From: Mustelus asterias
Lineage: Eukaryota
DNA length: 64,000 nt
Reading direction: 5' to 3'
Assembly (NCBI RefSeq): GCF_964213995.1
Contig: NC_135802.1
Coordinates: 118,110,001 to 118,174,000, forward strand
The number at the start of each line of letters is the position of its first letter. Positions within the stretch are counted from its first letter, which is position 1. A program made the translations under genes and the position numbers. The notes beneath the pieces are model-generated. The model searched no databases and was not told where the DNA came from. It worked only from the letters and a program-made list of their open reading frames with translations. Positions 1-64,000 of the stretch are shown here, piece after piece.

Positions 1-609
1 ACAAGACTACCCACTAATTTCATTAGAGGAGATTTAATTTTGGGATAAATAGGATCTTTGGGAATCAAGTGCCTTTAAATCTTAATATTACCTGTATTTG
101 TTTTTAACCGTAGTTATTTTCTATATTTCTATCCCGATTCTCAAAAAGCAGTCAATTTTAATACTCCTGTGCATAATTGTTTAAACCACTATTTATCACA
201 TTATGTAAAGTTTGAAAGATAAGAGATCCTAGTTTTGAAAGCTTCCATATATGGTTAGCTGAATCTATGAGATGCCACTTAGCCTGACTATTGACCACCT
301 TACTAACTGCTCAACCCAGTTGATGAACCCAGCAACCACAAGTCAGTTCGCTTGGTGGTGGAGATGCTTTGAGAAAATAATCTGGGACAAAATTGATTGC
401 CACTTGGAAAAATATAGTTTAATAAATGAAGCTCATGTTATTCAAGTTCAGTTTTAAGTTAAGAAGTAGACTGCATCTAGCTGTGGTGCTAACCCCGAGT
501 CAAAAACCCCTATGTCCATTCAGTATCTAGGCTCACACTTGAATAAAGATTTGAACGAGGCACTGAAAGGCAGTTCTACCTTTATCTTCCCAGTAAAGAG
601 TAAGGAGAT

Positions 610-890
610 GTGGTGACATGCTGACGTCACTGGACAAGTAATCCGGAAACCCAGTGTAATGCTCTGGGAACCTGAGTTTGAATCCCACCATGGCAGGTGT
701 TGGAATTTGAATTTGATTTAAAAATCTGGAATTAAAAGTCTAATGATGATCTATGGAACCAGTGTCAATTGTCGTTAAAAACCCATCTGGTTCACTAATG
801 TCCTTTAGGAAAGGAAATCTGTCATTACCTGGTCTGGACTAAATGTGACTCCAGACCCACAACAATGTGACCCTTAGCTGCCTTTTGCAA
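610..890 (+). mobile_element. Short tRNA-headed SINE-like copy matching the 5' end of the APE-RT LINE at 52326-56324
   Basis: ctggacaagtaatccgg anticodon-like arm; gagtttgaatccc B-box-like motif; then ggttcactaatgtcctttagg...gtgactccagacccaca shared with the long copies. Confidence 0.75.
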
Positions 891-955
891 TGAATAGGTG
901 GAGATCAGAGAGGGAAAAATGATGGTACAATTATTGTTTCATATTTTCATTTCAG

Positions 956-1014
956 GTGCATTCATTCCTGGAGTGCCTGTGCAACCTGTAGTCTTGCGTT
1001 ATCCCAATAAAATG
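956..1014 (+). CDS. LPCAT1: LPCAT1 coding exon (equivalent to human exon 6), GAFIPGVPVQPVVLRYPNKM
   Basis: ttttcatttcag acceptor and gtgagt donor; 59 nt; the peptide matches the recalled LPCAT1 acyltransferase motif GAFIPGxPVQPVVLRYPNK. Confidence 0.95.
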
Positions 1015-2471
1015 GTGAGTGTTTTATAAAATATGCGAAAAGCTGAATTTTTAAATCCACATTACATTTGTCATGATTACATTCTTAGTATCTGGTTATC
1101 TAACGTAAATTGTTATATCAAATCATTGTACGATTATATTTAAATAAGGTTTTACTAACTGAAATCTGTTTTGTCTGAGTATTTTTCTGAGCCCAGAAAA
1201 TGCCGTCCTTGATTCTTGGACGAGCATTGCCTATTTCATACTGAGAATCCATTGTGTGCGTCCACTTTAAAAAATATTGTTGTACGTTGCAAAATAGATA
1301 CGTGAAACATAATGTCCTAATTCTGTGTCCTAAAAAGCCCTAGAAAATGCACTATTTTATTAGGGTTTTCCCTAACTATGGGTTCTTTGCTAATTGGACT
1401 GAATCTTTCCACAGTCTTTCTACAGAGGCAGGTGAATAGACAGATGATTAATTCAGTATGTTTAGTTTTTGCATCCTTTTTCAGGTTTCCCAGGAACCCA
1501 AAATTCTAACAGTGCCTTAAACGTCCAGAAAATATATTTCATATATATTTTCAAAGGAAGCATACAAATGAAAGAAAAGTTGGATCCTATGGTAGCCCCA
1601 ACAACCAATAGTCCTTTCATGACTAAATAGTAAAATGAAGCCATCAAAAAAACAAAGGGGGTGATTTAATGGCCCCGTTTCACACAGTTGCAAATCTCGT
1701 TATGGCCAGAAAGTCTTGAGAAAGGACCATAATGGAATTTACACCAGGAGGATCTCACTCTCACTGCTGTCCCTCCCACCCCGACAAAGACATCATCAGG
1801 ATCATGCCCAACACGGGCATGAACCTGAATACCATTCATTTAAATGTATTTAAGTATTCAAAACCAGCTTAATTTAAACAAATTCTTTAAAAAGGCACCC
1901 CGATCTCCATGCGCATCACTTGCTGGTGTCTTCAGGCTCCACCCCTCACATTGAGGGTGCAAAATACACCCCCCGCTTTAAAATGGCAAAGTGTAAGAAT
2001 ATCTGGATGGAAATCCTGTTTCTTTGGGCAGTAACACACTGGTCTTCAGGACCTACACTTTTGCCATTTTTTGGGAAAATTCCACCCGAAGTATCACCAT
2101 ACAAGAGGAAAGGCTAAATTGGAATTTTACATTGGTTTGATCATGCAAGAGATCCTTGAGCATCAAAACAAAATAACAATCTTCATAAATGAGTAAGCAA
2201 CACCTGCCACCGTTCTTAAAAATATGAAAAATACAATTGTTCACAATTTTTGCTTAAGATTCTTTTTGCCTAAACCAGGTACACCATTTCCTACATTTTC
2301 CTTGGGTTCATGAATCACACCTGTAAAACCTTGTTCCCTACAATATTCAGAACAAAATCAATAAACTTAATCATTCCAGCTAAGCCCCGATCATACTAAG
2401 ATTGTCAGCCAGAGTAGACAAACCTCAGTGAAATAGAGTGAGAACACAATCAAGAAGGAACTCGGAACTTG

Positions 2472-2877
2472 AGTATTGCTGAAAAAAGGCACTTTGTTGA
2501 AGCTTTTTATTATGTACTCATCAGGGCGATAGCAACAATACCAATGTTAGAGAAGACAACAACTTTATACTGTATGAGAAGAGAGTGCTGAGTCGTTGGC
2601 AAGTGGATACTGAATTGAGAGTCCGAGAGAATGCACCAAATAATGATGACTGACAGTTAACTGCCAAACATTGTTTGAAAATTTTAAACCAGGCAGTTTG
2701 ATTCTGGTCACAGCATTGCCCTGAGGAGTAAAAAAGAGTCAACTCCCACTTCCCAACCAATCAGCACACTCTTCTCATTCCGTATAAAGTTGTTTCCCCA
2801 GCAATGGTATTCTTGTGATCATTCTGATGAATGCAAGATGAAAAACTTTGTCAAAATGTCTTTTTTTCAGCAATACT
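2472..2877. mobile_element. Non-autonomous element with ~135 bp inverted arms, each with a hammerhead-like motif (Penelope pLTR-like)
   Basis: 2472-2606 is the diverged reverse complement of 2746-2877; CTGATGA at 2824 (+) and 2518-2524 (-). Confidence 0.7.
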
Positions 2878-2960
2878 AAAGACATTTCTATTTGGTCCTT
2901 CACAAACAATCAAAGGGATTCTGATTGCTTTACTTACCTTAAAACAGGGGCTCAAGACAG

Positions 2961-3278
2961 AGTGGCATAGTGGCACAGTAGTTAGCACTGCTGCCTCACA
3001 GCGCCAGGGACCTGGGTTCGATTCCCGGCATGGGACACTGTCTGTGTGGAGTTTGCACATTCTCCCTGTGTCTGTGTGTGTGTGTTCTGGGTGCTCCGGT
3101 TCCCTCCCACAGTGCAAAGATGTGCGGGTTAGGTGGATTGGCCATGATAAATTGCCCCTTAGTGCCAGGGGGACACGCTAGGGTAAATGCATGGCGTAAT
3201 GGGAATAGGGCCGGGTGGGATTGTGGTCGGTGCAGACTCGATGGGCCGAATGGCCTCCTCCTGCATTCTATGATTCTA
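2961..3278 (+). mobile_element. HE1-type V-SINE with CR1-like tail
   Basis: tRNA head (tggcacagtagttagc, ggttcgattcc), V-domain tgtggagtttgcacattctcc, tail gatgggccgaatggcctc...ttctatgattct. Confidence 0.9.
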
Positions 3279-4019
3279 TACATTATCACAGAATATCCCC
3301 ACAATGTGCCAGACCTATAAGTTGCTTTTTGCCATATTGCCACACAAGAATCCCAATAGAGGTTCCTTGCCTTCTGTTTCAAACAAATTGTTCTCCTATT
3401 GCTTTTCCTTGGCACTTAAGGTTTTTAACTGTGTATTTGAATAATCACAATAAACAGCAGAATGCTGTGACTCCCATCTGTACATGAAGAGATATTATTT
3501 TCAAGTTCTAAGTTTGTTATTATACACGTCAAACTTTGGAGCATCATAAGACATGAAGTTCTAGGTTTTCCTTTTGTAAAATATTTTTTCAGCACAAGAA
3601 GCCATGCAATCAGTCACTTAGTCTCATTAGTCCCTTCCCCCTTATCTAAGCACTTATTTTTCTTATTTATTTCCCTTTAAAAAGCTGTATTGAATTTTGT
3701 TGTTTACTGTTTCTTGTAAAACATTCCATCTTCCAACAACTTCTTCCACATATATGTAAAAAGAAAATCCCATAATTTCTCCCTTTGTTGCTTTGATCAT
3801 GATAAATATGAACCACCTAGTTGTAAAAGCACTGATCAATGAAAATAAATTTCTCCTGTTTTATCAAAACTCCTTATAGTTACCAATCCATCAGATCTCT
3901 TCATAACCTTACATTCCGGTGGAGAAAAAGCTTCAACCTTGGTATTATCTTGGTAAATCTAATCTGCTTAAAGTTCACATTCTTCCCAAAACTAGACACC
4001 AATTTGATTTCAACTTTAC

Positions 4020-4502
4020 CTTAGGATCGCCGCTTCAGCCAACGCCCAATTGCAGAATGCACAGTTCCCCCCACCACAGGGCCCCTCTTGGCACTGCCAA
4101 GGTGCCAGGGTGCCTGGTGGGCAGTGTGCCAGTACTGCCAGGGGCACTGTTTCTTTTCCCCCACCCCCACCCCAACCCCTCAGGGGGCCTCAATGGCCTT
4201 CAGTCCCACCAATGAAGCCATGATGTCAGGTCCTTGTTGGTGGGGACCACACATGATCCTCGCCGATGAGGACGTCCACCAGCGAGGCCGTTAAGTCAAG
4301 TGAGCCTAGACGATTCTGTCCTGGGTGCTCCAATCGCATCAAAATAAATACTTAAATATTTAAATCAGCCTTGCGCCCACAGTGCAGGGCCAGTAAGATC
4401 GCAAGTGGCAGGAAACCAGGCACGAACCCGGTTTTTCACCTCTCTCACTAACGTACCTGCTCGCCACGCTGATCAGCATGACAAGCCGGTAAGGTTGCCC
4501 CC
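4020..4502. repeat. Unclassified GC-richer interspersed repeat, possibly a MITE-like DNA transposon remnant; related pieces near 1657-1900 and 21300-21900
   Basis: Shared terminal-like motif ggtaaggttgcccc / ggtaagatcacgtcc and atttaaat-rich core. Confidence 0.35.
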
Positions 4503-5839
4503 TATAAGTTTAGCACAGCTTCAACCATTAATTATTAATCAATTATTTTTGATTTTGAAATCTGTCAGAGCATCCCACGGAATTATCCAAGTGTTTTTTA
4601 CTTTTGGACCAATAAGTTGACGGTCCATTGAATACATCGCCATATAAGTCAGAATTATAACCTTATTTTAACTGTATTTGGATATATGAAGAGTTCTTGT
4701 ATTTGTCTAGACAGAGCAGTTAAGGCAGCCTTCACAGACTTCCCCCTTGATTTAAATTCATACCAAAGGTAGATAGTTTTGAGAGTTGAGATTATACAGT
4801 TACCTCCTGCTTCTAAGTGTGTTCTACTTTAGTACTTTCCCAAGATGTGGAAAAAGGTTAAAAATGCATTAGTTATAAGATTTTCTTTTGTTGATTGACG
4901 TGCATCCTTTTGCACCCTAAGATTATCTATGCAATCTTGCAAGGGTTTAGTTGGGGAGTGAAATAAGTGGTTAGTTTTTAACTTCAAATTAAAATAGACT
5001 ATTTCTAAAATCCTGCTGTTTCACAGGAGTCCACATGAATGCCATCTGTTGGCATAGACTTGTAGCTGAACTTATTCCATATGTGGCTTCCACTGAACAA
5101 GCTAGGTTATATTCCTGTGAGGGATGTATCTTATTCGAAAGATGAAAAATCTTCTGTTTATCTAAATCTGCTTTCCAGTTCGAGGATAGTTATCATCAAT
5201 TAAATGGAAAACTCAAGTCAAAAACTATTTTGACGAAAATAGGGAAAAAGAGGAATATGAGTGACTAAGTCATGAATAGGCTATTGCAGCCTTGTCTTTC
5301 CTTCATTGTTTGCTATTTCACCGTTACTTAACTTTTCAGAACGGTATTATTTTGACATGTCACATTCTAGTATTGCGCTCTCTTTTTTCTTCATACCTTG
5401 GTTTCTTAATGAAGTTGAAATGAAATGTATCATGTTTCATGGACCCCTGCTTTGCTGGCTTTTTATGCTGAGTGAGGTTTTTCATGATCATTTAGTAATT
5501 GACTGATTAGATATGTTACATTAAACATTTTATTTATAAATATGACCACAGGTAAAGAGAGACCTAGGGTGATCTGATTTAAAGAAAAAGTCATCCAAGC
5601 CAATTTTATGTTCCTTTTAAAGAGTAGAACTTCCTTTTAATTTGCTTGTAACTTGAGGACCATTTTGACTATCATGTCTGTTATAGTTTATCTTTTGTAT
5701 GGTGTCCTGTACACCTTGGTGAGTAACGTCCTATTGTTTGAGTTTGCGGACCAGAATAAACCATTATTTTACTCGTCAAATTGATGACAGTATTAAATGT
5801 TCCTAAATTTCCTTATTGAGGTCATTAACTTTACACCTT

Positions 5840-8690
5840 GGTTCAGTAATGTCCTTTAGAGAAAGCAAACTGCCACTCTTTCTTAGACTGGCCTACGTGT
5901 AACTCCAGACCCACAGCAATGTGGTTAACTCTTAGATGCCTTCTGAAATGACCCAGCAAGCCACTCGGGTGCATAAAACCATTACAAAGTCTGCAACAAA
6001 AAAAAAAACTGGATGGGCACCCTACATCAACCTAGGTGCTGGAAATGACAATGACACATCTAGCTCTGTCTACCCTGCAAAGTCCTCTTTTCTAACATAG
6101 AATCATAGAATCCTAGAGTGCAGAAGGAGGCCATTCAGCCCATCGAGTCTGCATTGACAATAATCCCATGCATGTGCCCCAGCTAGTCTCCCTGATACTA
6201 AAGGGCAATTTAGCATGGCCAATCCACCTAACCCGCACATCTGGGCGCTTATGCCAAAACTGGGAAAGATGTCCCACATACTAGTGAAGCAACAGCCCGA
6301 CATTGTCATACTTACAGAATTAATACCTTACAGATAATGTCCCGTGCACCATCATACCTGGATATATCCTGTCCCACCGACAATATTGATTTCGGATCCC
6401 ATTAAGGCTCATGCCATGAGGTTCAATTTGTCCAAGGAAACCTACTGCTGCTTGCCACCTACTGTCCCCCTCAACTGATGAGTGAGTACTTCTCCACATT
6501 GAACACCATTTGGAAGAAGCGTTGGGGGGGTGGCAAGGACACAGCGTGTACTCTGAGTGGGGCCTTCAACAAAAGTAGTTCGGCAGCACCACTGACTGAA
6601 CTGGCCAAGCCCTAAAGGACTGCTAGAGGTTGGAAATTGGTGGGGGAAATAACAAGAGGGAAAAACATACTTGACCTCATCCTCGCCAATCTACCTGTCA
6701 CACATGCATCTGTCCAAGACGATGTTGGTAGGAGTGACTACCACATAGTCTGGGGAGACAAAGCCCATTTTCACATTGAGGACATCTTCCATCATGCTAA
6801 ATGTGATGGATTTCAAACAGATCTAGCAACTCAAAACTGGGGCATCCATGAGGTTCTGTCAGCCATCATCTGCAGTAGCAGCAGAATTATATGCAACCAC
6901 AATCTGTAACCTCATGGCCTGTCATATCCCCACTCTACCATTCCCATCAAACCTGGTTCATTAAAAGGTGCAGGGGAGCATGACAGGAACAGTACCAGGC
7001 ATACCCAGATGAGGTGTTAATCTAGTGAAGTTACAAGGCAGCACTACTTGCATGCCAAACAACAAAGGCAGCAGGCAAACGACAGAGCTAACAATCCAAA
7101 AGCCAACAGATTAGGTCCAAGCACTGCAGCCCTGTCACATTCAGTCATCAATAGTGGTGCACACTAAAAGAACTAACTGGAAGCACAAACCTAGAAATGC
7201 AGTGACAGATCTGACCTGACCAATTATTGCCCCTTCACTTCTCTCTCAAGCATCAGCAAAGTAATAAAGTCTCATCGTAAGTGCTATCAAAAGGCATCTA
7301 CTCAGCATTAACCTGTTCACTGACCCCTAACCTGGGTTCCACTAGTGCCAGTCAGCTCCTAACTTCATTATACCCTTGGTCCAGACATGGACAAAGAGCT
7401 GTACTCGAGGTGAGTGACTGTCCTTGACATCAAGGCAGCATTTGGCTGTGTGTGGCAAGGAGCTCTTGCAAAACTGAAATCAATGGGAATCGAGTGAAGC
7501 TCTCCACTGTTTGGAGTTCATAGAATCGTAGAATCCCTACAGTGCAGAAGGAGACCATTTGGCCTATCGAGTTAAGACCAACAACAATCCCACCCAGGCC
7601 CTATCCCTGTAACCCCACATATTTATCCTGTTAATCCCCTGACAGTAAGGGGCAATTTAGCATGGCCAATCAACCTAACACACATACCTTTGGAGTTGCA
7701 CAAAGGAAAATGGTTGTTGGAGGTCAATCATCTCAGTCCTTGGACATCGCTGTGTGAGTTCCTCAGGATACTGTCTGCGGCCCAGCCATCTTCAGCTGTT
7801 TCATCAGTGACCTTTCCTCCATAAGATCAGAAGTGGGGATGTTTGCAGATGATTGTACAATGTTAACCATTTGCCACGCCTCAGCTTCTGAAAGTCTGTG
7901 CCGTATGCAGCAAGACCTAACAGCATAGATACTTGGACTTGTAATGGTAGATAACATTCATGCCACGCAAGTGCCAGGCAATTGCCATCTCCAGCAAGAG
8001 AGAATCGAAGCATCTTTCCTTGGCATTCAATGACATTGCTATCACTGAATCCCCCATTATCAACATTCTGAGGATTACCATTGACCAGAAACTTACTGGA
8101 CCAGCCTTATAAATACTGGGCTACAAGAGTAGGTCAGAGTCTGGAATTCTGCTGCGAGTAATTCATCTCTTGACTCCCCAAAGCCTGTCTACCATCTACA
8201 AGATACAAGTCAAGAGTGTGATGGAGTACTCTCCACTTGCTCAGATGAATACAGCTCCAATAACACTCAAGAAGCACAACATCATCCAGGGCAAAGCAGC
8301 CTGCTTCATTGGCACCCCATCTGTCCCTATCACTATTCACTCCCTGTGCAACCAACACACAGTGGCAGATGTGTTTACCAGCTATAAGATGCACTGCAGC
8401 AGCTTTCCATGGCTCGTTCAGCAGCACCTTCCAGACCCATGACCCCTACCACCTGGAAGGACAATGTCTGAACACCATCAACTGCAATTTCCTCTTCAAA
8501 CCACACGTCATCCTGATTTAGAACTATGTCACTGTTCCTTCACTGTCACTGGGTCAAAATCCTGGAATTCCCTAACAGCACTGTGGGTGTTCCTACAACA
8601 CATCGACTACAATGGTTCACGAAGGCAGTTTACCACCATCATCTGGAGGGCAATTAGCGATGGGTAATAAATACTGGCCGAACCAACAAC
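5840..8690 (+). mobile_element. Decayed APE-RT LINE (CR1-group-like, tRNA-head family), interrupted by SINE 3' fragments at ~6097-6240 and ~7518-7695 (-)
   Basis: APE motifs (PDIVILTE, NILDLILANL, GRSDYH), RT gtttgcagatgattgt (FADD), STIYKIQVKSVMEYS, 3' end gggcaattagcgatgggtaataaat. Confidence 0.85.
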
Positions 8691-9539
8691 GAACAGAAAA
8701 AATGTCGTGCTCTATTTAAATCAAGTGAATGGATGTTTTATGAAGAAATTCAAAGTTAAATCATTTTGCAGGAACACAGCCACAAATCCTTTTCTAATCC
8801 AAGAAAATATTTAGAGTTGTTTAATATGTTATATAGCCATAAAATAATCTCCAGTTCATCTTGTAAACATTTGGCTTGTGCTGGTGATTTTTTTTTTAAA
8901 CAAATGTTGCAATGCTGTGCATCATACCAGCTGGACTTTAATATCTGGCTGTTTCATTGATCAAGAATTGTTTTAAGCTGATGAATAATAGCATGCATTA
9001 AACCAAGGCAGCTAAGCGGATTGAAATTTCTTGACTTTTGCTGTTGAATCTACTAAAATTACCCCGGCTGAAATCAAATCTGTGGAATGTAGATATCAAG
9101 CTTTGAAATACCTTGCAGTGCACTGTGGCTATTTTGGATCATTCTTGACTGTCGTATAGCTCCTAGCTTCCTCCATCCTAAGGATTGGATTTTACATATA
9201 TTACTGCAAAAAATATGCATCTGTTTTCTTAAAGTTATAGGTAATTCTGATAACTAAGTGAATTTCTATAGTAACATTTGCAACCATATAATTGCTGCTT
9301 TCGTCTGAAAATTAAACTAATTTAGCTGCCAGTGAGTTTTGAAAAGTGTGATTCTCGCTGGCACGGTGGTGTTTGCAATTTTGGACCAGGCCTACTGATG
9401 CGGTGAATATGCCAGTGATGCAGAACATGCACGGAAAGCCAGGAAGCTCATCTTAATACATTAGCATCTCATATAGAGCTTTACTTGCATCATAAGGGTC
9501 AGAAATGGGAACAGTCTGCTGACAGCATTCCATTCGTAT

Positions 9540-9980
9540 AATGAAGTCCTTGCCTGAATGCAGCAAGACTCGGCAAGCATTCAGGCTTGGGCTGATTGAC
9601 AAGTAACATAAAGCCACTGCCACCTATTGACATTCAACAACAAATCCTCCGCCACTGACACATCATGGCCACAATGTGTAGGCATACGGCAAGCAGAGTG
9701 CAGTTACTTGCCAAGGCTGCTTCAACAGCGCCTCTCAAATCCATTTTGTTACTTAGAAGGAAAAGGGCAGCAGGTGCATGAAAACTCCACCATGTTTAAA
9801 TTCCCTCTAGGTTACACGCTACCCTGTCTTGAAAATATGTCACTGTTCCTTCATCATCACTGGCCATATTCATACCGATTAGGATTTTGAGAGTACTTTC
9901 ACCATGTGGATTGCAGCGGTTAAAGAAGGTAGCTTACTATTACCTTCTCGAGGGTAAATAGGGATGGCAAATTTCCCAAC
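9540..9980 (+). mobile_element. 3' remnant of the same APE-RT LINE family
   Basis: aagaaggtagcttactattaccttctcgagggtaaatagggatggc tail. Confidence 0.65.
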
Positions 9981-10199
9981 TCCTAAATGAAGCAAAAAGG
10001 TATGAGTAAAGCTCTGTTAGACCACATAAGTATTGCATTAAGCTCTGGGAAGTACCTTTTGGGAAGAATATATTGGCCTTGGAGGGAGCGACAGGTGGGA
10101 ATGTGGAGTTGAGATTGCAAACAGATCAGCCATGATCTTAATGAATGGCAGAGCAGGCTCAAGGGATTGAGTGGCATACTCCTGCGAAGTTGTGTGTTC

Positions 10200-10788
10200 T
10201 TATCTACTGTCTCCATCACAGGTTGTGTACCTTTGCCACTGACCACCTTCTCTATTGTGTCATAGTCTAAAGCAAATTAGTTGCAATCTTGGTGCTGTTG
10301 GACCTCAAGATGAGCTTCTAATCTTATGCCATCTTTGTCACAAAGACAGCCTACTTCCCCATCACACCTGCCATCTCTTCTATATCAACCAACATGCCAG
10401 TAAAACTCTAATTTGCGCTTTTGTCATCTCTGAACTCCATCGCTCCAATGCAACCAAGCTAGCCTGCCAGCCAGCCTCTAAATGTCAGTGCACCTGAATC
10501 TCCTCTGCCCCATTTTCATTCTGCACCAGATTCTGCTGACCTCAAATCCTTTTTTTCTCAGATCTAGGTTGGTTGCCAGTCCTTAAGACTTAAAATTTTA
10601 ATTTTTCCATGACCTTGGCCCTCTCTATCTCTGGTAATCTCCTCCAGTCTTATAGCCCTCCTTTCTCAAGCACTCTTTTCCACTAATCCAGCTGCCTGAA
10701 CAGTTCCTTCACCTTGTCACTGACAGCAATCCATCCAGCCACCTACATCCTATTCCCTAGAATATCCTATTCTAATTCCCTGCTTTCT
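10200..10788 (+). mobile_element. Old L2-type LINE remnant, split by the CR1 insertion and resuming at ~12476-12570
   Basis: Pyrimidine-rich decayed L2 3' sequence similar to 12920-13330. Confidence 0.5.
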
Positions 10789-12467
10789 CATCCTTTGTAT
10801 TCACAAAGGAGAGGGATGTGTTGACTGGGAGTGTCTCAGAGGGGAGTGTTGAACCGTTGGAGAAAATCTCCATTACAAAGGAGGAAGTGTTAGGTTTGTT
10901 AGAGAATTTAAAGACTGACAAATCCCCAGGGCCTGATGGAATCTATCCAAGGCTGCTCAGGGAGATGAGAGATGAAATCGCTGGGCCTCTGACGCAAATC
11001 TTTGTCTCGCCACTGGACGCAGGTGAGGTCCCAGAGGATTGAAGGATAGCTAATGTGGTCCCGTTATTTAAGAAGGGTAGGAAGGATAACCCGGGTAATT
11101 ATAGGCCGGTGAGCTTGACGTCCGTGGTGGGGAAGTTGTTGGAGAAGATTCTTAGAGATAGGATGTATGCGCATTTAGAAAGGAATAAACTCATTAACGA
11201 TAGTCAGCATGGTTTTGTGAGAGGGAAGTCATGCCTCACTAACCTGGTGGAGTTTTTTGAAGTGACCAAAATGGTTGACGAGGGAAGGGCCGTGGATGTC
11301 GTCTATATGGACTTTAGTAAAGCGTTTGACAAAGTCCCTCATGGTAGGCTGGTGAAAAAGGTTGGAGCTCTTGGGATAAAGGGGGAGGTGGCTAGATGGG
11401 TGGAGATCTGGCTTGGTCACAGAAGACAGAGGGTGGTAGTGGAAGGGTCTTTTTCTGGCTGGAGGCCTGTGACTAGTGGCGTTCCGCAGGGCTCTGTATT
11501 GGGACCTCTGCTGTTTGTGATTTATATAAATGATCTGGAAGAAGGTGTAACTGGGGTGATCAGTAAGTTTGCGGACGACACAAAATTGGCAGGACTTGCA
11601 GATAGTGAGGAGCATTGTCAGAAGCTACAGAAGGATATAGATAGGCTGGAAATTTGGGCAAAGAAATGGCAGATGGAGTTCAATCCTGATAAATGCGAAG
11701 TGATGCATTTTGGTAGAAATAATGTAGGGAGGAGCTATATGATAAATGGCAGAACCATAAAGGGTGTAGATACGCAGAGGGACCTGGGTGTGCAAGTCCA
11801 CAGATCCTTGAAAGTGACGTCACAGGTGGAGAAGGTGGTGAAGAAGGCATATGGCATGCTTGCCTTTATAGGACGGGGCATAGAGTATAAAAGTTGGGGT
11901 CTGATGTTGCAGATGTATAGAACGTTGGTTCGGCCGCATCTGGAATACTGCGTCCAGTTCTGGTCGCCACACTACCAGAAGGACGTGGAGGCTTTGGAGA
12001 GAGTACAGAGGAGGTTTACCAGGATGTTACCTGGTATGGAGGGGCTTAGTTATGAGGAGAGATTGGGTAAACTGGGGTTGTTCTCACTGGAAAGACGGAG
12101 GATGAGGGGAGACTTAATAGAGGTGTATAAAATTATGAAAGGCATAGATAGGGTGAACGGTGGGAAGCTTTTCCCCAGGTCGGTGGTGACGTTCACAAGG
12201 TGTCATAGGTTCAAGGTGAAGGGGGGGAGGTTTAACACGGATATCAGATGGACATATTTTACACAGAGGGTGGTGGGGGCCTGGAATGCGCTGCCAGGCA
12301 TGGTGGTGGAGGCGGACACACTGGGAACGTTTAAGACTTATCTAGACAGCCATATGAACGGAGTGGGAATGGAGGGATACAAAAGAATGGTCTAGTTTGG
12401 ACCAGGGAGCGGCGCAGGCTTGGAGGGCCGAAGGGCCTGTTCCTGTGCTGTATTGTTCTTTGTTCTT
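10789..12467 (+). mobile_element. Young 5'-truncated CR1 (HER1-like) LINE with a nearly intact RT ORF (11055-12395)
   Basis: [44 protein letters not shown]; (TTGTTCT)n tail; tgctttct on both flanks. Confidence 0.95.
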
Positions 12468-12814
12468 TGCTTTCTGTTCCCTCAAAACTAACTTTGGTTA
12501 GACTTTCTTAACTCAAGTACCTTGGGACATTTTTGATGTTTATGGTACTACACAAGTGTAAGTTATTAATTTAAAACATTTTATTACTACTTTCATTGTT
12601 AACACATGTTTATATGACACATTTACCTACCCCTAGTTAGAGGTAAGAAGCACATGAAAAGAGAAAGGGCTCTTTTGGTTTGTCAAGGTCAATCGATATG
12701 CTGAGCAATTTAATTGTTCTTGTGCAGTCTTGGCTGGCCTCCCAAAGTCTACCCTCTGTAAACGTGAGATCGTCCAAAACTCTGCTGCCTATGTCCTCGC
12801 ACCAAGTCCCATTT

Positions 12815-12915
12815 CCTATGTTGCAAGAATGAATACATTTCAAAAGTACTTCATTGGCTTTAAAGCACTTTGAAATGTCCAGTGGTCATGAAAGAGGCTT
12901 TATAATTGTACGCCC
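12815..12915 (+). mobile_element. DeuSINE (SacSINE1/AmnSINE1-like) 3' fragment
   Basis: ttcaaaagtacttcattggctttaaagcactttg matches the recalled Deu-domain end. Confidence 0.6.
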
Positions 12916-12919
12916 TTTT

Positions 12920-13330
12920 TCATCCTTGTGTCCACTGATTTACGTTGGCTCCTAGTCGAGCAGCACCTTGAATTTAAAATCTTTATCCTTGTACCTCCCT
13001 ACCTCTAATTGCCTTAGTCTTTCAATCCTCCTAGAATCTGCACTTATCTCACTCTGGCCTCTTGAGTTTCCCTGATTTTAATTGGTCCAGTATTGGTGGC
13101 CATACCTTCAGCTGCCTAGGCCCAAAGCTCTCGAATTCTCTTCCTAAACTGCTCCAGTTCTCTACCTCAGTTAAGATGTTCCTTAAACTCTTTAATCAAG
13201 CTTTTGGCAATCTGGACTAATATCTCCTTGTGTGGCTCAACATCTAATTTTCCTTTATAATACTCCTGTGAAGAACCTTCAGATGATTCATTACACCAAA
13301 GACACTATGTAAAATATAAAGTATATAAAT
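12920..13330 (+). mobile_element. L2-type LINE 3' end
   Basis: ccttcagctgcctaggcccaaagctctcgaattc...ctcctgtgaagaacc...aaagacactatgtaaa. Confidence 0.65.
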
Positions 13331-13466
13331 GTGAAAATCTCTTGATTCCATCAATCAGAACAGTATATTCAAACTACCCTTATTTGCCCCTATAAAACTC
13401 AAACCAGTTTGCATATCTGTCTATAGTAAATATTTTGAACTAGATTTTCATTACTTTTAATTCTAG

Positions 13467-13501
13467 GATACAATTACTTGGACGTGGCAAGGACCTGGAG
13501 C
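13467..13501 (+). CDS. LPCAT1: LPCAT1 coding exon, DTITWTWQGPG(A)
   Basis: ttctag acceptor and gtaagt donor; 35 nt; in frame with the previous exon. Confidence 0.95.
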
Positions 13502-16385
13502 GTAAGTTGACTTAATTTTTCTTTTTCCTTTGTCATCAGATTGATATTTATTTCGCACACAGTCGTTGTCATCTAAAGGTTTTAAATGTGAAAATAATGG
13601 AAATTAGTAAGATTAAAGTTTTGATTGAATGCAAAATGTCACCAGCATGATTTATGTTACATTACAGTTTTCATTGTATCATTCTTGGAGGTAAATACTA
13701 GTGAAGATTTAAGAGTTGGCATGACATGAGTCAATGAATCAGGAACTTGCTGAGTAATGGGCAAGGCAGGGACAATATGCAGGTTCTTGAGATGACTAGT
13801 GAGGAATCTCCAACTTGAAATGATACTTTCAGAGATCCTTTGAAAGGATGTGAACTGCATCTCATGGTGTTTGCTAAAATCTATGCATCATTTTTCAAGG
13901 TGGCAGATAACCAATGTCTGCTTTATCTACAATTTGCCTTTAGCGGAGAAGTGAGTTGTGCACATCTTCATACCACTAATAGCTAAAACTGGGTAATCAC
14001 ATAACAAGTAATAGGAACGTGCCCGGCAATAAATGTGAGGATAAAAGAATAATAGTGACTTGGAATTATTTTCCTTTTGCAGCAGTTACTTAATTCAAAG
14101 TCATGTTACAATAAGATTTTTTGGTAAAGGTGGTTTCACAGTTTAAAATGTAGCTGCATAAAACTTTTCCAATAAGGAATGCTTTCTTTGCAAACTAATT
14201 CAAAGAAACATTTCACTCTTTCAAATATAGTTGACTCATTGAACCACCTTCCTGCATCATTCAAAACAAGCTGTTATACTGACAGTATATCTTGCTTGCT
14301 TTCTTGCATAGCAGAAAGTGAAAATAATTTTGACAGACAGGAGAGATGTATGAGAGATCAGGAGAGGCAGCACTATGACACAGTGGTTAGCACTGCTATG
14401 CCCTCTGATGAAGGAAATGTCTGAATGGTGTGCCGGTTTGGTGGGTGAGATTGAGAAAATCAAGGAGAGCAATCAAGTTGATGAAGACTTGAGGTTAAAA
14501 TAGGAATTGAAGCTGCTTAAGCTTATGTCACTCAGTTCAGAAACAGGGAGGATAGGAAGGAGACATTTTTGGCATACCTGAGTTTTAAGCACCTCATAAG
14601 AAATAGGCAGGGTGGTTAAAAAGGGCGAAGTGCTTTAAAGCTGAGGAAGAACTCTGGAAACAGGATAGACTAAAGTGGGCTTGTCATTTAAACAGGGTGA
14701 CATGGTGGTGTTGAGTCTTGGAGAGGAACTGACAATGGTAAAATGGGTAACTCGTAGGAGGGCAGCCCATTCTTCTGAAAATAGGTACTTTCACTGGTTC
14801 AGAAGGGGTTATGAATCTTTCAGAAGCTGTTCATTGGAGATGGGGAATATGTTCTGGATGGTGCTTAAATTCAAATAGGCTTTAGGCATATCAAGGAGAA
14901 ACAGGAGCCTTGAAATGAACAGGAGAGAAGTAGAACACTACACAGTATCCTGGGTAGCTAACATTATGAACCTCTTGCATGGTTCCTTAAGAATGGCAGG
15001 GACACAGGCTGGGAAGGAAAGGATCTATCTGCTCTTTTGATTAGTAACGATGCAGGGAAAACCAAAGAAGAATTTATTCTAAGTAAGAAAACCCTGATAA
15101 AATTATTAAAACCAACCTCAATCTTAAGCATTCAATACCAGGAGTTAGCTGCTATATTACATTAAATTCTTAAGTGTCGGCCATTGTAGTTTATTTGTTA
15201 AATCATAACTTTATCACTGGATAAATCTGACAGATTTATGTCTGTATCAAAACTGAGACATTCTACCTTACTGAGTCATAAAATGGATATGCTTGCATTT
15301 TGTAATCCATGAGTTAAAGATCAGAAAATCTATGGAGTATTCCATATGTCCATCAGACTATTCTGATGTCCGCTTAAGCGTTAGTGAAAGTGTTATAGTC
15401 AAATCAGTATTTTGACAGATTTACAAATCATCTTCCAATTGGCAATTGTGTGTGTGCATTAATTTTTCTAGTTCTGAAGTCCTCATCTGCTTTTGCTGGC
15501 CCCACTTCAGAGGTACATGCTCACAAGCATGCGTGCTTGTGGGCATGTACTTCTAAGAAAATAGTATTTTTACATAATCAATGGAGGGTAGATGCAGCTT
15601 GTAACCCCAAAAATTTCAACTTTGTCACTTTTAACTGTTCTTAATTCTGTTCCTTACAACTTTGGTTTTTAATTTGGTCCATACATATGACGAGCTGGAA
15701 AATTCCTGTGACCTACTTCCAATTCACTGGTATAAATTTGCCAAAAGTGCAGTATACACCCTAGTTAGGTGTTTAAAAGGGATTTCTGCGTACTTGTTGT
15801 GAAGTAGCACCAGTGAAAGCTAAGCAGATTCAGTAAGTTAACGCTTTGTGTAACTAGTTTAAGCAACTTCACAGGAAAATTGTGAGCCTCCCCCCTCTTC
15901 AGGTTCAAGATGAGTAGTATGCAGGATGAATAACCCTTTCAGACAGAACTAAAATAGGCCAATGGTTGGAGTTGAACAAGTTGTAATGATTCATTGGGTT
16001 GATTTGGAGGAGGTAAAATACAAATTAAGAGCCAATGAGTTGACATTCAATTATTAATTTGTTTCTCTATTTATATATTATTTATTAATTTATTCCCTCT
16101 AAGCATCTTAAATGCAATAGTTTGAAGATGTCAAAGGAAAATAAAGATGCTCTTTTTCACATTTTTAAAGCGGAGCTTTCTTCAATTTGTTATTCATTTA
16201 TGGCAGCACATACCCGAGGTCTCATGAACACTTAAATAAAAAATGTGAATTACGTACAGCAATAGGAAACTAATTTTTTCACCAAACACATTTAAACTGA
16301 GTTGTATTCAAAGCACCTGTAAGTTGGAAGATTTTGCAGGGGAAGCCTGATTTTCAGCAAGAACATAATCATGATTACAATCTAA

Positions 16386-16712
16386 GGCAGCACGGTGGCA
16401 CAGTGGTTAGCACTGCTGCCTCACACATCAGGGACGTGAGTTCAATTCCTGCGTTGGGTGACTGTGGAGTTTGCACATTCTCCCCATGTCTGTGGGTTTC
16501 CTCGAGGTACTCCAATTTCCTACCACAATCCAAAAATATGCAGGTTAGGTTGATTGGCCATGCTAAATTACTCCTTGGTGTCAAGGAGATTAGCAGGGTA
16601 AATACGTAGGGATAGGGGGATAGAGCCTGAATGGGATTGTGGTTGGTATAGTTTCAATGGGACAAATGGCCTCCTTCTGCATTGTAGGGATTCTATGTAT
16701 CTATGTGTTCTA
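16386..16712 (+). mobile_element. HE1-type V-SINE (a second 3' half lies at ~16905-17090)
   Basis: ggcagcacggtggcacagtggttagcactgctgcctcac head, V-domain and CR1-like tail. Confidence 0.9.
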
Positions 16713-16717
16713 TTTTA

Positions 16718-16898
16718 TGGTAAGAAGTCTCACAACACCAGGTTAAAGTCCAACAGGTTTATTTGGTAGCAAAAGCCACTAGCTTTCGGAGCGCTGCTCC
16801 TTCATCAGGTAAGTGGGAGTTCTGTTCACAAACAGGGCATATAAAGACACAAACTCAATTTACAAAATAATGGTTGGAATGCGAGTCTTTACAGGTAT
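16718..16898 (-). mobile_element. Penelope-like element terminal repeat (pLTR) fragment
   Basis: Reverse complement of the 38820-38990 end of the Penelope element. Confidence 0.85.
16776..16815 (-). ncRNA. Minimal type I hammerhead ribozyme motif
   Basis: Minus strand reads cttac-CTGATGA-aGGAGC-agc-GCTCC-GAAA-gcta-gtgg: intact core, 5-bp stem II, palindromic AGCT in place of stem III. Confidence 0.75.
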
Positions 16899-17232
16899 TT
16901 CTATTTTATGTGCAGCTTAAGTGGATTGGCCTTGCTAAATTGCCACTAGTGTCCAAGGATGTGTGGGTTGGGTGGATTAGCCATGGTAAGATGTGCAGGG
17001 TTACAGGGAAGGGACGAAGGGCCAGGGAAAGATGCCCTTTTGTAGAGATGGTGCAGACTCGATGGGCTGAACTGTAGAAATTCTATGAACCAGTATAACA
17101 GTTGAAGGGAGTACATCTTGCATCTTATAAATATGTTGTTAGAAATTTCATGATTTAATATATTTTGGTAACATTACTAGCAGATACTATCATGTTCATA
17201 TAATTTCCACAGAATGCAATCTTATTTTTCAG

Positions 17233-17287
17233 GTTAAAAATCCTTTGGCTCACATTGTGCCAGCTACACAATAATGTGGAAATGGAG
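17233..17287 (+). CDS. LPCAT1: LPCAT1 coding exon, LKILWLTLCQLHNNVEME
   Basis: tttttcag acceptor and gttagt donor; 55 nt; phase matches. Confidence 0.95.
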
Positions 17288-18458
17288 GTTAGTTTATGTT
17301 TTGCCTTCCTGAGGGTTAGAACCTTTGTCATTTCATTATGTGGCTTAAATTTTAAAAATACCTGGCCAGAAAATATTAATCAGTAAGTCAGGATAGTATC
17401 TTCTAGCACAGGTTGTGATTTAATGATCTTGCTTTTTTGTATAACCTTTAAGAAATAGATGGAATATTACCAAACAAATATGTCTGATGGGGGCATAATC
17501 GGATTTCATGAGACTCATGATCTCTCTGATCCTGTGCTGCATTTAAAAACTCCAACCACAGACCAATTTCTAGTTTTGTTTCCTTCTGTTCCTTTCCAAA
17601 TAAGAGGAACAATGAATGCTCTTTGAGATTTTTTTAAAATGCCAAAATTGGCAACCTAGTTTAGCTTTGGCACTCTTGGCTTGATCAGCTACACTTTTAG
17701 ACTCGCACATATCCCCATCGATCAAGGACAATTACATTTAAATGAGAAGTGCTTTGCACTCAGCAAACTAACATTTTGTACACTTTATCAAGACTGTCAT
17801 TAATTAAAACAAATACAGCCATTGCAATTTCCCAGTTGTGCAACTGGAAAGTGATTTGAACTTTTGAAATGTAATATGCTTCAGACAACTTAAATCAGTT
17901 GGAAATCCTGGTGCATATTTTTACAAAATTGAATGAAAGTTGTTTTGAATATAATTTTTTCTTCATTAAAATGCAATGGATAAATTGGATGAATTCATCA
18001 TCTGTTGCAAATAGCTGTTAGTGGGCACACGCCACATTCAGTCAAACTGAAATTTAGATTATTAAAACAGTTTTGCATTGCAAATAGTTCAGAATGGCCT
18101 GTGAATATGGTTAGTTTTTTTTAAAAGAACTGATCAATTTCTTAGTAATTTATCACAAAACTCTGAGATTTTTTTTAAAATTCCAGTTTAGTGGCCGATT
18201 TGTGGAATTCCTTCATTTATTTTGCATGAATGGATGGTTTCATTACAATTCACAATGTCTAATATAACTTTGGAGATCAAACAAATAACTTTGGCAATTA
18301 TTTGTTTTAAAATGATCAAGAATGTAGAATTTTAAAACCAGTCATTTCAGTTGAAAGATTCAGTAACCCACCATTCTGTACATTGTTATTTGTATATTAT
18401 TTGGCTGTCAATTAAAAATAATTTTGACACTTCAGAGAGATTTTGATTTTGTTTTCAG

Positions 18459-18541
18459 TTTCTGCCAATTTATACACCTTCCGAGGAAGAAAGAAAAAAC
18501 CCCATTTTGTATGCAAACAATGTCAGAAAGGTAATGGCAAA
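18459..18541 (+). CDS. LPCAT1: LPCAT1 coding exon, FLPIYTPSEEERKNPILYANNVRKVMA(K)
   Basis: gttttcag acceptor and gtaagt donor; 83 nt. Confidence 0.95.
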
Positions 18542-19505
18542 GTAAGTATAATAATACTTATTAAAAGTAAAATCAACACATCTATAATTTATCTTCATTG
18601 ACATTGGCAAGTGTTTTGGAGCACTGGAAAAATTGTTTTTCCCCCCCCCCCTAATATCTCATTCCTTATAACTTCTGAATGATGCTGATATCTTAGTGAT
18701 GATTGAGAGCAATCTTGAGATTTGAATCCAGGCCCCCAGGGGGCTATTTGCTAAAATATCGTGGAAGTCATATACTTATAAATACTTCCAATCTTAAAAT
18801 GCCCAAGGAAGATAATTGCACTCAAGAAAATTAATATGTTTTATTAAAGGTATAAAACACCCGAAAAATTATCTGAACTGAAAACCACTAAAACAAAATC
18901 TAGAGCATTAAATCCTATAGAAACAAGTGAGATGTATGGTTTGACATCTGTACAAGATGAATGATGAATAAAAATGTATACCGTGCCATGTAGACACTCA
19001 AGTTTTATAATGGTCTGGTTGAAACTAATGAATTCATGATCTTACTCATCACCTCCTTTGTTGTGCTAACATTTTTCTAATGGTCTCTTTTGTATCAAAG
19101 TAGCTAGGCCCCCTCCCCTTCTCTGTGGGAATGTTCAATTTCTACTAAAGACCACATAACAAATGTGGCACCACAAATCTGCTTTTATCATGTCTTGTGT
19201 AGATGTCTAATGTAGTGGTCAACCTGTTGCTTTATGTTTATTTTTTAAGTGCTTTGTCATATCATTTTTGAGGTGGTTTATGCTGTTGCAGTTCTTAGTG
19301 GAAGGAAGTGAGTAGCGATTATCTATTGCGTTTATTATTCATTGATGAATGAGATTCAATGTAGTTCATTGTTTTGTACAAACAAAAAGTTCAGACTCTT
19401 CAAAATATTTCCATCAAAATCACTGTGCTCTAGCCAAGTCTGAAGCACGTTAGTTAATATACAATAACTTTTCCCATACTTTTACTTTTGAACTGTTCCT
19501 GGTAG

Positions 19506-19631
19506 AGCTCTTGGTGTTCCTGTGACTGACTACACATTTGAAGATTGTCAGCTTGTAATGTCTGACAGCCAGTTGAAACTTCCTGTGGATACCTGTCTAC
19601 TAGAATTTGCAAAGCTTGTCAGAAAACTCAG
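19506..19631 (+). CDS. LPCAT1: LPCAT1 coding exon, ALGVPVTDYTFEDCQLVMSDSQLKLPVDTCLLEFAKLVRKL(S)
   Basis: ggtag acceptor and gtgagt donor; 126 nt; TDYTFEDCQL and DTCLLEFA are LPCAT1-type rather than LPCAT2-type. Confidence 0.95.
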
Positions 19632-19954
19632 GTGAGTTTTGTTTTACTTTTTTATGATGATAGCCACTCTAAAAGAAAGAAAGCAAACTTATGATGGCTA
19701 ATTTAAACCTTATTGCTTACCTTGAATTTGTTTGTAATTGTATGTCTTTCGGTTTGGTTTACACTTGATGCGGAATGTGTTAAATTTATTGACAAAATGT
19801 TCAACTAATATTTTGGGCAACTTGGAATCTTCTTTTCAAAATGTTTGTGGGATAGGGGTGATGCTGGTGAAATTGTTTCCAGGTTTCCCTGTAACATTTG
19901 TCTAAATGCAGCATTTCTTAATAATCAATGGGATTATAGGAAATTATGCACAAC

Positions 19955-20570
19955 TTTTTTGATTTGATTTATTATTGTCACATGTCTCGGTATATAGTGA
20001 AAAGTATTATTTCTTGAAGGCTATACAGACAAAACATACCATTCATAGAGTACATAGGGAGAAAGGAGAGCATACAGAATATAGAGTTACAGTCAGAGTT
20101 AGGGTGTAGAGAAAGATCAGCTTAGTATATGGTAGGTTCATTCAAAAGTCTGATGGCAGCAGGGAAGAAGCTGTTCTTGGTACGCAATCTCAGACTTTTG
20201 TATCTTTTTCCCAACGGAAGAAGGTTGAAGAGAGTATGCCTGGGGTGCGTGGGTCCTTGATTATGCTGGCTGCTTTTCTGAGGCAGCTGGAAGTGTAGAC
20301 GGAGTCAATGGATGGGAGGATGGTTTGATTGATGGACTGGACTGCGCTCACAACTCTTTGTAGATTCTTGCGGTCTTGGTCAGAGCAGGAGCCATACCAA
20401 GCTGTGATACATCCGAAAAGGGTGCAACAGTAAAAATTGGTGAGAGTCATAGCGGACATGCTGAATTTCCGGTGCCTCCTGAGAAAGAAGTCGGTGGGCT
20501 TTCTTAACTATAGCATCAGGGTGGAGGGACCAGGACAGCTTGCTGGTGATCTGGACACTTACAAACTTTT
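19955..20570 (-). mobile_element. Rex1/Babar-type LINE 3' fragment
   Basis: LTNFY..CITAWYGSCS..RKAASIIKDP; (TTTGA)n tail. Confidence 0.85.
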
Positions 20571-22575
20571 AAAATTAATTTCAGCAGCCACAGGTCAGAC
20601 CAGTGTCTTCAGTTGACTGCTGGTCGTCAGTTGAGTAATTTTTCTGTAACAGCAGATTTTTGCCTGATTGCTGACCAGGAGATTTATGATGATAGATTCA
20701 TGTACTATGTTTGCATATCTGCCTGGGTGCAATGTGTTGAAGCACACCAAGCAAGTGCAATTGGCTGAAAGTTGCTAGTCTGACTTGTAGAGATGGTTAG
20801 TTTTGTGGGTGGTGACTGGTTTGAATAAATACTGTGTTAAATGGACTTGTAAGTTTGCAGAGATTTGGGTGAAATGCGCACACATTTTTGTGCTTAAAAT
20901 TCAGCATTTTCTTTGCTTTTTAATTTGATTCCACCCAAATTGAGCTTTTTGGGCAGAAATCATGTGAAAACTCCGCTACAATTTTTTGGAATTGTTTCAA
21001 CTATAAACTGGTCACTTTGTGAAAAATTTACCATTTTAAAAATTCAATTTTGGAGAGAGCCTTTCAGAGTTTTGCAAAATTCGGTAAAGAAACTAAGGAT
21101 TTTAGTTTTTCAATTTCAGCAGTGAATGGCTTAATCTATAAACCACTGCTCGAATACTAAGGTGATGGAGTTAAGGCAAATGACATGTGTTTTTGTCAAA
21201 ATGTATCTTGTGAAAAACTTGAGCGCAATATATCGACATTGCAGTAACAGTCTGCTTTCCCAGAGTGGAGTTAATTCAGGAGTTTGAATGTTTGACAGCT
21301 CAGCTGGTTCATGATGCAGAGCGATGCCAGCAGTGCAGATTCAATTCCCGGACCAGCTGAGGTTATTCATGAAGGCACACCTCCTCAACCTCCTCAACCT
21401 CCTCAACCTCAGCAACCGGGGGAATGCACACAACACAAACCCCAAGCCAGTGCTGACTCCGGACCAGAAGATCCCCCAAACCCCTGCGCCCATGCAAGCC
21501 CACCCACTCCATCCCACGCATGGGAGCGGCTGAGACTCCCCTCCCCTCACCCCAGTGGTACTCACATCCTCACTCGCTCTTGCTACTGCTGTGCCTGAAC
21601 CAGACTTTTATAGAGCAGTAATGGTGTGCACCAGTGACATTACACCAGTGAGGTGGGGAGATTCTGTGAGGGAGAAGGGTGGTGATAGAGTGCCAACCTT
21701 GCTAATAATATTGAAATTCATGCTAATAATTCTCGTGCCCATTTTGGGCACAAGGTAGTTTGTGCCTGTAAAAGGGGGCTGGGACAATAGCAAACTGTTT
21801 GGCACCGGGTGCAAATCTGATTTTTTTTTTGCTTCGCATGCTATCTTACCACCTCACCACACTGGCCAACGGTTGGAACAAGGTGGTAAGATCACGTCCT
21901 GGGTCGTTGTTTTTTTGACATATTGAAGAACTGCACTAAAGCTCCTATGCAGCTTGAGAATGATAACTTTTGGAGCAAAAAGTTGGAAAACAAATTAATT
22001 CATTTCCATAGGTATCTACATGGATTTATTTTTCAGTAATTTGGGTACTTGAAGACTAACATCCAAACTTGTTTCTATAACCCATCCACCTTAAACAATA
22101 CAGATTTAGTTTTTATTTCCCACGAGTCAACAGAAAATTACAGGGTCTGCTGCGGCAGTGATCACTAGATAAAATGGCATTCTGCACATTTTAGTTAATC
22201 CATCAAGAAAGGCCTTATAATTCCTTTATTGAAGTATCCAGTTGTTGAATCATTCCCTTTTATGATTCCATTACCCTATCTGGAAGTCTATAACATGCGT
22301 TTATTACTTTTCCTAATGTTTGTCAAGATTTGTTTTTTATAATTTGTACAAATGGTCCCTAGCCCCTAGTTTAATTTGAATTATTGACATGCAGAATATT
22401 TTTTCCATGAAATTTTGTGTTTCTTATGCTTCTGCAAATGATATCTGTCACCTCATTTCAAGATTGGAAAAAAAACAAATTCAATCAGTCTTTACTTTTA
22501 ACTGGCAGCACCAGGAAATTAAAGGATCCCACTTAGAATTCACTCAACCATTTTAGGTTGCTGCTTGAATATGTG

Positions 22576-22592
22576 CTGTGCCCTCTAGTGGT
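22576..22592 (-). promoter_or_regulatory. CTCF-like motif CCACTAGAGGGCAC
   Basis: Motif match only, in unique intronic DNA. Confidence 0.4.
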
Positions 22593-23636
22593 TATTGCTG
22601 ATGTTCTCAAAAGATTTTTAAAAACTTGGATTTCTATTGCAATTAAAATGTTTGCATAGAAAAAATATGTTGAAGAAATTGTATAAATGGATTTAAAAAG
22701 GTGCCGAGTTCTTGATTTTTTTTCCTCTGGGGTTACTTGCTGCTCCTCAACAGGAAGTTTTAAACTACATTGAACTAGATCTGATCCAACTTGTTCCCAT
22801 CCTGCTGTAGATTTTGCTCCTCTGCTGCAGGATGATCTGTTTTCCACTTGGCTCCCATGGCTGCTTTCTCTACTTATCCATCAGAACTCCTGCCACTTTT
22901 TGTTGGACTGTGTTTAAATGATTTCTCAGGCTTTTCCAGCTGCTCCCAATCTTGCGCGTTGCCACACTCTACAGATGGTCCTTGGGCCAGTTTCCTAAGT
23001 TGCACCGATCCTGTGGATTTATCTGCTACCATTTCCTGACTTTATGGACTTCACTGAGTTTCATCCACATTGCTTCTGTGGAGCGCACAACAAACACCAG
23101 AGTATACTGTGCATCTTTACTGAACCCACTAGTTAAACCTGCTGGTTCAGGTTCAACTCTTAAGTATGCCTTTCCACTTGCAGCTGCTTTGCGTCCCACC
23201 TTTCTTCCCCTCCCCTCCTCTCCTGCTGCACCCACCACATAGTTCCACATTCATTTTGTGGTTAAATTGGCTTTATTAGAAAGTTTTTGTGAATTTTCCA
23301 TTAAAAACATACCACTCACTTGAGTGAGACTGAAGAAAGCCATTGTATTTAGTGCGCACTCATTAGAGAATGCATTTTCCCAGACAAATTATAATTCATC
23401 GGAAAGAACAGCTGTGGATTTTTAAACATCTAATTTAATTCAAAACATTTTAGAGATGTGCATGAGGCAAAATAGCATTTACATTCAATAGTGACCTCAC
23501 TACACAAATATTTAAGAATATAATTTACTTTTGGTAAGGTGAAGCTGTTACCATTTTCTATTTACCTATATCACTGTCTCAGAATTTTGAAATTAACACT
23601 GTGTGGTGATTATAATGTTTTCATTTACAATTTCAG

Positions 23637-23790
23637 TTTAAAGCCTGATAGAGTTGAAAAGGAATTGGATAGACTTGCAGAAAGTGCCAAAAAAGTGAAA
23701 GGAGAACGGATAACTTTGGAAACGTTTGCTGATTATTTGAAGTTGCCAGTTTGTGATGCATTAACAGATATGTTTGTACTTTTTGATGAG
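23637..23790 (+). CDS. LPCAT1: LPCAT1 coding exon, LKPDRVEKELDRLAESAKK...DMFVLFDE
   Basis: tttcag acceptor and gtaagc donor; 154 nt; lies inside ORF 23539..23859. Confidence 0.95.
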
Positions 23791-25149
23791 GTAAGCTATA
23801 TTGGCAATAAATGTTATCCTAACTGTGTAAAATTTGCTAAGTTTGTGAATTTGTATTAATAATGGATGAATTTGAATGTGCATTTATATTCATTTGTGCC
23901 CCTTACATATTGTACCAACATATTACCAGTTATTGAATGTACTGTACTTTTAAGAATAAACACATTTATCTTTCCTTATATTTACATGCAGTTGCCCCCT
24001 CCCAGACACTGCTTCATGACCTCAAATAGAGGGCAAGTTGGCATATTGCTTCCATTTCTTGAATGATGTTGGTCCCAGCTGCCCAACAGGAAATGTGTGC
24101 CCAAAGGAAAAGGTGGAGGCAAGCTGGTGAAAGCAGCCGACTGTTACTGTCAATGGCTGTGTCTAGCTTCAGTTACGTATTAAGTATGATTGTCCGAACA
24201 ACTCTATTTATCCTACTGCTCACCTGGACACTCTGAAAACCATCACTCTCAGTCATTGCCATGCAAGTGTAATAATGTCTGCAAATTTGACTGCTGACAT
24301 CTTGGATATGGTCTAAAGGCTGTTAATTCTTGCTGTAATGTTCATGCATAGCATGATTGGCCACGTTCACCATGCATGTCATCATGAAGAATGTGCTTCT
24401 AAGGAATCGTCCACCATTACAGTTAATCAGACTTTCGTATACCATATTTATGTCATTGGATTTTTATAACAATCTAACCTAGAAATTTTTGAGCTTCTCC
24501 AAATTCATCCACTTCCTCTTAAGAGATGTAGCTCCAAGGGGAAAGGTGTCTGAACACAGCTGGTGCATTGTTATCTGTCTGATGTCCTTTCACTAGTCTT
24601 GAAAATGCTTCCCGTTCATGCATTCGAGTTGGAGAAACCATTTGTCACACTAAAGAAACTGTAACAAGAAAAAAAACCAAAGGAATTATCACAAAATTCC
24701 ATGAATACCCAGGTGGAAAGCAGGGTAAAATCAAAGCAAAATAGAGATTTAAAATGATTCATTCAAAAGGAAAAGTAGAAAAGAGGTTTCACCAGCACCT
24801 TATACTCTGGCTGTCTTTGAAATTGGTATGTTTTGCACTTGGCACAATAGCAACATGATGGCTAAAAAATGATGGAGGCATTTTCTGTGTTCTTTCGCTA
24901 TTGTGACACCCTACCATATTTGGATGGAGTTGGAATGGGCAGAGAACTGTTATCAGGCTTCTATCCCCATTGCCCGCTATGTTATGCCCATAAAAAGCCA
25001 CACACTGTTGAAATAGACATAAAATTTACTCTTGATCGCGGAAGTGTACAGAAGATCATTTACATTGTAGATAAGAGAACTGAGAAGTACTAGATTACAT
25101 ATAAATTAAATTAATATTACAGTAATGTAATAATTTAATGTGATTTGTC

Positions 25150-25620
25150 TGAGCGTATCATGTTGGCTGAAGGTATCCAAAAAAGAAGGGGTGGCAGTAT
25201 TGATCAAAGAAACAATGTTAGCACTGGAGAGAGGAGTTGAGAGGTGAAAGACAGTCTATTTGGTTCAAACTGAGCACCATATAGGAACTATTACACTTCT
25301 AAGTGCATACTACAGGCCACAAATAGCGGGAAGGGTATGGAGGAATAAAGGGAAAGATGCAGGTAGATGCAGAGTATTGAGAAGAGATTTCAGTTATCTT
25401 ACCACATGTTGGTATGGTAATAGTTCAAATGGTAAAGAGGGGAGGATTCTGAAATGTGTACGAGATTACTCTTTTTTTGATGTGTTTCCAGCCCAAGGGA
25501 AGCCGTGCTGGATCTAGTTCTAGGGCAAATTGAATATGTTACAATGGAACAGGGCTGGAGGAGGAGGGGAGAGCATTTGGGGAACAGTGATCATGATATA
25601 ATCAAGCTTAGTATATTTAT
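25150..25620 (+). mobile_element. Decayed CR1 endonuclease region
   Basis: GGVAVLIK-like, YYRP and LDLVLG remnants; gggaacagtgatcat (SDH). Confidence 0.6.
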
Positions 25621-25639
25621 GGACATGTTACAGTCATGC

Positions 25640-26350
25640 ATAATAAAATCAATAAAACAAAGAAGATAGCCATCGACTTCAGGAAATATAGTGGAGGACA
25701 TGCCCCTGTCTACATCAAAGATGATGAAGTGGAGATGGTTGAAAACTTTAAGTTTCTAGTTGTTCAGATCACCAACAATCTGTCGTGGTCCCTCCATGCC
25801 AACGCTATAGTTGAGAAAGACTTCTACTTTCTCAGAAGGCTAAGGAAATGTGGCATGTCCACTGCATGTCTCTCCAATTTCTGCAGATGCACCATAGAAA
25901 GCATCCTTTCTAGATGTATCATAGCTTGGTATGACTCCTGTTCTGACCAAGACCACAAGAATCTATAAAGGGTTGGGAACATAGCCCAGTCCATCTCACA
26001 AATTAGTCTCCCATCCATTGACTCCATCTACACTCCCTGCTGCCTCAGGAAAGCAGCCAGCATAATCAAGGACGCCTAATACAGCGGACATATTCTCTCC
26101 CACCTTCTTCCGTCAGAAGTAGTACCAACCAATTCATGAAGAGTCTCTTCCCTGCTGCCACCAGATTTTTGAATGGTCCTATCACACACTAAGCAGCTCT
26201 TTCCCTTCACCCTATCGGCAACTGCAATACTAGATTTTGCACCCTATCCTTTCCTTCTCCCCTATGTACTCTATGAATGGTATTTTTTGTCTGCAAGAAA
26301 CAATACTTCTCATTGTATCCCAATACATATGATAAATCAAATCAATTCAA
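25640..26350 (+). mobile_element. Rex1/Babar-type LINE 3' fragment
   Basis: NKTKKIAIDFRK, ITNNLSWS, YFLRRLRK, CTIESIL; aaatcaaatcaa tail. Confidence 0.85.
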
Positions 26351-27409
26351 AAAATACATAACTGGAGAAAGAGTGACTTCAGTGATCTTCAAATATTGGT
26401 AGATAATGCAATAATACGTCAATAAGCATGGTTTCTTGCAAACCACATAACAAGGGAAATAGGAAGGGCTCCAAACTAAATTGAGGGGTGGGGGATGGTT
26501 CTGGAGAGGATATATGTAGTCATAGAAAGCAAAACGATTTGGCAGCATTACAAAGCAGCTATTTAGGTAGTGAGACCCAGAGTGTGACAGGAAGGGACAG
26601 AATGTACAAAAAAAAAGCAGCAAATAGGATAAAAAGGGGGAAAATGGTGAAAAGGTAAAATTAATGGCTCTTTATTTAAATACGCGTATTTAGCACAAAA
26701 TTAATTAACAGCACAATTTGAGGCTAGTGGTATGATCTTATAGCTGTTACAGAGATATGGTTACAAGGAGATCAAAGCTGGAACTAAATATTTAGGAATA
26801 TGTGACTTTTCATAAGGACAAGCAAGATGGAATAAATACAATCACAAGAAATTATCTTGGATCAGAAGATGTAAAATCCATGTCAGTGGAGTTAAGAAAT
26901 AACAAGTGGAAGAAGGCACTGGTGGGAGTAGTCTATAGGCCCCATAACAGTGGCTATATGGAGAACAGAGAATAAATCGGGAGATAATGAGGCTGTGACA
27001 AAATGTCAGTATTTAATCATAGGTGACTTTAATCTTCATGTGGATTGGGAAAATCACCTTGGCAGTGGTAGCCATGAGGAAGAATTCCAAGAGTATATTT
27101 GGCACAGTTTTGTACAACAATATGTTGTGCGTCCAAACAGGGATCATGCTAGTTTGGATCTGTTAATGTGTAACAAGGCAGGTTTCATAAACAATCTCAG
27201 TGTAAAAGATCCCGTAGTGACCACAACGTAGGTAGAACTTTGCATTCAGTTTGAGAGTGAGAAGCGTGGATCAGAAACAACTGTGCCAAACTTAAAAGTA
27301 ATTACTTTGGAATGAGAGCAGAGTTGGCTGGAGTGGAGTGGGAAAGTTTAGCAGAAAATATGGTCGATCAACAATGGCAGACGTTTATGAAAATAGTTCA
27401 TGATTCACA

Positions 27410-27697
27410 ACGGTGGCGCAGTGGTTAGCACTGCTGCCTCACTGTGCCAGGAACCCAGGTTCGATTCCCGACTTGGGTCACTGTGCAGAGTCTGCAAGTT
27501 CTCCCTGTATTTGCGTAGGTTTCCTCCAGGTGCTCCGGTTTCCTCCGAAAGTATGCTGGTTAGATGTATTGGCCATGTTAAATTCACCCTCTGTGTACCT
27601 GAACAGGCGCCAGAGTGTGGCGCCTAGGGGATTTTCACAGCAACTTCATTGCAGTGTTAAGGTAAGCCTACTTGTGACATTAATAAATAAACTTTAA
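27410..27697 (+). mobile_element. V-SINE with the alternative (Rex1-like) tail
   Basis: HE1 head/V-domain, then gtgtacctgaacaggcgcc...ttttcacagcaacttcattgcagtgttaaggtaagcctacttgtgacattaataaat. Confidence 0.85.
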
Positions 27698-28391
27698 AGC
27701 TGCCAGAGGCAGTAGTAGAGGCAGGTACAATTTTGTCTTTTAAAAAACATTTAGACAGTTACATGGGTAAGATGGGTATAGAGGGATATGGGCCAAATGC
27801 GGGCAATTGAGATTAGCTAAGTGGTAAAAACTGGGCAACAAGTTGGGCCAACGGGTCTGTTTCCATGCTGTAAGCGTCTATGATTCCAGCAAAGGTGTAT
27901 CCCGGTGAGGATTCTAAGAAGGGGAGAAATCAGCCATGGATAACCAAGAAAGTTAAGGATAGTATTAAACAAAGAAAAAACAGACACACATTAGTGGTAT
28001 TGCAGAGAATTGAAAAAGTTTTTAAAAACAAAAGATGACCAAAAGAAAGGAGGGAGAAGAAGAACTATGAGAGCAAACTAGCAAGTAACATTAAAGTAGA
28101 TAGTAAGAGCTTCTTCAAATGTATAAAAAGGAAGAGAGAGGCCAAAGTGAACATAGGCCCCCTTAGAGAATGATATTGGGGAAATAATAATGGAAACGGG
28201 TCATGCTGCAGCTGTACAGAATCTTAATTAGGCCTCATTTAGAATATTGTGTACAATTCTGGTCATCTCACTACCAGAAGGATGTGGATGCTTTGGAGAG
28301 GGTGCAGAAGACGTTTACCAGGATGTTGCCAGGCCTGGAGGGTATTAACTATGAGGAGAGGTTAACTATGAGGGTATTAACTATGAGGAGA

Positions 28392-28733
28392 GGGCAGCAC
28401 GGTGGTTAGCACTGCTGCTTCACAGCTCCAGGGACCTGGGTTCGATTCCCGGCTTGGGTCACTGTCTGTGTGGAGTTTGCACATTCTCCTCGTGTCTGCG
28501 TGGGTTTCCTCCGGGTGCTCCGGTTTCCTCCCACAGTCCAAAGATGTGCGGGTTAGGTTGATTGGCCATGCTAAAAAAAAATTGCTCTTAGTGTCCTGAG
28601 ATGCGTAGGTTGGAGGGATTAGTGGGTAAATCTGTAGGGATATGGGGGTAGGGCCTGGGTGGGATTGTGGTCGGTGCAGACTCGATGGGCTGAATGGCCT
28701 CTTTCTGTACTGTAGGGTTTCTATGATTTCTAT
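28392..28733 (+). mobile_element. HE1-type V-SINE, young subfamily, inserted in a CR1
   Basis: Full head/V-domain/tail; nearly identical to 31927-32268. Confidence 0.9.
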
Positions 28734-31019
28734 GAGGTTGGATAAACTCAGTTTGTTCTCACTGGAACGACGGAGAATGAGGGGTGACCTGATAGAGGTC
28801 TACAAGATTGAGTGGCATGGACAGAGTGGATAGTCAGATGCTCTTTCCTAGGATCGAAAAGTCAAGTACTCGGGGACATAGGTTGAAGGAGCGTGGGGAA
28901 AAGTTTAGAGGAGATGTGTGAGGCAGGTTTTTTACACAGGGTGGTGAATGTCTGGAACATGCTGCCTGGGGAGGTGATGGGAGCAGGTACAATTGCAGCA
29001 TTTAAGGGGCAACTAAACGAATATATGAAGAAGATGGGGATGGAAGGATATGGACTCCGTAAATGCGTACGGTTGTAGTTTAGACGGGCATCATGATCGG
29101 TGCAGGCTTGGAGGGCCGAAGGGCCTATTCCTATGCTGTACTTTTCTTTGTTCTTTGAAACCAGTAAATGGCAGAGCAGTTAAATAAATACTTGCGTCAG
29201 TCTTCACTGTAGAAGACACCAATACCATTCTAAAAATACTAAATAATCCTTGGGTAAAAGTCGGGGGAGGAAAGAAATACAATAACTATTACTGGAGAAA
29301 AAGTACTCGGGAAGCTCCTGGGGCTAAAGGCCATTATGTCCCCTGGACATGATGGGTTGCATCCTAGGATATCAAAGGAAGTCACTACAGAGCCAGCGGA
29401 TGCACTATTAGTAATCTTCCAAGAATCCTTAAATTCTGGAAAAGTCCCAGAGGATTGGAAAACTGCCAATGTCTCTTATTCAAAAAGGGAGGGTGACAAA
29501 AACTGGTAACTTATAGGCCAGTTAGTTTAACTGGGAAAATGTCCATTATAAAGGATGCAATAGTAGAGATTTTAGAAATACATAATATAATCAAGCTGAG
29601 TCAGCATGGCTTCATGAAGGGGAAATCATATTTGACAAAGTTATTAGATTTCTTTGGTGGTAACGAGCAGAATAGATAAAAGAGAAACAAAATATGTAAT
29701 GTACTGGGATTTCGACAAAACATTTGATCAGGTACCGCACAAAAGAGTCAATGGTGTTGATGGTAGTATATCAGCATGGATAGATAATAGAAGACGCAAG
29801 AGTTGGGATATGTTGGGCATTTTCAGGAGTGTCACAGGATTCCATGCTGGCGGTACAATTATTTACAATGTACATTAAAACTTGGATGAGGGAAATAAAT
29901 GTACTATTGCCAAGTTTGTGGAAGACAGAAAAATAGGTGGGAATGCAAGTGGTGAGGATGACGGTGTCTACAGAGGGATGTAGACAAGTTAAGTGAGTGG
30001 GCAAAAATTTGGCAGATGGAATATAATGTAGGAAAATGTGAAGTTATGCACTTTGACAGGAAGAATAAAGGAGCTGAATATTTTTTGAGGACGTCATACA
30101 TAAATCACAAAAAACTAGTATGCAAGTTCAGCAGGTTACAATGTAGATGCAGAGGTAGTTTCCCCTTGTGGGAGAGCCAAGGACCAGAGGGCATAATCTC
30201 AGGTTAAGGGGTCATCCATTTAAGACCGGGATGAGGAGGAATTTCTTCTCTAAGGGTAGTGAATTCTTTACCGCAGAAAGCTATGGAGGCTGGGTCATTA
30301 AGCATGCTCAGAGCTGAGATAGACAGATGTTTAATCAGTTAGTGAATCAAGGTTATGGAGATGAGGTGAGAAAATGTAGTTGAAGGTTATCAGTCGTGAC
30401 CTTGTTAAACGATGGAGCAAACCCGATGGGCCGATTGGCTTACTGCTTCTCCTACGTCTTCTGGGCGGTCTTCAAAGAGGGTCTGATTCAGAGATGAGGC
30501 AAGCACATCCCAATGAGTGGGGAAGGAATGTCGTCAAAGACTTAGCACTGTGGATAATTAAACATATAGAAGTTAAAATGAAACAAAAAAAGGCTTATGA
30601 CAATTATAAAGCTAATAATACGGTGGGGAATTATTTTGAATATAGAAAGAATAGAGGAGATTTATAAAAGTAGGAAGTAAAATGGGTACAAAGTATGAGA
30701 TTAGATTAGCACCTAACATAAAAGGTAACCTGAAAGTATTTTTGTAAACCTACAAGTGGTTTAAAAAAAAATAGTCGAATGAAGGATGGGCCAGTTAGGG
30801 ACCAAAATGGAAATCAAACTAAGTACTTTGCACCTGTCTTTACTGGAGAAGATGATGTGGGATGGGATAAGAATAGATAAAGAACTGAAAAAATTTGCCA
30901 CTCTGAAAGAAGAAATGTCACCCAGCCCAGATTTCATCCTGGATTACTGATGAAAATAAGGGTGGAAATTGTGGAGGCTCTTGCCATAATCTTCAGTCCT
31001 ATTTGATTATTTGACTATT

Positions 31020-32940
31020 TTTTAATTCATTTATGAGATACTGTGCCAGCATTTATTGCCCTTGAGAACATGGTGGTGAGCTGCTGCTTGAACCGCTGCA
31101 GTCCCTGTGGTGTAGGTACACCCACAGTGTGGTTAAGGAGGGAGAGACCCAGGATTTTGACCCAGCAACAATCAATGAACAGTGACATATTTCCAGGTCA
31201 GGATGGTGAGTGACTTGGAGGATTCCAGGTGGTGTTCCCATGTTTCTACTGCCCTTGTCCTTCTAGATGGTAGTCATCATGGGTTTGGAAGCTGCTGTCT
31301 AAAGAGCCTTGGTGAGTTCCTGTAGTGCATCTTGTAGGTGGTACACATTTCTTCCAATGTTCATCAGTGATGGAAGGAGTGAATATTTGTAGAAGGGGTG
31401 TCAATCAATTGGGCTGTGGTGTCAAGCTTCTTCAGTGTTGGAGTGGCAAGTGGAGAGTATTCCATCGCGTTCCTGATTTGTGCCTTGTAGATGATGGGCA
31501 GGCTTTGGGGAATCAGTAAACGAGTTACTCTCTGCAGGATCCCTAGCCTCTGACTTGTTCTCATAGCCATTGTATTTATATGGTCAGTCCAGTTAAGTTT
31601 CTGGGCAATGTTAACCCCCATGATGTTGCTAGAGGGGGAATTGAGCAATGGTAATGTTATTGAATGTCAAGAGTTAATGGTTAGATTCTCTCTTGTTGGA
31701 GATAGTCATTGCCTAGCACTTTTGTGGCGCAAACGTTACTTGCCACTTGTCCACACAAGCCTGAATGTTGTCCAGATCTTGCTGCATTTGGACATGGGCA
31801 ACTTCGGTATCTGAGGAGTCATGAATGGTGCTGAACATTTTACCAACATCCCCGCTTCTGACCTCCTAATGAAAGTAAGGTCATTAATGAAGCAGCTGAA
31901 GATGGTTGGGTCCAGGACTACCCTGAGGGCAGCACGGTGGTTAACACTGCTGCTTCACAGCTCCAGGGACCTGGGTTCGATTCCCGGCTTGGGTCGCTGT
32001 CTGTGTGGCGTTTGCACATTCTCCTCGTGTCTACGTGGGTTTCCTCCGCGTGCTCCGGTTTCCTCCCACAGTCCAAAGATGTGCGGGTTAGGTTGATTGG
32101 CCATGCTAAAAAAAAATTGCCCTCCGTGTCCTGAGATGTGTAGGTTAGAGGGATTAGTGGGTAAATCTGTAGGGATATGGGGGTAGGGCCTGGGTGGGAT
32201 TGTGGTCGGTGCAGACTCGATGGGCCGAATGGCCTCTTTCTGTACTGTAGGGTTTCTATGATTCTATGAACTCCTGCAGTGATGTTCTGGAACTGAGATC
32301 ATTGACCTCCAACAACCAGAACCACCATCTATCTTCCTTTGTGCCAGGTATGACTCCAACTAATGGAGAGTTCCCCCGCATGATTCCCATTGGCTCCAAT
32401 ATTGCTAGGACTCCTTGATGCTACACTCGGTCAAATGCTGCCTTGATGTCAAGGGCATTCACTTACCTTGTACAGCTCTTTTGTCCATGTCTGAACCAAG
32501 GTTGTATATAACGAGGTCAATAGAGAGTGACCCTGGTGGAACCCAAACAGATAGTCAGTGAGCCGGTTGTTGCTGAGCAAGTGCTGCATGATAGCATTGT
32601 TAATGACTCCTTCCATCACTTTACTGAGGATCAAGAGTGGACTGATAGGGCAGTAAATGGCTGGTTGGATCTGTGCTGTAGTTTGTGTACAGAATATCTC
32701 TAGGCAATCTTTCACATTACCACGTAGGTGCCTATGTTGTAGCTGGACTGGAACAGCATGGCTAGGGACATGGCAAATTCTGGAGCACAAGTCCTCAGTG
32801 CGGTTGCCAGAATATTGTCAAGGCCTTTGCTGTATTCAGTGCCTTGAGGTGTTTTTTGATATGTTGAATTGGTTAAAGACTGGCATCTGTGATGCTGAGG
32901 CCGAGATGGATCATCCACTTGACACTTCTGGCTGAAGGTT
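31020..32940 (-). mobile_element. Decayed APE-RT LINE (tRNA-head family), RT and 3' part, with an HE1 SINE at 31927-32268 (+)
   Basis: LRTCAPE, YCPISPLLILSKVMEGV, FGFHQGHS, IYKAQIRNAMEYS; 3' tail ttattgcccttgaga. Confidence 0.85.
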
Positions 32941-33559
32941 ATTGGGAGAGATAAACCTGCAACTACAGGTCAGTCAATCTAAGAAAAATAAAGACTATTG
33001 GATTAAAGAGTATGAATTTTTTTAAAATAGCTCGGAGAGTAATAATTGCTTTACAGATTGGAGTAAAATGTGTTGAGTTCCCATGGGTCAACATTAGGAC
33101 CACTGCTCTTTTCAATATATTACTGATTTAATGCAGAGAAGTGTAAAGTGATGCATTTTTATAGGAAGACTGAGGAGATGCATTATGAACTATATGGTGC
33201 AATTTTAAATGCATGAATCTGTTGTACAAGGATGTTATTTTTCCAAATCTGTAACATAGTAGCACTTTAGAACTGTCAAATGGCCTTTGAAAGTCCATGT
33301 GCACATCAATTCCACTATCATCAACCACTCTTACCATAACTTCAACAAACTTGATCAAGTTAGTCGAACAGATTTTGCCTTCAATGTGTTGCCTTTTATT
33401 AGCCCATAATTTCCCAGGTGCCAATTAGTTTTGTACCAAATTGGTGTCTCAAATGTTTCCCCACCATTGACCTTAGATTGACTGACCCCTTGTAGTTGCC
33501 AGGTTTATCTCTCCCAATAATCTTCAGCCTGAAGTGTCAAGTGGATAAATATTAGAAGG

Positions 33560-34280
33560 TGACAGGACCAGTTGAGAAGGTTTTTGAAGGGATATAAAAC
33601 ACTGGCTGGGCCTCAGCTGGATAACTGTTAAATTCTGGGCACCATGCTTTAAGAAGGATGCACCCTGGATAGAACATAGAACATAACAGTGCAGTACAGG
33701 CCCTTCGGCCCTCGATGTTGCGCCGACCAGTGAAACCAATCTAAAGCCCCTCTAATCTCCTCCATTCCAATATCATCCATATGTTTATCCAATAACCATT
33801 TGGATAGGGTGCAGAAGAAATTTACTAGAATAGTGCCAGTGATGAGGAACTAAATCTATGTGGAGAGACTGGAGAAGCTGAGCTTATTCACACAGCGGAG
33901 ACTAGTAAGAGGAAATTTGATGAAGATGTTCTAAATCACAAATGACTTTGACGAACGAGAAGAAACTGTTTTTGTTGGCAGAAGGGCCAGTAACCCAAGG
34001 ACACCAATTGAAGGTAATTGGCGAAAGAGTCAGAGGCAACGTGAGGAAAATTATTTTTATACTGTAAGTTGTGAACTGAAACGCATTGCCTAAAAGGGTG
34101 GTGGAAGCATATTCAGTAACTTCCAAAAGATAATTGGATATATACTTCAAAGGGAAACATTTACACGGCTATGAGAAAAGAACAGGAGAGTGAGATTAGT
34201 AATGAATAGCTCTACCAAAGAGCCAGCGTAGGCATGATGGGCTAAATGGCCTCCTGCACTGTATAATTCTATGATTCTAT
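33560..34280 (+). mobile_element. Old CR1 3' remnant with a small reverse CR1 tail inserted (~33670-33800)
   Basis: ttctgggcaccatgctttaagaaggatg; tail ggcatgatgggctaaatggcctcc...ttctatgattct. Confidence 0.7.
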
Positions 34281-35563
34281 CTTGCATTGACCTTCTACAT
34301 TTTCCCATTTGTTTTATAATTTCCTGTTAATTAATGAAGAACATTTTATGGGGCAAAAGGTGCTGTTTCTATTTTGTGATTCATAGAATTGTCATTGGTT
34401 TCAGAGGATTTTTGAAAGATACAGTACCCAAGTTGTACAACCAATATTATTCCACACTTCACATCAGGCAGGTTCCCACAGAGAGAAGAGTAGCTGAATC
34501 ACTCTGGATTTCCCTTGCACACCCGTTAGAAGGTCGTTTCGAGTAACTGTCATATAGAAAAATATTGCCTGACTGCATCCCAGTAGAAAAGTGTGTAGAA
34601 AGATGGAATTTTATTTGAAATCACTTGCTGTCTCAAGTAAGTTTTAATGACCTTTTGCTTCCCTGGGTAATCAGTTGCCCATAAAAATCCTGCCATTGGT
34701 AAGTGATTTAAAAAATACATATTAGAATCAAATTCCCCTCGCTCACATGAACTTAATCAAATCCATATGTTTATGTCCACAGAATTTGGTTTTAAGGCTG
34801 TAGTCAACAATCTGAAGTTCACAGTATTCCCTCAACTTTGTGAATTATATTGCAGAATACAAATCATGATTTGCTAACTTAAAAGAAAATAGTTAACTTA
34901 TGAACAGCATATTTTATGGCTTAATTTTGTAGCCCCTGATTTTTTTGTAAGAAATTCTTTAAGTTTAATTTAAATTTAATTTAAACATAATTTATTCTTT
35001 GGTAATTTGCCATTGTTTTCCCCTGTGTATACCAGAGTTGCTGAACTATTCAGTTAATGAGTGAGGCTGGAGATAAACTGGCTACAGTACAAATTTCCTA
35101 GAAGAATTCTTTTAATCATAACTGTGATCTGGAAATAATTGGTTTGGAGGGTCATTGTAACTAGTTCGAAATACTGGCCACAATAGTTTTAAAAGTTTTG
35201 GGCATGGAGTATGCAGGATCATATGTCACAAATCTAAATGGTTAAAAAAATTGAGGGTAGTTACAGAAATTGTTGTGAATAAACTGTAGATGCTCAATAT
35301 ACATGGTGTAAAGCCTTCAAATGAATCTTGGGGTAAGCATTGTTTCTGTTTATTGCAGAGATGTCTGTTTCTGTGATTCTTCACAAGATACCAATATGTT
35401 TGAGTAGCATACAGCACCCTCTGCTGTCTTCATTTTAGAAATCTTTACAGTTCATTTTATCATTGTATGAAACATGGCCATTAACATTAGTCATAGTGTT
35501 TTGTTCTCCATCGAGTTTGTAGACATGTCACAGTTTATTGAACTTAATTATTTCTCCTTTCAG

Positions 35564-35662
35564 AATGAAGATGGAACAATTGACATCAGAGAGTATGTGA
35601 TTGCCTTGTCTGTAGTATCAAGACCATCTAAAACTCACGAAACTATTAAGTTGGCATTTAGG
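35564..35662 (+). CDS. LPCAT1: LPCAT1 coding exon with EF-hand, NEDGTIDIREYVIALSVVSRPSKTHETIKLAFR
   Basis: cctttcag acceptor and gtgagt donor; 99 nt; lies inside ORF 35474..35866. Confidence 0.95.
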
Positions 35663-36649
35663 GTGAGTATCATTGTGCCAATTTTGATTGGACTTGCAAT
35701 CAAAAATGATTGTCTGCAGTATAATTTTATGAAGCTGATTGAAATGATCAGTTTTTGGCTCTTGTACCAATGTACCTTCTCAAATGATTGGAGGAAATTG
35801 TTCGGTTTCAGTACAAAATTAAAGTCTCTTGAAATTCAGCAAAACGTATCTATTTTAGTCTTTTAAAAAAACCATTGACGTTGCAGCAATTAATGCATAC
35901 CACAGTAGTTTCATATTATGAATAATTTAGTATTTATGCTTGTGTTATGATGTGCAAGGGAAGAGAGCACAGACACGGATAGACCATTTGATCCATCAAG
36001 CCCAACCTTTCACGGGTCTCAGACAATGTACTCTGTCAAAGACTCTACCCAACTATGTTCTTTACTATGAAAGAAAGATCTGGGGACAGGACAGTGTTCC
36101 TGTTTCCAAACATAATTGGCCAAACTCCCAGGATATTTAACCTTGCAAACTTCATTTTTAACCCTGGTTGGATTGTCTTGCAGAGTTGAGATATCCATGG
36201 TTCGAGCACCACTGGAACCATCATGTGCCATGGAGTATTTATTATCTCTTATTATCCTTATAACCTGCAGTCCTATTCATCATCCAATAATTTCTCAAAC
36301 CTTTGTAAAAAGTTAATCGATTTAAATTAATTGTCTTTGCTAATGTTTGTTCTGTGTTAATATAAAAATTACTTTCTTGGTAGGACAGTTCTAACTGTAA
36401 TCTTGCTAGCTTTTCTGCTTGTGGTTGTAATGCTGCTTCATCAGTGCATGCCAAACAGGCTGCCTACATCTATATTACCTTTGCAACTCTGCCTTTTGTA
36501 GCCTTGGAATATATTCCTTTCTCTCTCTTTGAGGGTGGAGGGTTCACGTGAGGGAAGACTTTAATGATAACCATAATTTAACAGAAAAATACAGCATACA
36601 AACCAATGAGTGCACCAACAAATAGGGTCAAAGTAAAAAAAAATGGTAA

Positions 36650-37410
36650 AAGTACAGAATTAAAGGCTGTTTATCTGAATGCACTTAATATTTGTAACAA
36701 GATGGATGAAGTGGTTTAAGAGATGGTGGATGCATGAGTACAAATCTTCCAAAGTTCCTAGACTCGGGAAAGGCACTGGTGGATTGGAAAACTGTATTCA
36801 AGAAAGGAGGAAGACCAAAAGCAGGAAACAATAGGCCAGTGAGCCTAGCATCTGTCATTGGGAAAATGCTGAAATCCAGAATTAAGGAAGTAGCTGCAAA
36901 ATATTTAGAAAATAATAATCCAGTAGAGCCAACATAGCTTTGTGAAAGGGCAATAGTGTTTGACAAATTTTCTTGGCATTCTTTGAGGATATAACGAGCA
37001 AGATGGATAAAGGGGAGCCAGTAGACTTAGTGTGTATTTAGATTTCCAAAAGACACTCATAAGATGCCACATAAAAGGTTCTACACAAATTAAGAACTTG
37101 GGAGTAATATATTAGCATTACTAGAGGACTGGTTACCTAACAGGAAACGGAGAGTTGTACTGAATGGATCATTTTCAACTTGGCAAACTGTAACTAGTTG
37201 AGTTCCACAGGGATCAGTGCTGGGGCCTAAACTGTTTACAATAAAAATTCATGACTTGGAAGAAGAAACTAAATATTGTAGCCAAATTTGCTGACAATAT
37301 GATAGGTAGGAAAGCAGGTTGTGGGGAGGACACTGTAAAGAGTCTGCAAGGGAATATGATAGATTGAGTGGGCAAAATCTGCCAAATTAAGTATAATGTA
37401 AAAAAAACTG
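36650..37410 (+). mobile_element. Decayed CR1 RT region
   Basis: DWKTVFKKGGRPKAGNNRPVSLAS; ccacagggatcagtgctggggcc; tttgctgac. Confidence 0.8.
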
Positions 37411-39022
37411 TACTCCCGATACTCCCCACGTTGGAGATCTCTACTGCCTCCCGAAGATGCGCAAGGCCAACACACGTGGCTGTCCCATCGTATCAGGCAA
37501 TGGAACCTTGTGAGAGAACACCTCTGGCTACGTCAAGGGCATCCTGAAACCCATTGTACAAGGAATCCGCAGCTCCTGTCACGACACTATGGACTTCTTA
37601 CAGAAACTCGGCACCCATGGAGCAGTTGAACCAGGAACGCTTCTCGTCACAATGGATGTCTTGGCACTCAACACCAGCATCCCCCATGACGATGGCATTG
37701 CTGCAACAGCCTCAGTACTCAATACTGACAACTGTCAATCTACAGATGCAATTCTACAACTCAACTGCTTCATTCTGGACCACAACATCTTCACCTTCAA
37801 CAACCAGTTCTTCATCCAGACACGAAACAGCCATGTACACCAACGTCTTCATGCACAAATTCAAACAAAACCTCTCCACCGCACAGGACCTCCACCCGAC
37901 TCTATACACTAGATACATCGATGACATTTTCTTCCTTTGGACTCACGGCAAGAATCACTGAAAAGGCTACATGATGACATCAAGTTCCATCCACCATCAG
38001 ACTCACCCTGGACTACTCTCCAGAATCTGTTGCATTCTTGGACACACGCATCTCCATCAAGGACGGTCACCTCAGCACTTCATTCTACCGCAAGCCCATG
38101 GAAAACCTCACGATGCTCCACTTCTCCAGCTTTCACCCTAAACATATCAAAAAAGCCATCCCCTACGGACAAGCCTTCTGTATACACAGGATCTGCTCAA
38201 ATGAGGAGGAACGCAACAGACATCTACAGACACTGAAAGACGCCCCCGTAAGAATGGGAAATGGCGTTCGACTCATCAATCGACAATTCCGAAGCACCAC
38301 CGCAATAAATCGCACCAACCTCCTCAGAAGACAAACACGGGACACAACCGACAGAGTACCCTTCGTCGTCCAGTACTTCCCCAGAGCGTAGAAACTACAA
38401 CATCATCTTCGGAGCCTTCAACATGTCGTCGATGAAGACTAATATCTCGCCAAGGCCATCCCCACACCCCCGCTACTTGCCTTCAAACAAGCGCACAACC
38501 TCAAACAGACCAAACAAACGCAGCAAATTACCCAGCCTTCAACAGTCGAGGGCATTCAGCCTCCAATTTTTGGGTAAGCGTTCTCCAAGACGCACGACAA
38601 TGCAGAATCACCGAGCAGAAACTGATAGTCAAGTTCTGCACGCATGAGGACGGCCTCAACCAGGATCCTGGGTTCATGTTACTACATGTAACCCCCACCA
38701 TTTGGCCTGGGTTTACAAAATCCTATTCACTTTCCTGGCTTGAAACAATTCACACCTCTTTAACCTGTGATTATCCCTCTCTCCATTCACATTGTCTGTA
38801 ATTGTAAAGACTTGATTACCTGTAAAGACTTGCATTCCAACCATTATTTTGCAATTGAGTTTCTGTCTATATATGCCGTGTTTGTGAACCCACCTCTCCA
38901 CTCACCTGTTGAAGGAGCAGAGCTCCGAAAGCCCATTATACCAACTAAACCTGTTGGACTTCAACGTGGTGTTGAGACTTCTTACTATACCCACCTCAGT
39001 CCAACGCCGGCATCTGCACATC
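37410..39022 (+). mobile_element. Penelope-like retroelement (frameshifted RT, truncated C-terminus, terminal repeat)
   Basis: LLVTMDVLALNTSIPHDDG, YTRYIDDIFFLWTHG, STSFYRKP, LHFSSFHPKHIKKAIPYGQ..IHRICS; terminal repeat with mutated hammerhead CTGTTGA..GAAA at 38906-38930. Confidence 0.9.
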
Positions 39023-39039
39023 ATGAAAAATTGAGAGGT

Positions 39040-40720
39040 TGTCCACTTTGGCTATTAAATACATTAACAATTTGGAAGAAGGAACCAAAGGCGCTGTTGC
39101 TATGTTTGCAGATGATACAAAGATATGTAGAGGGACAGGTAGTATTGAGGAAGCAGGGGGGCTGCAGAAGGACTTGGACAGGTTGGGAGAGTGGGCAAAG
39201 AAGTTGCAGGTGGAAAAGTGTGAGGTTATGCACTTTGGAAGGAGGAATGGAAGCACAGACTAGTTTCTAAATGTTGAAATGCTTAGGAAATCAGAAACAC
39301 AAAGGGACTTGAGAGTCCTTGTTCAAGATTCTCTTAAGGTTAACGTGCAGGTTCAGTTGGCAGTTAGGAAGGCAAATGTAATGTTAGCGTTCATGTCGAG
39401 AGGGCTAGAATACAAGAGCAGGGATGTACTTCTGAGGCCCTGTATCTAAGGAAGGATGTACTGGCCTTGGAAAGGGTCCAGAGGAGGTTCACAAGAATGA
39501 TCCCTAGAATGAAGATCTTGTCGCATGAGAAACGGTTGAGGACTCTGGATCTGTACTCGTTAGAGTTTAGAAAGATGAGGGGGGATCTTATTGAAACTTA
39601 CAGGATACTGCGAGGTCTGGATAGAATGGATGTGGAGAGGATATTTCCGCTAGTAGGAAAAACTAGAACCAGAGGGCACAACCTCAGGCTAAAGGGACGA
39701 TCCTTTAAAACAGAGATGAGGAGGAATTTCTTCAGCCAGAGAGTGGTGACTCTGTGGAACTCTTTTCTGCAGAAGGCTGTGGAGGCCAAGACATTGAGTG
39801 TCTTTAAGACAGAGATAGATAGGTTCTTGATTAATAAGGGGATCAGGGTTTATGGGGAAAAGGCAGGAGAATGGGGATGAGAAAAATATCAGCCATGATT
39901 GAATGGCGGAGCATACTCGATGGGCCAAGTGGCCTAATTCTGCTCCTATGTCTTATGATCTTATGGAGAAATAGAAAAGCTGATTTTTTTTTTAAGTGGG
40001 GAGAGACTGCACAGTGCTGTGGTACAGAAGGATCTGGATGTCCTCATGTGAATCTCGGAACGTTAGCCTGCAGTTATAGAAAGTAATTGGGATGGAAATT
40101 GTATATTTCCCTTTATTGCAAAGATCATGGAGTATAAAGTAGGAAAGATATGCTTCAGTTAACAGAACACAGGTGAGATCTCACCCAGGGTACTGGTCTG
40201 CTTCCTGAGGAAGGATACATTTGCATTAATGGTAGTTCAGAGAAGGTTCAGTGGATTGAATCTTGGAATTAAAGATCATCTTGTGAGAAACTGTTGAGCA
40301 GTTTGAGTCCATACTCATTGGAGTTTCAAGCAATGAGAGTAATTTTATTGAAATATAAAGATTCTAAGGGGGGCTTGAAATTGTCGATGCTGGGAGGATG
40401 TTTCTCCTCGTGGGGAATCTAGAAGTAGGGGGCAGAGTTTAAAAATAAGGGGTCTCCCATTTAAGACAGATGAGGAGGAACTTCTTCTCTTGAGGTCCAT
40501 TAATCTTTGGGAGTCACTACCCCATTGTACAGTAGAGGCTGCACCACTGATTCCCTAGTAGATCAAAATCTATCTAACACAACCTTGAATATATTCAGGA
40601 GGAGAGCCAGGAAAGTGGAATTATGGTCACAATCAGCTATTGAATGTTGCAGCAGGCTTGCGGCCAAAGGGAGAGTGGGCAAAGAAGTTGCAGGTGTCTT
40701 CTGCTCCTATTTCATAAGTT
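39040..40720 (+). mobile_element. Two adjacent CR1 3' fragments (39040-39965 younger, 39970-40720 older)
   Basis: MFADDTK, KCEVMHFG, ERVQRRFTRMIP, RTRGHNLRL, RRNFFSQRVV. Confidence 0.85.
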
Positions 40721-40934
40721 CTTATTGCCTTACACTTGCATGTGCACGAAAATCCAGCAAATTAAGATAACCCTTAATTCCAAGATTCAATCCACTGAAC
40801 CTTCTCTGAATTACCACCAATGCAAGTATATCCTTCCTAAGGAAGGAGACCAGTACCTTAGGTGAGATCTCACCTATGTTCTGTAAACTGAAGCATGTCC
40901 TTCCTACTTTATACTCTATGACCTTTGCAATCCA

Positions 40935-41185
40935 ATGGTGAGCACTGCTGCCTCACAGCGCAAGGAACCCGGGTTCAATTCCTGGCTTGGGTCATTGTCT
41001 GTGTGTAGTTTGCACAGTGTCTCTCCGTGTCTTGTGTGGATTTCCTCCGGGTGCTCCAGTTTTCTCCCACAGTCCGAAAGACATGCTGGTTAGGTGCATT
41101 GGCCATGCTAAATTCTCCCTCCGTGTACCCGAACAAGCGCCGGTGTGTGGCAACTAGTGGATTTTCACAGTAACTTCATTGTACT
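40935..41185 (+). mobile_element. V-SINE with Rex1-like tail, 3' end truncated
   Basis: gtgtacccgaacaagcgccggtgtgtggcaactag...ttttcacagtaacttcattg. Confidence 0.8.
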
Positions 41186-41189
41186 GTCA

Positions 41190-43630
41190 TTCCCTGTCAT
41201 CAGGGATGTCTGGTAAGTGGCAGGCTTTCAAAAGTGTGTTAACCAGTCTTCAGGGTAGGTACATTCCTCTTTGAGTGAAGGGCAAGGCTGGCAAAAGTAG
41301 GGAACCCTGGATGATCGGGATATTGAGGCCCTGGTCAAGAAGAAGAAAGAGGCACATGACATGCATAGGCAGCTGGGATCAAGTGAATCCCTTGAAGAGT
41401 ATAGGGGGTGTAGAAGTAGAGTTGAGAGAGAAATCAGAAGGGCAAAAAGGGGACACGAGATTGTTTTGGCAAATAAGGCAAAGGAGAATCCAAAGAGCTT
41501 CTACAAATACATGAAGGGCAAAAAAAGGGTGGCACGGTAGCACAGTGGTTAGCACTGCTGCTTCACAGCTCCCGGGACCTGGGTTCGAATCCCCGCTCAG
41601 GTCGCTGTCTGTGTGGAGTTTGCACATTCTCCCTGTGTCTGCGTGGGTTTCCTCTGGGTGCTCTGGTTTCCTCCCACAGTCCAAAGATGTGCGGGCTAGG
41701 TTGATTGGTCATTCTAAATTGCCCCTTAGTGTCCTGGGATGCATAGGTTAGAGGGGTTAGTGGGTAAAATATGTAGGGATGTGTGGATAGGGCCTGGGTG
41801 GGATTGTGGTCGGTGTACACTCGATGGGCCGAATGGCCTCTTTCTGCACTGTAGGATTCCATGATTCTAAAAAAGTAACAAGGGAGAGAGTAGGGTCTCT
41901 TAAGGATGCACAAGAGATGGGTGAGATCCTAAATGAATATTTCTCATCAATATTTACTGTTGAGAAAAGCATGGATGTTAGGGAACTTGGGAAAATAAAT
42001 AGTGATGTCTTGAAGAGGGTACATATTACAGAGAAAGAGGTGCTGGGAGTCTTAATGCGCATCAAGGTAGATAAACCCCCGAGACCTGATGAAGTGTATC
42101 CCAGGACGTTGTGGGAGGCGAGGGAGGAAATTGCGGGTCCCCTAGCCGAGATATTTGAATCATCGATAGTCACGGATGAGGTACCTGAAGATTGGAGAGT
42201 GGCAAATGTTGTGCCTCTGTTTAAAAAGGGCTGCAGGGAAAAGCCTGGGAACGACAGGCCAGTGAGCCTCACATTTGTGGTGGGTAATTTGTTGGAAGGT
42301 ATTTTGAGAGACAGATCTACAGGCATTTAGAGAAAAGGACTGATTAGGGACAGTCAGCATGGTTTTGTGAGTGGAAAATCATGTCTCACAAATTTGACTG
42401 AATTTTTTGAAGGGGTAACCAAGAAGGTAGATGAGGGCAGTGCAGTTTATGTTGCCTGCATGGACTTTAGCAAGGCCTTTGACAAGGTACCACATGGTAG
42501 GTTGTTGCATAAGGTTAAACCTCATGGGATCCAGGGTGAGTTATCTAAATGGATACAAAATTGGCTTCTTGACAGAAGCCAGAGGGTGGTTGTAGAGGGT
42601 TGTTTTTCAAACTGGAGGCCTGTGACCAGCGGTGTGCCTCAGGGATCAGTGCTGGGCCCGCTGTTATTTGTCATTTATATTAATGATTTGGATGAGAACA
42701 TAGGAGGCATGATTAGTAAGTTTGCAGATGACATCAAGATTGGTGGCATAGTGGACAGTGAATAAAGTTATCTCTGATTGCAACGGGAGCTTGATCAATT
42801 GGGCCAGTGGACTGACGAATGGCAGATGGAGTTTAATTTAGACAAATGCGAGGTGATGCATTTTGGTAGATTGAACCAGGGTAGGACTTAGTTAATGGTA
42901 GGGCGTTTGGGAGAGTTACAGAACAAAGAGATCTAGGGGTACATGTTCATAGCTCCTTGAAAGTGGAGTCACAGGTGGACAGAGTGGTGAAGAAGGCATT
43001 CGGCATGCTTGGTTTCATCGGTCAGAACATTGAATACAGGAGTTGGGACGTCTTGTTGAAGTTGTACAAGACATTGGTAAAGCCACACTTGGAATACTGT
43101 GTACAGTTCTGGTCCCCCAAATATAGAAAGGATATTATTAAACTAGAAAGAGTGCAGAAAAGATTTACTAGGATGCTACCGGGACTTGATGGTTTGAGTG
43201 ATAAGGAGAGGCTGGATAGACTGGGACTTTTTTCTCTGGAGCATAGGAGGCTGAGGGGGTGATCTGATAAGAGGTTTATAAAATAATGAGGGGCACAGAT
43301 CAGCTAGATCATCAATATCTTTTCCCAAAGGTAGGGGAGTCTAAAACTAGAGGGCATAGGTTTAAGGTGAGAGGGGAGAGATACAAAAGTGTCCAGAGGG
43401 GCAATTTTTTCACAGAGGGTGGTGAGTGTCTGGAACAAGCTGCCAGAGGTAGTAGTAGAGGCAGGTACAGTTTTATCTTTTAAAAAGCATTTAGAGAGTT
43501 AGATGGGTATAGAGGGATATGGGCCAAATACGGATACTTGGGATTAGCTTAGGGGTTTAAAAAAAAGGGCGGCATGGACAAGTTGGGCTGAAGGGCCTGT
43601 TTCCATGCTGTAAATCTCTGTGTATGACTC
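41190..43630 (+). mobile_element. 5'-truncated CR1 LINE with an HE1 SINE at 41528-41868
   Basis: [55 protein letters not shown]; several stops and frameshifts. Confidence 0.95.
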
Positions 43631-44574
43631 TATCAGTTTACTGGTCCAGGTCCTTGAATGTGGCAAGTGACCTTTATAACAGTGAAGATCAAGAGACACA
43701 AAACAAAACCTTTAGTGGTATCTGTTGCTGCCTATTCCAAAGCCAATTTTCAATCCAACTTGATTGCTTCTTAACAATTAAGTCTTAAATTTTAACAGGC
43801 TGTACATGGAACTTTCTTTAGTGCTTTCTGAAATTCCCAATTATGTTTACCAATAGCACTCATCCTGTAATTTTGTTTCTTCCTTAAAGAATTCCACTTC
43901 GTTTACATGCACGGCCCATGACTTAAATCTAAATTGGCTACAACTTAGTTTCTGCACAATTTGGAAGAACACAGTACATGATGTTGCAAAATACTCTTGT
44001 CCATTTTCTCCTCTGTCATTAAGCTCATCTGAATTCTTTTCAAATAGAATTTTTGTTCCTTCTCAAATTACTCAACTGTTATTCTTTCTAACTCCTTCAC
44101 AAGAGGCTTGCTAAAACAAAGACGAGTCTGCATGCAAGTGGAGAAGTGGTTAAATTATTTTAATTGGGGAAATCTGTTCCTCTCTGCAATAGATGTGCAG
44201 TTTCAGCCAATCATACTCCTCGTCTACAGAGAGCAAACACATTTTAATTAAGGACTCGTCATTATCCTTTTCTGTTGTCGTATAGTTTTGTATTTTAAAC
44301 AAAGTTTCCTTCCTGTTTGATTTAATTTTCTTGTCCCGGTGAATTTGGTTTTGGTAGAAGCACACTTTTATTTGAGAGAGTAAAACGATCCTCACTTAAA
44401 GCTACACCAAGAATTTAGGAAACAATGTTATGAGTTAGTAGAAGACCTTTTATTGCCATTTTATATGTTCTTGGATCGCTTCTTTACTGTTCTGCAAGTT
44501 TGCTTCAGTGCATCCTGTTCTGTTTGTCACTTATCATTCCACAGAGATTGAATCTTCCCTAGCAATCAAATATT

Positions 44575-45432
44575 TTGTTTGATTTGATTTATTATTGTCA
44601 CATGTATTAACATACAGTGAAAAGCATTGTTTCTTGCGCACTATACAGATAAAACATATCGTTCATAGAGAAGGAAACGAGAGAGTGCAGAATGTAATGT
44701 TACAGTCATAGCTAGGGTGTAGAGAAAGATCAACTTAATGCAAGGTAAGTCCATTCACATGTCTGACAGCAGCAGGGAAGAAGCTGTTCTTGAGTGGGTT
44801 GGTACACGACCTCAGACTTTTGTATCTTTTTCCCGAAGGAAGAAGGTGGAAGCGAGAATGTCCGGGGTGCGTGGGGTCCTTAATTATGCTGGCTGCTTTG
44901 CCAAGCCAGTGGGAAATATAGACAGAGTCAATGGATGGGAGGCTGGTTTGCGTGATGGATTGGGCTACATTCACGACCTTTTGTAGTTCCTTGCGGTCTT
45001 GGGCAGAGCAGGAGCCATACCAAGCTGTGATACAATCAGAAAGAATGCTTTCAATGATGCATCTGTAAAAGTTGGTGAGAGTCGTAGCTGACATGCCAAA
45101 TTTCCTTAGTCTTCTGAGAAAGTAGAGGCGTTGGTGGGCTTTCTTAACTATAGTGTCGGCCTGGGGGGACCAGGACAGGTTTTTGGCGATCTGGACACCT
45201 AAAAACTTGACGCTCTCGTCCCATTCTACTTTACCCCCATTGATGTAGACAGGGGCATGTTCTCCTTTACACTTCCTGAAGTCGATGACAATCTGCTTTG
45301 TTTTGTTGACATTGAGGGAGAGATTATTGTTGCTGCACCAGTTCACCAAATTCTTTATCTCATTCCTGTACTCTGTCTCATCATTGTTTGAGATCCGACC
45401 CATTATAGCGGTGTCGTCAGCAAACTTGAAAA
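44575..45432 (-). mobile_element. Rex1/Babar-type LINE 3' part with an open 222-aa frame
   Basis: tttgctgacgacacc (FADD) at the truncation point; WCSNNNLSLNVNKTKQIVIDFRK, KKAHQRLYFLRRLRK; (TTTGA)n tail. Confidence 0.9.
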
Positions 45433-45849
45433 TTAAATTGTTTCATCCTATCAGACCCTGCTGCATCTTAACCAAGCATCATTGTAATATTTGCATTTTA
45501 CCTACTACAGAGTTGATGATATTTTCAATAAGCTGTTGTTTAGCACTATTTATGCTCTAATTCTAAAACTCCAAATGTTTCAATTTTGACTTTAATAGAA
45601 ATACAATTGTTATTCACTTCCATCACAATTGAAATGGTAAATATTAGGAAAGAATACAAACATCCATGTTGAGCACGATGCACGAGCAGAAACTCAGTCC
45701 ATATTGTGGTATTTGGTCAACTATTCACAAAGTCACAAGACAAATGCAGATGCGAAAGGCTATCCAGCCCATTTACCCTGAAAGACCCTACCCATAGTTG
45801 CCCATCTTAAAAGGTTCCTGGATAATCATCCCAACCATCCCAATTGGAA

Positions 45850-46000
45850 TAAAATAAAAGCAAAATACTGCAGCTGCTGGAATCTGGAATAAAAACAGAA
45901 AATGCTGGAAAATCTCAGCAGGTCTGACAGCATCTGAGGAGAGAGAATAGAACCAAATTTTCGAGTCTGGATGACCCTTCGTGAGAGCTACGAGAAAAAA
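45850..46000 (-). mobile_element. Terminal repeat of a second Penelope-like family with a mutated hammerhead
   Basis: aaaacagaaaatgctggaaaatctcagcagg; minus strand CTCACGA-aGGGTC-atcca-GACTC-GAAA. Confidence 0.6.
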
Positions 46001-46387
46001 TCAGAAAAGATTTATACTATGAGGGTGGTGGGGCTGTAATAGGACAAAGGGAATGTAAATGAGGATGAAGGAGGCTGGGAGAGGTGCTAAAAGTGTCCAA
46101 TAAATGATCAGAATATGTGAATGATAGAACAGAAGTACAGATAGGCAGTTGCCCTTGAAAAAGCTAAGGATCCTTCCATAACAATGCAGTTTTCTATTTC
46201 ATTAGAAACTTTGGGCATCCATTTTCCAGCCTCAATGTTCCTGGAGATCAATCTTCATTCTCAGGGGTACATCTTCTGGTGTCGAAGAGTGCTCCTGAAG
46301 ATCGTTTTCATTTTCAGGCAACCCATCACCTTTCTTCAATAGTGGGTCAGTGAAGTTGGACACTTTTCAATATAGCACCCAGATATT

Positions 46388-46686
46388 GGGCGGCACGGTA
46401 GTACAGTGGTTATCACTGCTGCCTCACAGCGCTAGGGACTCGGATGCAATTCCCGGTTTGGGTCACTGTCTGTGCGGAGTCTACATGTTCTCTCTGTGTC
46501 TGCGTGGGTTTCCTCCGGGTGCTCCGGTTTCCTCCCACAGTCCAAAGACATGCTGGTTAGGTGCATTGACCATGCTAACTTCTCCCTCGATGTACCTGAA
46601 CAGACGCCGGGGTGTGGCGACGAGGGGATTTTCACAGTAACTTCATTGCAGTGTTAATATAAGCCTACTTGTAACACTAATAAATA
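46388..46686 (+). mobile_element. V-SINE with Rex1-like tail, full length
   Basis: gggcggcacggtagtacagtgg head; tail ...gcagtgttaatataagcctacttgtaacactaataaat. Confidence 0.85.
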
Positions 46687-47419
46687 GGAAAAAAAAGAAA
46701 CAACAGTAGACTATGTCATTCAGGTGTGCCCTGCCACTGAATATGGCATGGAAAACCCAGGTGCATAATTAATAGATCAGTGGTGTGATTCCCTGCAGCG
46801 TCCACATTCCCACCCCCACACAGTCTCAAAATAGGAAAATTCACCCTTAATTTCTTTCTAAGTTGGAAGAATATTAGTTCTTTAAATTTTTAGACTCGTT
46901 TCATCGCTGTTTTTTCTAACAATAGTTTTAGCAATATCAGCTTTGGCTGCCTTCATTTCCATTTGAAGTTTGTTTTGCCCCAGCATCCATTTAATCTACC
47001 TGGAATGATTAACCATAAATGACAGCAAGCGTAATTTCCTTTTTAGATTAACTTTCCTTTGTTGCCTGATATTTAAAATATAAAATAAGTTACATTGATT
47101 CGGTGTAAAATGTCACAATAGCATCAAGTTCATGCAATTTCCAGTTTTCCAATTTTGCAAGTTTTGTTCAGTTTCAGGGTGGAATGGATTATATTTTATA
47201 TATAAACCTTCTTTAAAATCAAGTTATAAATCCATGAGGAATTCAAGAAATTAGTTCGCCTCAGCCATGTATTATCTAACGCAGTGGAACGAACATACAG
47301 TAAAACGCCTCTACATAATTGCTTAATTGTATATATTTGTGGCACATTGCTATTTTGTTCTCGTGCATTGTGTATTATTTCTGTTATCTATATGGGAACA
47401 TTTTACATTTCTTTAATAG

Positions 47420-47558
47420 ATGTATGAATCAGCTGAACAAACTATAACAGAAGATGACTTGGCCTGCATTCTGAAGACTGCTTTGGGGGTAAATAAGCTT
47501 GATGTATCAAGCTTATTTGAAGTTATTGATGCTACTCAGAAGAAGAAGATCAGTTATA
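47420..47558 (+). CDS. LPCAT1: LPCAT1 coding exon, MYESAEQTITEDDLACILKTALGVNKLDVSSLFEVIDATQKKKISY
   Basis: ctttaatag acceptor and gtaagt donor; 139 nt; CILKTALGV motif. Confidence 0.95.
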
Positions 47559-48049
47559 GTAAGTGTATATCATTCACCTGATTGAAGCCAATTAAAATAT
47601 ATATTAACAGTTAAATCTCTACTTATCTACTCATAATGTAACTAGATTTCTGTCAAATGCTGTGAAGTTGCTCCTGATGATTTACTAGTGCATGATTTTT
47701 GTCAGCTCCATAATTATGAAATTGTAAGGTAGCCTGCCCCACTCCATGCAAAGCCATTTATCTTCTATTTTTACGAATTTAGATTCCCAGAATGAAATAT
47801 AATTTGTAAATTTCAGCTGAAAATTGTCAGATTACTAACTTGTTCAGTTCCTCAGAATTTGGGATTTCAAGATTTTTTTCTGCATCAATAGAGAGATGGT
47901 TTGACATGTTTCATTTTCAATCAACAGCTAAAAATATAATTTCATAAATTATCAAATCAAATGAAAACCAGAAAAGGCATATTTAAAAGCCAAATTAACA
48001 AATTAGATTGAATTCTGAAAGTTTACATATTTTCATAATTTTTTTCTCA

Positions 48050-48303
48050 ACCTAACCAGCACGTCTTTGGACTGTGGGAGGAAACTGGAGCACGCGGAGG
48101 AAACCCACGCAGACACGGAGAGAGCATGCAGACGTGCTCCAGTTTCCTCCCACAGTTCAAAGACGTGCTGGTTAGGTGGATTGGCCATGCTAAATTCTCC
48201 CTCAGTGTACCCAACAGGTGCTGCAGTGGGGCGACTGGGGATTTTCACAGTAACTTCATTGCAGTGTTATTGTAAGCCTACTTGTGACTGATAAATAAAC
48301 TTT
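48050..48303 (+). mobile_element. V-SINE (Rex1-like tail) with an inverted, duplicated 5' segment
   Basis: 48050-48132 is antisense V-domain; 48133-48303 is sense V-domain plus tail. Confidence 0.85.
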
Positions 48304-48719
48304 ATTAAGCTATTTTATAGTCTTCCAGAGTCGAAATTGAGTGAAACAATTTTTGATCATAGTCATTGAATGAGAAGTGCTGGTAATGATTCTTCTGCTG
48401 ATTAAATCACTCCTGCCACCCACCCTATCACAAGCCTACAGACCTTCCCTTTTGTTCTTTCCGCTCCTCGCCTCTCTCCTTTCTCTGCACCTACTCAATA
48501 CCTAATATATCTATAATGTTTTCCAATTCAGAAAAAAAGTACCAGCAATAAAATATTTACCGTCCATGTCTCAAGATGCATGCAGTCTGGCCTGCTGCGT
48601 ACTCCCAGTATTCCTATATGTCTCTTGTATTGTTATACAGTGACCCAAGCCTGGAATCGAACCTGGGTCCCTGGAACTGAGGCAGCAGTGCTAACCACTG
48701 TGCCACCGTGTTGCCTCCC

Positions 48720-50010
48720 AGATGAAAGATGAGGTGCTGTTTTTCCAGCTTCCGTTGCCTTAATTAGAATAGAGTAAGAGGCCAAGGCCAGAGATGGATT
48801 GTGTAGGGGATTGAAGTGACAGAGGACCAGAGGCTCATCATGGTTGCAGAATAAATGGAGGTGTTAAGCAAATCTGTCACCCAGTATGGGTTAGATCTCC
48901 CTATAAGGAGAAGACAACAAACAGAAGTATAAGTAAAATCACAGTTCCACCCTTAAGGAGTGTTTGAGGCCCTCGGCAGTGCTGGGGGAGGAGGTAATAC
49001 TCTTGTGATTGCAGGGAAAGATGCTGCATGAACGGAAAGGCATATTGGAAATAATTCAAGAGTGGACATTGTAGTCACAGGGAAAATAAATTTGGCGGGG
49101 AGGTGGGGGTGTTGTAAGATGTATTTGGTGGCATCCCTCAGGAGGTGACAGGAATTGACTATGATTGGATTGAACGTAGAACCTGGTGTGGCTAGAAGGT
49201 GAAGATACCCGGAAGCCCTAACTTGGTTCTGATAGAGAGGGGAAAGGATGAGAGCAGAAGTGTGGAAAATAGGACAGACATGTTGACTGCCCAAGGTGAA
49301 AAGGAATCTTTGGTTGACGAAAAAGATTTACATAGCAAAAGCAATAGTATTGAGGATTGTCAGAACAGATGTGATGGAGAAACTTAAGAGTATGGAATGG
49401 AGTCCTTACTAGGGTCAACTTTAGCATGGCCAATCAACCTGACCCGCACATCTTTGAACTGTGGGAGGAAATCAAAGCACCCAGAGGAAACCCATGCAGA
49501 CACAAGGAGAATGTGCAAACTCCACACAGTGACCCGAGGCCGAAATTGAACCAGGGTCCCTGGCACTGAGAGAGCAGTGCTAACCACTGTGCTATCATGC
49601 CACGTGTAGTTGAGCAAATTATCAACTGCTGAAGTATTGTGGCAAATGGAGGTCCAAAGGCTATACAGTTTGGAGTGTAAGAATGTAGTTGTAGTGGACA
49701 TGCATGGAAATGGGGTTTGGGATTTTTTTTTCATTTCTAGGATGTGGGCATCGCTGGCTAGGCCAACATTTGTTGTCCATCCCTAACTGCCCTTGAGAAA
49801 GTGGTGATGAGCTGCTTTCTTGAACTGCTGTAATCCACGTAGTGTAGGTGCACCCACAGTATGGCCAAGGAGAGGGTTCCAGGATTTTGACCCAGTGACA
49901 GTAAAGGAAGAGCAATATATTTTCAAGTCATGATGGAGAGGAACTTGCAAGTGATGGTATTGTGTGTGATGCAAGGAAATGCTTGGAGATGGCCTGGTCT
50001 GAAGTAAGTC
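48720..50010 (-). mobile_element. Very decayed Penelope-like remnant with SINE (48635-48718, 49415-49600) and LINE-tail (49730-49960) insertions
   Basis: KFLHHICSD-like motif (cf. FLRLRRICSD) near 49350-49390. Confidence 0.5.
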
Positions 50011-50329
50011 CATGGGAGAAGAGAAGCCGAAAGGGATATGGTTTGCATGGAGGGAAAGGTTAATGACAGTTAGAAGGGCAGTGAGAGGAGTAAGGGAATG
50101 AGGATGCTGCGATTAGATGCTGAGAACTAAGCTATCACTATGACAGTTTCTGCAAGGTAGTTGATGGAAAATGTAGCTAAACAAGGAGGTTTCAGTAAAG
50201 GGGGACATGCTACTGAGCACAAAACGTATCAGTGCAGTCATTCACATTAAGGCTATGGATAGTACCAGGCCTTAACTCTCAGACTTCCAAAGGGAATGAA
50301 CAAGATAGAGAAATTCAACAATAGACAAC

Positions 50330-50930
50330 CCAACCATCTCTTGACATTCAAGGCATTACCATTGCTGAATCCCAGGGGTTACCAATGACCAGAAACAGAA
50401 CTGGACCAACCATTTTAATACTGTGGCTACAAGAGCAAATTAAAGACTGGAAATTCTGAGGCCAGTACTTCACCACCTGACTCTCCAAACCCTGTCTATC
50501 ATCTATAAGGTAAAGTCAGGGGTGCGATAGAATTTTGTTTCTTACCTGGATGAGTGCAGTTCCAACAACACTCAAGTTCCTGGACAAAGCAGCCTGCTTG
50601 ATTGACACCTAATTCTCTTCCTCCACTACTGACATACAGTGGCAGCAGTGTATACTATGTACAAGATGCACTACAGGAACTCATTAAGGCTCCTTCAACA
50701 ACACATTCCAAACCCATGACCTCTACCACCTAAATAGACAAGGACAGCTGATGCATGGGAACACCACCATCTTCCAAGCCCCTCACCATCCTGACTTGGA
50801 GCCGTATCACTGTACCTTCACCATTGCAGCATCAAAATTCTGGAATTCCTTTCCTAGTGGGTACCTGCACCAAATGGATTGCAAAGACTCACCACTACTT
50901 TCTCAAGGGCACTTGAGAAATATTGGCCCA
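50330..50930 (+). mobile_element. 3' fragment of the APE-RT LINE family
   Basis: actgtggctacaagagca, caagatgcactacagg, ttctcaagggcac tail. Confidence 0.75.
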
Positions 50931-51699
50931 AGTTCTGTGGAAAAAATAGAAACAGAAGGATTTTGGTGAGATTAGGTCCCAGCAGGCATGTTGATCAAGA
51001 AGGTCAGGGAGAAAGGAGAATGACCATTTTGAGGTTGCTGCTTGGAAGAAGGCAGTGATGGAAACATTGATGGACACTTTGGACAATGCCAAGAGATTTG
51101 AAAATGGCAATTAGTGGTCTTGTACAAAGAAAATTCAATCCTGAGATGGAAGCAGAGAGATAGTGGTGAATTAGAATACAAATTTTAGTTGTAAAGAGAG
51201 CAAAGAACCCCTGTGGGGTGATTGAAAAGAAGCACGGATTGGTGATAAGCAGAGGAAAATGGAGATAGAAATAAAGGGTTCAGATCCAGAGATGGAACCA
51301 AAATTGATACAAGTGGATGCTGAGCGAACTCTAGTTAAAAATGTATCATTAAGGTTAAAAGAAACATCTCTCTCGATTATAAACAGGGCACTGGAAGAAT
51401 CTGAGCTTAAAAGGTTTAGGTTGAAGTTGACTTGTAGACCAGATGGCATCAGCTTTGAGTATTGAAGGAACAATGTCCCAATTCAGAGATCATTGTGGAG
51501 AAGGAATGAATCCAGGAACTGTTTGATGTTCAGTGGATTCATGGTTATCATTTGATAAATAGAGAGAGGAGGTGGCATTAATAATCAGCCAGGAGCTTGA
51601 TATAAGTGACCACTGGAGGTGAGCAATGGTGTTGGTAGCAAACACCCACAGATCCAGCAGAGGAATTAGGGCCAAGTGAGTGAAACCCAAGAACCAATA

Positions 51700-52325
51700 G
51701 CATTGAAATCCTGGTGTCCTGACCAACATTTATCTCTTCACCAACATTGAGGGGGGGTAGTTATAGAACCGATGTCAGGGGTAGGTTCTTTACCCAGAGG
51801 GTGGTGAGGGATTGGAATGCCCTGCCAGCATCAGTAGTAAATGCGCCTAGTTTGGGGGCGTTTAAGAGATCCGTAGATAGGTTCATGGACGAAAAGAAAT
51901 TGGTTTAGGTTGGAGGGTCACAGTTTTTTTTTTTAACTGGTCGGTGCAACATCGTGGGCCGAAGGGCCTGTTCTGCGCTGTAATGTTCTATGTTCTATTC
52001 TATCAGTAAATGGGATTACCTTGTCATTTATCTCATTACTGTCTGTTGGACCTTTCTGTGTGCAAATTGATTTCAACATTCTCGACTTTACATCAATGAC
52101 TAAATTTCAAAAGTATTTCATAGAATCATAGAATTCCTACAGTGCAGAAGGAGGCCATTTAGGCCAGCAAGTTGCTCCGACGGAGTGTCTTAACCAGACC
52201 CTATCCCTGTAACCCCACAGATTTATCCCCCTAACCTATACATCTTGGGACACAAAGGGACAATCTAGCATGGCCAATCCACCTAACCTGCACATCTCTG
52301 GACTGTTCCATGGCTTGTGAAGTGC
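51700..52325 (+). mobile_element. DeuSINE remnant split by a CR1 3' end (~51750-52000), an HE1 3' half (~52120-52305, -) and the long LINE; its last bases resume near 56330-56375
   Basis: ggtgtcctgaccaacatttatc ... gtcatttatctcattactgtctgttggacc...gtgcaaattg...ttcaaaagtatttca ... aaaggcactataaaaac. Confidence 0.6.
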
Positions 52326-55300
52326 TTTTTTTTTCATTTGTGGGACATGGGCGTCACTGGCTGCCCATCCCTAGTTGCCCTTGAGAAGGTGGTGGTGAGC
52401 TGCCGCCTTGAATCGCTGTAGTCCATGATCTGTGGGTTGACCAACAATGCAGTTAGGGAGGGAATTCCAGGATTTTGACCCAGCGACTGTGAAGGAATGG
52501 TCATATATTTCCAAGTCAGGATGCTGAGTAGCTTAGAGAGGAACTTGCAAGTGGTGGTGTTCCCATGTATCTGCTGCCCTTGTCCTTCTAGATGGAAGTG
52601 GTCGTGGGTTTGGAAGATGCTGTCTAAGGATCTTTAGTGAATTGCTACAGTGCATCTTGTAGATTGTGCACACTGCTGCTACTGAGTGCTGGAGGGAATG
52701 GCACGGTGACGCAGTGGTTAGCACTGCTGAATCACAGCGCCAGGGACCCAGGTTCAATTCCGACTTCGGGTCACTGTTTGGAGTTCGCACATTCTCCCCG
52801 TGCCTGCGTGGGTTTCCTCCGGGTGCTCCAGTTTCCTCCCACAGTACAAAGATGTGCAGGTTAGGTGATTGACCATGCTAAATTGACCTTGGTGTCAGGG
52901 AATTATGGGGTTACGGGGAATAGGGCCTGGGTGGGATTGTGGTCGGTGCAGACTCAATGGGCTGAATGGCCTCCTTCTGCACTGTAGGGATTCTATGAGT
53001 GGATGTTTGTAGATATGGTGCCAATCAAGTAGGCTTCTTTGTCATGGGTGGTGTCAAGCTTCTTGGGTGTTGTTGGAACTACACCATCCAGGAAAGTGGG
53101 GAGTATTCCATCACACTCCTGATTTGTACCTTGTAGATGGTGAAGGCTTTGGGGAGTCAGGAGGTGAGTTACATGCCACAGTATTCCTAGCCTCTGACCT
53201 GCTGTTGTAGCCACTGTTGAGTTTCTGGTCAATGGTAACCCCAAGGATGTTGACAGTGGGGGATTCAGTGATGGTAACACCATTGAATGCCAGGGGGTGG
53301 TGGTTAGAGTGTCTTTTATTGGTGATGGTCTTTGTGTGGCGTGAATGTTACTTGCCACTTGTCAGCCGAAGACTGGATATTGTCCAAATCCTTTTGCCTC
53401 TGAGCATGAACTGCTTCAGTGTCTGAGGAGTCGTGAATGGTGCTGAACATTGTGCAATCGTCGGCGAACATCCCCACTTCTGACCTTATGGTGGAGGGAA
53501 GATCATTGATGAAGCAGCTGAAAATGGTTGGGCCTAGGACACTACCCTGAGGAACTGCTGCAGGGATGTCCTGGAGCTGATATCATTGACTCTCCACAAC
53601 TATCTTCCGATGTACCAGGTATGCTTGCAACCAGTGGTGAGTTTGCCTCCGATACGCATTGATTCCAATTTTATTAGGGCTCCTTGTTGCCACACTGGGT
53701 CGAGTGCGGCCTTGTTGTCAAGAGCTGTCACACTCACTTCACATTGGGAATTCAGTTCTTTCATCCATGTTTGAACCAAGGCTGTAATGAGGTCAAGAGC
53801 TGAGTGACCCTGGTGAAACCCAAATTGGACATCTCTGAGCAGGTGCTGCTTGATAGCACAGTTGTTGACCTGTTCCATCACTTTATTGATGATTGAGAGT
53901 AGACTGGGTGATAATTGACTGCATTGGATTTGTCCTGGTTTTTGTGCACAGGACATACCTGGGCAATTTTCCACTTTGTTGGGTAGATGCCAGTGTTGTA
54001 ACTGGGCTGGAAGAGCTTGGGCTAGAGGAGCAGCAGGTTCTGGAGCACAAGTCTTCAGTACTATTGCTGGAGTGTCATCAGGGCCCATTGACTTTGCAGT
54101 ATCCAGTGCCTCCAACCATTTCTTGATATATGGAGTAAATCAAATTGGCTGGAGACTGGCATCTGAGATGTTGGGGACCACTGGAGGAGGCCAAGATGGA
54201 TCATCCACTTGGCACTTGTGGCTGAAGATTGCTGCGAATGCTTCAGCCTTATCTTTTGCACTATGTGCTGGGCTTCTCCACAATTGAGGTTGGGGATATT
54301 TGTGAAGCCTCCTCCACCAGTGAGTTGTTTAATTGTCCACCACCATTTATGAGGGATGTGGCAGGACTGCAGAGCTTAGATCTGATCCGTTGGTTGTGGG
54401 ATCGCTTAGTTCTGTCTATCACTTGCTGTTTATACCATTTAGCATGCAAGTAGTCCTGTTTTGTAGCTTCACCAGGTTGACACGTCATTTTTAGGTATGC
54501 CTGGTGCTGCTTCTGGCATGCCCTCCTGCACTCTCCATTGAGCCAGGGTTGATCCCCTGGCTTGATGGTAATGGTTGAGTGGGGATTATGCTGGGCCATG
54601 AGGTTGCAGATTGTGCTGGAGTACAGTTCCACTGCTGTTGATGGTGCACAGCCATCATTTGAAGTGCACACCAACTTGTTAAGATGCTAAGACTACTTGA
54701 AGAAACGAGCTATTATACTTCGGTGAAGATCTAAAGCAGAAGTCATCTTGCAACAATTCCTTATAGGAACTTGATGTGTGAAATATTGTCTGCTATATAC
54801 TTTATAGTACTTGGAAAGTACTATGGATGCCCAGTCTTGAGTTGCTAGATCTATTCGAAGTCTGTTCCATTTAGCATGGTGATAGTGCCACACAACACGA
54901 TGGGGGTTATTTCCAGTGTGAAGGCGTGAGTTCGTCTCCACAAGGACTGCGTGGTGGTCACTGTTACCAATACTGTCATAGAAAGGTGCATCTCCAGCTG
55001 GCAGATTTGTAAGATGAGGTCAAGTATGTTATTTCCTCTTGGTTCCTTCACCACCTGCTGCAGACCCAGTCTAGTAGTTATATCCTTTAGGACCTGACCA
55101 GCTCGATCAGTAGTGCTGCTGCTGAGCCACTCTTGGTGATCGACATTGAAATCCCCCACCCAGAGTACATTTTCCACCCATGCCACCCTCAGCTTCCTAT
55201 AAGTGTTGTTCAACATGGAAGAGTACTTCATCAGCTGAAGGAGGACGGTACGTGGTAACCAGTAGGATGTTTCCTTGCCCATGTTTAACCTGAAGCCATG

Positions 55301-56324
55301 AGACTTCATGGGGTCCAGAGTCAATGTTAAGCACTCCCAGGGCAATTCTCTCCTGACTATATACCACTGTACCTCCACCTCTGCTGGGTCTGTCCTGCCG
55401 GTGGGACAGGACATAACCAGGGCTGGGAATGGTGGTGTCTGGGTTGTTATCTGTATGATTCCGTGAGAATGACTATGTCAGGCTTGACTAGCCTGTGAGA
55501 CAGCTCTCCCAATTTTGGCACTAGCCTCCAGATGTTTGTAAGGAGGACTTTGCAGGGTCGACAGGGCTTTTTTGTTTTGCCATTATCTTTTCCGGTGCTT
55601 AGGTTGATGTCAGGAGGTCAGTCCGGTTTCATTTCTTTGTTGAGACGTTGCACTGATTGATACAACTGAGTGGCTTGGTGGGCCATTTCAGAGGCCAGTT
55701 GAGAGTCAACCACATTGCTATGGCTCTGGGGTTACATGTAGGCCAGACCAGGTAATGATGGCAGATTTCCTACCCCAAAGGACATTAGGGCAGCATGGTA
55801 GCACAGTGGTTAGCACTGCTGCTTCACAGCTCCAGGGACCTGGGTTCGATTCCCGGCTCGGGTCACTGTCTGTGTGGAGTTTGCACATTCTCCTCATGTC
55901 TGCGTGGGTTTCCTCCGGGTGCTCCGGTTTCCTCCCACAGTCCAAAGGTGTGCGGGTTAGGTTGATTGACCGTGCTAAAGATTGCCCCTTAGTGTCCTGA
56001 GATGCGCAGGTTAGAGGGATTAGCAGGTGAATATGGGGGTAGAGCCTGGGTGGGATTGTGGTCAGTACAGACTCGATGGGCCAAATGGCCTCTTTCTGTA
56101 CTGTAGGGTTTCTATGATTTCTATGATAGTGAACCAGATCGGTTTTTCTGACAATTGACAATGGTTTCATGGTCATTTGTCGACTCTTAATTCCAGACTC
56201 TTTTTTTAACTGAATTCAAATTCCACTACCTGCTGTGGTGGGATTCAAACCCGGGTCCCCAAACAATCAACTGAGTTTCTGGAATAATAGTCCAGCGATA
56301 ATACCACTAGGCCATCGCCTCCCC
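52326..56324 (-). mobile_element. Near full-length decayed APE-RT LINE with a tRNA-derived 5' head and no ORF1; HE1 SINEs inserted at 52698-52997 and 55787-56127 (+)
   Basis: Head GGGGAGGCGATGGCCTAGTGG...GGTTTGAATCC; VLWVGDFNV, NILDLIL, LKTCAPE, QFGFHQGHS, ALDNKAA, atgttcgccgacgat (FADD); A-tail at 52326-52334. Confidence 0.9.
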
Positions 56325-56979
56325 TCTGATCTGGTGAAGCCACAAAAGGCACTATAAAAACACAGGTGCTTTAGTTTCAAATTGTAATTTATTTATATAA
56401 ATAAAGTATTTATTTATATTAAACCAAACAAAAATAAACTTAAAACATGCAAAATAAGTTTAATACATACTGAAAGTTTTGAAGAAAAAAGGGGTGGAAC
56501 AGAGCAAGCCAAAATGTGCTTGATAGTGCCACCTGGTGCCCGCATGGTATAATTAGTATGGCAAGTTTATGTGTGGAGATTTTTAAAGACGCTAGGAATT
56601 TCTTTTTACAACTGCAAAGAGATCAGTATGTATATGATTAGAACTATTTGGCCATGTAAGATATTATACATAGAGTTAAGAATAAATTGAATTTGAATTC
56701 TAGTCCCTGTGGTGTAAGTGCAACACAAAACCAATTATTTGATTGCAATGCAAAATTTCAATAACCAGAAGATTGGGTTGTTTGAACTATAAATGTCATT
56801 AAGATACAGTAGGAGTAACAATTCAGATTGCCTCGCCTCAATCCAACTGGAGCTTTATGCATCATCTAAGGCATGCTAGCACCAGATGAAATAAGTACTC
56901 AAAACAAAGAAAAGAAATTTGTAAAAAGAAATGTAGACATGTCAATATCAAAGGTCACTAATGCATTTTTAAATTTTAT

Positions 56980-57912
56980 TTTTGATAAGGGGCTGAAGGG
57001 TAGATCAGTAAATTTGCTGATGACACCAAGATTGGTGGAGTAGTGGATGAGGTGGAGGGCTGTTGTAGGCTGCAAAGAGATATAGATAGGATGCAGAGCT
57101 GGGCTGAAAAATGGCAAATGGAGTTTAACCCTGACAAATGCGAGGTGATTCAATTTGGTAGGACAAATTTAAATGTGGATTACAGGGTCAAAGGTAGGGT
57201 TCTGAAGAATGTGGAGGAACAGAGAGATCTTGGGGTTCATATCCACAGATCTCTGAAGGTTGCCACTCAAGTGGATAAAGCCGTGAAGAAGGCCTATAGT
57301 GTGTTAGCTTTTATTAACAGGGGATTTGAGTTTAAGAGCCGTGGGGTTATGCTGCAGCTGTACAGGACCTTGGTGAGACCACATTTGGAATATTGTGTGC
57401 AGTTCTGGTCACCTCACTATAAGAAGGATGTGGAGACACTGGAAAGAGTGCAAAGGAGATTTACCAGGATGCTGCCTGGTTTGGAGGGTAGGTCTTATGA
57501 GGAAAGGTTGAGGGAGCTAGGGCTTTTCTCTTTAGAGCGGAGGAGGTTGAGAGGAGACTTGATAGAGGTTTATAAGATGATGAGGGGGATAGATAGAGTG
57601 AACGTTCAAAGACTATTTCCTCGGGTGAATGGAGTGGTAACTAGGGGGCATAACTATAGGGTTCATGGTGGGAGATATAGGAAGGATATCAGAGGTAGGT
57701 TTTTTACTCAGAGAGTGGTTGGGGTGTGGAATGGACTGCCTGCAGTGATAGTGGAGTCAGAAACTTTAGAAACATTTAAGAAGCTATTGGACAGGCACAT
57801 GGAGTACTTCGGGATGATAGGGAGGAAATAGCTTGATCTGGGTTTCAGACAAAGCTTGGCACAACAACATGGGCCGAAGGGCCTGTTCTGTGCTGTACTG
57901 TTCTATGTTCTA
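56980..57912 (+). mobile_element. 5'-truncated CR1 LINE with an open 262-aa C-terminal frame
   Basis: tttgctgatgacacc, WQMEFNPDKCEV, RPHLEYCVQFWSP, TRGH; ttctatgttct tail. Confidence 0.95.
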
Positions 57913-58349
57913 ACTATGTTACTTTTTTATGATTATGTAGTCATTAGTCTGTCTTATTTGTATAAACTTAGATGGTTAATAGATATACAAACATTACAAT
58001 GTCTGGCTATCATGTGCAGTACCTACTATAAACTAACAGCAAAAGTTCTTGAGGCGTCAAGTGAATACCCATCCCAAATCCCAGGATTAGATATTTTCAT
58101 TGATGTGGGAGTGGCAGCAGCCCAGATTGTTGCCACTAACCCATGTCTCAGTTGGTTGAAGTAGGAGCTAGTGGTAACAGCAGGAAGGGGAACAAACTGT
58201 TCTAGTTGAAGATAAGCCACAGAGACACAAATAACTTGCATTATGAAACTGGCATTTTTTTTTAAAATACACTTTTGCCAGAATCTGGCCCTTTATAGAG
58301 TCAAGCTTTGAACTGGGCAGTATAGATGGGAATGGTATGATTTCTTCCT

Positions 58350-58660
58350 TTCTCATTCTTGAGAAGTCAGCATCACTGGCAGTATTGGAATTTATTGCTC
58401 GTCTCTGGTTCCCCTGGGAAGGCGTTGGTGGGCTACCGTTATTCTTAGAAGTAGTTTGATGCAACTAAGTGACATGCTGAACCACTTCACCTGGTGAGGC
58501 TGGAGTCACATACCAGGGAAGGACAGAAGGTTTCCCTTCCATAAACAGCATTAGCTATTGAGTTTTTGTAGTACTCCAGCAACTTAATGAATTTTAATTC
58601 TAAAACTGAAATTTTAACTTGCAGTCACTGGATTCTTAGTCCAGACCTCTGGATCACTAA
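58350..58660 (-). mobile_element. Old short head+tail derivative of the tRNA-headed LINE family
   Basis: Within ~300 bp: tail-like atttattgctcgtctctggttcccctgggaagg, 5' UTR-like ctggagtcacat and tttcccttccataaacagcattag, head-like ctggattcttagtccag. Confidence 0.5.
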
Positions 58661-58667
58661 AGCATAA

Positions 58668-58948
58668 TGGGTGGCACAATGGTTAGCAATGCTGCCTCAA
58701 AGCGCCAGGGACCCGGGTTTGATTCCAACCCTTGGTGGCTGTCTGTGGGGAATTTACACTTTCTCCCCGTGTCTACATGGATTTCCTCCCACAGCCCAAG
58801 GATGTGCAGTTTAAGTGGATTAGCCATGGTTAATGCATGGGGTTATGGGGATAGGGTGGGGAGTGGTCCTGGGTAAGATGCTCTTCCAGAGAATCAGTGC
58901 AGGCTCAATGGACTGAATGGTCTCCTTGTGCATTGCTGGGATTCTATG
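58668..58948 (+). mobile_element. HE1-type V-SINE (older)
   Basis: Head, partial V-domain and CR1-like tail. Confidence 0.85.
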
Positions 58949-59361
58949 GATCTGTACCTACTGATATACCTGGACTGTGATAATTCCAGTTAGTGCTGGC
59001 CTTTCCAGTGATATTCACATTTACGAAATGAATAAAAACAAGAGTATCATAACTACACAACCATAATCTTCTGCTGACAATGTAATTCTTCCTATTCTGA
59101 TAACATCCACATGGAAGGGATGGTGGATGCAAGAAATTTCTTCCCCAATTGATGGTAGAATTTGCCAACATCCACAATGATAGGGCCCCTTTGCCAAGCC
59201 AAATATGCTACTTTTTCTTCTCTCCACGTCCAGCCCAAAAATGTTTGAGGTCTAGGGATGTAAAAAATCTTGGGATGTAATACTTCCTGCCACTGTTTGG
59301 TATGGTAGTTAGGAGAAAAAATAGAGAATTCATAATAACATGTTTATTTTTCTAACTTCAG

Positions 59362-59555
59362 TGGACTTCTGCACGTTTTCATGTATGAATCCTGATTATG
59401 CTGAAGAGTATCTTTACCTGGACCAGATGATGGGTTTTACAGGCTGCATGGAAAACCAACTTGCTCCTACTGCGAATGGATTTTGCACAGACTTCTCACC
59501 TGATGACCAAGAGGAGGGAAAAGATGATAGCACCTTGGATAAAAAGCTTAACTAA
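59362..59555 (+). CDS. LPCAT1: LPCAT1 last coding exon, ...AEEYLY...NGFCTDFSP...DKKLN*; C-terminal KKxx ER-retrieval motif
   Basis: aacttcag acceptor; TAA stop at 59553-59555; NGFCxDFSP and KKLx match the recalled LPCAT1 C-terminus. Confidence 0.95.
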
Positions 59556-62500
59556 CTCCTTGGGTATGTTCCTTCTCCTGGTGAGAGGGGTGGACCAATT
59601 TAAGGCACACACATTACTTCTGTTGACCTGACTAAATATCCTTTCCTGTATGAACTTACTGCCATTTTTCTCTATTCATCATCTCTCCAGTATAATCTGA
59701 GTTGAGCTTGGTTTTTAAACAAAAATTCAAATGATGTTGGAAGCCAAGATTGTGAAAATACTTATTATTTGTACTTGTACTTGAAGGGAACCAAGCACCT
59801 ATTCATTCCATTTTCATATTTATGGTATATGTGTTATGGTGACTATGCATGTTTAAAACTTGTAGCTGCAATTGTGCTAGCGCATTTTTTGTTTTTATCA
59901 TTTCCAGTCCATTTATCTTGCATCTGCTTAATTTTACCACAAAGCAGCTTTTGAAAAAGATGTTTGCAGAAGATGAGAGTATCATATTTTCCTACCAATG
60001 TTACAGTGTAACAAACCTTTTTGGCGTGGTGCGGTCTGTTCTCTAATGATGTGCTAAGTAGGATACTGTTGCTTACTTAATATTTTAAGCATCATCACTG
60101 CTCCTTGCTCTTGCTGTAATAACTGGAGAGAGGAAACTGTTTCTAATATGAATGAAGTATAAAGAACATGAGGGTATGCATTAGTGTTCAGATTAACATT
60201 TGACTAATTTTCTGTATGTAACTTCATTGTAACCCCAGGTTTTTTCCCATTATAATTGCATAGGAATTATTTTTAAAGTCTTGCTTTGCTATTTTTAGTG
60301 TACCATAAAGCAAATTAACTTGAAAGGAACAAGAAAATAAGTATTATAATGGGCCAATAAGCAGATGACATATGAAGCAAATTAGATTTCAAAATTTTGA
60401 ATACAGTGATCCATGCCAAAGGCTGAACAGTTTGTGCAGTCTGTGAAAATAGCCACCCTGTCTGTAACTTGGGAAGGCAAAGTTATTTCTCTGATTCTAA
60501 AATAGGATGGAATTTTCTATCAATATATGAACCATTGATGTGTGTGCTAGCCATGAATATTGCATAGTGCATTCACATTCTGGCTTATTGTATGAATACA
60601 TATCTAATCATAGTGTAGGATTACCTATGTTGATTTTTTCAAAACATTTAAACCTATAAAAGGGAAACAATAAGAAATAATATCTCTGCCAACTTGAAAA
60701 GGAAGGGACAGTACAGGTTATACAGTAGAGGTGGAAATCTTGGACATTACTTTTTTTTGTAAAAGACTAAATAGAAATTCCATAAAGTACTTTGCCAGGC
60801 CACACAAAATTAACTCAAAGGAAATTGGAATAATATTTTATATCTAGCTGGTGCTCATTCATGTTCTGTCATGTAGCTAATTCTGCTGAAAGTAACTTCA
60901 CACATTATGGCTGGAATCCTAATGTTTCCCATGGTAATGTCTAGAATGACCATTAATATTGCAATTCCTGAGCGATCTGTATTTATGTGGCTATATGATT
61001 GACTTGCAGCTAACAGCCACAAAGAATAATAGGTAAGGATGCTGCATGTATAATGGGTGGAACTTTCATTAAAATGTTTGACTCGCAAGATTTCATCCCA
61101 CACATTCTCAGATTATTCCACTGAGGATTGGACGCATCATAATTATTGCTATTTCAACTTGGGAAGCAGGTAGGACATATGATCTGCATCAAAAAATCAT
61201 CCTTAGTCTGGTAAATTGTTGTTATTGAGATGCAGTGGAAATTCATATAGCTGGATCAGTGTTGAATTGATGCACATTACTGACAGGGTTGGTTCCCATT
61301 TACCTCTTATTACAATTGTTCAGTGTTGGGCGATGGTCATAAGTCTTGAGTATTGTAGATTGAGCACTACTGCCAGAGAAAATCGGATCATCTGGGGATG
61401 CTGATGTTTCTGCTTTTCGCCAGCAAGAAGATGGAATAAATGTACTGAAAGTGTGTAGTTTATATGTTTTTCTTGTTCCTTTGAAGAGAGTGAGTGAGAG
61501 GGAGGAGCAATTAGACTGTCAAGTTATAAAATGGAGAAAAGTGGTTTCCAACAGGGGGAGGACAGAAATTGAACTTTTCCCCTTTAAAGGTGTTTGGTCT
61601 TGTCAAAACAAGAGACAGTTAAGAAAAGTTTGTTTGCCTTGTAGCGTCTGAAGTTAAATGGCTGGAAACATAGTGTATGTTTGTAAGCAAAATTATAATT
61701 CATCTATGTCTGAATTCTGTTAAAATGGTGAGGGCACAGGAGTACAGGAAGCCTTCATTTTGCCCATACAGATTGATTTTACACATCCACTCCCATTATT
61801 GAGTGTGAAATAAATGTCCTAAGTAACTCTGCCACTTTACATTAGTTAGCTTCTTAGTTTTTTTTGCCCATGGTGCAATTTTATTCAATGGATCTATATG
61901 TAAACAGTGTTTGAAAAATATTACTACACTGCTTTAGGAGTGGTAACATGGCATTGTGTTGACTTTTAAGCTATTGTCCGCTCTTTATCTCGAAGTATTA
62001 TAATTGCAGTTGTTGGCTCTACCCTTTTGGCTGAATGATGGTGTATAATAATAGATACCCTGAAGCCAATGAATGGGACACCTACAGCTGGACTTGCTTA
62101 AGTGTCTTAACTTGCTATCAGTCTAAAGTCTTCGTATTTAACATGGAACTTGAGTAAGTTAATGCTGAGTAAGGACAGTTAACTGAGAATTATGCTGAAG
62201 CTCATTATTTAAAACAATTGTGCATTTTAAATTTTGGATAACATCACAGAGGAACAATATAAGTTAGTTGACAGAATATTGTTTGATGTATTCTAAAAGG
62301 CACCTTTTTGTTGAACACATGTTGGATGATATGAAGCATTTATTGATGAACATCCAGCAGTGTTAACATGACCATTGACTTAATCAGGAAAATTTTCAAA
62401 CTGAAGTGAGAAAAAACAAAATTGTGGATACTGTGATGAAATACATTAGCATAATCCTGCTGAATAATACACATTGGCACTGCCACTTGTATAATCAAAT

Positions 62501-63660
62501 TGTCTTCAAAATTAATTGCGACTGTGGCATAATTGTGATATTTTTTAGAGTTAATATATGCATGTAAATCCTTCCATGTGAATACTGGTGAATTAGAACA
62601 AAAGTTAATAAATCTCGGTACTGTACACATCGTATTCAGTGTTGAAGATGTTGAACTTGAGATTCTTTTTCCAATCGGGTTTGTGGCTTACAGAAAAAAA
62701 TACACTCCAGCACAATATGTAATGAGCCTCAATGAGGATTACAGTGCAATGAGAAGAGTTTGGACTTGTCCAAATTTTGTGGATAATTCCAGATAAATCA
62801 TTAATTGTTTTTGCGATATTCTTTGAAAAGTATTGTACTCTGAGGACTTTTTGACTTTATTTTGTATGTATATCTTACTGAACAGCTATTTCCAATTCCC
62901 CTTTTATATGTTTCAACAAAAGGTGACTGCATCACATGATTTTGAAACCTGGGATCAGTACAATTTCACTTCAGTGAGAATGAATGTTTTCAATCATGAT
63001 TTAGAAAACTATGTATGTAACATAAGAAATTCTGGGAAGGTTGGGCATTGTGTATTATGAAAACTGGTCACTATCAACACCGAGAACTCAAGATTTACAT
63101 TCAACGTACACCATGATTGAGATTGTTGGGATTATAGTTAAAAGGAGATAAATTACCTGTTTTTGAATTAACTTCTTCAAGTGACTGCATAAATATAAAT
63201 CATGTCAGCATTTACAGATGTCTAGTTACAGTGTTTTAACTGCATAACATGTAAATGAAACATTAATAACATTTACAGCATCAGTATGTAACTCCATTAT
63301 CTGACATAGGTCACATTGGGTTTTGTAAGCTTTTTAATGTGTATACTTCTATCAAAAAAATACCTCAGTAGGCACGCTATCCTTGGTTGTCTTTCAAAGG
63401 ATTCATGAAATGTGCAGAAGGCTGCTTTTTTACTACCTGTTTACTGCTGTATTTTACATTTACTTTGAACAAAATTGGACATGTTACTTAAAGTTTCATG
63501 ATGGATTATGTATGGAAATCTGTTGCAATAACTGATCATATTTTTTCAAGTTTTCTTTGTACATAAAGGGATTACTGCTCAAACTTGCATTGGACTTTGT
63601 GTTTCACAGTGAAATTATTTGAGTTGTCTGTATGAATAAACATCAATAAGAATTGTGTTT
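59556..63660 (+). other. Putative long 3' UTR of LPCAT1
   Basis: AT-rich unique sequence with no recognisable repeats; ends at AATAAA followed by a GT/T-rich tract. Confidence 0.55.
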
Positions 63661-63665
63661 TTTTG
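63635..63665 (+). terminator. Candidate polyadenylation signal with downstream GU/U-rich element
   Basis: AATAAA at 63635-63640, then catcaataagaattgtgttttttttg; other AATAAA at 61435, 61809 and 62607 have a less clear downstream element. Confidence 0.55.
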
Positions 63666-64000
63666 CTAATGGGTTATTGGGCACAAAACAAAATAATTAC
63701 ATAATGATTTTTTAACTTCAGAAACCTGTGCATCCAGATTTGCCCCTGCAAGATGCACACCAAAAATGCGCTAAATAAATGGAATAGTCTCAAGTATTTT
63801 GCCATGATGTCTATCTTTGCCCTGCTAATAAAACATTTTTGAGGTGGACAAATTTTGACTTCCTTTTGTTGTCTCCGATTAAACAACAAAATTGCCTTAA
63901 ACCCCCTATCTAGTGCTCAGCCCAAGTCTACGCAAATTCTGCTGATGGGTAGGGCATTTGAATGGTCAATACAATCCTAACACAAAAGCGACTGAATCCA

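Follow-up and report, generated by a model that had tools for sequence, protein, structure and literature searches.

A tRNA-type head on the elasmobranch Zenon LINE suggests transcription by RNA polymerase III

The element at 52326..56324 on the minus strand of the window, the whole 64,000-nucleotide stretch of Mustelus asterias DNA analysed here, is by sequence comparison a copy of the abundant elasmobranch Zenon LINE of the CR1 group. Elasmobranch Zenon is probably an autonomous LINE that RNA polymerase III (Pol III) transcribes from a tRNA-type head, a reading suggested by the combination of its own copying enzymes, a tRNA-type promoter and a lack of T-runs, which together make a Pol III-transcribed protein-coding element likely. 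Throughout the family the genuine 5' end is the tRNA head, and ORF1 is absent. In the textbook division, LINEs are coding elements transcribed by Pol II and SINEs are non-coding elements transcribed by Pol III; a LINE with transcription from a tRNA promoter would no longer fit this division.

The window copy and its head

We compared the family consensus with the window by blastn. The results showed that the window copy is collinear with the consensus (nt 2-196 = 56324-56127; nt 194-1178 = 55788-54823; nt 1184-2903 = 54652-52997; nt 2899-3293 = 52700-52326), with 87-90% identity by block and about 88% overall, and that a pair of inserted SINEs and a 170-nt insertion interrupt it. The features of this copy, followed by the older copies in the window, are as follows.

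52326..56324, minus strand: the whole decayed Zenon element, spanning nt 2-3293 of the consensus (placed by blastn of the family consensus against the window)
56230..56324, minus strand: probable tRNA-derived head with an extra hairpin between the boxes (box positions, tRNA alignment, old-copy comparison)
56304..56314, minus strand: Pol III A box (letters on the minus strand)
56279..56295, minus strand: anticodon-like hairpin CTGGA-ctattat-TCCAG (letters on the minus strand)
56241..56251, minus strand: Pol III B box, one change from the family consensus (letters and consensus)
56127..56229, minus strand: first part of the 5' UTR, in common with the SINE (consensus alignment)
55789..56126, plus strand: later SINE insertion, orientation opposite to the LINE (many window matches; missing in other LINE copies)
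55688..55788, minus strand: second part of the 5' UTR; the stretch common to the most frequent SINE forms ends here
55630..55632, minus strand: conserved AUG (consensus nt 350), preceded by a leader rich in A and shifted by one frame from that of APE
54880..55550, minus strand: APE endonuclease region with stops and frameshifts (tblastn; Pfam PF14529/PF03372 on a sister copy)
54653..54822, strand not assigned: 170-nt foreign insertion, 87% identical to one other genome locus
53225..54095, minus strand: reverse transcriptase (RT) region, frameshifted (consensus mapping; Pfam PF00078 on a sister copy)
52701..52996, plus strand: second SINE insertion, same kind as 55789..56126
52326..52604, minus strand: 3' UTR with a short A tail; last ~75 nt in common with the SINE; the consensus end has AATAAA
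627..892, plus strand: short ORF-less older copy that covers consensus nt 28-298 (head and UTR) and shows an AGT anticodon loop
5839..8679, plus strand: older LINE copy, 72-79% identical to the consensus, 5'-truncated at consensus nt 187, headless
31056..32940, minus strand: older 5'-truncated LINE copy (consensus nt 1608-3230)

The A box (56314-56304), hairpin (56295-56279) and B box (56251-56241) lie on the minus strand where the initial annotation had placed them, and the B box of this copy deviates by one C-to-T change from the family sequence. We take the two boxes to be A and B boxes from the general Pol III box consensus, and the SINE inserted at 55789..56126 is presumably HE1. The reported short distance from head to APE was confirmed, with APE starting about 350 nt past the B box once the insertion is removed, and there is indeed no room for an ORF1, the longest AUG frame upstream of APE being 36 codons. 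Several stops and frameshifts indicate that the window copy is a dead element. Its head carries SINE-type letters at diagnostic sites, as in a minority of LINE copies, and judged from these letters this single copy could be a SINE-LINE chimera. The copy at 5840-8690, which had been cited as an independent example, has the UTR-to-APE junction but starts at consensus nt 187 without the head, so the head linkage rests on genome-wide copies.

Two further observations concern the window. The lone match of the 170-nt insertion (L301:1505-1650) sits on another chromosome-scale contig, and the insertion is probably templated. At 955-1017 on the plus strand there is an apparent coding exon with splice sites, which we presume to resemble an LPCAT-type acyltransferase.

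We aligned the head to a panel of tRNAs from the same genome, 51 different sequences that cover about eight isotypes. In this incomplete panel Thr(AGT) scored best (z 5.8) and Val reached 4.5, in line with the Thr-AGT origin first suggested from the loop, and an AGT anticodon loop is present in older copies and in the window copy at 627. Based on the A and B boxes and this alignment, the head is probably tRNA-derived and related to Thr(AGT). ARAGORN and Rfam called no tRNA in the head or UTR, and Rfam called no ribozyme at the 8 loci examined. A hairpin of ~19 nt is inserted between the A and B boxes. The A box starts at consensus nt 12, its usual placement in tRNA-type promoters, and the genomic 5' ends inferred from insertions fall at nt 1-6, which gives the spacing of about 10 nt ahead of the A box that characterises Pol III type-2 promoters. 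The LINE thus shares the tRNA-derived A/B-box head of SINE2 elements; their other feature, being short and non-coding, is absent from the 3.3-kb APE-RT LINE and found only in its ~360-bp derivatives. Separately, we observed long tandem arrays of Lys and Thr tRNA genes with ~1.8-kb spacing and anticodon variants (L100-L129; contig C16, 97.2-98.6 Mb).

Family architecture, 3' end and derived SINEs

We searched the genome assembly (3.68 Gb, 5,313 contigs) for the UTR-APE junction and fetched all 39 places, among 40 listed, other than the window copy. The first 40 nt of the head were reached by 27 of these 39 junction-anchored copies, and 12 (two being duplicates) were truncated at nt 156-267. Against selection bias, we also fetched 40 of 150 RT matches, near rank order. 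Their 5' starts fell at nt 1-6 in 11 copies, at nt 106-263 in three, at nt 332-347 in two and within the ORF in 24; among the 16 copies reaching nt 450, 11 begin at nt 1-6. No pair of RT-anchored copies had a common upstream flank at the 5' end. The pile-up at nt 1-6 with unrelated flanks indicates that the head is the 5' end, with no ORF1-like sequence upstream. The head is therefore collinear with APE-RT in 27/39 junction-anchored and 11/40 RT-anchored copies, and an ORF1 upstream of the head, named beforehand as the finding that would speak against this architecture, did not appear, since none of the 40 RT-anchored copies extends past the head. Older copies (72-81% identity) also carry it.

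It is scarcely credible that the head and LINE were joined by chance or as a one-off chimera of a SINE with a truncated LINE. Head-bearing SINEs are very common and the head letters of the window copy are of SINE type, but the same junction from head to APE recurs in dozens of copies at unlinked places and in five further species, which supports the initial view of a family architecture. For the family, these recurrent junctions rule out chance juxtaposition.

A consensus built from 18 copies spans 3,297 nt and contains a single stop-to-stop frame of 902 codons. Pfam analysis of two sister copies showed APE (PF14529/PF03372) and RVT_1 (PF00078) and no other domain. The fetched copies average 93% identity to the consensus, and the 150 RT matches include no intact ORF, the longest open frame being 632 aa; the family therefore looks inactive in the Mustelus asterias genome. 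A target-site duplication search found a 14-bp repeat in 1 of 27 full-length copies, the others equalling a shuffled null (6.9 vs 6.8).

Recurrent 5' truncation was observed near consensus nt 188-196 at nine loci and at nt 263 at two loci; it could reflect hairpins that stall RT, a site of processing or an additional start. Protein matches of the repeat family came from sharks and rays, where seven gene models include LINE ORF fragments, probably as annotation artefacts.

At the 3' end, AATAAA lies ~55 nt ahead of the consensus end and a poly-A tail is present, as is characteristic of Zenon. We looked for the built-in T terminator that follows AATAAA in T+ SINEs: four or more T precede the A run at 19 of 71 ends, whereas an internal A run gave 4 of 69 and the background is 13%. 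The 3' consensus has one T only before the A run, and the length of T plus A is ~10 throughout, as later mutation would give. The ends with these T, 27% of those of LINE and SINE copies, read T4-6 ahead of the A run at constant total length, which suggests conversion of A to T in the direction of a TnAn palindrome, or else polyadenylation combined with termination by Pol III at varying places. Some Pol III SINE transcripts are described as polyadenylated via AATAAA in the available part of PMC10572872.

A SINE of ~360 bp consists of the first ~295 nt and last ~75 nt of the LINE. In the head search, all 29 other fetched loci were short SINE-type copies, none continuing into APE, indicating that most genomic heads sit outside LINEs; over all fetched loci there were 40 SINE-type and 49 LINE-type heads, which is not the genomic ratio. 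The deletion measures 2926 nt in 9/40 SINE copies, 2928-2929 in 14/40 and 2902-2903 in 6/40, and some deleted copies retain 5' sequence to nt 327 or ~440. There are several junctions, and some of them retain more of the LINE than the shortest SINE does; the SINE accordingly looks like a product of repeated internal LINE deletions. Four diagnostic sites separate most LINE heads from those of the SINE. Of the SINE-LINE hybrid reading in the initial annotation, the head as the family 5' end stands, but capture from a SINE is less well supported, since the SINE looks LINE-derived and the direction may have been the opposite; the head may first have come to the LINE from a tRNA or from a more ancient SINE. 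If true, SINE formation by internal LINE deletion would reverse the usual SINE-birth model and provide a second route to SINEs, deletion within a LINE already holding the promoter. Two loci (L253:1315-1915 and L261:1323-1902) share a longer internal deletion, from ~nt 440 to 3140, possibly representing a further non-autonomous family of ~600 bp. Contigs from presumed-RNA sequencing runs contain mainly the SINE part and are uninformative on start, strand and polymerase.

Terminator avoidance, transcription and translation

The sense strand of the 3,297-nt consensus contains no run of four or more T (T4) and six runs of three T, compared with 51, 45 and 39 runs of three or more A, C and G, respectively. 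Base shuffling predicted 4.5 T4 runs (P(0)=0.008), and a uniform synonymous-codon shuffle gave P(0)=0.003; with the element's own codons 2.3 were expected and the absence was not significant (P(0)=0.065). Runs of three or more T in the ORF numbered 4 against 11.8 in synonymous-codon shuffles (P=0.0004). The real, decayed copies have 46 T4 runs in 207 kb, or 0.22 per kb, compared with 3.9-5.8 per kb in control CR1 ORFs of the same genome (4 of 38 copies) and 2.0-3.2 per kb in a control family of equal T content (20%; 4 of 10 copies), which we take to be Tx1/L1-like from a motif. Neither control was under its own shuffle for runs of three or more T. The Tx1/L1-like family is young: intact frames of 1304 codons are numerous, and many of its copies lie on small contigs and are almost identical (e.g. 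L276, L285, L295).

These results support avoidance of Pol III terminators by the sense strand of the LINE, which is the main, though indirect, evidence that the promoter served the whole RNA. Published hagfish and coelacanth Zenon show several T4 runs by eye in their first 400 letters; because the comparison with headless Zenon covers this stretch only, T-run poverty may be a general Zenon trait rather than the result of Pol III selection.

We propose that TFIIIC would bind the A and B boxes, and that Pol III would start ~11 nt ahead of the A box, read through 3.3 kb because terminators have been selected against, and stop at the first T-run past the A tail. The resulting single long RNA would be translated without a cap, probably via recoding, with the protein made either from the conserved nt-350 AUG, after which a -1 shift would lead into the frame of APE, or by initiation at a codon other than AUG. 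This protein would copy its own RNA by target-primed reverse transcription, and internal deletions would yield ready-made SINEs because the promoter and the 3' recognition end are both retained. An mRNA of 3.3 kb far exceeds the usual length of Pol III products, which counts against the Pol III reading, as does the location of most genomic heads outside LINEs.

We consider it rather unlikely that the head is fixed but non-functional or re-used, with its boxes mattering for SINEs only and Pol II transcribing the LINE from an internal or flanking promoter. BovB-type and other LINEs do acquire foreign 5' pieces, an AATAAA lies near the consensus end, and a capped RNA would be easier to translate. 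LINEs are also generally regarded as Pol II transcripts, as stated in the available portion of Kojima 2018 (PMC5786205). However, Pol II transcription leaves unexplained the lack of T-runs over 3.3 kb relative to the controls, the 5'-end pile-up just upstream of the A box and, in the published starts of the consensuses, the two boxes that sharks and a ray have kept; a scanning ribosome would, moreover, encounter nine AUGs upstream of nt 350. A mixed mode, in which head-bound Pol III factors recruit or place transcription while Pol II or host read-through makes the coding RNA, both polymerases sharing one start, appears improbable: the 5' ends that recur around nt 188-196 and 263 point to a possible additional start or site of processing, but RT stalls at hairpins can explain them, and the 8 loci contain no Rfam ribozyme.

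The first in-frame AUG lies at nt 838, deep within the endonuclease, and the consensus has none ahead of the endonuclease; upstream of nt 350 there are nine AUGs with short frames. The nt-350 AUG follows an A-rich leader and opens a 36-codon frame that overlaps the APE start, one frame off. By eye, all five species of sharks and rays show this AUG in their published consensus starts, and its relative frame in the ray is unchanged. It is retained in 59/67 young and 7/13 old copies. When old subfamilies are compared with young ones, the most frequent net length change is +1 upstream of the nt-350 AUG and -3 downstream (each in 7/13 old copies), so that frame is preserved only from the AUG onward. 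Five of six differences between the ray consensus start and Mustelus, again by eye, fall at third positions of the AUG frame. Shared variants at nt 353-430, compared for coding constraint on the AUG frame, whose wobble site there coincides with APE codon position 1, are noisily distributed over APE positions 1/2/3 as 9/6/4, compared with 14/7/16 in APE. No canonical slippery site was evident at the overlap of the AUG and APE frames. A -1 shift from the nt-350 AUG is weakly favoured over a non-AUG start.

Taken jointly, and only tentatively, elasmobranch Zenon may be the first autonomous protein-coding Pol III retrotransposon, with a 3.3-kb uncapped RNA, terminators purged since the shark-ray split, a conserved AUG with programmed frameshift, and SINEs arising by internal deletion. 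If true, it would be a natural example of a translated long Pol III RNA. R2 retrotransposons are single-ORF LINEs that use a polymerase other than Pol II and whose uncapped RNA is translated. R2 rides on the Pol I rRNA transcript, from which an HDV-like ribozyme releases its 5' end, whereas Rfam found no ribozyme in the 8 shark LINE loci.

Zenon and other known relatives

The available parts of Stuart et al. 2026 (PMC13343379) describe Zenon from sharks, rays, hagfish and coelacanth as invariably lacking ORF1 and ending in a poly-A tail, and state that elasmobranch Zenon had previously not been deposited in any repeat repository. Their RhiTyp_Zenon-1, CarCar_Zenon-1, ScyCan_Zenon-1, SquAca_Zenon-1 to -3 and HypSab_Zenon-1 belong to the same family as the window LINE. 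Within the first 400 letters, read by eye without program alignment, all seven elasmobranch consensuses (five species) start with an A/B-box head and are nearly identical to the Mustelus consensus, and hagfish and coelacanth Zenon show no such head. The published elasmobranch -1 families are 3.24-3.31 kb long. The main text of PMC13343379 has no mention of tRNA, promoter or polymerase III, and its supplement none of tRNA; in these parts, the head, T-run avoidance, the missing start codon and the derived SINEs are undiscussed. The absence of ORF1 is therefore already known for Zenon, and the tRNA head and terminator avoidance go unremarked in these parts. The ORF1-less architecture that the initial annotation considered unusual is real but not novel, being the rule in Zenon.

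In a quick RT tree, built after removing 27 proteins with too little RT and three more without a match and including no named Zenon reference, the family fell in a 28-row group with a Parnassius protein (SH-aLRT 94) and shark CR1 in a separate group (SH-aLRT 99). The available part of a whale shark preprint merely names CR1-Zenon, and nothing on elasmobranch Zenon was found in the parts consulted of PMC5499810, PMC6685494, PMC10294476, PMC11481361 and PMC7245038. The titles and abstract openings found, a scope outside Repbase, Dfam and subscription journals, contain no claim of a Pol III-driven or tRNA-headed autonomous LINE.

As far as the consulted sections describe it, lepidopteran Zenon (Wang et al. 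2019, PMC6740152) resembles the shark LINE in its length of 3.1-3.7 kb, single ORF and poly-A end. Its internal-deletion derivative Persaeus likewise shows that short derivatives with both ends recur, as in the shark; unlike the shark elements, Persaeus, with its Zenon 5' end, is described there without tRNA homology or a Pol III promoter. RTE-1_DAn and relatives (Kojima 2018, PMC5786205) are LINEs with a tRNA-like sequence matching many SINE2 elements; they differ in belonging to the RTE clade, and the portion consulted makes no Pol III claim and leaves the position and function of the tRNA-like part unstated. The bipartite SINEs Bov-tA, AfroSINE, CoeSINE4 and SINE2-1_EBu (PMC5786205, PMC7245038, in part) combine a tRNA head with 5' and 3' LINE parts. 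In those SINEs, as described there, the head is joined to a deleted LINE, whereas in shark Zenon it sits on the autonomous LINE itself.
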